A DNA stretch of 63,638 nt, the filler included, from Choristocarpus tenellus KU-1152 (taxonomy: Eukaryota > Protista > Phaeophyceae), in assembly GCA_964200185.2 (NCBI GenBank). It is 9 parts of 9 records of this genome, joined end to end, with 100 filler letters (N's around TTAATTAATTAA, not from the genome) between each part and the next. Parts side by side here need not be neighbours in the genome. Positions count along the whole stretch, not along the records: positions 1 to 5,165 come from CAXNAD020011644.1; 8 more parts are not named here. The stretch is one strand, 5' to 3'. Positions 1-63,638 of the stretch are shown here, in pieces. Made by a program: the position numbers and the translations under genes. The notes under the pieces are model-generated. The model had not been told where the DNA came from. It worked only from the letters and a program-made list of their open reading frames with translations, and searched no databases. Within the stretch, counting starts at the first letter, position 1. Every line of letters starts with the position of its first letter.

Positions 1-196
1 CAAACACGTTGAAGACACGACGGGTCAAATACTTATCCGCAAGGCCCATATTTTTCTACGCGACGTATTTGGGTGCCGCATTAGATAGGTTCGGACTCTG
101 GAATGAAAAAAAAACTTATTCTGCGTGCCAAGATGTTGACTCTGCCGTTCGTTCTTGACAAAATATGTAACGAAGTGCATTCTATACCACATTCAC

Positions 197-3100
197 CTCC
201 ATCTGGTAGCCGAAGTCCGTCGCCACGGTCTTTGGAACGAAAACGGTCGCCTCATCGTGTCCCATTGCCTTTCCCTGAGGATTGACGGCCTCAGCAAAAC
301 ATCAATGCGTCTGAATTGGGACGAGGGTCTGCCCCAAGGCTTCCGGCAGGCAGGAAGGGCCTATCACGCGTTCTTGAACGAGAGACGCGGATACCTGCAA
401 CGTTATGTGTGTACATGTGACAGCCCAACCATGTGGCATTGAAACTATCACACGTTCTTGAACGAGAGACGTGGATACCTGCAACGTTATGTACGTACAT
501 GTGACAGCCCAACCATGTGGCATTGAAGTGTTTGCCATGGGATATGGTTTCGTCACGTACGTGGAGGTTATTCCGGCGTTGGTTCAAGATCTTGTGGTGT
601 ACCGCAGCACATTTGTTTTTTCGTGTAGGGAAACAGGACATTACGACGTACCGACGCTCACACACAAAGTCTTGGGGTCTCGCGATTTCCGTTTGTGGTG
701 TGTGTAATCGCGTGCACCGTGTGAGCAACGTGTAAATATCGACAAGGAAACATTACTACAACAATCGCACACCCGACACCTATCCATAGGAGAACAAGAC
801 AGACAACAAGTTGGAAAGCAATGGAAAAAAGCCAGCACACTCTTCTTCTTACCTTCCACTTGCCGTCCTTGTAGGCTTGGGTGAAGGAGGTCTCTATCTT
901 CTCTTTCACCTCATCCTTCAATGCCGCGTTGGACACGAACACCTCCACCCTCCTGCTCCTTTCAAGGACCGCCTCCACCACGTTGTGCCTCTCTGCGCTG
1001 AAGGAGACGACGGTGTCCCCAGCATTCGTGTACCTATCATAGGAGGGTAGTTCGTCAATTATCTCTAGGAGTACATTGTATTGCGCACGGATTCATCATA
1101 TCATACATCAAAGAGTAACCTATCGATACAGGGTAACACACTCTTGGTGCGGACAGACGCTTAACATGCTGATTTTGGTAAGGTCACTCGTGGTATGGTT
1201 TGACGCCCCTTAATCGTCACCCAGCCTGTTGCGTTACTGTTTAACGATGTCCTACACCTGTACAAAAAAAATCCCTGCTGCCGTGAAGAAGGGCGTGTGT
1301 GACGTTATTAACGAACCTGTTAACGAGGAAGTGGAGGGCCCTCATGGGGATGTCCGTTGCAGCACCTTGGTATTCCACGTCACACATGGTTTGGAGCACC
1401 GGACGATATGCACGACGCCCATGGCCAAAGATGTGGTCGACGGTGACTCCCTTGTTGCATGTGAAATCTGTCCCACCGTTGCGCACAAGGAGATTCATGT
1501 CCTGGCAAGATCTGAGATGGTTATCAGTGCCTGCGACAGGGTGCTCCCCCCCCCTCGAGTTGTATATTACAAGCAGGGGATTATCCTCCACAACCAAGCC
1601 CACCTTCGACGCGAGAAGAGGTCCTGAATGAATAGAAGGCGAGAGCGAGCGCATGGGTCTGGCATGCGTCAAACTTGACTGTGTCATCACACAAGTAGTT
1701 ATGATAGTCCTATTTTTGTGGAACGCAAGGCAAATAACAAATGGAAAAAAGAGATGCAAACTATAGGAAATTCTGTAATAGGAGGAAAGACGGCAAAAAT
1801 CGTGTAGTGAACAATATACCCTTTATTTCAGCGCTGGTGAACTCCCGAACTCACTGTGTAGGCGGGGTAAGTGCACGGCCCACGGCCAGGGCACAAATAG
1901 CGCGATGGTGCCCTGAGGATGTCGCTTCATCTGCAAGCACTTAGCCACCGTGCGCAAGTGTTCATTGGTCGCCTCTTCGTCGTTGAGGAGTATTGGCTCG
2001 GCGGCAATGGACACTATGGCGAGCTTTGGCGCGTTACGGAACTCGAACTTTTTCAGGCTGTCTAAGGGTATCGTAGGGTCGAGAGGGTGAAGGTCGTGTA
2101 GCGCAGTGTTCTCAGTCCTGGTTTGACATCATGACACCCGACACGGTATACAGACAGCACAACAAGAAGGACAGCATCGTAAGCAACAGTGCAGGCAATC
2201 GTATCATTGAGTGAGGTCCTGACAATATTTCGACAGCATCCCCAAAAAGTCAAGGCGCACCCTCCACAACGCCAGACCCATGAGATACATCTCGTGCAAG
2301 GAGGGTAGACGTAAAAACACTAAGTTCCATGGTCCATGGAAACCTCCAAAAAAACGACACATCCAACGCACAAAGGACAAGCAATCCACATGATGTACAA
2401 GCAGCCAAGATCCACGTGCAAAGCAATGCGAAAGCGAACACGCAGACACGACTTGTATGTCCGTATAATGTGCAACCACGCCGAGACCCACATACACTTC
2501 TCCATGTCCGCTGTTTTGCTGGGTGAGGGGGGACGTAAAAGGTTTTGTCTGGTGGGTGACCCGCCTGTGCTCCTTGCCTTACGTTTATCCTTACCCTTGG
2601 CCCTGCCCCGACCCACCGCTTCCTTCCCCACCGATCCATACCCTTCGCTGCCCTCCTGTGCCATAGGGCAATTGATACATAATCGATTCTTGTGCCTCTC
2701 GTCGACTACAATCTCCGCGTAGGCACATTCGCCCATATGCGTGATGGAGCACTTTGGGCATGAATACCTGTCGCGCGTGTCATTGAAGGAGAGCGTTAAA
2801 GAGGCAGGTTAGTATTTTTCGAAATCATTAATTGGGCGCAACAACGCAACGCGGGGAACACGTTTACGAAGTACCACGAAATTGGTGGCGCAAAACAGTA
2901 CGAAGTAGTACAGGTGGGATACAACAGTCGGTGATGTATATGCATTAACACACAATCGGACTGTGGCAAATAAAGAGACGTGTGGGTAGCGTCTGCAGCG
3001 CCACACACAGAGGAACCCCGCAAGTTCCACCAGTTTAATGGCGTGCACCGCTGAAAAGAGACAACCTAGTTAGCCGTTCGGGGGATTGGATGGAAACCAA

Positions 3101-5088
3101 TCTTACGCCATTAATTACCCGCTATCCCCGTGTGCACCGTTACAACTACATTACTCACCGAGACGTAGGTGGAGGATTGCATCCAGTACAGCAAACGCCC
3201 GCGTTCCACCCTCCATGGCCGTTTTGTTCTTCTTCCACATCAGGAACGCTGCCGACAGAACCCCCTTCGCCCGTATCCTCCCTGTCTGGCAGTCCATCCC
3301 CTCCCTCGTCTTCGTCCCCTCCTTCGTGTTCGTCCCCTCCCTCGTTTCCATCTCCTCCTCTATGTTCGCACCCTCTCTCGTCTTCTTTCTCACGGCCATC
3401 TGATGCCGATCCGTTCTTGCTCTGGACGTCTGCGCCGCCGCCACGACCGGCCGGCCCGCTGTGAACCTGGTGGAGGTTGATCTGGTTGAGGACATCCTGG
3501 TATTTCCCATCCCAGGTGGTGAGGTAAGCGCGTAGAGTTGAGTCCTTCTCGATAATCTGGTGTTGGGCACGGCGGAGGACGTTGTTGAGGAGAGGAGGGG
3601 ACGATGGTAACGTTAAAAATGGGAGAGTGTAATGGAGTTACGATAGCATGTCAACCGAACAACGGAGCAAACCTATCGGTTTATGTGGTGAACGTGTTTA
3701 ATGGATGCGGCTTGCGGGGCGAAATAGTTTGAAAGAAGTCTATGTCGAGGATGCCAGTCTGTAGGTTACGACATTGACACATGTTGGAGGCAGAAACGAG
3801 GTGGAGATTAACGAAGATCGTTGTCTAGAGTAGAAGGAAACGATTGGCTATTCCCGCTATTAGCAACGAAAGACTAGAACTGACAAAATAGCATCGTATG
3901 TTGTAGGGAAGGCAACTCTGTCGCTCATGGTGATGACGAAGACCCGCTACGAATCCTACCAAGTGTCATCTACTTGTTCTTGTATAAGCCATATTTCAGC
4001 TACAATTACCAATACAGGAGGCACACTCACGACTCTGACCCGTTGCATGGGTTTCATTCCGACTACCGTCTCGATGTTTACCCTCAGCTGCCGGACGGGC
4101 CCCGCTTGTTGGTCGCCAGATGAAACCTTCTCCAGAGGTTCCGCAACCTCCATCTTCCTCTCCTCGCAGTGGGGCTTGACCCAGATGTCGTGCATATTGC
4201 CGTTCTCATATGCGAGCTTGTTCATTTCCCTAGCAGGCCATGCATCATTCACGTAACATCCAAGAAAAAATTGAAACAGCCAATAAGTGCGGTGCCGAAA
4301 ACTATGCTGACAGTATATTTTGCAATTGAGGGGCGCATGGCCACGTATGGGTGCACTGGAGATACGGAAAAGGAAAAAAAGGAAGATAACCGCTGTAATT
4401 TCCACCATTTACAAACCTTTGGAACTCTCGTGTCCACTTCTCCTTCGGCACAATCTGCCTCGTGCGCGAGACTACCATTCTAGACATGTGCGCGTCCGAT
4501 TCGATGTCCTTGTAGTCCCTCGCCGTAGGAACCCTCCTTTTGAACGACCTGTATCTGCAAAAGGGAATGGCCATGAAGGATGTCAACGAAAACGATGCGC
4601 AGGTAATGATGACGAAAGGGTCGCCCATGCATTAAATATTCATGGATCGATAGTTTTAGTTCATGACAGACAACAGCGCGCATAAACAGGAAACACACAC
4701 TGTTGGTTAAATCTACACAATACTACGAAAGGTTCTTCGTTTGACACAACAATGGCCGACAATATTCTTCATCATAGGAGACACTTATTTCACGTCAATG
4801 TGCAATGTCCTGCGACCTGCATACATTGCGCACTGCTGTCTACACGATAAAGCACAGCGGCGGTTTGACTTGCCTAGCAAGCAGATGGATGCATAGCCCC
4901 TGCTTGAGAGAAGTGAAGCCAGCAAACTCCTCGCGACTGAGATAGTTCAGTGTGACTACGTGGCGGTCGACCTGCGGTGCCTTGCTCTCACACACTTCCT
5001 TCAGTACCTCGAAGGACTCTGGTTTAAGGAACTTTACGCCTTTCTGCCAGTTTCGTAGAGTTGGTTTCGACAGGGGAGCAACACCCAC
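197..5088 (-). pseudogene. Multi-exon gene, probably decayed: putative HTH, acidic linker, PHD finger, beta-class DNA amino-methyltransferase-like domain; incomplete at both ends
   Basis: Hand-spliced exons with consistent phases: 5088-4874 / 4554-4417 / 4229-~4031 and 2117-1855 / 1623-1317 / 1033-853 / 394-197, plus exons near 3556-3159, ~3050-2980, ~2767-2495 and ~2290-2200. Peptides: LC[VC]GAADATHTYSCPKCSITHMGEC..LCINC (PHD-like); LFGDAVEIL, HPQGTIALFVPW, DIPMRALHFLVNRYTNAGDTVVSFSAERHNVVEAVLERSRRVEVF (beta-class MTase layout). In-frame stops at ~2250 and 302-304; frameshifts at ~3285 and ~3005. Confidence 0.65.
361..527. repeat. 84-bp tandem duplication (2 copies) spanning a minus-strand splice acceptor
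   Basis: ctatcacgcgttcttgaacgagagacgcggatacctgcaacg...ggcattgaa at 361 is repeated near-identically at 445. Confidence 0.95.
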
Positions 5089-5165
5089 CTTGGCGATGGG
5101 CAGAAAAGGAAAATATCATGCACCCAGTCAGCCAGGATGAGGCATCGTTATTTCCGCGCCAACGG

Positions 5166-5265
5166 NNNNNNNNNNNNNNNNNNNNNNNNNNNNNNNNNNN
5201 NNNNNNNNNTTAATTAATTAANNNNNNNNNNNNNNNNNNNNNNNNNNNNNNNNNNNNNNNNNNNN
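5166..5265. other. Artificial contig linker (Ns with six-frame-stop TTAATTAATTAA); same linker at 8452-8551, 17086-17185, 25737-25836, 34335-34434, 39178-39277, 44774-44873, 52140-52239
   Basis: Identical 100-bp N/TTAATTAATTAA/N spacers. Confidence 0.97.
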
Positions 5266-5528
5266 GTGTAACAACCGTTTGCACTTCGTTGAAATACAAG
5301 AAGAAATACTCGCTCTATTCGCCTGTAACATTTGTTGCTCACTCTTTATTTCTTGATTAAAACATCATGTCAAGCTTTGAGTTAAGGACCAAGTGAAGCA
5401 TCGAGAGAAGACTGGCTGACACCCGCAAGTGGCTATCAACTGTGGAATATCCCAGTAGCGTTGTTTAAAGGTCGTTGGATTAGAGCTACACATCCTGTGG
5501 AGGTAAGCTTCTGGAGCGTTTTGTAACA
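5266..5528. mobile_element. Two LTR fragments of the tRNA-Gln-primed family: minus-strand LTR start (5266-5330) abutting a plus-strand LTR 3' part (ends TGTAACA at 5528)
   Basis: Reverse complement of 5310-5330 is tgttacaggcgaatag.., matching 7582. 5455-5528 matches 7974-8048. Confidence 0.75.
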
Positions 5529-5752
5529 GAATACCTTTTGGCCTTGAATCAGTTTCAGCAAAGCCGTGTATGGGCTTGCATCTTTTGTGGTTTTCGGAGC
5601 AGTATGGCCAGTATTGGTCATCTCTTCATTCAGCTGTTCAAGACCAGCAGTTCCCCCCTTTCTACAATGGCCATCACCCCCACTACATACACTGTGGGTG
5701 GTGAACATGCCATCAACTTTGACAATTAACACTGGTATTTGTTTGTGGATAG

Positions 5753-5933
5753 GACTCAAAGTATCTGCGGGGGGGAGGGGGGTCTACACCAGGGTGTCCA
5801 TTTGGACCAAAATCAAGAAAAGTCCATTTACATTATTATCCGTTCGATGTATGCAACCAAATAACCCAAAAATCGCGACAAGAAAAAATTGACCCAAGTG
5901 GACAGCCGCCACCCCCCCCAGATACTTTGAACC
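5753..5933. mobile_element. MITE family A (G-tract TIR; Sola2-like)
   Basis: TIR tcaaagtatctg-G-tract / C-tract-cagatactttga; flanks atag/acag (4-bp TSD, 1 mismatch); homologous to 25481 and 62943. Confidence 0.85.
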
Positions 5934-6120
5934 ACAGTTGTGTTGATACACTATAGACACCACTGGAGGAGTGGATTAGGAAAGGTATAACAACCTATGT
6001 GTTTCTATATATTACCAGTTTAGCTCTTACCTATAGTTCATGTATTGTAATGTAAGGACCTAAAAATAGATTATTAGTTCATGAGTGATATTGGTTTTGT
6101 CAAAAACATTCGCAAATACT

Positions 6121-6192
6121 AGGTCCTACCGAGACTCGAACTCGGGGCGTGAGATTCAGAGTCTCAAGTGTTACCGACTACACCATAAGACC
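6121..6192 (-). tRNA. tRNA-Gln: tRNA-Gln (anticodon CTG)
   Basis: 72-nt cloverleaf GGTCTTATGGTGTAGTCGGTAACACTTGAGACTCTGAATCTCACGCCCCGAGTTCGAGTCTCGGTAGGACCT; anticodon stem TGAGA/TCTCA; T-loop GTTCGA; downstream T5 Pol III terminator (aaaaa at 6102-6106 on + strand). Confidence 0.96.
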
Positions 6193-7581
6193 TAAATATA
6201 CGTTGACTCAAAGTTAGTCTGAACCTATACCAACCAGTCGTTGTACTGAAAACCTCATGGTGGGGATTCATATTGGAGGTGTTGGCAACCATTTTTTCCC
6301 TTTGCTTCTCGTCAGAAATATGGACTGCATACAGGAGTGATGAGGGGTGTATGGAACATTGGTTTACAGACCCTATGGCGTCTGCCCTGGGACCTTTTTT
6401 CTTGTGCTGTTGGTAATTGTTGAAGTTATACCAATAACTGCTACTTATACCGATAATGGGGGTGGACTGGTCAGACTAATGGGAGAAATAGTCAGAGGGG
6501 ATAGGACGACAGGGGTGGGATCAAGGGAGAGATGTGACAGGATAGGGGAAGAAGGTAGCCAGGACTGATGTTGGAAGAAGGGAGTTCTTAAGTTGAAAAG
6601 GGTTGTCAATAAATGACAGAGTACAGATCAGGAAGAAAGAATGCATCCACAGATGGATTCCTTACGTGATACAAGGGCTATACTCAAACTAACCCTAACT
6701 ACTCTGGTCCGCAAGTTAAATGACAAGAGTAATCCCTGGGTAAGGAAGGGAGGACCCAGGAATTGGGTGAGTCGCTGCCAAAGTGTGCCTGAGGACTGAC
6801 TACACCCTCTCGTGACCAGTATTAGAGAAAGGGAGAATGTTGGTACATAGAAAAACTCAAGTATTTGGCTTAACCACAGGTGTCGGAGTTGGAGGTAAAC
6901 AACTGGAGGTCATATAAAACATCCATTTCCTTCGCTCAGATGGGGTTGGGGTAGTGTGGCCATAAGTTGGTACAAGTAAGGGGTACGATTTAAGATCCCA
7001 TTCCTTCATGAACACTCTCGTGACCCTTCACCTGCCCACATAAAACTTCAATTTCCTTCGCTCAAAGCAGGCTTGGGAATAGAGTGCCAGATGTACTTAT
7101 CATAACTTAAGTAAGAGCCCTAACCCAAGTAGCCAGGATGTAGAAAGGGATGCAAGGGTAGAGTGCATGTAGCTCTGGTCTGGAAGTGAGGGCAACCGAG
7201 TTGTCAAAGAGAGGGATAGAAACAGATCATGAAGAGGTGGGGAATCAGCCGTGGACCGAGAAGTCAAAATGACAAGGAACACAGACCGGGCGGTGCAAGG
7301 TGGAGATGACCAAGAATCCAGGTGGCATTGGTATTCAGGAGAATAGCAAGTCAACCCAGGCTAAAACCCGGGAAGTATGGGCCACTCTAAAACAGGATGG
7401 GGCAAGCAATGAGTATGGCAAGTACGGGGACACTTGAGTCAGTTATACAGTCGGCAGATGGAAGTGAACAGCCTTTCACGGTGTATGGGAGGACAAACCA
7501 GTGGGACTAAGTGTGGGTGTCAAGGGGTTTAGCAGAGAGTAGGAGAGACTGGACGCAACTGAGGCAAGAGGTAGGTAGTAC

Positions 7582-8066
7582 TGTTACAGGCGAATAGCGC
7601 GAACATTTCTTTCTGCGTGCCAAAATGCGCGAACAGTATACATACATAAGAATTCATATAAGAGAAACTTTGAATTGATAGAAGATGCAGAGTAAGATTC
7701 GAAATGCATACATAATCTTACAGAATAGATTTCAATTCCTGAAAGTTGGAGAATAAAGATTTATGATTGGAGTATTTACACAGCAGTTTGCAGACTTCAT
7801 TTTAACTCTTTGACTGTAGAAAAAAGGTGAATCATGTTAATAAAAGGCCGAGTTGTTGACCACACGACTCAGTTCTTTGATTCTTACCCTCTTTTGATAA
7901 AGTGAAAAACGAGACATTGACTGAACTAAGCATCAACTGACACCATACGTGGTAATCATCTGTGAACCCTTGCGTAGCGTCGTTTTAAGGTCGTTGGATT
8001 TGAGTTACACATCCTGTGGAGGTGAGTTCTGGGGGGCACGCTTTAACATGGAGGTCCTACCGAGAC
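7582..8066 (+). mobile_element. LTR (TGTTACA...TTAACA, 7582-8048) followed by an 18-nt tRNA-Gln primer-binding site (8049-8066)
   Basis: TGGAGGTCCTACCGAGAC is the exact complement of CCA plus the last 15 nt of the tRNA-Gln at 6121-6192. A further LTR-end-like copy lies at ~8190-8231. Confidence 0.85.
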
Positions 8067-8551
8067 AGTTCCTTTTTATACGATGATATTGATGATAATC
8101 CAAGGTGAGAGGTCCAGCATACTTGACAGCTTGTACATCAGGAGTCCTATACATGCATCAGTATCATCTATAGGCCTGTAGATGTGAGGTATACATCCTA
8201 TGGAGGTAAGCTTCTGGGGCACGCTGTACCAGTACCTAGGGATATTATCAACATCTACACCTACTAAAGAGGTCAAGTTTGGGCGGAGTAGATGTATTGT
8301 AGTTTAAAGGCACGATATGGGAGTGGATAGAGGTGGAGTGTTTCGGGAGGATTGATGTGGGAGCGGATTCGCGGAAATTGGTCGCATTGTTTGGTGACTG
8401 GACACCAGTGACAATAATTGTTACGGGCGCCCCTCAATGCTCACCTTCCAGNNNNNNNNNNNNNNNNNNNNNNNNNNNNNNNNNNNNNNNNNNNNTTAAT
8501 TAATTAANNNNNNNNNNNNNNNNNNNNNNNNNNNNNNNNNNNNNNNNNNNN

Positions 8552-8640
8552 CCCATGTAACCAAATCACCCAAAATTCACGACAAGAAAAAATGGACTCC
8601 GAATAGACAGCCGGCACCCCCCCCCCAGATACTTCGAGCC
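8552..8640. mobile_element. MITE family A, partial (cut by contig end); further partial copies at 17065-17085, 17186-17224, 25837-25857, 44874-44934
   Basis: C-tract + agatact(t/c)tga(g/c)cc terminus and the atggac subterminal motif. Confidence 0.8.
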
Positions 8641-9635
8641 TGTTTACGGTACTACACCCCTCCGTATAAGAAAAGAAAATTGAACTTATCAAAACCCTAA
8701 CCCTATATCCCCCCTTCAACACACGACGGGGGAACACAAAAACAACTTTCCAGACGTCATTCACACAACCTCAACCCCAACCCGCATGCACAAGCACAAA
8801 GAGGACAAAAAGAGGTAATGTCCAACAAGGCACAATATTCCACAAATAAGAGGCTCTAGCTATCACCTCAACATTACATGTCGAAGTAGAAATAATTATT
8901 CATCGCCATAAATATCCATGGGACTGGTGAACGTTCGTCCTGTTGTTCCATTTTCAGTGGCACGTCCACAACTCCATTAGGAACTCCACCTGCCTCTATC
9001 ACCTCTTCGTCCCCGATATTTTGCAAGGAGTGCCACCATCCACTAATTTTGGGTGGAGTAGTCACAACAGGGCCTTGTAGGTAACAATTACTAGAACACA
9101 ACACATGGAAAGTTTCTGTCCGTGGTACCTGACCATTTTTCACTCAACAAATGGCACAGATATGGCACTCCTTTGGCTGCAGGGGGTCGAAAATAGTTCC
9201 TCTCCTTCATCGCATGGGTATTCCCTCACACACAATCAGTCTGTTTGGCAGGGATGGCAACTTATGCGAGCCCTCTTGAACGGCAACCCCTGCTGTGTAT
9301 ACACACAGCATGTGTAATGGAATACCATGCGCAAGGGACCATGTGCAGGGCTGTGTTGGGCCTACAAGGCTCTCTGTAGAAACATTGATATCTGCTCGGA
9401 GTTGTGTGGCATAGTTCTTCGCACTAGTGTTGTGTTCATAGCCCTCTTCTCAACAGCTCTGTACAAGGGATTCTTCCCCATGCACCATCTCTGCGTCCAT
9501 TTTGTGTCTTGCAAGGGAAGAAGAGAGAAGCATCTTCCCGCGCAAGCACAGGGTACACACAGAAGCGATCAGGAAACAAAGATAGAGGTAAGGACTGATA
9601 GAATACGTTGCAGTGAGTGTTGAGTAGCTTGGCGC

Positions 9636-10689
9636 TGTAAAGACTTGTCACCGAAAGCTAGTAGTTGAGTTCCCTGGTAAAACATACACTGAATGTTTGT
9701 TATCCACTGGGCGCTCAATATCACTAGTATTGGCCCACCATATCACTGGTATTGGCCCACGGTACCGCTATGTACGTTACTACTTTGTATTGTACCGAAC
9801 TAAATATAAACGCACATGAAACCTATGTTATATACTTGTATCAATACAGACAACGTAAGGATAACACTAGGTTATTCGACATCCTCCCCTTGCTGAAAAC
9901 AAGTATTAACTCTCAATAAAAAAATGATTAACAATACAAAACAAAAAAATCAACACACTACCTTAAATGATAATTAAAAGCTTCACATGCTATCTAAAAA
10001 TTCTAACTGGCAAATTCTTGATCAACACATCTGCCCTCTGATTTGCAGTACCAACAAAAACAACACGAATTTCTCCTTTTCTAGACAAGTTCCTCAGAAA
10101 ATAGTGTCGGACATCAATGTGTTTTTTCTAGTAGAGGCTGTGACCTTTGGTAGTAGTCTGCATGCACCATCGTTAACCTCAAACATGTCAGTGCGACGCC
10201 TAGAAACCTGTGGCCGAATAAACTCAAAAACGCTTCTCAAGAAAGTAATTCCTTTTGCCACACTGCTAAGAACTACACACTCACTTTTTGTAGAAGACAG
10301 AGCTACAACTCTTTGTACTTTTGACATCCAATATATTTTTCCTCCTGAAAACATTATTGCTCCTCCAGTTACTAATCCACAATCATTCCAATCTCCAGCA
10401 TAACTAGCATCAGAGTATACGCACTCAACTCACACTCACATGTAAGGCTTGTCGCCGAGAGCTAGTAGTTGAGTTCCATGGTAAAACATACACTGGATGT
10501 TAATTATCCACTGGGTGCCAAATAAAACTTGTATTGACCCACCATATCACTGGTATTGGCCCACCATACCGCTATGTACGTCACTACTTTCTATTGTACC
10601 GAACTAAAGATAAACGTACATGAAACCTATGTTATATATATACATATATCAGCACAGACAGCATAAGGATAACACTAGGTTATTCGACA
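9636..10689 (-). mobile_element. Internally deleted Copia element: two direct LTRs (9636-9881, 10441-10689), PPT and RNase H remnant
   Basis: Similar ~246-bp TG..CA direct repeats; PPT complement tcctcccct at 9882; ORF 10094-10354 (IYWMSKVQRVVALSSTKSE) is Copia RNase H-like. Confidence 0.85.
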
Positions 10690-11448
10690 GTGATTGCTTT
10701 CCCAACCTCCAATAATTAAATGGACAAATTATTATTGTTTCGAATGTCTCACTACTGGAGTTTTGTTTTCCGCCTACTACAATCAACCTCTGCTATATAT
10801 TTTATTACTGTGGAAAATCATCAATCAACGACCCTATGTCAATAACATGCGAGGATGAAGATCACACAGCAACTTTAACTACGCAAATTGCGTTAGCTCA
10901 ATCGAACCATCCAACTACAACCCAACACGATTTCCAAACATCCAACCCTCTATACCCACTTAATTTCACTACTACAATGCAAATACTACACAAGGGTACA
11001 TTCCTTGGGCTATGTAGAACTTGATGTCCTTATTCCTTTTGAAACTCCAACTCCAACCCGTCTGCTTCCATCTTCAACCCACTCCACCCTACCTCAATAA
11101 CTTACTTTGAGTTAGTGTCGGATTTCTTTACCCCTTTAGAAATGACGGTAAAGTTAAACAAATCGGAAAGAGAAGAAACAGCTCTATAAAGGCCTACGTT
11201 CGTAAGGCAGGAGTTACTTGGTTTTATTCTGTATGTACTTGAGGCCTTCGGTGTGTACCAACGGGAGACACTAGAGCACATTTGGCATAACTTCTTCTCA
11301 GTCTACGGTGGAGAGTGTGTCATTCTAAGCTCCACTGTCCAAGTCAATCATCGGGAGCCCTTCTGCATCCATTAAAATTTGAACCTCTTCACGTGCTGCT
11401 TCCTCTGTGTGCTCCAACCTCCGAAGACCACGAGTTGAACGCCCCCCA

Positions 11449-11670
11449 GAGTGATAGTATCTTAGAGGGTACGAGATTTGCCCTGTTTGTCCGTTTGTGA
11501 CTTGACTTCCCATGAGTTTTTTTATTGACATTTAACCTTATGTAGAGGTGTGTCCCGAACAGGGATACTGAAAAACTCCTAACGAGCACGATAGCCAAAA
11601 TTACATCAAAATCGCACTTTGGATTTGGCCACAAACGAACGCGGCTCTGTCTTTAAATATACTTTGACTC
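11449..11670. mobile_element. MITE family B (GAG..CTC; Sola2-like)
   Basis: TIR gagtgatagtatcttagag / tttaaatatactttgactc; exact 4-bp TSD CCCA; homologous to 18763 and 19390. Confidence 0.88.
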
Positions 11671-12442
11671 CCCATACATTACAATAGATTGATCCCTCTC
11701 GGAGGGGCTGGACCCATCTGGCGTTAAGCACCAGACAGAGCAGGGAAGCAGAGGAGGGAGCGTGGATTGACTTTTCATGTCTTTGCATACATTGGGGATT
11801 GCTTTGTCGAAGTCAAGGTATGGCATCGAAATCTGACCTGTATGCGAATCATACTGAAATATAGTAGGACTTCATAGCGCCATTCTAGAAGTAGCTTCTT
11901 GCTTCTTTCGCTTCTCTTACATATACGACAACTCTAGATAGTGTTTCATACACAGTGTAATCCTCTACTGTTGTTGTGTTGTTGTACTTCGAAGTATTCT
12001 CTACTTAACGTTTATTCTTTTTCCGACATAGCATTCTCTCCAGCATGTGTAGTGGACATAACAATAAATATTATAGGTAAGACTCAAACTTCGAACAATT
12101 CGCAAAGAGAAAAATCAGACGGACAGACAGGAGTATTGGCCCTTATGGTGGTAAGTACAGGAGAAATGAAAAAGAGGCTGCATAGATAGCCAGTACCAGT
12201 TGTTTTTTTTTCACGATTTTATATTTGAGAAGAAGCATGCATGAGCACCCAGTTGAGCCTATGCACGAGGAAGAGGGTAGGTACTGGTAATGAGCTAAAG
12301 GAGGATCGTAACGTGTAGGTGGTATAAAGATGTCAATTGTATATTATAGGGCTCAAATCTTGAATAAGTGAGAGAGAGAGGAAAAGTCTCTCTAGGTCTA
12401 TAGAGCCCATAGTTTCCATATCCAAGCATTGGACCAGACCGA

Positions 12443-13545
12443 ACAAACAGACTGATAACTAAAGTATGTTTACCTTAGGGGAAACATCAATAATGATGCC
12501 ACCAATACTTCTGAGATTAGGTGGAGGATTCAGAAAGCTTGGAGTTGTTTCTGCAAATACAGACAGGTTCCTTATGACAGGACCTCAGGTTTCTCACTTC
12601 AGCTTATGATTTGAATGGCCAAAGCTGAAGTTCTTGAAGTTCTTCCGTATCTTTGTATGACGTGGACACTCCATCAGGCTCAAGATCTGAAGCTCCACTC
12701 CCATCATGACAAATTCCTCCTCTGCTGCATAGGTTTCTACAAGCGAGAACGCACTGATCATATCCTATCCTACAAAAATGGTAACATGAAGACTGTGCGT
12801 TGTTATGAGAGTATCGAGGCAACTGTGTGCGAGTGAGTGGAGGCTCCTATTTGCTGCGTCAGTTGACTGCATGAGAAGTGAGCGAGTTCCTAATATATTC
12901 ATGTTTGGGGAGCTTTCAGTTGGAAATTGGAATGAACGTGGACAGGAGAAGAAGTGGCATGCATACACCTAAGGCGACCTTGACAAGTTTGAGATAGTAA
13001 GTGAGGGGTTGAAGCACCTCTGTCTCTAACGAACAGGAGTGGTATGAGTGTGTGACTAGCAGCACAAGGAGGTTCACGGCTGAATGGCATTCCAAGGATG
13101 CTGTGATGGCTAGTGTATGTCACACAAAAAAAGCAGCCACTCTGGTGACCCAACCCACCAAAACTATCACCATTAGTGTCGACTGAACCCTATTTTCCCT
13201 TGGGGCCCATTTCTCGTGCATCCTCTGTTCGTTTTCTTCTGTCCCCCTTATTTTGTTTGAGTAACTGTTTTTCTTGTGTGGGTTCTATTCTACCTTTTAT
13301 TTTTTTTCTCTTAATATGCCGCTGTTTCCAAAGTTAACAAAATAACTAGAAAAGAACCCCCTCCAACTCCAAGTAACTCTATTGCTGATGTATTTAATGT
13401 ATTAAAAAAAACAAAAACACATCTACTTCCTGCTTCAACAACGTTTTTTTTTTCCTCGAGTAATTTGTGTTGCCTTCTTTGGACTACCTTTTCGACGAGT
13501 CTGTGATCTTACAGGACTAATGTGACAATAATAACAATAAAAATA
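12443..13545 (+). mobile_element. 5'-truncated, decayed RTE-clade LINE (RT C-terminal region, 3' UTR, (TAA/CAA)n tail)
   Basis: Broken frames read YVYLG..EIRWRIQKAWSCF..KAEVLEVLPYLCMTWT..HHDKFLLCCIGF, typical of the RTE RT thumb region; aataataacaataaaa tail at ~13527. Confidence 0.75.
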
Positions 13546-14228
13546 TAGCGAGGGGAATATATTTTTACCCCCCCCAAAAAATGGGTCCTTAAAATATTTG
13601 GACCCTTCCCATGTACGTACCGTGTAGAATCAAGTGATTCCTGTTCGTTCATCTGTGTCTGTCGGTCTATCTAGACATTACCAGTACCGACTCTCGTGCT
13701 CCTTCGTAGGATCGCCCACACTCCCACGTCCTCGTTCCAAAATGGGAAATTCCGAAGAAAAAGCTTACCTCCACCTTTTCTTTGGGTTCCTCTCGTGTAT
13801 GTGCCTTATGTACTCTATAACCAAGTAATTCCTGCTCTTATAAACCTACTTGTAAGTACTGTATATATCTAAGTACATGTTACCAGCACCAGTTCTCTTG
13901 CGCATGTACAGATAAAAGTCAACTAGTTACCTGATCTCGTCCTTGCAAATATTGTTTTCCCTCCCACTCGCTCATACTTGTTTCTGAAATAAAAAATCAT
14001 GAAAAACAAATCCAGAATCAACTCTATACAGCTGCCTTTCATCTCTCATTCACATACTGTTTATTCTAAAAGAAGTAATTCCTGTCCTTCCATCTGTCTG
14101 TCTGTGCATACGTTCCAGAACCAGGTCTGATTCTTTATCTCTAGGAGAGTTTCGTGAATGAGTTGGGCACTCATGTGGTATGGGGAAGAGGATCTACTTG
14201 TGAGATACACCTGGATTGGACTTGTCAA

Positions 14229-14389
14229 GGGTCAAAGTATCTGGGGGGGGGTGTCGGCGTCCGTTTTTCACTTTTTTGGTGCGATTTGGTCGCACGTGTC
14301 GGATTTGAAATATCAACAAAAAAAAGAGTTGTTTGACCAAAATGGACGCCCCCTCACAAATCACCCCCCCCCCACAGATACTTTGACCC
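14229..14389. mobile_element. MITE family A variant (GGG..CCC)
   Basis: gggtcaaagtatctggggggg / ccccccacagatactttgaccc; exact 4-bp TSD TCAA. Confidence 0.9.
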
Positions 14390-16762
14390 TCAACACGTTC
14401 GAGATCAGCAGTACCTGTAGCTGTGCAGTTCATACCTCTTCAAGAAGGGTGATGTGTTTCAAGTTAGAGACACCTACCTGCACCCTGTGGGCATGCGGGG
14501 GTCTTACAGACTATGTTTGGGGATCCTTCCCTCCTCACTCCTTGTCCGTATTCGTGTAGGTCTAGGATAAAGCCAAATATATAGTAGTAGTGTAGATAAT
14601 TTATGGTGTTTCCCTCACCTGAAACGTCTCCAGAACGTCAAAGGGCATAATAAACAATGGTATAGAGGGAGAACGTGGAAAACAGTGTACTATGTAAAGA
14701 ATGCGACAACACAACAATAGAGGGGAGAACTATGTTAAGCACTGACCAGAACTGAATATATTAAGTGTAAGTAGAAGACGACCACTAATAAAAGCAACTT
14801 GGAGACTGGGATTATGAGTCTTACTAATACTATTATCATAGCACCGTCTTTTTGAATGATGTAATAAGAATATTACACTATGCCCACAAGTTCGGGGAGG
14901 ATAGGCATATCCTCCATGAAATGTCGCCAGCATGCATCTATAGTAGGATAACTAGTGGTCACTCTCCTATCTGTATTGAGCCCCTTAGTCAGGGCCCTGG
15001 GATCATCCATCCACACCCTCCTCTCGACAGGAGTCCCTTCAGAAGACGTGGAAATAATTATTGGTCAAGGCTGGGTAGCCTGCGGGGGAACAACAACCGC
15101 TACACCTTACCCAGAGGTCCGCACCCTAGCAGCCCATGATGCCAGGATTACAGGAAGGAATAACACGAGATTGCCAGCTTCCTAAAACAGATCCGGTGCA
15201 ACTCTTTCGGGACACAATTTGGTCGGCCTACCTGACGATGCAGAACAATCGAGGGAACGTTCTTCGCTAGCTCTGGCCCGCCACCAGAGCCAATGTGGAC
15301 AAGGGCCAAATGCTTGGGCCTCCACACAACCCCTGGAACTAGTTCGCCAGATCCCTCCCATAGAGATTAGACTCAATGCCAGCAGATCCCTAGGGAGGGA
15401 CGGGGCCTCATCCAACAGGTGCCCAGTGGTTAGGTGCAGGAGGCATAATGTTGACACCTGACATGATCGTACCTGCCCTAGGGCAAGGGGACAGGTCTGC
15501 CAACACACACTGATAGTGAAGCATCTAGGTCAACTCTGCAAAGGAATGGGCATCGCTTGCACTGCGAAGGACGGTTAGCTTGTTCACAGGGGACCAGAAT
15601 TTCAGTATGGATGTGGTCTTCCGTGCTGGAGCACTTGCACACGCCGGATCAGCTCCCTACTGGGACAAAGGCCTCCTCCTGGATGTTACGTTTGCAGAAG
15701 AGCAAGCAGCCCCCTTCTACCCCACTCATCCACCAACAATGGTGTAGCTCCTGCTGCACCTGACACATTCGCAAAATGTGAGAAAGGATAATATAGTAAT
15801 ATTATATTACTGCTATTGTTACACTTGAAATAATGATGAGAAACGACAACACCTTTTCATGTAAATATCACATGGTGAGGAGGGAGAGTGGATGTGAGTT
15901 CATCATTCTTGACTGATTATCGTTTTGTGAACATTGAGGCGTTGTTCTGTTGAGACTGTCATAAACTCCGCCGGGAGATCATCTCATCCCATCACTTTTC
16001 TGTTTGATACATGGACATACTCTACTATGTAAAATCAATGATGTGACGTTAGTTTCCATAATAGTGACGCGCATTTAGAATATATATAGAACCAAATTGA
16101 AGTACATGCAAGAAATGAGAATTTCGTATCTTGTAAGTTCCACTCTATCGAACCATTTTAGATTATAGGTTAAACAAGAACATATTTTGTTTATTTTTCA
16201 TTTGAAAGATCAATAGAGTGTTCTTCAATATATATATACACTTCCGATTTTGGTAAGATGATACTTTCCTGGTTGTTGTTGCTTCATATCCATGATCAGT
16301 CGAGCTTTTCTAGGTTAATACACTTTGACATAGAACGACATTTATTTTTCGAGGTGTATGGTTTAAACCGTGTAGAGAGTAGTAGCATATATTTCCCCGA
16401 TGGTGTAATATTTAGAAAAAAAGAACCTAAACCTTCTCCTAATACTTCTACACACTTCAACGATACCACCCCACATCATCATTTCCAAAAAAACCCTTTT
16501 TGCTTCGACGAGGGAGTAGGACGCGAGATACAGGGGGTGCCAAGGTTGGACGGAAGCCACGGATCGAAATAGGAAGTGCAAGGTGATCAGTAGAAGATTG
16601 TAGCTGTTCTTTCAAGAGATACAGTAGTTCCATTGGTTCGTTGTTCTTTGAAGAACACGTACGCCTAGGTTCTTACTCCCAAACTGAATTACAAATACGA
16701 AACACATTGCACCAGGTCACGCACGCGAATAAGCAGCAATTCATTGTTGCAGAGAGAATACG

Positions 16763-16764
<2 letters not shown>

Positions 16765-16803
<39 letters not shown>
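16765..16803. repeat. (TG)n microsatellite; also (CA)n at 25694-25734
   Basis: Perfect dinucleotide runs. Confidence 0.98.
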
Positions 16804-16805
<2 letters not shown>

Positions 16806-18762
16806 ATGTTCTGTGTGTATGTGTCTGTGTCTTTCACTAGGGTCTCTCCGCTGCCCTTGGTCAGAGACACTGAACACTGAACTACTTCCCTCATACTACC
16901 TACTTTAACCACCTATGGCATTATGACTACTATATTGCATTGCCTCTGTTCATGCCTTACTTCTCACGTGCTGGGTTCAGACATCCCATAGCTTTTTGGT
17001 TCGGGCCCTCCCTCGAAACTTGTGCGAGACCTTCGGTATCGATCCGTATTGAATCCTTGCCAGGGACCCAAAGTATCTGGGAGGGNNNNNNNNNNNNNNN
17101 NNNNNNNNNNNNNNNNNNNNNNNNNNNNNTTAATTAATTAANNNNNNNNNNNNNNNNNNNNNNNNNNNNNNNNNNNNNNNNNNNNAAATGGACAGCCGCC
17201 ACCCCCTCCCAGATACTTTGAGCCCCATGAAAAATAAGATTCAGCACTGGCAACTGAGGGTGCACAGCCCTTTCTAGGAGAAGGGGAGTGTTGAAGACTG
17301 CCCTTCAGGAAAAATATTCCCACAAATGATAGGAGAGGAATGGTCGTGAATGCAGAGGATGGCATGAAGGCTAAACCTGACTCTACACCTTTTTGGAGTG
17401 GGGAAGCACCTCTGCTTGGGTACCAGGGCAAGAATATATTTCAGAAACCTGTATCACAGCTGGAGGTTGTGGGACTTTGTAAGGACTCTATGGACATTCG
17501 AGGCACTCGCCTAGAGGTGACACTGAGCAGCACTGTGTGGGCGAGCACTCCAATGATAAGTCCTACCCAGCGTCATTTCTAGGCTGACATCCCGCAGATC
17601 TGAAGATTGTCTAAGTCCCACAACCACCAGCATTGACATGGACTTGCGTAGGAGATGGTCTCCCTAGTACCTGAGCAGAGCCCTCTTCTCTCCACCACTG
17701 CAAAGGCGCAGGTTCAGGCTCAGCTGTCATGCCATCCTCTGCGTTTCCCCTCTTCCCCACCTCCCCCCCCCACACCGTTTACGAGGCTTTTTCCCCTCTG
17801 GGGCAGTCTCCTTGGAGGTTTGCACATGATCATATCAGGAATGGACTTCTTTCAAGCAGAGTTGTGTCGCATGGAAGGCTGCTTCCACATACTCCTATCC
17901 CATGGAGTTGCAATCCTTGGCACAACTTGAACTCTTTGACATTGAGCACCCATGCCATGTCCCTGGCCCAGGGTGGGGTGTTCAGCACTCCCTAAATGGT
18001 CAATACAAATAGCATTGCTGTGTGTATGGCGTTGGGGCCATTGGAAATTAATCCGGAACAAGGACGTGGTCTGTTGAAGATAACCTCTCGTGGCGGTGGT
18101 ATCACCCGAGCATCATTGGCGGATTTATTTTTAGCCATAGTCTCCACTCTACAAACTGCTCTACTGTTTTACAGGGTTATACATGATGGATGAAGTTGGG
18201 AGTGAGTGTATGATGGGTTGAGAGGGGAAGTGTTTGATGCAATTGCAAGAAGGCAGGACTAGTAGGCCTTCATGTGCGTATCTGTTTGTGTGTGTATTGC
18301 AGTGGCTCAACAAAGGTATAATATGTAGCTCAGGGCCTGCTGGGCAGTCTCTCCTAACAGCCAATCACCCTAAATCGTGAGAAGTCTAGACCGGTCGCAC
18401 TCATACCCGGAACTACTACTACAAATACTGCACACACTGTGTTGCTTGCAAGCATAGCAGGGATGGTGCTCGACCAGTGATCCAAGTATGCATTATTTAA
18501 CTTTACTCAGAAGCTGGTTTTCAACACTAGTGCGTCAGTGCAGCAATATTAATGCTATTGTTTACCCATGCTATAGTGTTGATTTGTTTTAAGTATAGCT
18601 CTGTATACGGCAGTGTTACACAAGGTTGCATGAGTTTACCTCTGCATTCTATTCACAACCTCAACATAACTCATCCTTCTATTGTGGGGAGTACTTTCAA
18701 GTATCAGGCTACTTCAATTTTTTTGCTGAAGGTAGAGCAGATAGTCTTCTACGACCAGATCC

Positions 18763-19020
18763 GAGTCAAAGTATCTTAGAGGGTAGAGCCACGTCCATTT
18801 GGGGGCCAAAACCCAATGTTGCGATTTTGATGTAGTTTTGGCTATCGTGTTTGTTAGGAAGTGTCAATACCCTTGTTCCGAACGCACCTTTTCATAACAC
18901 ATACATTTTACCTACTCCGAAACGTTTCGGAGTAGGAAACTGTCATAAAAATACCGTGGGAAGTCAAGTCCCAAATGGACAAACCGCGTAAAACTCGTAC
19001 CCTCTAAGATACTTTCACTC
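18763..19020. mobile_element. MITE family B
   Basis: TIR gagtcaaagtatcttagagggta / taccctctaagatactttcactc; exact 4-bp TSD ATCC. Confidence 0.92.
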
Positions 19021-19389
19021 ATCCACAATCTTCAGGATTGATGGCCTCTGTTCAGAATATCAATATATTAATCACTCTTCCTCCTTTTGGAAGGGATTGT
19101 ACTACGGAAATGCCAACTGTCACCTTCAAGGTGTAGAGGGTACATGTGTCCTGTATTATAGCCCTTGTCTATGTTTGTGATTTATTTGCTTGCGTATACC
19201 CGACTATGAGTTGAATACTATCTCAACACTTGGTCACACCCATTTCATATTGATATAACACCTGCAGTCGCAAGGGGATATGTTACACCAACTCAGCAGC
19301 TTATGCCCGGAGAGGTAGGCTTCCAGTCTCTTTTGGACTTATCGGGAGAGATGGAGGTGTCTAGGTCAGATACCACTTATTTCCACATT

Positions 19390-19648
19390 GAGTGAAAGTA
19401 TCTTAGAGAGTACGAGTTTTGCCCTGTTTGTCCATTTGGGGCTTGACTTCCCATGGGTCTTTTATGGAATTTTCCTACTCCAAAATGTTTAGGAGTAGGT
19501 AAAGTGTATATGTTATGAAAAGGTGTGTCCGGAAATATGGATATTTGGCACTTCCTAACAAACACGATAGCCAAAATTAAATTAAAATCGCAACATTGGA
19601 TTTTGCCCCCAAATGGACGCAGATCTACCCTCTAAGATACTTTGACTC
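19390..19648. mobile_element. MITE family B, opposite orientation to the 18763 copy
   Basis: Full-length reverse-complement homology to 18763-19020; TSD imperfect. Confidence 0.9.
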
Positions 19649-22218
19649 ACTTCAAGATGTGGTTCTTTCACTGTCTCAGCCATTTGGACAATTATCAACT
19701 GCAGTGTGGGTCCAAGTTCTGACTGATGCACCACTACGCGACCAATGCACTTCTTGGTGGTGATGTGCTCGGAGTAGGTAGAGCATATCTTTTTGGCACA
19801 TGAGTCTTTCCTATAAAACCTCACCTCAAGACTACGGTGGATCATGTTTCGTTTGCCCCACAGTCGATCTCTTGGCAGAGAAGAGGTTTCCCAAAGGTGG
19901 ACCAGTGATCATGGTGCTTTCTTGTGCATACCCTCCCCCTCGTTGAGAACAACTACCAGGGAACCGTTGGAAGCACTGGTCCGTCGTCCAAAGCAGGAGA
20001 TATGATGGGATACCATCCTAGTTCTCTGGTCTAAAGCAGGCTATATTAGGTTGCCTCAGCATGACAGAGGATACTGGTGGATGGTGTACAGACGTTTTTG
20101 GTTTCAACTAGAGTCCATAGTGGAGAAATACGTCACTACCTGTACAGCACCCTGAAGCACAGGAGCACTCAGATTACTTTGTGTGGAGGGTGATTCAGTA
20201 CAAGTAATAACCACCAGAAAAGAACCAACTTTGGTGTGAGAAGAATCGATTCTCGTTATGAGCAATATCTCTCACACCTCAGCCTTGTACACTTCTTGAA
20301 TTGTATCTACCTGAAGCAACTCCGCTACAAACTCACCACACCACAACAACAGTAGCTTGACCAGCTTCTCCAGACCTGGCTCCCCGTAAAAAAGAGGAGT
20401 GGACCATGTGGAACTACTCTTATCGAGCCAAAGTAAACGAGAGGTACCCAGTTTTGGGGCGTTTTGCAGTATAAGTCAGTTTTTCATTCTTTTGTAATTC
20501 GTCCATACTTCTATGGATGAAGCGCTAAATTTGACTTGAGAGAGTTAATGTCTCTATTGTTTGACATTTTTTTACATAATTCGAAAAATATCCTTCACGC
20601 ACGTATAAAACAAAAAAACACCTATTGGGCGGGCATCCTTAGATACAGTGCAACTCTGGATACCTCTGGTTTACTTTGAATCAGTATCATTGGCAGTGCT
20701 TACCACCTTCAGAACAAGTTGCTTGTTACGCAACATCTACTTTTGAAACCTCTGATCCTATTTAACAGAGACATTGTATTCTTATCCACAAGGGTCACCC
20801 CTCCGTCTTCTAACGGTGGGTGGATGCGCATCCAACAAGCAACTAGACCAGCTTTACAGGGTCAACATTCCCCAACAAAAAATAGATACACCAAAAATAT
20901 AGTGGAAAGTAGTTACGAAGACCTAGCTAGGGCTGGAATTTGGATGAATTTCGCATGTCTACTCAGACCTTTCAAGCTTACCATTCCTTATTAACTGATT
21001 TATCCAATCAGAGTCAAATGCCATCTAGCATTATCTGCTCATTGTCTGACCTACAAGGTACGCCATTTTCTTATTTGGACACATTTGCTCCATAATCTCT
21101 CTTGGTATTAACCCCGCCAAGAGTTTTTCTGATTGCTGTATACTGCCAGCAACCTTTCATATTCAAACCTAACAGGGCATGCTCGAAGGATGTGCTCTAG
21201 TATGTACGCGAAAGCTACCAGAGTACAAGCATATAGGATCATAAGCATCGCTAAGAATTTGCAGATATCTCACTCTTTTCCAAGGTAATGGTAAGAACTC
21301 TTGAGTCAGATTCTGAACCCCAAGCTATATCTGGTCCATGCACCAGAAGTACAAAGTTCTTAGCTTCCTGTGCAATCATGGAATACTTCAGGTATTGGAA
21401 CCTACTACGAGGTGAAACAAGGTCACCATATATTTTCTCGTAGAGGTTGCTGAATAATCAATATGGTGTTCCTCCTCTCGTGCTTTTAGTCACATCGAAG
21501 AATCCTCATGCTATCTCTATCATGCTCGTAACGAAACCTCGACCCCACACCCTCTTCACTACCATCCTCATTGGTAAAGTGGATCCATGTCCCTTTTTCT
21601 CAATCGTAGCAGTGAAGACCTCCTGAGAGCTAGCACGCAAATAATGTAGATGTGAACTCACGAAAGTACACAATGGTGCCATTTTGTATGATTGATAAGA
21701 CGAGACAGGAAAACTCGCATCTTACACAGACCAGTAACCTCAGTTTGACCGGAAGGGGCTCTGACTCACGCACTTGGTAATTTCTCAGGTAGAACAATAC
21801 TACCACTACTCACTATTTTATTTATACTAGTACATAATAAGATCAAAGGGACTTGTGTTCACAGTATTACACCCGAGTATTTTATTTGATGACTTTGAAT
21901 CCAAGTTCTACCTTCTACATCGCATATTATAATGCATTATATGGGCAGTCCAGTTATTATACTACGTAAGTGTTGTGCAGAGTTAAGACAGTAACAGCAG
22001 TCAGTGCTATCTTATTTTCCACTAACATTCTTTCTCTAGTACATACATAGTATGCATAGGGTCAAATCTCCGTTCAAAACAACATATATGTGTAAGTGTC
22101 AACGGTGCCAAGTTCTCTGCTCAAGGGGGCAATCACAATCACCGGACTGAAACTCCTTCACCTCAGAGAGAGGGTGAGACCGAGTTTCAAAGGCCTTGGG
22201 TCAACATCTCAGAACAGA

Positions 22219-22339
22219 TAACAGCCGATTTCAAAAATTGAGGATGGAGCTTTTCATTGAGGATTGACTTGACCCAAAATTGACTGGGATAAAGTGTCGA
22301 TATGTTGTTTTCATCCTCAATTTTTGAAATCGGCTGTTA
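22219..22339. mobile_element. 121-bp MITE-like element with a perfect 28-bp inverted repeat
   Basis: taacagccgatttcaaaaattgaggatg (22219-22246) / catcctcaatttttgaaatcggctgtta (22312-22339). Confidence 0.7.
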
Positions 22340-22405
22340 GATGAGGAAATCCAGTACAGACCAAAAACCTTAAAACACAACAGAAGTTCCCGAATGACTG
22401 AGCAA

Positions 22406-22722
22406 CGTCACAACAGCAAAGAAATGGATCGGTCAGAATCGGAATGATTCTTCGTTCTTATAGTCCATTTTGGGTGTTTGTTCAAATCCGGATTTATCGG
22501 CGTGGTTGGTTTATTGGACTGGTCGGTACGGAAGAGCTCAAAGGACGTGGTTGGCGCGCGCAATTGTATATGACCGCGCGTCTTAAACATAACTTGTGTG
22601 TATACACATATGTATATAGTTTTCATTGGTTTCCCCCTGACACATCTGCAAAATGTCAGAGGGCATAATAATAAAAATAACTTGTGTGTCGGAGATCCGA
22701 AAAAAGGAACCTGTCCCTGACA
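22406..22722 (+). mobile_element. Probable solo LTR (ends CCCTGACA) interrupted by a short retroposon; second, uninterrupted copy at 52240-52444
   Basis: The two dispersed copies share ggcgcgcgcaattgtat..gaccgcgcgtctta..aaaaaggaacctgtccctgaca. Confidence 0.65.
22602..22680 (+). mobile_element. Short non-LTR retroposon 3' end (hairpin + (TAA)n tail) with a 13-bp TSD
   Basis: Flanked by ataacttgtgtgt at 22589-22601 and 22677-22689; absent from the 52240 copy of the host repeat; other copies at ~14600-14655, 58432-58606, 58625-58718, 58949-59143. Confidence 0.8.
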
Positions 22723-23799
22723 TACAATGCAACTATATACCGACCCCGTCTAAACACAGTGGCAACATGATCAATGCTTCATTCTTCGCATATTATTGTT
22801 TTTTTCAAGTACAAATTAGGGTGTTGCCCTGTCCTCCATACTCGTTCACTTCTTCTATCGAAGTATTTTTCTCCAAAAGTTTCTGTCCCATCAACATGGA
22901 GCTACACTGCCAATGACAGGCACTACTACTGGTGTTCCCTCTTGCCATCATGGTGTAACTAATGCGGGTTGAGGTTTGAATGTTTTTGCACCAGGAATCA
23001 TGGGTGCCCTTGAAGCCTCAGCACTCGAAGTATGGACAGCATGCACGTAATTTTCTTTTCAACAGCCGTTGGATCAAAAGTTGCAATCCAGTGGAGAGCA
23101 TGCTTCTTGAAGCATAATCTATTTCATAATACATCGTACTAGTAGCGCGTTTGTATTGCTCTCTCTTCACTTCACCCAGCAGCGAGGACGAAAATATCAA
23201 CTAGTGAAACATCTGTACAAAGCACGACTCATTGCTCTGAAATACAAAGTTGGAGCTATCAGCCCGAGGAAAGAGAGAGCACCAAAGACAAACATGTCTT
23301 GTGTCATTTTCAAGGGAGGAGGTCAAACATTGCCAGCCGACAAGATCATCCCTGCCTGAACATCATGCTGCACCCAAATGTTGCGAGTGGAGAGAGTGGC
23401 CGTAGTGCTTGGCAGAGTCGTATTGTTGTACAAGGCACCTAGGCCACTTTAAACAAAAGTGTTCAGTTAGAGATCAATGATGAACAGCTCTAGAGCCGCA
23501 TGCATGGACATACTAACACATCTACCTGCACAAATCGCACGAGTGCGAACACATCTGTATAATCCAACCTTCCGCACTCATACTCTGTGTCACACTGAAC
23601 ATGTAAAAGTAGAGAGTTCCATGCTACACTCACCCCCACCTTCCTTCATAATACAGATACACTAGTCCAAAGCCCTCGAGAACTGTACCTTTCCTGATGA
23701 AACCGTCCTTGATCATCAGTTATTTCTTGTGAACGAAGGGTACCGAAAGAAGCAAGGGAGTATCGGAACTGAACCACGATTGCAATACAAAACTAGACC

Positions 23800-23928
23800 C
23801 TATATCTGTCCAAAATTTTGGTGTCCTGTTGCTCTAGCATGCTCAAGTGCTCCATCCTGCCCTTGCAACCCCTTGTGGCACACCATACACTTCAGATCAC
23901 AGGTACCCATGTCAGTGAACTGCTTGCG
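23800..23928 (-). CDS. OTU1: Last exon of an OTU1/YOD1-like deubiquitinase (C-terminal C2H2 zinc finger)
   Basis: cag|RKQFTDMGTCDLKCMVCHKGLQGQDGALEHARATGHQNFGQI* matches the QFTD..L.C..C...L.G...A..HA..TGH.NF.E consensus; upstream exons not located. Confidence 0.85.
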   Translation of the reverse strand, partial: RKQFTDMGTCDLKCMVCHKGLQGQDGALEHARATGHQNFGQI

Positions 23929-25234
23929 CTGAGGGGGAGAGAATGGAAGGGGCACAATGGAAAAGTGGAAGGAGAGAGGGTTTGGTACACTTTGATAAGA
24001 GTTCACACCTCAGGGCATGTGGTGGAAACGAGAACGTGAGCAACAACAAAAAGATGCTGAAGATACTTCCTACTGTACCCAACCAGCCTAGCATTCTTAC
24101 CCTCCTCAAGCAGACCCGAATAGTCAACGAGCATGAGGAAATTTCTCAGGCTTGATTTTTCAGTAATTTATTTATATTCTTTACAAGCGAGGGTGTAACA
24201 AACTCCTTGGATCGAATCCAACTTGAACTGCTGGACACTTTCAAAGCTCAGAACCGAAATTCAAAAGATTTTTTTTTGAAGAACTGAATGAGTCTGCTTA
24301 CCCCTTTACGGATTGTATCCTTCCAGTCCCAACTAGTTGCATCATTGCCGAAGAGATATCAAGTCCCACCACACAGAACACCGCTTCAACAAGTACTACA
24401 TGCTGTTCCCATTACCAACTAGAACATCCATCCACTTCTTAAGCACCCTTCCATCCTAAGCAATGGAATGTGTTAAAAAGTAATTGAGCCCTTCAAAAGG
24501 AAAAGGACTGCTTTACTCTTGCCCTGTCACAGACACAACATAAAACAGGCATGCCAACAGTGTTTGCACTGAAACTTGGCTCATCACATACTCACTATCC
24601 CAACCTGATTATAACTTACTCCCAATGCTTCAAGACCGACCAACCCCCTCATTCTGTCCCCCCTCCCCTACCTCCTACCTGAAACAGCGGGTCCCATTCC
24701 CCCCACCCCCCACCCCCACCAGTTTCCTCTCACTCTATAATTATCATTCTCCAATCCTCTCTGCTCGTTCATACCTACCGAGCACTAACCCTAACCCTAC
24801 CAAGTCATAATGTACGTGTCATCCAGTCAACATAACCCTAACCCCCTAAAAAAAGGGCACGTGCATAGTGTACCTTTTCCCAGACTATACCTCGTATCAT
24901 CCCTCATCATATATATATATAATATAATAAGGGTGAAATGATATCCTGTTCTCTCACTTTTTCTCGAAGACAGTGTGGTGCTAGCTAATGATCAACCATT
25001 ATACCAACCAATGATTGAATAGAAATAGCATGAGACTAATAATCAAAAATCACATTTCCACGAAATGAGAAGTCTGGTGTGGGTTTTCGAAGCCGAGGAG
25101 TTCCACTCACGCCATTTTGGCGATGATCGAATCAACACTATGATAATCTGTCTGTAGGCAAGAACAAGGGATGCAACTCATGAACACAATAGCGGTTTCA
25201 TGTGGAAGTGCAACAGCACGCCACATCTTCCACT

Positions 25235-25686
25235 GAGCCAAAACATTTAAAGAGGGGTAGGGCTGCGTCCGTTTGGGGTCATAAATCCAATGTTGTGATT
25301 TTGATGAATTTTTGTTGCTGTGTTTGTTAGCAAATGTCAATATCCTTGCTCCAAATACACCTTTCATAGTCGCATACATTTTATGTAACCGTCTTCAAAC
25401 AGAATACCGAAAAAGGGCATAAGAAACCCGTGGGAAGTCAAGCCCTGAATGGACACACAGGGCAAAACTCCCACCCTCTTGGCTCAAAGTATCTGTGTGT
25501 GTGTGTGTGTGTGTGGCAGCTGTCCATTCAGGGCCCATTTTTCCATGTCGTAATTTTTGGGTGATTTGGTCACATGTGTCGGATGGATAATGTAAGTACA
25601 CTTCTACTGGTCAGGGCCCGAATGGACACCGTGGTGTAGACCTCCCCCCCCCCCAGATACTATGAGCCTCTTAAATGCTTTGCCTC
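25235..25686. mobile_element. MITE family B copy with a family A copy (25481-25668) nested in its right TIR
   Basis: Inner element ggctcaaagtatct..agatactatgagcc has exact TSD TCTT; removing it restores ccctcttaaatgctttgcctc. Confidence 0.85.
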
Positions 25687-25691
25687 ACTCA

Positions 25692-25736
<45 letters not shown>

Positions 25737-26419
25737 NNNNNNNNNNNNNNNNNNNNNNNNNNNNNNNNNNNNNNNNNNNNTTAATTAATTAANNNNNNNN
25801 NNNNNNNNNNNNNNNNNNNNNNNNNNNNNNNNNNNNCCCCCCAAGATACTTTGACCCGCATGGCGAAGGAGTCCATTTTTAAAAAGGATCCTATCCGCCA
25901 TATCCGGTTTGATCAATGAACACTCCCCAGGGTCGCCGTTCACAGACAGTCAAACATATGTGAGATTAGGTTGTTGACCTATTTTGAAAAAAGCACAGTC
26001 AAACATATGTGAGATTGGGTTGTTGACCTATTTGGAAAAAAGCTTAGAAGGAAGTAGAAACTGGGAAGTTGGGGCATCAACTGCTCATGTGACAAACAAT
26101 GTCTTAAAGTCGGTTACGCTTCACAACCCAGTCGGAAAAAAAAACAAAGTGTCGAGGATCAAGGAGAGGCAGGTGGAGACGTACAAATTACATCTAACCA
26201 GGAAACGTGTACCACAGATCATGCACTGAGTACAAACCTATCTTGAGGAATGATGTACAGATTCTGATTGGTCGACATCACCTTGTGGGCTACCATGTGC
26301 ACATGCTTTGTAGATATCACTCACCATTTCATTAACATTTATGTATAAATGGCTTGTCATCTATGCACCAAGGGAAGATAATTGTGCACTGTTGATCTGT
26401 CCCTACCTCACCCTGATAC

Positions 26420-26732
26420 ACAAATCCTATGTAATGACTTAATAGAAAAGAACAATTGTGTACAAATCCTATGTTACGACTAAATAGACAAGAACTGTGT
26501 ACAAATCCTATGTTATGACTTAGTAGAAAAGAACAATTGAGTACAAATCCTATGTTAAGAAAAGAACATTTGTGTACAAATCCTATGTTATGATTTGACA
26601 GGAAAGAACAACTGTGTACAAATCCTATGCTATCACAAAATAAAAAGAGAACAACTGTGAACAAATCCTACGTTATGACTAAATACAAAAGAACAATCAT
26701 GTACAAATCTTATGTTACGACTTGACAGGAAA
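26420..26732. repeat. Minisatellite, ~33-40-bp unit (tgtacaaatcctatgttatgactt..agaaaagaacaa), ~8 copies
   Basis: Tandem recurrence of acaaatcctatgtta. Confidence 0.9.
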
Positions 26733-27709
26733 GAGCAGTCGAGTGCCAATACCACGTTTACATTTAATGGGCAAAAAAACTTGTGTAAAAAACTTAGGCT
26801 ATAGTACTACCGTAGTCTCTCACAGCAAGTGCTTGGTTCCGCTGTTGTTCCATAACATCAGTAACACAAAAAGATACATTACCCCTAACCCCTTACAAAT
26901 CGGCAACCCAGTTTTAAGAATCGCAATCCCGTAGAAACGCCTTCCTTGTGCCTATGGAGGGGTCTAAACTATTGATAACCAACTGTGTATGATAAGATGC
27001 TGTAATCATCTTGAAGTGCAAGTAACAGCAAAAAAAATAGCACAGCCTAGAACTGCACGGAATTCCCAGGGACTCCAAGGACACTCCTCTACCATTGGGG
27101 TGCTGTTCATAAACATGGATATTGTACACTGACTGAACCAAGTCAACAACATCATACGTGTGTACACATAAATTATATCAATGGAAGGATGTAAATCGGT
27201 GGGAAGGAAATCGCGAGAATACTGTAATCGAGGATGCCCTCCGCAGTACTTATTATCGTACGTTGTAACCACAATGGTATTAAGGTATCTACTTAGTTTC
27301 ATTGAAGTACGCAAGAGTATATATGCAACAGGGAGTGGGTAAACTGCAGCACATCGGTTGCATCACTGCTACCAACGAGGAGGTAAACATTGCTCCCTCG
27401 AGCAGTAAAGGGAAACCAGAGAGAACGGCACCTGCACACAGAATCCCTTATATATTCACCAGTTCCAAGCTCATAGCCCATACAAAGATCATCGATCTAA
27501 ACCTTCGCTTCGACTCATTGAAGCTTCGAGTATCCATGTCTACAATCGAGCGACTGGATAGGATCAAATTTCTTCTTACACTCAGAACAACAGAGGTCAT
27601 CGACTCATCCGTAACACGCAATAGCGTTGAATGGATTTCTTTCCCAACAAGAAACTACTGTACATTGCCATACGAGGCGCCTCTTTTCCAACAGCGAAAA
27701 ATTGCTCGC

Positions 27710-28456
27710 CTTCCGAAATGCCTCAATCGCTGCTCTGGGTTCATCAGCTCTCAGTCCCTTCGCCGTGTAATAGCTGTTTTCCAGATCCACTTGGATATCC
27801 GTCTCATCCTCCTCCTCTTCTGAGTACTCAAAGTGGTAGTCCTCCTCCTCCTCCGAGTCCCCCCTATGAAATTGGTAGACAAGAGATGCCGTAAAAGTAA
27901 GATGCGTGAGGCTTCCGCCTGAGAAGAGCACGTTGTTCAGTCTTCAATATTGCTTAACCATACTCAACTGGGACAAGGCCCATCCAGTGATGAAATTATT
28001 CAACATAGGCGTAAAATCTAAGTCCAACCATGCATGTATGGGTTCCCAACGTGCTGAACATATAGAACTGGGGGGTTGCAAGACCAACAGGCTAAGACAG
28101 AGAAGGATCATCCATAGAAATAGAAGTTTCGACTACAACCATGGAACTATTCATGATATAAAGAGCATGGTTTTTCGCAAAGTTATCCCCATCTCACATA
28201 GTGTCGCATAGAGCGGAGACTCCCTCTCCTTCAACCTTCTCAGTAAGTCCACGATCGATATTTCAACTCAAAATCAAAATAGTTTATTAGGCCTCCCAAT
28301 ACAATATAACTCCTATTGCCCGAAGACAAGAGCCTTGATAGCTCTCTCTCACTTAGAAATATGTCCTCACTTCAAAGAGTAAGGGCAGGCTTGCTGGCCC
28401 TGAGAACGTCGACGGGGTTGGGAAGATCAGGGGGAGTACCTCGACTGGGTGACCAT
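27710..28456 (-). CDS. CSN2: COP9 signalosome subunit 2-like, 5' exons only (28456-28440, 27863-27710)
   Basis: MVTQSR|GDSEEEEDYHFEYSEEEEDETDIQVDLENSYYTAKGLRADEPRAAIEAFRK matches the CSN2 N-terminus (EDY..EYS..VDLENQYYNSK); exon 1 is inferred from phase; later exons not found. Confidence 0.8.
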
Positions 28457-28791
28457 GCTCGACTCATGGGGTAAGTAACTCGTGGTTGTGTCCTATGGAG
28501 ACAAGGATGTCGAGTGTTGAGAAATTACGCAAAGCTCTCTGTTGCTGCAAGTTGTGAAAGAAAAACAGCTATGCCAGATCTATCACGGTTATTAATAATT
28601 CCTTCAAGGGAGAAGTACGAGTCGTCAGCCGTCGAGAGCACACTGATGCAGTTCCTATGGAAGGAGTTATGGAGTCCAACCTCTCCAAAATCGACCTTAT
28701 TTCCCATGGGTTAAGAAGATGAAACACTCCACTAAAGACTGATCACATATTTGTGCTTAACTCGATCTCCTGGGTTGTTCTCAACTGTAAT

Positions 28792-29959
28792 ATGGTGGGA
28801 TACAGGACAGTGAAAGTGATCCTGCTGGAAGATGTGAAGGGGAGGGGCTATCGGGGAGAGGAGGTATCAGTGAAGAGCGGTTTCATGCGGAATTTCCTCT
28901 ACCCCACACGCCAGGCGGTCTACGCCACGAGTGATAACATAGCGAAGTTCAAAGCTGAGGAGAATGTGCGTCCATCTCATAATAAAACCCACGTCTTACT
29001 TTCAAATGCTCAGACATGCTGCATCCTTGTTTTTTTTCTTCAAAGTTTCTGTCGTCTCACAGTTCCTTCACGGTATGAACTCGTGTTCACGACAACGTGT
29101 GGAACTTACTCAGCTGATGTCACACATTCACCCACACGTACACGTTTGTACCATGGCAGATGGAGGATATGGCCAAGATCCAGGCTCTTAAGGCGTTGGC
29201 ACGAAATCGTCGAATATTGTCCAGCATCCCTATCACCTTCAAGCGACACGTGGAGCAGGGACTACCCCCAAAGGGTAACGTAACGTGAGTCCCCCTATAT
29301 GTACCCCTCCGCTCCCCGTAACAAGCTGTGGAGAACTGCCCTCCTGTACATTGAAATAGCCAGGTGTACCTGTCGACAATCAAGTTGAACAGTTAGAAAG
29401 GTGTGAGTGGGCCAGGATGAGCTATTTCAACATATTTTTGTGAGTTCGCCGTGTAAACTCTGCTCCTATGCCACATGTTGGTTTAGATTGTCGTAAGTTA
29501 TTAACATGACAGTAATTATCCTCAATAAGTTGGTCTTAAGCACCTCCCTTGCAGTCTAGATGGGCTGTGTCTGTCCAATGCCTTCATCGGTCACCACTAA
29601 CCCTCAAGATTTCGATTGGAATAGCATATCTACGTCAGTCCTAGCCTAAAGATATTGCAGTAGTAACAGCTAAGGCAAAGCAATGTGTAATGTATGCCCC
29701 CACACCCACCAACGATTTTACTATCACTTCCAGTGCGCAGAATGTTAGTGACTATTTGCAGAAGAAAGGAATGAGCATACCTGCGGATAACATCACCCTC
29801 CCAAATGGGGAACCAATTAAAACACTCGGGGAGCACCATGCCAAGGTGTTGTTGGAATTGCCAGAAGATGCTGCAGCAGTCCTGGAGGGCACAGACTTGG
29901 GAACAGCCCTGTCCAAGGATGCTGAAGTAGACATCAAGGTAAATGTGATCCAGAGGTGA
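28792..29959 (+). CDS. rplI: Organellar (probably mitochondrial) ribosomal protein bL9, 174 aa; exons 28792-28965, 29160-29284, 29734-29959
   Basis: VKVILLEDVKGRGYRGEEVSVKSGFMRNFLYP (L9 N-domain), KGNVT and PIKTLGEH (C-domain); GT-AG introns give one 525-nt frame ending in a stop. Confidence 0.93.
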
Positions 29960-32328
29960 CAGTTGTGGCTGTGATTATCTGGTGTTCTAGAAGCACTTCC
30001 TCAACCTTTCCATCTTTTTCGAGTGGTCATCCACTCTGATTCAAGCCAATACCCCTGGCTACTCTTGAGTATTGGGGGGGGAACATTCAAAGACACCACT
30101 TCTGGGTTGTGCCGTCGGAGTGGCTTGCTGTTGGATGTGACATAACAATTTTAGCTTGACTACCTGGGAAGATTAGACTTCGTGTACATCACTGATGTCT
30201 TCAAGTCACACGGTCTGCCACAGTCATCAGTCGTAGATTCTTACTGAAGTGCAAGTGATGTGGAGTGTTCTGATCACGGCCAAGTGTGGATTGTTTATTT
30301 GCATTAATACTACAGAGTAAACTCATGGCGACCAGAAATGATGATGCAAGTTTCCAAAGGCACTTCAATTGGGTGCTACACCACAAGTGCAAGAGTCTTC
30401 TCCAAGAAGGGAATTGCGACTTAATATGTATATGCGCTTTAGGTGGAGGTGACCTCTTGCAAAATCCTCATGACCAACAACGCGTTTGCCTTTTGAGGGT
30501 GATGCCAGGTGGAGGTTATTTTTTGTGCTCCGATTGACCCATAGGTGTATAGGATATGAAGGGTGTTTTTGCAACTGCTGAAGTATTTCTCCAGCTACTA
30601 CTGTTGACTAACACTAGTAGACGACACGTTATTATTACCGCCTAATCCCTTTGCTACACATGTCCTTTGCTCTTTGTGAGAGGTCTCATCGAGATGTGGC
30701 ACTCCCACCATAATAACACCTAAGAGTCTCGTGGGTCTATCAACCCCTGTTTTGTCCACAAGTTCGGTGTCTCTAGCTTGAAATGCAACACATGCCTTGA
30801 GATCGCCCCTTGTGTTCTAACAGACACACATGTTGCAGGCGTGCTTTCTCCTTCTCAGCTCCATTCCTCGTGAACCCCCCAGCCCCACTATCATTATCTG
30901 CGAAACATCAGTGGGCAAAATAATGCACCAACACATAAGGATCCTTTATATGCATTCAAGATACTCTACCTGCAGTAACATTAGTAGTGTGCCTCTCGAT
31001 TTTACCACAGGATGTTCTGAGAATAAGAACAGACTGCATTAGTACTAGTAATGTATAACCATAACTGATCAAAAGTACACACTATCTGCTGCAGCTTGGT
31101 TTTACTCCTCCAAAATGTGGAAAAGATGCAAACAGTGCCCAAGATAAGGTTAGCGATTGAGCTGAGGGTATCCCCTAAGTAATTTTAGGCGGGAAAGACG
31201 AAATCACTCTATTGCTGATGACTCCCTGTAAGAAGGGAGTCATGAACAGTCGTGAGCACCACACAGCAAGACCTGCCTGCTATTTACTCTTTATCATTTA
31301 TCTCCAAAGACAGACCTGAATCCGCCACATCTGACACCCCTGATAAGTCCACCCAATGATCAACTAACACCCGACCAACCCGGGAATATCTCTTGGCAGC
31401 AAAGCACCATTACATAAAGGGAATGGTGGGACTTTGAGGTAGAGCACCTGTATGAACAATGAAAACATGTCTATTGTTTCTTGCGGGATTCAGGATTTCT
31501 AGGCTATGCTAGTGATAGCTGTATGATAGATCTCTGGAGCAGGATTATCTGTTAATAGTATATGAATTTATTGTAGTGTTTCTTACTGTCACTGGATTAT
31601 TTCTCAACTATTTTGTTAAATCAATACTCATCAATTTAGTCTAGGATTGATGTAATCCCGTGGTCAGAGGCATCTCACATTGTGCTGCTACTAATATCTA
31701 CTGATTATACTAACTTGTTCTACTACAACTAATTTTCTCTTCCTCCGCTCATGCCTTGCTTCTCACTGATTGGGTTCAGACATCTCATGACTTGTCACTC
31801 CGTCTCCTCCTTGAATCACGTTCTGGAAAATCCTTGGAGTCACTTAGAAATGCAGCTGCCTTGTCACACCAATTTGGGATTACAACTTTTTTGCCACAAC
31901 GTAGAACAGCGACAGATAGGACAGTACAGGTAGGTGTACGATCCCTAGTTCTTGTCAAAGGTGAATCGGATTATGGAAACGATGCTTTCCTCACAATACA
32001 AGTGTAAGATCTGTGTATGATGGAAACCAAATTTGTAAGAAGGTAGTCTGGCGTCGAAGAGATTTGAACCTGCGAAACCTTCACCAGGAAACACAAGTTA
32101 TCATTCAGTTTGGAGTTTCTAGAGAAAACTGGCGGTTTCAACATTTGCGTTACAAACCGTCCATAAATCAACCACGCATTGATTTCTAGATATCAACGAT
32201 GTTGGTGGCATGAGCTGCTTCTCTAGTTTAGGCGAGGTTAATCGAGGGTAACAGAGCCCAAACTATACCTTTTTGTAAGACGTTCTTGCCTTGTTGGGTC
32301 GGTTTATCACCCAATACGGCGCGAAATT

Positions 32329-33720
32329 ATGGAATCTCCCATTACGAAGATGGAACGCGAGAACTTCGATCTTAAGTTGGGTTTGCATATCTACGAGGAA
32401 AAAGTCAGAATCCTTGGATGTACGGGGAAGGAAGAGCTCTATGACGTGATTGGCGAGCGGGACGTTACCATCAAGGAGTTGGTAAGTTATATTGTGGGCG
32501 ACCTGACTTTATTAGGTTTGAGATCAGAAAGGGGGATGGCTTCTGTTAACATCAAAGAAGGTAGTCAACGCTTGCTAACCCAAAGTACCCGCTACGACAC
32601 AGGAGGAGGAGGTGAAGAATGCTAATGCGGACCTCGATGAAGCCTATCAAAGGATGATTTCTTATAGTAAGAGGGTAAGTGTTTGCTTGTATTTGGAATG
32701 CTCCTCGTTCATAACCTAATTTGTAGGACTGGGAGCAACCCTTCCTGAGTACAATAATGGGATACCTACAGTAAGCGGGTATGAGGTTGCTTGTGTTTGA
32801 GATAATCGTCTCTCGTAAGCTGATTTTATGGGCTGAGAACAACCCTCCCACTACGCTGTACCTGCAAAATAATGAGCGTCATTGTATCACGGATATGACA
32901 CTTTCCCTCAGGCTACAGATCCCTAGCCTATCAATCTCTCTCTGACCCTGCTATTCAACCTCAGGAGTTAGCCCAGGAGGTGAGAGAAGAGCTTGTGAAA
33001 CGTAATGCAGTCCTTCACTGTGAGACAAAAAAAAAATCCAACGAACAATAGCAATTAATACTACAGCACTAACTTGGATCAAGTTCCAGTTCCTAGAGCT
33101 GAAGAGAGTCTGTCTCCTGGGGCACTTTTTACACTAACCTTTCTGATGCAATACCACATCTACCTCAGGAACAGATTATAGATAGATGTAGGGGTGATCA
33201 TAGTGTTTACACAACGAAACAAAATAGTTGTTCAAATATGCTTCAACTGTCAACGAGCCTTTGCTCCCCCTGGTCCCTGAAAATGCTTCCTAGGTCGCTG
33301 AAAATCTGTCTTGCACAAACCAATATAAAGATATTCCGTAGGGGTAGCACCTAATCAGTGTCTTGTCATGCCAAATTGCTACACAGTAAATACTCAGGGA
33401 AAGGTCAAATGCTTTGGTCGCTGCACGGGTTCAAGTCTCATGCACCAACCCTCTGCACTTGACATTGACACCATTATTTTACTCTGCACTCCAAAATTAA
33501 CTTGGAGTACAAGTAGTACCTCAGAGAGTATTTATTTGATAATTCTCCATTGTTTGCCCTTTGTTCCAATTTTTCTTAAGGTTTGCTATCATTCTTGTCG
33601 AAATGAGCTGTCAAGCCTATCACAATTCCCTCCTCACGATGTTGCTAACCCTCACTCCTTTTCTTCAATCAGATGACAAAGAACGAGGAGGTCATCAAGT
33701 CAGAGCTCAAGTCCGTCAAG
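32329..33720 (+). CDS. Coiled-coil protein with an N-terminal centrosomin motif 1 (gamma-TuNA-like); partial, exons ~32329-32481, 32603-32674, 32965-33019, 33673-33720
   Basis: MERENFDLKLGLHIYEEK resembles CM1 ENFNLKLRIYFLEE; gtaagt donors; downstream coiled-coil exons (later junctions uncertain). Confidence 0.6.
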
Positions 33721-34434
33721 GTACTTTATGCCACCTCCTGTTTATTTTTGTTCGCGCAAAAGAGATTGATTGAGATTCAATGAAGATTGGTAATGGTACG
33801 GTGGTAAGCATGCAAGGGGGGCTTAAACCGCGTGCTTGAACTTTCGGGAGGATCCATATTAGCAGAGACTTCCCGCATCACTACCGTTTTTTCATGTTGC
33901 AATATGAGTCAAAGTAAACGAGAAGTCCCCAGGTTTTGGCCAATTTGCCTTTTAAGTCTGTTTTCCAATCTTTTTGCAATTAACTCATATTTCTATGGAC
34001 AAAGTTCTAGGTTTGACTTGAGAGTGTCTATTTCTCTATCGTTTGAACCTATTCCGACATAATTCAGGAAATATCCTGCACATATTTGTTTAAGAAGTAA
34101 AATTTGCACGTATTTGTCAACGTTCTTAAAATGTAACCCCGTTTCCTTTGACTCGATAACAGTAGGTTCCAGTGGTAAGGCTTAACTGATCTCTACTTGC
34201 ATGTCTGGTGAGGTGCACTCAGCCAAGTGGGTGGGACAGAATAGATACATATATGTACGTTTTCTTTCATAACTCAACACCCCTCACCCACCCTACCCTG
34301 ACCCACCTTCAGTTAGACTCAAAGTTGACCCAGTNNNNNNNNNNNNNNNNNNNNNNNNNNNNNNNNNNNNNNNNNNNNTTAATTAATTAANNNNNNNNNN
34401 NNNNNNNNNNNNNNNNNNNNNNNNNNNNNNNNNN

Positions 34435-34814
34435 TGCAAAAGAGAGCTACTCCAATAGAATCTTTGCTTCGTGTGGTATGGATGTATTTATTAGCGGAGT
34501 GAGCACCACTATCTCTTGAGGTGGGGGGTGCTCTCTCTTATTAAGGTATTGCACACGTCAGCAGACACATCAAAACGTGTCCTGCCGTTGGTCGTACTAT
34601 GTCACTTATCCTGTGTAACTAGTACTACGTCAGTAATCCTCCATCAATCCATTTATATCAAGTAATACGAAATCAATCATCCGTGATTCGAACCTATTAC
34701 TCTAAGTACACGGAACTTAGTCGTTGACACTTATTCTACTTAGTCAACATTTCTGTTGTCTGGTGGTGGTCACTAAACAAATATAAACCATATAGATTAC
34801 CAGCCTATATTGCA
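34435..34814 (-). mobile_element. Copia LTR in inverted orientation relative to the adjacent element
   Basis: Diverged reverse-complement copy of the LTR at 37029-37396. Confidence 0.85.
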
Positions 34815-37396
34815 CACATGCCCCACGAGTACCTAGGAGGCGAGACACCATGTGAGCGCCTGACCAACAAACCCTTTAACTACGAGCGACTCCGTGTGTT
34901 CGGGACGGAGTGCTTTGTGCACCAGACCAAGCAACAGTGCGGCACCAATGCCAAGTTCCACCCGTGTACGCGAAGCGGGGGATCCTCGTCGGGTATGACA
35001 GGGCGTCACTATGCTGGCACGTGTGGATCCCGCAGGAAGGCAAGCTAGTGACCTCAGCACAGGTGACGTTCCAACCTAAAGCTTAAATGCTGGAGCTGGT
35101 GAGGAAGCCAGAGCTGGACATACTGGGGGAGTCAGGGCTCGATGATGACATGACCATGGATATGCAAGACGAAGAAGAGGCTTCCACAACAAGGAGCGAG
35201 ACTGGGAGTGAGAGCCAAAACATTGGGCATGGGGCTCAAGATGAAAAGCACTCAGTACCCCACCAAAGCCAAGAAATTTCTCCCAGGATGGGACAACGCC
35301 AGCGCATGGATAGGGCAGCGCAGATAGAGGCCAAGCGCTTGGCCCCACACTCTGGATGGCGGAGATCTGCCAGGCTGGAGCAGCACCGGCGAGTGGCCTA
35401 CACATCTCAGCTGTGCGACAAGGAAGAGGATGAAGAAACGGAAATGAACCACTTCGTATCAACCCTTATACAGCAGGACAACGATGATGCGTATTGCGTT
35501 ATAGGTCTCATGGGGGAAGTGGAAACAGGTACAGAAGAGCCATCTACAACGAAGGAGGCCTTGAGTGGGCCGGATGTAGAGCAGTGGCAAGAGGCCATAG
35601 AGAAGGAAATGACAGGGTTATGGCAGAAGGGGACATTTGGTGACAAGGTCCTGCCCCAAGGGAGGAAAGCGATCAAGTCAAGATTTGTTTTCAAAATCAA
35701 GCGCTCCGCAGACGAGACTGTGGAACGATATAAGGCGCGACTCGTGGCCCGCGGGTTCACCCAAAACGCAGGTGTGGACTTCTTTGAAACCTTCAGCCCG
35801 GTGGTGGGGTACGACACACTACGATGCGTCATATCAGTCGCAGCGTACAAAGGTTGGAGCATCGACGCCCTGGACTTCACACAGGCCTACCTCAATGCAG
35901 ACCTGCAGGAGGACGTCTGGTTGGAGCTTCCGGATGGCCGCACCGTCAAGGCAGAGAAGGCAATCTATGGGCTGAAGCATTCAGCCATGGAATGGTATCA
36001 TGAGCACCATCCTAACAGAATTATGGACGAACAGCCAACACAACGAGTGCCTCTACTTCAGAAAGAGTGAGGATGGACGCATTGCCATCCTTACTACCTA
36101 TGCGGACGACCCTGCCACAACTGGGGACTTCACGGAGGAGATACAGAGGATGAGGGCATCACTGCTGGAGAAGTACGAGGGGCGGGACCTAGGTACGCCG
36201 GACAAGCTGATTGGGGTGGGCATCACTGTGGGTGAGGATGGCATCACCCTGGACCAACAGCTATACGTGAAAAGCATTGTCATGGCCGGGATGGGCTCCA
36301 TGGAAGTGCGAGAAACACCCACACCACTGGACCCTAGGATGGACCTCTCTGCCAGGCAAGACAACGAGGAGGAACTGAATCCTACTATCTACCCCTATGC
36401 CAGCATCTTTGGCCAACTCATGTTTCTAGCAGGCATGACTCGACCAGACCTGACCAACAGCGTTCGTGAACTGGGGCGCAGGGCGGCGTCCCCATGCATG
36501 CAACACTGGCGCAGACTGCAACACGTTCTGCACTACGTAGCATGGACGCTGGACGTCTGCATTTACTATGGTCGAGGGAATAAAGATATAAACGAGGGGG
36601 GCGAAGAACTCCTGGTGGGGTATGGGGATTCTGACTGGGGCACCGACTCCCAAACTCGCAGGAGCGTCACAAGGTACATACTATGGTTCAACGGATCATC
36701 GATGGCCTGGTGCTCCAAGCTTCAACTCACTGTCACCCTCTCCAGCTCGGAGGCAGAGTGGACGGCAATGGCATATGGTATGCGTCACTGCATTTTCATT
36801 CGAGGCATTCTGGGGGAGATCGGCGTACTACAGGACCGGACTCCCTGATTCTGTGACAACCGCAGTACTATCCAGGCGGGCAGTAACACAGGCTTCAACA
36901 GTAGAACCAAGATGGTGGACATGAAGTTTCTTTATGCAAGAGTCTTACTTCTGATTTCGTGCATTCCATGCTTTCGCGTCGGGAGTGAGCTTTTGTCAGC
37001 AACTTTGCTGCACGCTAATGGGGGAGTGTGCAATATAGGCTAGGTAGTCTATAGAGTCTTATGTGTTTAGTAACCAACACTATACAATAGAAATGTTGAC
37101 TGAAGTGAGTAAGTGTCAATGACCTGTTTCCTGTGTGCTTAGAGAAATAGACTCGAGTCTCGACGAGTTGATTTCTTATTTCTGTTTAATATAAGTAACA
37201 GACGTATGATGACTGACGTATTAGAACGTATGACGTAGTGCAACTGACATAGGCACATTCTGACGTGTCTGCTGATGTGCGCAATAGATAATAAGAGAGA
37301 GCACCCCCCCCACCTCGAGGGATAGTGCTCACTACGCTAATAAATACATACATACCACACAAAGCAGAGGCTCTATTAGAACAGCTCTCTTTTGCA
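34815..37396 (+). mobile_element. Ty1/Copia retrotransposon, 3' half (integrase tail, RT, RNase H, PPT, 3' LTR), frameshifted
   Basis: LRVFGTECFV; YKARLVARGFTQ..DFFETFSPV; KAIYGLKHS; YADD; GDSDWGTDSQTRRSVT; PPT ggggagtg then LTR 37029-37396 (TG..CA). Confidence 0.95.
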
Positions 37397-39110
37397 TAAC
37401 CCTCACTAGGTAGCCAGCCTAGCCGGGAGGAGAGGGGTCAGGAGTTGAGGAGCCAGGCCACGTGTCCCAGAGCTCTTGATCACCTCCGCCATGTGAGCTT
37501 GAATAAAGCCACCTATTCCCACCGGAGCCCCTAGAGTGACAAAACCATTGGGGTTCGGGACTAGGTTGATTACCGCTGTAGAGAGAAGCTCCAGTTCCGA
37601 AGGCATGGGTTGGTGGCCCTGGGGAGGTGCGACAAAGGTCTTGTCCATGTTTAGGTCAATGCCTGAAGGTTAGTTTTTATCTGCTCAAAAGCAGCTATGT
37701 TGGTAGGGTTGATCCCCCTTGCAAATATGGACGTGTCATTCGGATAGCTCCGGGAGGAAATCCCTTGTGGTCCAAAGACTGATTGAACCTGTTGGAAGGC
37801 CTTGTGTGTAGCCATGCAATGTAAGAGGGGGCCCAGTGGGTCTCCCTGTTGGGCCCCAGATCTCGATGGTAGAATCTTCGTCCCTCCCTCATCTAGAGGG
37901 AAAATAAGATTTCTGGTGTTCCCATATACCTTAGAAACATAAGGTAGGAGTCCTGGTAGGGTCTCTGGGAGGGCCTGGATGAAACCTGAGCGTCGTACGC
38001 TGTTGAAAGCATTCCTTCCGTTCAAACTGATGACCCATTCTCCGCACTCATTCCTTAGGTGAGCATCCAGGGGTGTACGTTCTATGCCATTTGGGACCCC
38101 GACGCCAAATTGTCCTACTCCACCGAAATATTCCTCTAGGTAGGGGCGCCAGTCTGTGCAGAAAGCTAAAGCACATGCTCTCCTGAAAAAAGACCCGCAG
38201 GCGACCGGGCGGCACTTCTCCCGAATTGCGGACAGTCTGGAGTTGGTGTGGAGTGTCCAGAACTCTAGGGGCAGAGAGTCCGGGGAGGTGTAGGTTAACT
38301 CCCATAAGTTGCAAACGCCTCTGCCACTTCTTCGTTACCAACATCTGTCGTGATGGTTGATCTGATGTGGCTTGGGCGCATCCCGTCAGGGCCTGGTGCC
38401 GAGTTGCTGTTAGCCCTCATGAAGACTTTTCGAAGGGAGTTGGGGGTGTACTCCCCTTCAGGGGGGCAGTACCTTTATTCCCCAGATCTTGCATTCCCTT
38501 GTACCCTGTCTCTTGCGTCCGTGATGGCTTGCCTAACCTCGTCTTGGTTCTTACTCGGGTGTTTAGGTACCAGTATATTGAAGGTCTCCTCCGTCCCTGG
38601 GGCTCTGGGTTGTGCTAGGAGCACGCTCACTCCCTTGGAAATTCCTCCATGGTGGTGACCCAGAGCTGCAGCGCGTTCCTGGCGGGACTTGGGGGTCCTC
38701 TCCAGGCGTCTGCTGGTCCTCTGGGATCGTTCTAGGAGCCATGCAACTAGTCCTTGGGTGTTCCCTGAAGCCACCCGGGCAAACCTTTCCTCTCACAAGA
38801 ACTTTCCATCATTTGCCAGTAAGAGGTCAGAGATCATGAGGAAGAGTTCGGATGCTCTGATGACCCCTATCGTTCGTGTTCCCTCTTCCAGCCTTGGGGC
38901 AGCTACCTCATGTATCAGGAGATCCACTGTGTGCATGAGGGCAATTGCGTGGGCGGTGCAAAGCCTGCCTGGGACCTTCACCGTGGTGATGTTTACCCGC
39001 TCCAGGGTCTCCATCTGGACTTGGTCAAGAGCAGATGCTAAACTTGGAGTATGGACTCCCCAAGGCAGACGTGTATGTGGTGGTAGGTGGCCTAGGTTTT
39101 CTGTGGAGGG
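37397..39110 (-). mobile_element. Decayed CRE/R2-like non-LTR retrotransposon (reverse transcriptase), truncated by the Copia element
   Basis: RNAFNSVRR..LLPYVSKVYG..SRSGAQQGDPLGPLL..SYPND (decayed YxDD)..GFVTLGAPVG. Confidence 0.85.
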
Positions 39111-39277
39111 GGGGGGGGTAGGGGGCAGGGGGGAGTGGGGGAGGGGGTGGGGGGGGGAATTGGGGGGAGGAAGGAGGNNNNNNNNNNNNNNNNNNNNNNN
39201 NNNNNNNNNNNNNNNNNNNNNTTAATTAATTAANNNNNNNNNNNNNNNNNNNNNNNNNNNNNNNNNNNNNNNNNNNN

Positions 39278-42200
39278 GCTTGGCTAGCATCTTCATGTCG
39301 GTGCCGTTCCAGCTCCAGCTCTGAGACTACCTGCCCCACCCACCCCATCCCAGTAGGGGCGAAAGGAAAAGATAGGAGCAAGAGTGGGACATTGGCAACC
39401 GTAGTGGGACAGGCAGTGGGCGCATCACGGCAAAGCAGATAAAAGAAAATGAGAGACTACTAGAGGGGGAGTTTGGCATCTTATGGGTCTTCACCTGAAA
39501 GTTGCTATACCAGGGTATCTTCAAGTTTTTGGGGAAAGGGATAAACTGCCACCACTGCCACCCCACCCGCAAATATAACAAACACATGTCCCTTGTACCC
39601 ACTGCGCCCGCCACACACACACACATAATATTCATCCATCCGGGTGGTAGAAAGTGAGTATGTCATGATTCATCACTCTGGAGCATATTACAACACCAAG
39701 GCCTTCACGCACCCAGACTAGGCTTAGCTTGTTTTGGCATATTCTACCCCACCTTCGCAAGCTCTGCCTGGATACCACTGCGGGCAACATGCCAGACATT
39801 TTTTTCTGCCTGCAAAAGGTCGTGTTCTCGACGTGACCGCAGAAGCTTCTCCTCCAGCTCGCACACTTTCTCCCCAGAGATCTTCGCCTCAGTCTTAACA
39901 ACATCCCTCTCCCCCCTTGCCTCCTCAAGTATCTCTCGAGCATTAACAAGGCTTGTACGGGTCTCGTCAAGGGCCCTATCCTGCCTGATCATTTATGGCA
40001 AGTCTCGGGGACAGGAGGGGAGAGAGGATGCTCAGGGTGAACCCAAAAATGGTGACGTGTACCCACTATTGTCTTGACAGGAAGAGAGATGCCAAAAAGG
40101 AACACTCTTGCTGGTATATTGAATGGGTGTACGAAGGTACATTATAATACAAAAGCTAAAAATGAAGAGAGCACAAGCCCCTCATTCTGATTGCAAGCAC
40201 CACCTAGCCTCCAATATTTCTCATGTCATACAACACAAAAATCTGGGTCAGCAAAACAATCCATGGCTGACAAAAATTTATTCATTTCACGCAGTTAAAG
40301 TCCAGGAACAATTCCAGGTGCAACAAAAAAACTGGGACATCACGATCCTTTGCCCTTCTCCACCTTTCAGCTTTCATATTTTCCCTCTGCAGCGTCGCCA
40401 GCAGCACCTTGGACTGAGCTTCACACTGTGCTCTTCTTGCTGACATGACTGCCACCTCGTCCTCTAGTTCCTCAAACTTCGCCATCAGCTCTGCCACACC
40501 TCCAATCTCCACAGACACCCCACCTCCATCATCCCCACTTCCACCCTCTCCACCTTTTGTCCTGCAGGCCATTGACACAACCTGACCATTGTCTACACTT
40601 GCATCACCCCCTGCCAACGTTCCAAGGTGGTGCAGAACACCAGAGGCAATCTTCCGGACACTCCCTATCCCCCTCCTCCATGCCCGTTGCGAAGAGGCTG
40701 CTTTGGTAGTTACTTCAGATTCACTACTACCACCTGAGTCTGCACCTGTATCCACAGCACTGATCACAACTGAAGCTTTGCTGAGGCCATTGTCTATGAT
40801 GGCCTGTGCAGTGGCACTGTGCATTGCACGGGACTTATGAACAACGGCATCCGCAGCCTCAATTGCAGCCCGCATGGTATCAACCGTGACAGACTCAACC
40901 ACAAATGACAATCGTTTTCCCCGCAATCGGCTGTATGAGTTGTCCCACAACAGTATGCACCTACAGGGTAGAGAGAGTGGGGTGAGGAGTGGGCAGGGGA
41001 ACAGTCTCCAGAGTCTAGTTGATAGAAGAGGTGCTGTCATGGAGAGACAAAAACAAAGTGTAGCAGGCCATGGAGGGTGGCAGGGATCACTCAGACAAGG
41101 TCAGCAAAAGCACCAATGACTGCACCATAGAGATATTTGATGCCTACACTTTCAAAATTGCAAACTGACAATATCAAATCTCCCCAGCATCCACCTTGCC
41201 AACAGTCCTCCAAAGCTACACTATTTCGATGGAGAGGATTGTTAAGCATCTCACGTTCCATCCATGGGACAGGTGAAACTGCCACGTGCAGGCTGTTCTC
41301 CAGCGCCAGTTAAGTACCGGGTGGGATGATGAACTGTTTGCCTTCCCTGGTCCTTGTCCACCTTCTCCTTGACCTCAATCCCTACCATTTCACACTCCTC
41401 AACTACGGCACCCTGCTCCATACCAGGATCTTGTACTAGCACATCATTGTTGCTTTTGTTTTCTTGCACACTTGCTCCCGCTGTATCTCCCTCAAAAGAT
41501 AGGGGCCAGGTGGCAAGAGGTGGGGGCCCTACAGGGTGTGGCTGGAAGGCGACTGAGAACTCCAAGTCCATGTGGTCCTCCACGATGAATTTCCATACGA
41601 CGCTCTCCCCCCGCAACACGTCGATGCAAACGCGGTGGGACTCGCGGCGAGGTACGTACGCCTTAGAGTAGTCGAATGGCTGCAACAAGAAATCGATCGC
41701 CGTCTTCGGATTTGGGTCCAAAGCGACATCATCCGCGTCCTGAAGTCCGGCACTCCCATGCTCACTCTCATCCACTTTAGACTTTCTCCACCTACATTGT
41801 TCATCTAGGAATCCGCTGAAGACTTGACTTTGCAGCACGGCTGGGACGGCGAGGAGTCCATTGAAGTAGATATTCAGACTCTGGGACACGTCAAGGAATG
41901 ATAACGATAAAATATCGTCTCCACTTGGAGGACTTGGAAGATCTGGCAGTTGGGCCTTGACAGAATCATTACACCCAAATTCATCAGTGAGGAGCAGGTA
42001 GTGCAGCCTTTGAAACTCCGACCAGGGCTTGCGGAGGGTGGTGCGAGATGCCGCCTTGTCCCCACCAGATTCGAGGATGAGCTCGATACTAAACCAGGGC
42101 TCCTGCAAATAGGGAGTAGATGGATGTGTTACGACGCAATTCAGGACGAAACAAAAGCGGATGGGAGTTTAGGATGCCAGAAGGTTGGCGATGTCTTCGC

Positions 42201-42389
42201 CCAGTATCGCAGAATTTCCCTCCCCTCACATACACACTATTGGGGTCGAATTTCGAGTCCAAATAATAAACTCCTTCTACACACCTGTATGACCTCGTCC
42301 GATAGATCAGTCATTGAGTAAAACTCGTTAGCATCCATTTCTTTGACCATCTCCTTCACCATTTGCGATATGGCACCACTGTTGCCCAT
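39278..42389 (-). CDS. PX-domain + GOLD-domain + coiled-coil protein with an N-myristoylation-like start; exons 42389-42285, 42102-41255, 40960-40364, 39984-39753, 39330-gap
   Basis: MGNSGA start; LRKPWSEFQRLH..LPDLPSP..LNIYFNGLL..VFSGFLD (PX); GESVVWKFIVEDHMDLEFSV..GSFTCPMDGT|CILLWDNSYSRLRGKRLSF (GOLD); splice phases consistent. Confidence 0.82.
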
Positions 42390-42515
42390 GTTCTTCAATA
42401 CGCCGAAAACTCCACCTCTTCAAAAGCTACCTCGCACTGGGCGTCCTATCACCTACATAGACTTCTGGTCAATGGCGTAGTAGGTGGTCACCTTGGGGAT
42501 TATACCTACAGCATG

Positions 42516-44210
42516 TGTACCAGAGGTACACTGATGCAGATACTACGACTTGGTTGTGAGAGGTAACAGGAAGATGAACAGAAGTGGGACTGACACTTGG
42601 ACCATCATACCCTGTACTCCCATATTCCCTGTCTGTATGGATGATCCATTACTATATTATATAGTAGTACTTAATAAAGTACCACTTCATAGTAATACAT
42701 TGAACAATATAATTCTGATGTACAATGGATCAGTTCAGGTAAAGGTGGGGTTAAAAAGAAACATCAGGCAAGACGGACCAGACGTACCAAGACGAACCTC
42801 AAAAAAGAGGAAGAGGTTAAGGTTGGAAACGAGGACAAGAAGTGAGGACGTAGAATAGATCACACCCAGTTCGAATGGGGTTCATAAAAATGGTCAGAAA
42901 TGAGAGATTCGATTTTGGAAAAGAGAAGTTTACGTAATCCGAGTTTTGTGTGAGAGTTCGTAAAGGGGAATACGTAAGGCAAGTTGAGTCTTGACAAGGG
43001 TAAAAAGAAAGCTTTGGAGGGTAGAAGAAAAGTTGAAGACTGGGTGACTAGGAGGCAAAAGAAGTAGGCGAAAAGTTAAAAAAAAATGAGTGGTTAGGTG
43101 GAGGCATGAGGTTAGAAGGAATGGGGCAGAACTAAAGGTAAAGCCAAGGGTGGTGGTGCAGGACATGGACGGTGAGATAACGGCAACCTCCAAGCAATGT
43201 TTCAAAATGGGATGGCAGAAAAAAGGGGGTAAGGAGACCTTGAACCGTCCCTCAATGTGGGAGGGCTTGGTGGAAAGAAAGAGAAGAAAGGGGAGATGGG
43301 GGATAAGGGAGAGTTGGGGGAGTGGAAGAAGAAAAGGGGGGCCTAGGCAGGAGAACGACCAAAGAGCAGAAATGGTGGCCAAACGTGTACGGGAAGAAAC
43401 TGAGCAGACTAGGAGAGACTTCGTGAACAACGACGAGAGTGAGGAAAGGAAAATGGGAGAACGGGAAGAAGATGAATGAAAGGGTGAGGAGGATAGCAAA
43501 GACCTACGAGAGAACCAACAAGCCCTCTCTAAGGATGTGACTGAGCTAGCACAAGGAGTGAACCAGCTAATAATGGTGATATTTAGAGAAGCAAATCGGT
43601 ACCACCCCCCCCTATCTTATGACATGGGCCCATTGAGCGAGTGGGGAGAAGGAGTTCCGAGGGAAGTGAGAGGGAAGACGATGATCCAAGTCTGGAGGGA
43701 AACCAATCTCAGAAGATACTTTGTGCTGATGGGGCAATTCCTCTTTTTCTACAAGGAGGGGACGCGTCTTCAGTATGAGGATAATTACAGCGTACTATTG
43801 ACTAGAAAGCCAATGTCACAGAGGCAGTGGCGGAGCAGCTGAGTCAATTGATGGCATTCAACATAAAGGAGTATATCCCTAAAGGAGAAATGGGAAGGCC
43901 TACAAACAAAGGGGACTATGAAATGCCGGATTATTTCGACTGCTTTGTCTCGGTGGTGGTAAAAATATGCCACTACAGAAAGGAATGGAAGACAGGACAG
44001 AGGAGGTCAGCTGAGTCAATCGAAGAACTAGAGGAGGCGAGAAGCAAGGTGCGAACTTTCTACGGTGCTAACAAACCAGTTTTGATTGACTACCCGAGAA
44101 TCGTAGATCTGGTGTATCAAGCAATTGGGGAAGATCTAGACACGTGTCTAATTGTTACAATGTGCTCCACAAGCGAACTCCAAGTTACAAAACGCTCCAC
44201 AAGCTTACCA
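42516..44210 (+). mobile_element. Decayed Gypsy-like element: putative LTR, tRNA-Leu-like PBS (42891-42912), gag-like remnants
   Basis: tggtcagaaatgagagattcga resembles the tRNA-Leu PBS TGGTGTCAGAAGTGGGAT; followed by broken purine-rich ORFs. Confidence 0.4.
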
Positions 44211-45858
44211 TAATGGGATGTGTAGCTCTAGTTCACAAGGCTGTGTGTATGTGGATCACAGAGCTCGTTTAAGGCTCCATAATGCAAATGTCGTAAAATA
44301 AGCTAAATCTCTCACTTCGTTCAATTTACGGGGATAATCAGGGTATAAAAGGGACTAAACAAATATTTCTGACCTCTATACAGGATCATACTGACTGAAT
44401 AATAAATAAATAGTCAAGGACAAATACTCCGAAGTATATAAAATCTTGGGCTTCAAGGTTATAATGGTGTTTATAATACCACCATTAAGACACATCTGTT
44501 AAAGTATCCTCAAAATCATCAAAGAGGATAAAGGTGATAAACCCAGCGAGATTGCTCGGTGTCTGTAGAGAGATTGATTGAAGTTAGGTAGGGCATGCAA
44601 TGCCCCATAAAATCAGAAAATATTTCCTTTTCTATGAGAAAAGTTCTCATTCAACTAATCACTGGTAAAATGTTCTGATAACTCAACCACTAATTGATTG
44701 TTCTGTTACTCCATAGATATTTTACCGTAACTGTCCGATAGAGTCGGAAGAGTCTAATCGAACACCCTCCCTANNNNNNNNNNNNNNNNNNNNNNNNNNN
44801 NNNNNNNNNNNNNNNNNTTAATTAATTAANNNNNNNNNNNNNNNNNNNNNNNNNNNNNNNNNNNNNNNNNNNNGTTGTCCTAACCGGGTCAAAAACGGAC
44901 GCCGGCACCCCCCCCCCCCCAGACACTTTGACCCACCTACAATATGTTCACCATCTAGACCATAATAAGATGAGACTCATTTCTTTGAATTGCCGTGGTG
45001 TCAAAACATTGCATCATTGAAACACGTTGCTAGTGTTCAATGTATCGACATGAATACTACCGTGTAACTGTCATGTAACAGTGTGTACTAACAACTTTGT
45101 ACACAGTATCGAGAGGCTTGGATTTAAAAAGAACAAGCAGCAAAGCCGCAACAGATAATTACTGTTCCAACTATAGGCTAAAGTAAGGCTTAGGGTTAGG
45201 TTTAAAGCTTATTAAGAGTAAGGTTTGCACCAATCGACAATAGCTTGAAGGCAGTTACTCAGCAAAAAAGACTCGTGAGGATGGCATTACCGGGTCACAC
45301 CCCTCTTCCCTGGGGAAGATGCACATGAAAAAATATATATACTAAAATCACTAAGATGCTCACATGTTAACTCGATGTACGGAACTGCTTATCGATGAAG
45401 GGTACAACCATAGAGAACAAACAGCCCCGGTTCATGAGGCAGACACACTCGCTCTCATCAAACCATATTTTTATTTTTGAAAAAAAAACAAAGAAATTCA
45501 CACTCTCCGAAACAAGCCCACACGAGCAAGTGCGCCCGGATGCCCTGATGAACGCCACCCATACATACCAGAACTCCAGTCAATACGCTTTGAAAGTGTA
45601 AGCATGTACGTGTATAAAAAAAAGAAGTATACGCACGCACATGTGCGACTGCAGACAGGCGTTCGCAACACATTTTTTTATTATTGTTGTTGCAGGGTAC
45701 CGCCACCCAGGCCGGTTGAAGTGACTACAATCACTGCGTAGAATCCACAAGCCGCTGCAAGTCTGCCTCCAACCCTGGCAGGTCAAAAACAACAGGCTTC
45801 AGGACCCAAGGCAAGTGCAACAAGAGAAGGCAACAATTATCCCAATAGGCACAGAATC

Positions 45859-45898
45859 GGTTAGGGTTAGGGTTAGGGTTAGGGTTAGGGTTAGGGTT
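45859..45898 (+). repeat. Interstitial telomeric repeat (TTAGGG)6
   Basis: Six perfect units, 45861-45896. Confidence 0.95.
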
Positions 45899-48800
45899 TA
45901 GGGGTCAGGGGCATACCCAGAGCATGTCGTTGTCTGGGGAGCAAAAAGGCCTAAAAAGCACTCATCATACAACAATAGTGCCTGAACTCGCCGTGGATTG
46001 GACACCTTCACCCTAAACCACCTACTGGCTCTCATTAGTGCACAGGGGTGGAGGGAAATCTGTAGACTCACCTGCCAAGGCTTGACTTGATCATTGCATG
46101 AGGTGCACTTGGCACACTGGCCACATCAAAAACCAGCTACACTTCTCTTCTACTTGCCTGCTTCGATTCAGTTGGTAGATGTAACATATGCCTGTCACCT
46201 CTAGCCCCCACTCCAGAGGAAGAAATACGAAAATCGAAATAGCATTAAGCGTAAGACATTCGTTGCAATCGATACCTGCAAAGGGGAGGATACTTTGAAA
46301 GTACCATCAGGCATCTCCATCCTTCCACTCCACCTGCAGTTCACCCACTTAGTCAAAAGACCTCTAACACGGTGGTGATACGTATTCTTCTATGCTGTCA
46401 GGGGTGGGGCACCAACCTGTGTTACATAAACAAGGTCATAACCCCCTGTTATCCACTTTGAAGGCCGAAGTTACACACAAACCCCGCAGTTTGACACACG
46501 CTCTTAGCTTGGTCAAATGCTTCTACACAGGAAGACACACAATCCCCCCCGGCACAGCCCCATCACTGCTACCCAGGCACAGTTCCCCTCTTCCCCTCTC
46601 CTCCTCTCTCTCCCCCACAAGCACAGCCCATACAGCCCCTCCCCTTTCGCCTTTCCTCCTGATGCTGTTGGAGCACTGTGGCCAAGCTGGCAGATCTTCG
46701 ACTCATCCTATCTCCCGAGAAACATTCCCCTTTTAGTTCCTTTCCTCCTGTAGCTGCTGGAGCACATTGCCCACAAACCTACAGGGCTTCCTTTCCTCTT
46801 TCACCCCTACTACAGCCTCCCCACGCCACTCACACACATCTGCTCTGTGTGTGAAAGGGACCTGCAGTACCCCATCCTGGTCAAAGCAGGTCAGCAGTAG
46901 CCCACTACAGCCATTGCAAGAGAGAGACACAGGAGCACTCAACAGGGCTATCTCCCACTGCCATCGTCTCAAGGTGGATGTACACCTCAACATGTATACT
47001 TACTTCACTGTCTACAGGAGAGGAACACTCTAGACAACAGCGCACAGTAGCAATTGGGGCCATGACCAGTGCACAGACCAATCACACTCTAGGATGTTAT
47101 CATGAGAAACACCCCCAGGACAAACAAATAGATAGGAATAGCATCCTCGCCACATGTTTGCCTGAGGAACAGACACCAACATCATAAATCACAAATGGAG
47201 CAAAGATCGCACTCCCGCCTCGGTTCGTCTAGTTGCGTTGAATAGAGTGTGGGTCATACGGCTCTCACCACCAAGAATTTTGCCACGTATCAGAATGCGC
47301 AACGAAGGAAACCCCTTGATATCCCTACGTGCTCGCTCACATTAGACCGACCTTGAATGACGCCCTCACAGTCTCCATCTCATCAAGTGGAAGGAAGTAG
47401 GAGACAAAAAAGAAGAAGCAATTCTCATGGGGATGATCCCACGCCAGTCCCACTTTCTGGCTCGTGTGGAGAGGGACCGCATCCCACTGAGAAACACGAG
47501 TGCAAAGAGAGGAGCAAGCTGGTGCAAACATAAGTCAACCAGGCCACCAAGTGCAAACCGTGTCAAACATCCCCGAGGGATACTAACCTGCCCAGCGTTT
47601 GGCACAGGGTGCAAGCAAAGGTGAGCAATCTCGGATGATGCCTCTGGGTAGGATTTTGTACAAGTCAACATATCGCACGGCTCACCAACGTACACCCTAT
47701 CTATGGCACAACAGTGACATCACTCGACCAGCTACCCCAAACCAATCTTCTTCTGTGCCCCTAATACTCTGACATATCTACAAAATGTGCACACAACACG
47801 CAAAGAGCACGTCTTCCCAATAACCCTGAAACAGAGGCTACTGGTTGATTCAGTAACAAAGGCGTCGTCAAAAGCTTTGGCCACTTCAACGTTTCTCTTC
47901 CTGTTCAGGAGTTCTAATGCTTGGTAGTCGTTTTCGACCAAAATATCGGAATGGTGATATCAGAATATCACAGTGGTGATACTTGATCACTAGTGCACCA
48001 CAAAAAACACCGCGACAGTGAGAAATGATTGAATCAGGGGATTTCTTATCCTTCACACCTCATCTCCATGATGCTATCACAGTCCACAGCACTACCAGTG
48101 TAACTGTATATATCAGGCATGGTGTTCTGCTATCCAGTCACACCTGTGGTAACAACTCCAAAAAAAAAATTGAACATACCATCACAAACTACATTTAAAA
48201 GCTTGACCAGTGCCATAGACCCATTGCGCAGTGCAACCTTTCTCGACCCTTCCTTCTGCATACCCCAGCAACTTCACTACAAAAGTCAAACCTCATCTTA
48301 CTCTCTTGTGCTCCTTGGTGGTGTCCTCAGTCTCCGTATTGTTCCAGCACTATGTCGTCGCCTTGTCCACTACACCCAGAAGAGGATCATTGCAATTCGT
48401 AAGACAGTACCAACCGTCCTTGGTGAAACAAGTGCTCAGCCCCTTGACCTACACGCATCTTGACAAAGAGACCACTTAATGACCATGCTCCAGCATGCCG
48501 GGTGGCAGGTCCTGTCTCACCGTGTGTGATGTCCAAACAACAATGGAGTGAGATCCTCATGCAGGCCAGTCTGACCTGGCTTGATGTACCCCATTTATTA
48601 CCAAAATATGCCAGCTACCCAGCAAAACCAGCCAGCCAGGTTGATTTCATTCAGGGTTTCTCAAGTGACCAGAATCACATCTCAATTGCTGCGGCGATAT
48701 AAATTGAATGTACAGAAAAAGAAAAAGAGGGCTTTACATTCACTCCCCCACCCTTAATGAAAACAGCGCAAGCACGAGGACACTCTGCAGATTCTTTCTT

Positions 48801-49129
48801 CTTCTTTTTTAAAGTACTAGTATTTCTTTTTATCAGGTGGGTTCAGAGCCAAAATAGTGCAGCGAATTCATCTCATGAAAAAATATGCACTGCAAAATCA
48901 ACAAACCAAGATTACTTAAACACAAACATAAATATATATATATATGCACACACACAAGAGTAACATCCACAGTTCAATCCACAACAACCAGACCAAGAAA
49001 ACCTTTCCAGGACAATACACACCTGCCTGGAATACACTACGACATACTCCTGACATGCACCCTCCAGTAAGTCAGTCCTACTGCACCAAGTACAAACACT
49101 TGCAGCAGAAGATCCTTGCAATAATCACC

Positions 49130-49220
49130 CTCAAGGTAGTTATCCTTACAGTAATCGTCCTTAAGGTAGCTATCCTTATAGTAGTCATCCTCATGGCAGC
49201 TACCCTTACAGTAGTCCTTC
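49130..49220. repeat. 15/30-bp minisatellite (atccttacagtaatcgtccttaaggtagct)
   Basis: Tandem periodicity visible. Confidence 0.8.
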
Positions 49221-51884
49221 CTAGAGGATTGTATCCTCGCATATGTCAGAATGAGAAACAATAAAGCAAATTACTGCAAAATCTCATCAGAACAAATCGC
49301 ACCCATGCCCATTCACACACCTCATGAAGATCATATCGCGTTCCCATCCCCTCTTGACGAGCTCTTAACTTCAGGGTATAGCCACCCTTGCACCCAACCC
49401 TCCCCCCACTCCACGATGCTCCTGTATCTTCTCCCCACTCAGGGTCTCCCCTATCCCCTGGTGCCTGCCCTGGTCTTGTCGCCGAAGTCCCAAAGATATG
49501 TTGGCTCATGAGTTTGCTCTGAGTCTTGTATGATGCTATCTTGCTCTGTGGCGCCCCAGCACAAGGACCGGGAGGATTGGTGTAAGACAAAATATGATCA
49601 TATAGGCATGGACTTCAACGAGCTTTCAAACAAGTATTCATTTTATTCTTTACACTATTGATATTGTAACTGTCACCATACAGCAGAGAAAGAGTCAGTG
49701 TGCTAAATCATATGACCATGGACACAAACACACAAACCCCTCTTTCATCCAATACATACTCTTCAAATTAACACATGCAAAAACACACACTTTTATTTTA
49801 CCCATAAATATTTTGGTAGATCAACAAACACAGGTAATACAGACTAGAATATATCAATTTATAGCTCGCACTGTGCATACTCTGGAGCACATACTACATA
49901 ACCTATTGGGGGTGTATTACAATATTCATATAGTGTATGCACCAGCCAAGATTTGAAATGCCGGATATGCTAGCACATGAGCCAGAGTTGTTTCTCCTCC
50001 ACATAGTACTGGTATACTTCAATGTGTCAATGTGCCCTTCACATACCAGTAACACGGACTAACCCTAAGACAACAGACACTTTCCACCCCAACATGCCAT
50101 ACCCGAGCAGAAACAAGAGCAAGACCTCTCCAAGACCTCTCCACTGTTGTGATAAAAGTCACTTCTTCATCTCCCCTTAGCCTGTCCCAATTACTACATG
50201 GAAAAAAAAGCATTAATGTGACAGGATGCCCTTTCCTGGAACATTCTCGAAACTGCAGTGAAATAACTTGTGCACACAATCTACAGTATCTCCTAGTAAG
50301 CACTTATCCGCTATACAATGCAAACATCTCTACGCTGGCTACGTACACCCTCTAGCTCCTTGACAGCGGGAACGACCTTGAGAGAGAGGTCAATTCAGCG
50401 GTGGTTGTAGCTCCCTCTGTAATGTATTCGAATACTCTTAAGGCAATTCAAATGTGTCCACCGCTAATGACACAACATTAAAAAAAAAATGCATGTTTGC
50501 ATCAATGATTGATGCCACAGCACTTGCTATACATCAACGCCAATCGAATTGAGATTACAAATTGAGATTACAAAAGTGGCAGCATGAAAGCTGTTTCAGT
50601 GTCCACTGCTCGACTCTTCTACTGTTGCAATACTTACAACAGATATTTAAAGGTTTCTCAAAAACAACAAGCGTTCAACAAAAATAGAGTCGGCACCTCT
50701 ACGTATAAACGTCCCCATTGCATTAACCCTAACCCTGAGATTCAGAAAGAGGAGACTGGCTAAATGTGAGCACTGGATTTAGTATTGCGAATCAAACATT
50801 AAATCAATTGTGAGTGTATCTCAAGTCGGCTTCAAAAAAGGTCAACGTACTCACTTCTAATCAGAACACTCAGGTAGTACACAAACTGAGCTACAGAAAG
50901 TGCCAAGCTCTGCAAGTAAACCCACACATCGAGCACTGGCGCGAAAAATAGTTAAAACATAGTACTCAATTTACTGCTTCAATTCATTGCAACACAATTG
51001 AACCGTAGCTATTGAATTGCTACAGTTCACACACCTGACTGGGTTCCTATTGAGGCAATGTACTTTCATCACCCGTCATCACTAGCACACTATCTCACCG
51101 TCCTCAGAACAGTAGGGTCTACACACTTGCCTTGAGAATAGCGCTCTCTTTTCGGAGTTGATAATCATTGGGAAGCATTTCCAAGGCCCTGTTAATGTCC
51201 ACCTTAGCCTCCCTGTCACCAAGCAAGCATGTAGTGCACCAGGGAACACATGAGTTGATAGCCACGGGTTGGCCAATTTGTTGTTGCAGCCCTCCAATCA
51301 AAACAATCAATCTTCAGCACCTTACGCTTACCCTCGTAGGACAATGCCTTATCAGTACTTCCATCTACCAAAAGATTTGCAGAATGAGGTGCTACAGAGC
51401 AGCACTACGTAGCAGTCTAAATCTAAAAGAGTACTATTTCCAAGCAACTCGCTCACCCACTACAGTTCAACTCTCTACATGAATATGTAGTACCTGATCA
51501 TTTTGGGGGGAAAATGAAAACTTGCAAGTATATTTTTTAAAAGGTAAACACTATTATCCTTGACATACAAACATACACTTCAAATTACAACATATATCAT
51601 TCGCAGCGACCACGACCAAGACACTGAACCTCCTGCCCACCCCACCTCTGCACCACGCCCTATTAACACCAGCGCCAACAACTTGTCTTCCACTTTGTGA
51701 TGAAAAACGATCATGTAAAGGACAGAAGGGCTATGACTAGAGAGACCAACGCATCTCAAATGCCTATAACGCCACACCGCAATTTATCAACTCCAAGCAG
51801 GGCACTGGATAATGCAAGCAAGTTGATCTTTAATGTATGCTTGCATACCTGTTGTGTGCATGTTTGCGTACCCTTTGTATGTGT

Positions 51885-52030
51885 GTGTTTGTATACCCTC
51901 TTTGTGCGCGTTTGTATACCCTCTTTGTGCGCATTTGTATACCCTCTTTGTGCGCGTTTGTATACCCTTTTTGTGCATGTTTGTATACCCTCTTTGTGCG
52001 CGTTTGTATACCCTTTTTGTGCATGTTTGC
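51885..52030. repeat. 23-bp minisatellite (tttgtataccctctttgtgcgcg), ~6 copies
   Basis: Near-perfect tandem units. Confidence 0.95.
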
Positions 52031-53619
52031 GTAACCTTTGTGTGTGTTGACTCCACTGTAACACACCGTGTGTGATTGCATCACTGCGGCAAGGATCGGC
52101 CTTCAACCTCCACAATAAACAAGAAAAAAAAAAACCTCCNNNNNNNNNNNNNNNNNNNNNNNNNNNNNNNNNNNNNNNNNNNNTTAATTAATTAANNNNN
52201 NNNNNNNNNNNNNNNNNNNNNNNNNNNNNNNNNNNNNNNAAGGAATGAATTTGTCAGAATCGGAGTGGTTCTTCGTTCTAAGGATTCATTCTGGCTGTTT
52301 GGTCAAATCCGGATCTCACGGAAAGGTCTGTTACTTGGACCAGTCGGTATGGATGACGTGTTTGGCGCGCGCAATTGTATCTGACCGCGCGTCTTATACA
52401 TACAGTGTGTGTCCGCGATCCCAAAAAGGAACCTGTCCCTGACAAATATAATAATAGTAATCCAGAATTCGTGAGGAAACAAAACCAATGTTATTGCCAC
52501 TCTGTAATACCTTTATCTTTAAGTAAAGCCTCTAAAATTGGGCATGTGAGAACAAGAAGGATATATAAATAGAGCTTTTTTGTGTACGTTGCATTGATAG
52601 TTTCATATGATACTTCAACGGCCATATATATATATATATATTGTATAATAGGTTTCTATACAAAAAGTTATGTTCGGAGATATGGTCATCACAACTCAGA
52701 ACTATGTTCGGGAATACCTATATAGGCTTCGGCAGAATAATTTTGTCAAATTGTACCAATATATTGAGTAGATGATGGTAGAAGGGTAATGATACAAAAT
52801 AGATGAGAGTCAAACGCAACATCCTACCACCATACCCTATTAATCCAGTACATCTAGACCTCATCGCCAACCCTTTGCCCTCAACATCGGTGATAGGAGC
52901 AAGGAAAGAGATAGGTACGCATCGCACTCAAGTTACATCTCTTGCTCTCTAACTCAACTTCTGTGGTCAACTGACAACTTGGGAATCTGAGAAACGATCC
53001 CGTGTCACAGAAAAGTAGGACGGTCATACCACTTCTTCACAGAAAACCTATCCAGAATAGCTCCGTCGTGTGTAGAGTGAAGTCCGACAGAGGAGCGGAA
53101 GGATTTCAGGGAGCCTGGAAGATTCGAGGCTTGGTCTATTGGCCAGACGAAGTCGCTATTAGCTTACAAGACAACGGTGATTGATTGGAGCTCATCAACC
53201 CCAGGTTAGATCATCACGGTTACGTAGTGCGGGTGATGTCGATTCACCGGAATGTACACTGGACGATTGTACAGCATTTCTTTTATCGTCGCCCAGCTAG
53301 ATGTTTTTGGGAGAGCATTTCCGATTATTTCGGTTCATCTCACAGTTCGGTTGAACTCGTCAGTCCACGTCCTTGCTCGTTTGTGAATTTAAGACCATCG
53401 ACATCAAGACTAATTGAATGCCTAGCGCCCGTTTCCTCTGACGTGGTTGCTATCTTTCTCTTTTACCCTTGGGGGTGTATTTTCCCCTGCCACTTCACAA
53501 GCATGCATCGCCTCTCCTATGAAAGTTGTGATCCTAGCTCACCAGTTTTTTCTCAACGTCTGACCCCGCGATGGACACAGTTTGTTGTTGTTCGAACTTA
53601 TCTTCCCGGGGAAGGGAGT

Positions 53620-56600
53620 ATGTCGAACCCCACTTCGGAAAGGCAGAGTGGAGATCCGGGCGTAAGACGCAACTGTGATTACTGTGTGCTGAAGAAGGTG
53701 AAGTGCCAGGTAGAGGTGATCTCAACCCCTCTTCCGTACCCTAAAACGGTGGGCGTCTGCGCTATCAGATCTTGGAAGCTTTGTGAGACGTCTTTTGTTT
53801 TTCTACCCGCTTGCCAGCGCTGCAGTTGATTGACCTGTCCTACCTAACCACCCCTTCCCTCATGTCCCCACCCTCATTCCCTGTGTACGTACGCCCTTCT
53901 CTGACAATAGATCAAGTGCAGTGGCGGCGTCTGCTGCTCGATGTGCTCTCGGAAGGGATTGAAGTGTGTCTACTCCGAAAAGAGAAAGCCAGGGCCCAAG
54001 TCTCGCAAACATGACTGGGTTCGCAGCCCAATCACCGCGTCATATGGTTTATCGATGCCAATCTCCTCAAAGCAAGCTTTTCCTTCGGGCAAGGGCAAGC
54101 CTAAGCAGATGCTACGAAAGAGGCGGAAGTATGCCCTACACAAGGGGAGGAGAACTGCAACGCCGCACCAGGTGCAATATACTCCCATAGTGTTAATTAA
54201 CTAATACTTTTGGGGATATTTTAAATCGGATGTTATTGTTTTCCTCCAATGCGCTGTGTGTTTATTTTCACTTCTATTTCCCATACAATCTACTCCCTGT
54301 TACATTTTCACCTCTGAAGGATTCTCTCGTTCCTCCAGTGCTGATTTTCTCCTCTTTACTGCTTGTATACAACCACTTACACCACACTAACTATTACATG
54401 GTCGCAATCTTTGATCCCTTCTTTTGATCAAGCACCTCGTCTATACTTTATTTTTATATATATCAAGGTATTACTGTCAATAATGCCTCCGAAGTATGTT
54501 GTGAGACAGCGGGATGCTCATAAGTTTGAACTGGTTTCCCTTCATATTTTTATCTGTAGGTGCACTCCTTATCACTCTATGCAGAAAGCGATTTTACTAG
54601 TATATAAAATAATCTGGAGTAGATGAAGAATGCAGTGATCATACACCACAGAGTAGTGGAGAGTCTATGTCCCTGGTGTTAGGAGCATCCTATCATAATC
54701 TGTGGTGCATTCGTGTTGAATGTATTGCATAATAACACCTCCACTTGTGGTGTTGAATTGCAAGCATATTGGAGCTAGTTGTTAACTAGTCTAAATTATG
54801 ATACACATGCATAGGTTGCACCTTATGATGTGGAAAAATACCTCTTACGAATGAGAGACATTTTAATTCAAGAGCTGGGTGCTAAGTTTTTCCACAGGTC
54901 ATGTTAAAGTGAGCTCAGTTATACCAGCATGAACGACAGACGCTTGATGAGAACCCAGCCTTCTTTATACTTTGAAGTATTTGAATTACATGGGCTCATG
55001 CAAAATAATCAAAGCATTTCTCTCACTCCTTCACCTTACTAGTATACTGACTTGATATTTGCACAAACACAAAGAAATAATTTCAAGTTGAGTTGGAGAT
55101 ATTTCCTAAAACTTCACTCGGCGAGGGGAGTCTTATCTGTCAATTCACTCCTGTATTTCCAGACCCCCTTTCGGTATAAATTTATTGTGTTGACTGACCA
55201 GACAGTTTTCGCAACTGGTTAATTCCTTGAGAGTTGCCAAGCCAAACCAGCTCATCAGCCTGTATATGTGAATAAAAGTGCTTCGAATAGTGTCATGAAC
55301 AAGAATGCTTGATCTAATCCCTCAGAGGAAGGCAACATCCCCCCCCACCCCCTTTTTTTGTCCTGTCCCTTCTGAACCTCATTTTTTTTTGTCTTATCCT
55401 ATGTGCAGGGCTCGGACCAGTTAGAGATGGCAGCACAAGCAGGGATCTATAGGGCGATCGATGATTCCCTGACAGGAGCATGTCTATCCTCTGCGTCAGA
55501 GCGGAAGGGCCCAACACGTGGGACTGACTCCTGCTCTGATCAGGGAACAACTAAAAAAGATAAGGTGAAGATAGTTTTTATTCCCCTCTCCCCCCCTTCT
55601 AGAAAGAATCTCCCGATACTTTCTTGTATTGTGGATGTTGGGAATTTCGTTTGTCTTGCCAATACCCCGTGTTGTTGTCCTTTCAGGAGGACTGCAATGT
55701 AAACGTATTGTGCCAGAGTGTTTGAATTGTGTTGACCCTTCGTGCCAGTCTATTGAAAATGCTGTGCAAACTTCGTTTTACTGTATGCAAATTTGACGCG
55801 TGGAACACATCTTTGACAGTATACTACATTTTAGCCCCAAAATTCTGACTCTTCTTTTGTACCAGCAAATTATCATACTCTGACAACAACTGTATGTTTT
55901 TTACTCAGAGGGAATCACAAAAATAAGGTAAATTTCAGTGTGTGCACACAGTTCTAACCGTGCACATCTCCACCTTTTCTGAACACTATTTCTTTCCAGG
56001 GTGGTCTCCCATCCAAGATAGTCCCATTCCGTCTTCCAGAACCCTACCCAGTGTTCCACCATGTCTCTCGAGGTGATCACACCTCTCACATAAGTCGACT
56101 CAACATCTTTGCACCAATGATGGCTACAGGGCATGGTGAGGAGGACTTTGCAAGTGAGAGGCAGAGGTCCAGCAACGAGGATGCAGGACCATGCCTGAAC
56201 GGGGTCAGCACATGGCTTGGAAGTCCTGGTATATTGGGGGGCAGGGGGCAGGGCAACAGGTTCACCCCAAAACCCGCTCAACAGGGCATGGGGCGAGGAG
56301 GGGATGTTTGGATGTGTTCCATCACCCCACAATGGTAAATATTTGGAGAGAGCTGCAGCAAAACTTGACATAGAAGTTGAGGAGCTTGGGACCTTCTCTG
56401 GCTTAGGTGATCTTCCCAGGGAATCCAAATACTATTTTTGTAGGTCCATAAACTCTTCAGGTAGCTCTGTGCAGGTGTGTGATGAGCTGAGGAGATAGGT
56501 GTGCGCGCGAGCGCGCGTGTGTGTGTGTGTGTTTGAGTTTGTGTGGAAAGGTACTGAAAATATGAGATGAATGTGGGGGATGAGATGTGATTCCGTGCGT

Positions 56601-57878
56601 GTGATAGATGCTAAAAATTGTGTTGCATGGTACCCGATAAGGGTTAGGAAGGGCGACGGGAAATTAAACTGCTCAGGTTCTTGCCTATGAACCCAAAGGC
56701 GAGCGATTTCACAATGAAGCTTTCCGTTGCATTCCCCTTGAGGAATAACTTTGTGGTTTTGTTTTTTTGTTTCTAGTTTGGTTGGTTTAGTAATCAGTGG
56801 ATTCCCTTGTAGGTTTTGGGTCTGTCAAGCATTGATCCCCCCCCCCCCCCTCCCCACTCTCCAGAGAGATTTGGGGAAGGCACAGCGATACACGCAAGCG
56901 AGCAGGCTCGTTTTGGACTCGATACTTTGTGCTCAGGTTTCGAGTGCAGCGTGTTTGTTCAGCAAGTGTGACAACAATGCCTGTGTGGGGTGGGGGAGGG
57001 CAGTGCTATGTCAATTACCTGTCTAGAGTCATTTCCCACCTCTTCTGGTCACACCCCAGTACCCTGCACCCTGCTGCAGTGTGAGCCATTGCCTATTTTG
57101 AACCCAGCCTGAAATTCGTTCACACCGTGATCTTCTCAACTTTTGTACTGATTAATCCCTTGACAATCTGTAGCAGGGAAGGTAGAGGAAGAGGTAGAGA
57201 CTACTACTAGGAACCTGCTTGTGTGTGTGCAATAACCTTTTGTTTTGTATCTTCTCTGTGAATCGGGAGCAAGATTGGCATACCATTTTGAGTTTGAGGA
57301 CGGCTTTGTGTTTGATCAACTCAAAGGTGTTGGTAGATCCATATTTGGACTGTATTAGACTGGTGGAAAAAAAATGGTTGAAAGGGCAGAGAGGGATTCG
57401 GTGTATGTGATGTGAAATGAGGCAATATCGTAGGGAGGGGAAGGGGAAGATAGGTGGGGGAAGAGCAGCAACTGGAGTCCATTGTGCTTGCATTTGTGGG
57501 CTTTCTCATTGTGCTGTACAGTGTTGTCTATTTTTCCCGCAATAGGGTGGCATCTACTGCTACTATGCTGCACTCTGGAGTACTTCACACACACCTTGCA
57601 ATGTATAGAGATGCTGGTGTTTGATGTGTTGTGCTGAAGTAGACCCATGTTTGCCACTGGGAAGTGGCTGCCGGTCCACTACCCCCTCCCCCCTCCTCTT
57701 TCCCTTCCCCTGCATATTGCTTTTTTTGTTGCTGTGACAGTCTGTGCATAAGGTGTTTTCTTGGTCTGGAGTACTTTTTCAGTAATTCCTTGTGGATGTA
57801 TTCGTGCAGCTTTTTGTTTTTCATGAGAGAAGGCATGCCTCCCTGAAAACCTTAGATGAATATGTGTATGAGTGTGTG
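53620..57878 (+). CDS. Zn(II)2Cys6 binuclear-cluster transcription factor; exons 53620-53697, 53911-54171, 55410-55564 and less certain downstream exons
   Basis: Spliced RRNCDYCVLKK|IKCSGGVCCSMCSRKGLKCVYSEKRKPGPK fits the six-Cys C-x2-C-x6-C..C-x2-C-x6-C pattern; 3' end not determined. Confidence 0.85.
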
Positions 57879-58431
57879 GTAAGTTGTAATGTGGGACTTG
57901 TAACATCTTTTCTCTTTCTTTCTTTCTGTTTTTCTTTTTTTCGTGTTCTTCATATGAAAATAAAACGAAGACAATTGACTAGTAATAAACTATTTTTCTT
58001 CATATGAAAAATAAAACAAAGACCAATGACTAGTAAAACACTATTGCTATTCGAGAACAGATGTTTTATCCCACCTAGAGAATAAAAAACTATGACGTAT
58101 TTTTCAGTTTCCTTGAGCCTAACGCAAAGGCAATGCCCAGTGGGTTGGGACCAAATAATTGCTTCTTGACATGTATTTCTAAACTTTACTGAGATGTAGT
58201 TTGAACCAGATGTGACTTTCACTTGAAGGCAAGTTCTTGTGTCCCTGTGTTACGTCAATTGAGCGAGACTGAGTTTGTACCTATATACCAAGCTCATGTT
58301 CAGGTGCCCTTTTTCGGGCAGGTGACTGACCCATCGGGACTTTTTTTTGCTCTCCATCAACTAACAAATGATGGCTGGCGGCATGGCGTTATCCATTAAC
58401 CCCTAAAAGTACAATCGATATCACATATTTC

Positions 58432-59143
58432 ATTATTATGCCCTCTGGCATTTTGCAGATGTGTCAGGGGAAAAACCAATGAAAACTATTCACATGTAAG
58501 AGATCCCTAAAGAAGTAACATTGTCGTAGATTTGAAAGACATCAATCTATTTACTATTTTATTACTACCACTGCCTTCCTGTGTCTCCAACCTAGCCTAG
58601 TCCTGCACCCCACTATATCTTTATTTATGATGCCCTCTGACATTTTGGGGATGTGTCAGGGGAAAAACCGATGGTACATATTTTTATTATAATGCTCTCT
58701 GACATTTTGGGGATGTGTTATTTCACATCTAATAAAATATATAATTTCATATACTCCTTCAACAGTTTCTTAGTCCTACCGCCCCACCGACTAAAAACCG
58801 AAACCATTTAACGTCAGATAGTCTCAGTCACAATGCGAGTAGCCCTATCTAGACGTGCCATGCGTTTTAAGCGGGAGACACCAGGGAGATGGGCAAGGAG
58901 GGGCTCGTTAGATTCTTGGGATGCTTCCCTAGTTCCTCACCCTCGGAAGCAGGACTCTAAGCTAGGTTGGAGGCACAGGAAGGCAGTGGTGCAGCATAGC
59001 TGGTAAATAAATAGTAAATAGATCAATCCTTTCACATTTTACAAATAATGTTACAACTGTTACTTTTTAAGGGATTTTTCTGACATGTAAATAGTCTTCA
59101 TTGGTTTTTCCCCCACATGCAAAATGTCAGAGGGCATAATAAT
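58432..59143. mobile_element. Cluster of four copies of the hairpin-tailed retroposon; outer two form a ~180-bp inverted repeat
   Basis: 58432-58606 is the reverse complement of 58949-59143; two shorter minus-strand 3' ends lie at 58625-58718. Confidence 0.8.
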
Positions 59144-62100
59144 ATTAAAAAAGCACTTTATTACAGGAACACAAAATATGTATCAAGTAGACACCCTTAG
59201 TACTCAATACTTCCGTAAAACTCAGAACTCACTACCCTTGTACCCCAACGTACCCACTTTGAAGAAGCTTAGATGTTAATATACATGAGGTTACCTTTCG
59301 CACTGACGGAATAAGCATGAAATGGGGATTGTGTTGTTCTTATGTGTATATACCTCCGGACACATGGGCAGCCCTCCTTCTACACGTCCACTTGGCATGA
59401 ACATACCAAAAAGGAACCACTAATGTTTAACAAAATAAATCAAAAACAGGGGGATCCCACAACCTGAGAGTCGTTCACAAGAATCACTCATGGGATTTAT
59501 CCATACCTACCAGCCAACATCTATACCATGTAAATAACATCTTACCTCTGAAGATGCTCTGAAGATGAATAGCCTTTCTACTGTTTTTTGGGGGGGCGGA
59601 AAATGAGACGGATATAGAAGTCCGAGATATAGAAGGATGCTTCTCATATTTTTGAGGTCACTCTTGTTGATCGATGAGTCAATGCTACCTTCTTTCTTGT
59701 CGAGCTTTGATACAGTTGCCAAGAATAGAAATCGGACCACCTCGTTTTCAGATGAGTTAAGGGTAGGGAAGAGAGGGGTGAGTACTGACTAGTCTACCAA
59801 TAAGAAACGGTCCCCCCTCCCCCCCCAAGAAACTGTCGCTATCTCTCTCTCTCTGACCCTGCACATTTTTCCTGCCACCAGAGGCGACTAGAGAGAGACA
59901 GCACTTCAGGTACACCACAGGTGTACCTTTCAACACTACTGCTGTTGTAGCAGATCAATCTCAAAGAATTTATAATCATGTAAATTCGCCCAAACTACAC
60001 GATAATATTGGCAGGGTGCCCTGCCATATGTACACACTCAAAGCAAAAAGATAGATACACACCGACCTATAAAACCTAACAAAATCATTCTCAACAGACA
60101 GGCAAAATATTGCCCATTTTTTTCGCCAACATTGCAAAATTATTTTCCCCCTCAAAAATCGTTTTTCTTTTTCTTGACTACTACCTCGATTAGAACTTGG
60201 GCTTAAAAATCCTTCAGAAACCTAGACCATGTAGCAAACGGATACGCTTCGGTCAGTATAATACTTCAGAACAAAAAATTATGGGTTATTTTTATATCTG
60301 CCATCTTGTTGTGTTCAGTTAGAACTCTCTAACCCCAAGAACATACTTTGGTCAGTTTGTGAAACATAAAAAAAGGCGTAAAATAAGTTCATAACGTGGT
60401 GTGCTAATGATTATTGTGAATATTGTATTTCCTGGACTATTCGATGTACAGAGGTTGGAAAAAAATGTGTAAGGTGGGGGAGAAGGTAAGAATAATAATA
60501 CTTGCATGATGCATACACCTCAACAAGGTGTTATCAGCCAGATTTCCTATGCACAGCCCCAAGAGTTACTATAATCCTCGTCTCTTCTCTTTAATCGCAT
60601 GTATGCATTTTTTTTCTCCATGGAATGCTGACAGCAAGGCTTGTTCTGATTTTACCAATGCCATAAGGAAGTGCTTGCTTAAAAAGGGTAAGGGCAACAG
60701 AACGACAACACTCACAACAAGGGTTGGGATCCTGCATGCTCTGTATACTACAACCACTGTTCCTCTACAGCACACAGAAGGAGAATGTTTGCCCGTGATG
60801 CAATGCTGTTATCTCAAATCGACTGTGCCATCACATGCACAACTTCTGGGCATGGGTCTCTTCACACACTGTTTATATTACATTTGTTGCTATTACGATC
60901 CAGTCCTCCAAGCAGTTGCATCGCCTACTTTGGGGGTCAGATCGATTATAATGATGACCTTATTAATGCCATGCTTCGAAGTGTTCTCTTCATGCATAGT
61001 ATCACATCATTATCATGACTCAACTTCAGGACAGCAAAGCTACAAGACAGGTGACCTTGTCCACCTCTTGGCATCTCACTGCTCATAATCAACATAGTGA
61101 AATTTGCACCTGGTGAAGAAGGTGCCTACCCTTGACTATGAGCATCCTTGTGTGTAACACTTTGACAGATTAGTTTGGAATCTCTACTCAATTGTACAAC
61201 TGGAGCACTGGTCGGGCTCCTACTCTTATCTACTTTAGTTCTCTCTACGTTTCCCTTTCCTCTTTTTCCCACAACCACTTCCTCACAGGCTAACTTAGTT
61301 CGTCCTATCAAGGGAATCAACAAGCCACCAGAAAATATCGATGGTCCCATCTTGGACTGCTTACAACCAACTAGGTTTATGACAGTCCAGTGCAGGACAG
61401 TGCAGGTGGTGGTGGTGAAATTTCCCTCATCAGCAACTCTGATAATATAAATAAAAAGCTCTAGCAAGACTTACAAGTCTACGACTCCCAGTAGAATCAT
61501 TTGGCGGAAAGCAACCATTCTAGAGACCAAGGCATTACTCTACAAGACCCTACTTATACATCAAAGTGTATCAAAGTGCAACTTCTGCTTAGCGTACTGC
61601 TGTATAGCCCTTGGTGAACCAGCCTTTGACCCTGGTAGCTGAGTTCAAGGCAACAAGTCCACAGAGGAAGGAGACCACAGCCACCCCTATTACGGTTCCT
61701 GCGGGTTCCCCCTGTGGGTGTCAAAGGCGGGAGGGGAGGAATTCGGTGGTTACAAAAGCGGTGGGTCTCTGAGCAAACAAGCAGACGTAAATCACAATTA
61801 CATTATTTTATCATGTGTCTTGGTGAACTTGTTCAAACGCTTGATGACCTTCCTCAGATGTTTCAGTGGGGACTAGCGCCAATAGCTGCTTAGTGTTTCT
61901 GTCCAATGTGACCTTGACTATCTCCAATGGGTATGAAAGGTAGGATCGATTTTCTTCCTATGGCACTCGTAGAGGGATAACGTTTGCACAAGAATAGCAC
62001 AGGAGGGCTCAGTAAGCGCCCTAAGGATATCAGGACCATCTCGTACATTCTATCTACAAGGTCAACCTAGTATAAAAAAATTTCAACCCCCATTCTAAAC

Positions 62101-62942
62101 CAACACGTTGCAAGATCAACGTACACAACACGTGGAAGGATTTTCAGTGTTGCATGGTTTCTTGTTTTCTATGAGCGGTTGTATAGTGGAACTTCAAGGG
62201 AAACACATGAAACATGCCTGTAGGGAGAAGACGTCCATATTAGTAGGCACTAGACACCAAGAATCAACGGTGATTCCAAACGAAAAGATCAGCAATGAGT
62301 ACTCAAGGGAGGGAGGGGGGGGGGGGGGGGGGCAAGGAGCAATAGAAAACTGTTGAAAGCAAAAAATCATAACAAACGCATCAAGAACATCGATGGGTCA
62401 AGCATTTGGTCAAACACAGCTTAACCAAAATCTGAACTATCTGCACACACAGGACTATGAGCACTGCTTACGCAATATGTGCACCAACTCTTTTACAGGC
62501 AACCCGACATAACAGACAGCAGAAATATTGAAAAACAAAATTCAGCAAGGAGCCTCACAATTCCCTCATCCGGTATTCATGCTCGAGAGGGAGTCCTAAT
62601 ATGCCATCTGTGTTGATCTCACTGTTACCGAACAAGACCTTCAGCACAAGACTGTTGCATATACACCTTGTTATGAAAGCTGCGTGAATATTTCCTGTTA
62701 AAGGCGATGGCCTCAGGGTCTTCCTTGCACCCACCACAATGTCGAGTCTCAGCCTCCTGTGCTAGGTGTTCCTGTCACGACAATAGCAAGGACTGTACAA
62801 ATCAGTAGCCAGGAGTCAGAGACAGAGGGTAACACTTTTGCACCAGGCCATTGCCATATTTGTATCCTACCTACAAAGATACTCACCCTGCTGTGGCACA
62901 AGGAACACCCTGATAAAATGCCTGTGCGGTGCTTATGTGGGG

Positions 62943-63216
62943 GTCTCAAAGTATCTGGGGGGGGGGGAGGGAGGGACGGCGCAAAAAAAACTGCTGTGAA
63001 TAGGGGGGGGGGGTGTTGTGGTGGGGGTTTAAAATGGGGGGGGGGGGGGGGGGAGGGAGGGACGGCTGTCCATTTGGGGTCAATTTTTTGTATGTCGCGA
63101 TTTTTGTGTGATTTGGTTGCATACGTCGTATGGATAATGCAAGTGCACCTTTCCTGGTTATGGCCCAAATGGACAACCTGGTGTAGACCCCCCCCCTCCC
63201 CCAGATACTTTGGTTC
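62943..63216. mobile_element. MITE family A with expanded internal G-runs
   Basis: tcaaagtatctggggg / ccccagatactttgg; TSD GGGG; internal homology to 5753-5933. Confidence 0.85.
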
Positions 63217-63638
63217 GGGGGTAAAAGTGGGGAAATGAGTAGATGCGTAGGAACAGGGGCTCCAATTTCCACTCCAAAACAATAAAATAGGCATTCCTGT
63301 GCATGCTCCGCGAAGCACTTTCAGAGCTACTTGAGGAATGGGCGGTGGATGAGAGACACTCTCCCAAGGTTCTACAATAATAAACTAAACCGTCGAATGT
63401 TGAGGTACAACAGCCACTGTACAGGCCACCACACCACCAGGGCAGTCTCGTCAGTCATGTGACGTACTGGCCCAGTGGTGCATTGGCATTTCACAATTCA
63501 ACTCTAGAACCCACTCTCAGTTATCACCACTTGGGGAGGTGGGTAGTGCCCCTGCATGCCGAATCAACTCAGCAAATACAAGACACCAACTCTACCCCAT
63601 CTCGCCTCTTCGTCGCTAATGTGCCTAAAGAACAGAAA

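Follow-up and report, generated by a model that had tools for sequence, protein, structure and literature searches.

A spliced accessory gene, most likely of a Sola1-type transposon, with a predicted methyltransferase-fold pseudo-enzyme in the brown alga Choristocarpus tenellus

The 5165-bp Choristocarpus tenellus contig at the start of the window (the whole stretch analysed, 63,638 nucleotides with filler) appears, with a probability of roughly 0.6, to be a decayed stretch from the interior of a large Sola1-type transposon of brown algae that carries a spliced accessory gene, whose protein would bind DNA or chromatin as a non-catalytic helper. The gene is confirmed and extends further than in the initial annotation: nine exons on the minus strand (5088-197) comprise 725 codons with one premature stop. 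Judged from its sequence, the methyltransferase (MTase) domain is most likely a pseudo-enzyme across the family, with activity predicted to be lost, and is unlikely to write 4mC or 6mA. This kind of gene has already been published for Ectocarpus (PMC12477816); the loss of motifs at the catalytic and SAM sites, as read from alignments, is new here.

Gene structure and repeat nature

Each exon of the spliced model served as a separate query (features in Table 1). In the four exons first listed (2117-1855, 1623-1317, 1033-853 and 394-197), the ends are AG/GT and the phases agree. The three introns between them (1854-1624, 1316-1034 and 852-395) are skipped in contigs of one run (X3), exactly at the predicted sites or a few bases away from them. 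The 1317/1033 junction also occurs in the GenBank model of a different Choristocarpus copy (P0004). All eight introns of the gene are skipped in X3 contigs, and in X3 contigs only. Five further exons, reaching up to 5088, lie upstream of the four. The peptide LFGDAVEIL (2249-2223), which had been taken as coding, falls within an intron that X3 contigs skip, and P0046 joins the upstream exon straight to the exon starting at 2117. A candidate exon at 3050-2979 was discarded because X3 and P0040 both skip that stretch. The counterpart of exon 4874-5088 in the Ectocarpus protein P0035 lies downstream of that protein's ParB-like N-terminus, which falls outside the contig.

Table 1. Features of the contig, in the order of transcription where stranded.
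Feature	Positions	Strand	Description
Whole piece	1-5165		Single diverged member of a repeat present in many copies; lacks termini and transposase
Exon 1 of the piece	4874-5088	minus	AG acceptor and GC donor; weak alignment to Ectocarpus P0035 residues 128-179
Exon	4417-4554	minus	Helical N-terminal region; weak alignment to P0035 207-276
Exon	4031-4229	minus	N-terminal region; homologous segments also in L005 and L008
Exon	3159-3556	minus	Acidic Gly/Glu/Asp linker; 3' end holds first CxxC of the finger (3190-3179)
18-nt tandem repeat	3292-3399		Within the acidic linker of exon 3159-3556
Exon	2492-2767	minus	Remainder of C4HC3 finger (2760-2668) and basic linker
Intron	2491-2118	minus	Contains LFGDAVEIL; non-coding
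MTase-fold exon A	1855-2117	minus	Strand 4 and degenerate motif IV; HPQG element (1921-1910) resembles LKxxG
Motif IV site, exon A	2011-2000	minus	SIAA where DPPY is expected
MTase-fold exon B	1317-1623	minus	Central strands, variable loops; conserved Pro resembles the HPTxKP proline
MTase-fold exon C	853-1033	minus	Degenerate motif I and strand 2
Motif I site, exon C	1005-988	minus	SFSAER where DPFxGxG is expected
Strand 2, exon C	954-934	minus	Val replaces the SAM-binding Glu
Tandem duplication, 84 nt	361-527		Repeats the last splice acceptor; not in L003
Last exon of the piece	197-394	minus	In relatives the gene runs on past the contig edge (conserved C-terminal domain)
Premature TGA	304-302	minus	In frame, in the last exon

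In one run, 3850 contigs align to the piece, over all 30 bins and most of them 80-95% alike, and another Choristocarpus copy (L003) is 84% identical to it with introns included, the introns being conserved between copies alongside the exons. The premature stop is private to the contig copy, with CGA (Arg) at this position in L003 and nearly all aligned contigs; it prevents this copy from making the full protein and bears out the decay initially proposed for it.

It is unlikely that the gene is captured cargo that has become functionless and now travels as neutral passenger DNA. Stops or frameshifts occur in the contig copy, in L005 and in other copies, and dN/dS between the contig copy and L003 is 0.77-0.93 in exons A and B (0.62 overall, indicating weak constraint on these two copies), but any transposon family is expected to include dead copies, exon C gives a ratio of 0.24, spliced forms are present, and lineages that are 20-50% identical still share intron positions, open frames and invariant residues.

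A methyltransferase fold that has lost its motifs

Tests of the whole domain were run with the Ectocarpus homolog P0035, a database protein, and each exon entered the alignment as a row of its own. An Atlas structure search matched its residues 488-743 to ten PF01555 clusters at TM 0.65-0.69 over ~200 residues. The whole domain also matched YhdJ-type enzymes (91.8%, E 7e-7) colinearly over 222 columns, with a score of 52 versus 16, and exon C alone gave a profile match of 80.7% (E 1.3e-5; score 34.6 versus a shuffled maximum of 20.3). These structure and profile matches support the prokaryotic-type, circularly permuted beta-class amino-MTase fold (PF01555) proposed earlier, in which the motif IV strand precedes motif I. 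The fold was matched through P0035; the Pfam profile N6_N4_Mtase, in contrast, matched neither the exons nor the full homologs above threshold, nor even at E 10. Sequence scans of the exons against Pfam, PHROGs, NCBIfam and the PDB, an Atlas feature search with exon B, and scans of viral and metagenome contigs likewise returned nothing. A single-sequence AlphaFold model of the domain (pLDDT 35) was set aside, as was P0006, a repeat artefact.

Prokaryotic beta-class N4C/N6A MTases (PF01555; E. coli YhdJ and phage relatives) share the permuted order with the brown-algal family, whereas the latter has lost DPPY, FxGxG and the strand-2 Glu and has gained introns and eukaryotic domains. The motif IV pattern [DNS]PP[YFW] is present in 28 of 35 reference enzymes versus none of the 16 homologs that cover the site, which have SIAA, NVGA, NIAA, DITE, DLTS, SISA or SIRA instead; the first residue (D, N or S, at the end of strand 4) is kept in all 16. 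The SAM-binding FxGxG and the strand-2 acid are absent from all nine homologs covering them, the Glu being aligned to Val or similar, and a Gly-rich remnant of motif I is present in L014 and L015. Every member covering these sites lacks both motif IV prolines, the stacking aromatic, FxGxG and the acid that binds ribose. The bdelloid rotifer enzyme N4CMT becomes inactive when Ser and Tyr in its SPPY motif are replaced (PMC8885841). Since the motifs are absent from all covering homologs, the predicted loss of activity would concern the whole family rather than the decay of one copy. The initial annotation saw in the gene a possible writer of a non-5mC epigenetic mark and called for a search for intact relatives; the catalytic and SAM-binding motifs are, however, missing as well from relatives that share only 20-50% identity, and no relative covering the motifs has retained them. 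With the residues for methylation lost in every relative examined, binding to DNA or chromatin is a more likely role for the protein than writing a mark.

A catalytically dead protein could also be the scaffold subunit of a two-part methyltransferase, similar to METTL14 or Kar4, with an active partner supplied by another element or gene, but this is quite unlikely. Beta-class amino-methyltransferases commonly act as dimers. Inactive partners are known in the group (PMC4738411), and Pfam-detectable PF01555 genes reside on red algal transposons; however, no active paralog was found in homolog searches or in the flanks examined at homologous loci, and surveys report brown algae to be without DNA methyltransferases except an early-lost DNMT1. 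It is highly improbable that the protein is an active N4C/N6A methyltransferase that works with a non-canonical active site and, guided by the zinc finger, marks the DNA of its own element, as the initial annotation and the Ectocarpus description (PMC12477816) would have it: the intact fold, the retained D/N/S, the Gly-rich remnant and the methylation predicted in print for Sola1-1_Ec32 agree with such an enzyme, whereas the family-wide loss of the residues above, the failure of the N6_N4_Mtase profile and a literature search that found no 4mC/6mA data for brown algae argue against it.

Two known systems resemble a family of pseudo-enzymes in part. Like N4CMT (PMC8885841), the brown-algal protein combines a small eukaryotic domain with a beta-class fold that originated in bacteria, but N4CMT keeps SPPY, has a true chromodomain and is a demonstrably active host enzyme that silences transposons, whereas the brown-algal gene is itself carried by a transposon and has lost this motif. 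The closest functional precedent is the N6A-MTase domain of DIRS1 retrotransposons (PMC4738411), which is also transposon-borne and predicted to be inactive in all copies, although it is PCIF1-derived, belongs to the unpermuted group-2 and lies inside a retrotransposon polyprotein.

Zinc finger and transposon context

A C4HC3 zinc finger does lie upstream of the MTase fold, as initially annotated, but the start then given (~3010) falls within the intron 3158-2768, and the real finger crosses this junction (Table 1). Eight ligands in C4-H-C3 order are found in P0040 and the contig copy, and L015 and L017 share this order; the finger occurs in several lineages of the family and is lineage-variable. 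Canonical PHD fingers have the spacing CxxC-x4-H-x2-C and a Trp before the last CxxC, and an R-x-CxxC last knuckle is typical of FYVE domains. Here the second part reads CxxC-x3-H-x3-C followed by R-x-CxxC; its x3-H-x3 spacing departs from that of PHD fingers, the Trp is missing, and the last knuckle (R-[LVR]-CxxC) is FYVE-like. No significant match to the finger was found in Pfam or the PDB, and a weak model (pLDDT 54) gave mixed FYVE and PHD hits (the RIM finger scored best, at Z 4.0, and the PHD-like finger of VAL2 reached 2.9). The ligand order of the proposed PHD finger holds, its identity is only FYVE/PHD-like, and a role as histone reader is putative.

The element is most likely a Sola1-type DNA transposon, judging by homologs in other species, since no transposase or terminal repeat lies within the 5165-bp contig. 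A DUF7869 transposase (E 4e-22) is encoded upstream of the homolog in L006, and opposite-strand transposase remnants upstream of those in L004 and L002 resemble, by eye, the printed Sola1-1_Ec32 transposase. Together with the multi-copy repeat, these neighbours sustain the transposon setting suspected at first. No convincing terminal inverted repeats or 4-bp target duplications were found in the homologous loci, several of which are gapped or short, and long inverted repeats in L004 were rejected as termini because they sit in gapped, low-complexity stretches. It is very improbable that the gene belongs to an expanded host family, or travels with a KDZ, EnSpm/Plavaka or Helitron element or an endogenous virus, instead of being a Sola1 accessory gene: transposases are lacking in the contig, in ~6.7 kb upstream of the first matched exon in L005/L093 and near L007 and L008, and related red algal accessory genes shuttle between Plavaka and Mutator elements, but a Sola1-type transposase or its remnants adjoin three homologous loci, introns are conserved like exons, as in recently copied DNA, and viral contigs gave no match.

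On the strand opposite its transposase, Sola1-1_Ec32 of Ectocarpus sp. 7 carries an accessory gene for a 1104-aa protein with ParB-like and N4C/N6A methyltransferase domains (PMC12477816). Compared with this published description, the present gene, a presumed ortholog, is likewise a spliced brown-algal passenger with an MTase fold, and relatives of similar total length have the opposite-strand remnants upstream (L004, L002); in the description, the protein is predicted to methylate and a zinc finger goes unmentioned, whereas here several lineages have the finger and the catalytic and SAM motifs are lost. A ParB-like region in Ectocarpus homologs is weakly indicated by a DGAHR motif and a KorB match at E 0.04, with domain profiles scoring at shuffle level. 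Comparison of the region with phage ParB-MTase fusions also stayed at shuffle level, the same thin profile matching the MTase domain poorly too, and descent from such a fusion is therefore unsupported. Plavaka elements of the red alga Bostrychia carry PAG2 (PF01555 and SET) and PAG3 (ParB-like and 2OG oxygenase) (10.1101/2025.02.11.637652). These are also prokaryote-type amino-MTase and ParB-like domains on giant algal DNA transposons, but of another superfamily and on separate genes; PAG2 is Pfam-detectable, which the brown-algal family is not, and has a SET domain, whereas no support was found for a SET-like reading of the brown-algal C-terminal domain.

Proposed role of the protein

In the Sola1 accessory-gene reading preferred here, the piece would cover most of the element's spliced gene. 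The family protein would run from a ParB-like N-terminus (relatives only) through a helical region, an acidic linker and a cross-brace C4HC3 finger (several lineages) to the beta-class MTase fold and the conserved C-terminal domain. In this non-catalytic helper, the N-terminal part and the DNA-binding surface of the MTase fold probably bind the element's own sequence, while the finger may contact chromatin or DNA; such binding could aid transposition or resist silencing. More speculatively, Sola1-type elements might have kept the pseudo-enzyme, with its optional finger, over brown-algal history as a sequence-specific reader or shield against host silencing, which would be 5mC in early-branching species that retain DNMT1 and histone marks in the rest.

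It has been proposed in print that giant transposons of algae may use enzymes captured from bacteria to methylate themselves. The brown-algal sequences argue that in the present family the enzyme is dead across lineages yet conserved, shifting the question from the search for 4mC and 6mA to what the protein binds. With them, the range of the family beyond Ectocarpus now includes an early-branching brown alga, in which it is abundant and spliced, and its description gains a lineage-variable zinc finger. If the shield reading is true, the family would represent an independently evolved transposon anti-silencing factor derived from a bacterial restriction-modification enzyme.

Gene structure, splicing and repeat nature

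The initial annotation had proposed a hidden intron-containing gene in the window, and this gene is real. The four exons it listed have AG/GT ends and matching phases, and the gene runs further upstream, giving nine in-phase exons (2175 nt, one stop). All eight introns are skipped in contigs of sequencing run X3, with joints that fall on the modelled sites or a few bases away; none of the eight joints occurs in contigs of runs X1 or X2, and we infer that X3 is an RNA run. Since X3 contigs mostly differ from the window copy, they attest splicing of the family rather than expression of this copy. Three junctions also agree with GenBank models of other copies (P0004, P0040 and P0046). The first intron of the window copy has a GC donor at 4873, and the same intron is skipped in X3 joints. 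Two further elements of the annotation fall outside the exons: LFGDAVEIL, read as coding, sits within intron 2491-2118, and the finger start placed near 3010 lies in intron 3158-2768.

Exons of the window gene and the conserved C-terminal domain in homologous loci
Feature	Coordinates	Strand	Remarks
Exon 1	5088-4874	minus	
Exon 2	4554-4417	minus	
Exon 3	4229-4031	minus	
Exon 4	3556-3159	minus	
Exon 5	2767-2492	minus	
Exon 6 (A)	2117-1855	minus	initial annotation, AG/GT
Exon 7 (B)	1623-1317	minus	initial annotation, AG/GT
Exon 8 (C)	1033-853	minus	initial annotation, AG/GT
Exon 9	394-197	minus	initial annotation, AG/GT
C-terminal domain	L004:16331-16804		
C-terminal domain	L007:4982-5431		
C-terminal domain	L014:4061-4486		
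C-terminal domain	L015:4004-4444		
C-terminal domain	L006:11608-11988		

Positions 1-5165 of the window, a whole Choristocarpus tenellus contig of 5165 bp with a GenBank protein 100% identical over the matched part, are a single copy of a repeat. In X1, 3850 contigs match this piece, 579 at ≥99% identity and with all 30 bins covered, figures that are not a copy number. This copy is decayed, as the annotation had held: it carries an in-frame stop (304-302), read as CGA in L003, a second Choristocarpus contig, and in nearly all matching contigs. Its last splice acceptor is also duplicated by an 84-nt repeat that L003 lacks. L003 is 84% identical to this copy, equally across introns and exons. 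When window 197-4420 is aligned to L003, transitions affect 13.4% of CpG sites vs 4.7% of other C/G sites (2.8x), as expected if these repeats carry 5mC. Choristocarpus has been assigned to the order Discosporangiales. DNMT1 loss has been placed only after Discosporangiales split off (one preprint), and NCBI taxonomy puts Choristocarpus under Sphacelariales.

Methyltransferase fold, finger and relatives

The proposed beta-class amino-methyltransferase fold is upheld by structure matches and profile alignments that agree, while no sequence library scanned recognised the domain. The Atlas model of residues 488-743 of the Ectocarpus protein P0035, of low overall confidence, matches ten PF01555 clusters (TM 0.65-0.69, ~200 residues). 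Exon C scores 34.6 when compared with a profile built from YhdJ and 34 viral relatives (80.7%, E 1.3e-5), where shuffled sequences reach at most 20.3; exon A matches weakly at the expected position, and exon B alone gives no match. Taken as a whole, the domain can be aligned over its full length (91.8%, E 7e-7; at most 16.4 for shuffled sequences), with motif IV preceding motif I.

The spliced finger (CxxC-x9-CxxC-x3-H-x3-C-x15-CxxC in P0040) is also present in loci L005, L008, L015 and L017 and missing from P0035 and L007. Its ligands follow the C4HC3 order of PHD fingers, as first claimed, but the spacing differs, the last knuckle is FYVE-like, and no significant hit came from Pfam or PDB. 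Its model (pLDDT 54) resembles RIM, VAL2 PHD-like, FYVE and PHD fingers (Z ≤4), and it is best called a putative FYVE/PHD-like cross-brace finger.

When the spliced model was searched one exon at a time, exon B retrieved 24 proteins among 1.84 billion, the named ones all from brown algae (Choristocarpus, Ectocarpus and Pylaiella); scans of viral and metagenome contigs yielded no relatives. P0035 (829 aa) matches the window exons in the same order, B and C strongly and the others weakly, and intermediate loci bridge the weaker matches. Additionally, P0050 of Ectocarpus sp. 12 is 57% identical to exon A, and the P0035-type subfamily also occurs in Ectocarpus sp. 12, thus placing two subfamilies within one genus. 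In relatives the fold is followed, beyond the point where the contig in the window ends, by a conserved domain of ~150 aa with invariant VRL and CP and no Pfam or PDB match.

Loss of active-site motifs

In the whole-domain alignment, DPPY corresponds to SIAA in the window and NVGA in Ectocarpus, DPFAGS to degenerate strings, and the strand-2 Glu to a hydrophobic residue. The 16 sequences that cover motif IV represent roughly ten lineages; every one retains D, N or S but has no PP[YFW], which is present in 28 of the 35 reference sequences. FxGxG and the strand-2 acid are each found in none of nine exon C rows, a Gly-rich motif I remnant being kept in loci L014 and L015. Catalysis in this class is driven by the motif IV prolines and aromatic residue (PMC4738411), and replacing Ser and Tyr of SPPY abolishes N4CMT activity (PMC8885841). 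The histone-guided 4mC/6mA writer initially envisaged as a candidate is unsupported. Since the motifs are missing in all relatives covering them, their loss is a family-wide trait predating the decay of the window copy; an active branch may be missing from this small sample.

Transposon setting and possible role

Genes of this kind are already published: the Ectocarpus transposon Sola1-1_Ec32 carries a ParB-like and N4C/N6A methyltransferase gene (PMC12477816). Profile tests did not confirm a ParB domain. A truncated copy in the Pylaiella locus L006 has a DUF7869 transposase (E 4e-22) immediately upstream on its own strand. In two Ectocarpus loci, L004 and L002, the opposite strand holds a transposase remnant upstream of the gene; by eye, these have motifs in common with the published Sola1-1_Ec32 transposase. 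We infer that the window copy belongs to a Sola1-type element. No transposase was seen upstream in locus L093, and no element termini were found in the loci inspected.

Other features accompany these loci. In L002, a gag-like zinc-knuckle retrotransposon fragment (3500-5016) splits the transposase remnant. The Ectocarpus homolog in L004 is followed after 3.6 kb by a Peptidase_C48 (Ulp1-like) gene (L004:20883-24195), possibly within the same element; such genes are often carried by DNA transposons. Downstream of the L007 homolog, an intronless 1319-aa ORF on the opposite strand (9323-13282) has only a partial BROMI_C match. A MITE-like element of ~245 bp with 26-nt inverted ends occurs at L093:12165-12410 and L093:4878-5123, the former copy missing from L005, otherwise 99% identical to L093.

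The fold, motif loss, splicing, long frame and intron conservation, and transposase neighbours in relatives form the basis for reading the protein as a non-catalytic helper of its element (probability about 0.6). It would bind the element's own DNA, the finger would contact chromatin, and the helper would act in transposition or escape from silencing. DIRS1 elements, whose own methyltransferase domain is predicted to be inactive, offer a precedent. Neutral cargo is an unlikely account, and a catalytically dead partner for an active enzyme as yet unseen is somewhat less likely again. A non-canonical active enzyme is improbable, and equally so is another element class or a host family. For a gene first read as a candidate epigenetic system, the family-wide loss of the active site is the useful outcome of the analysis.
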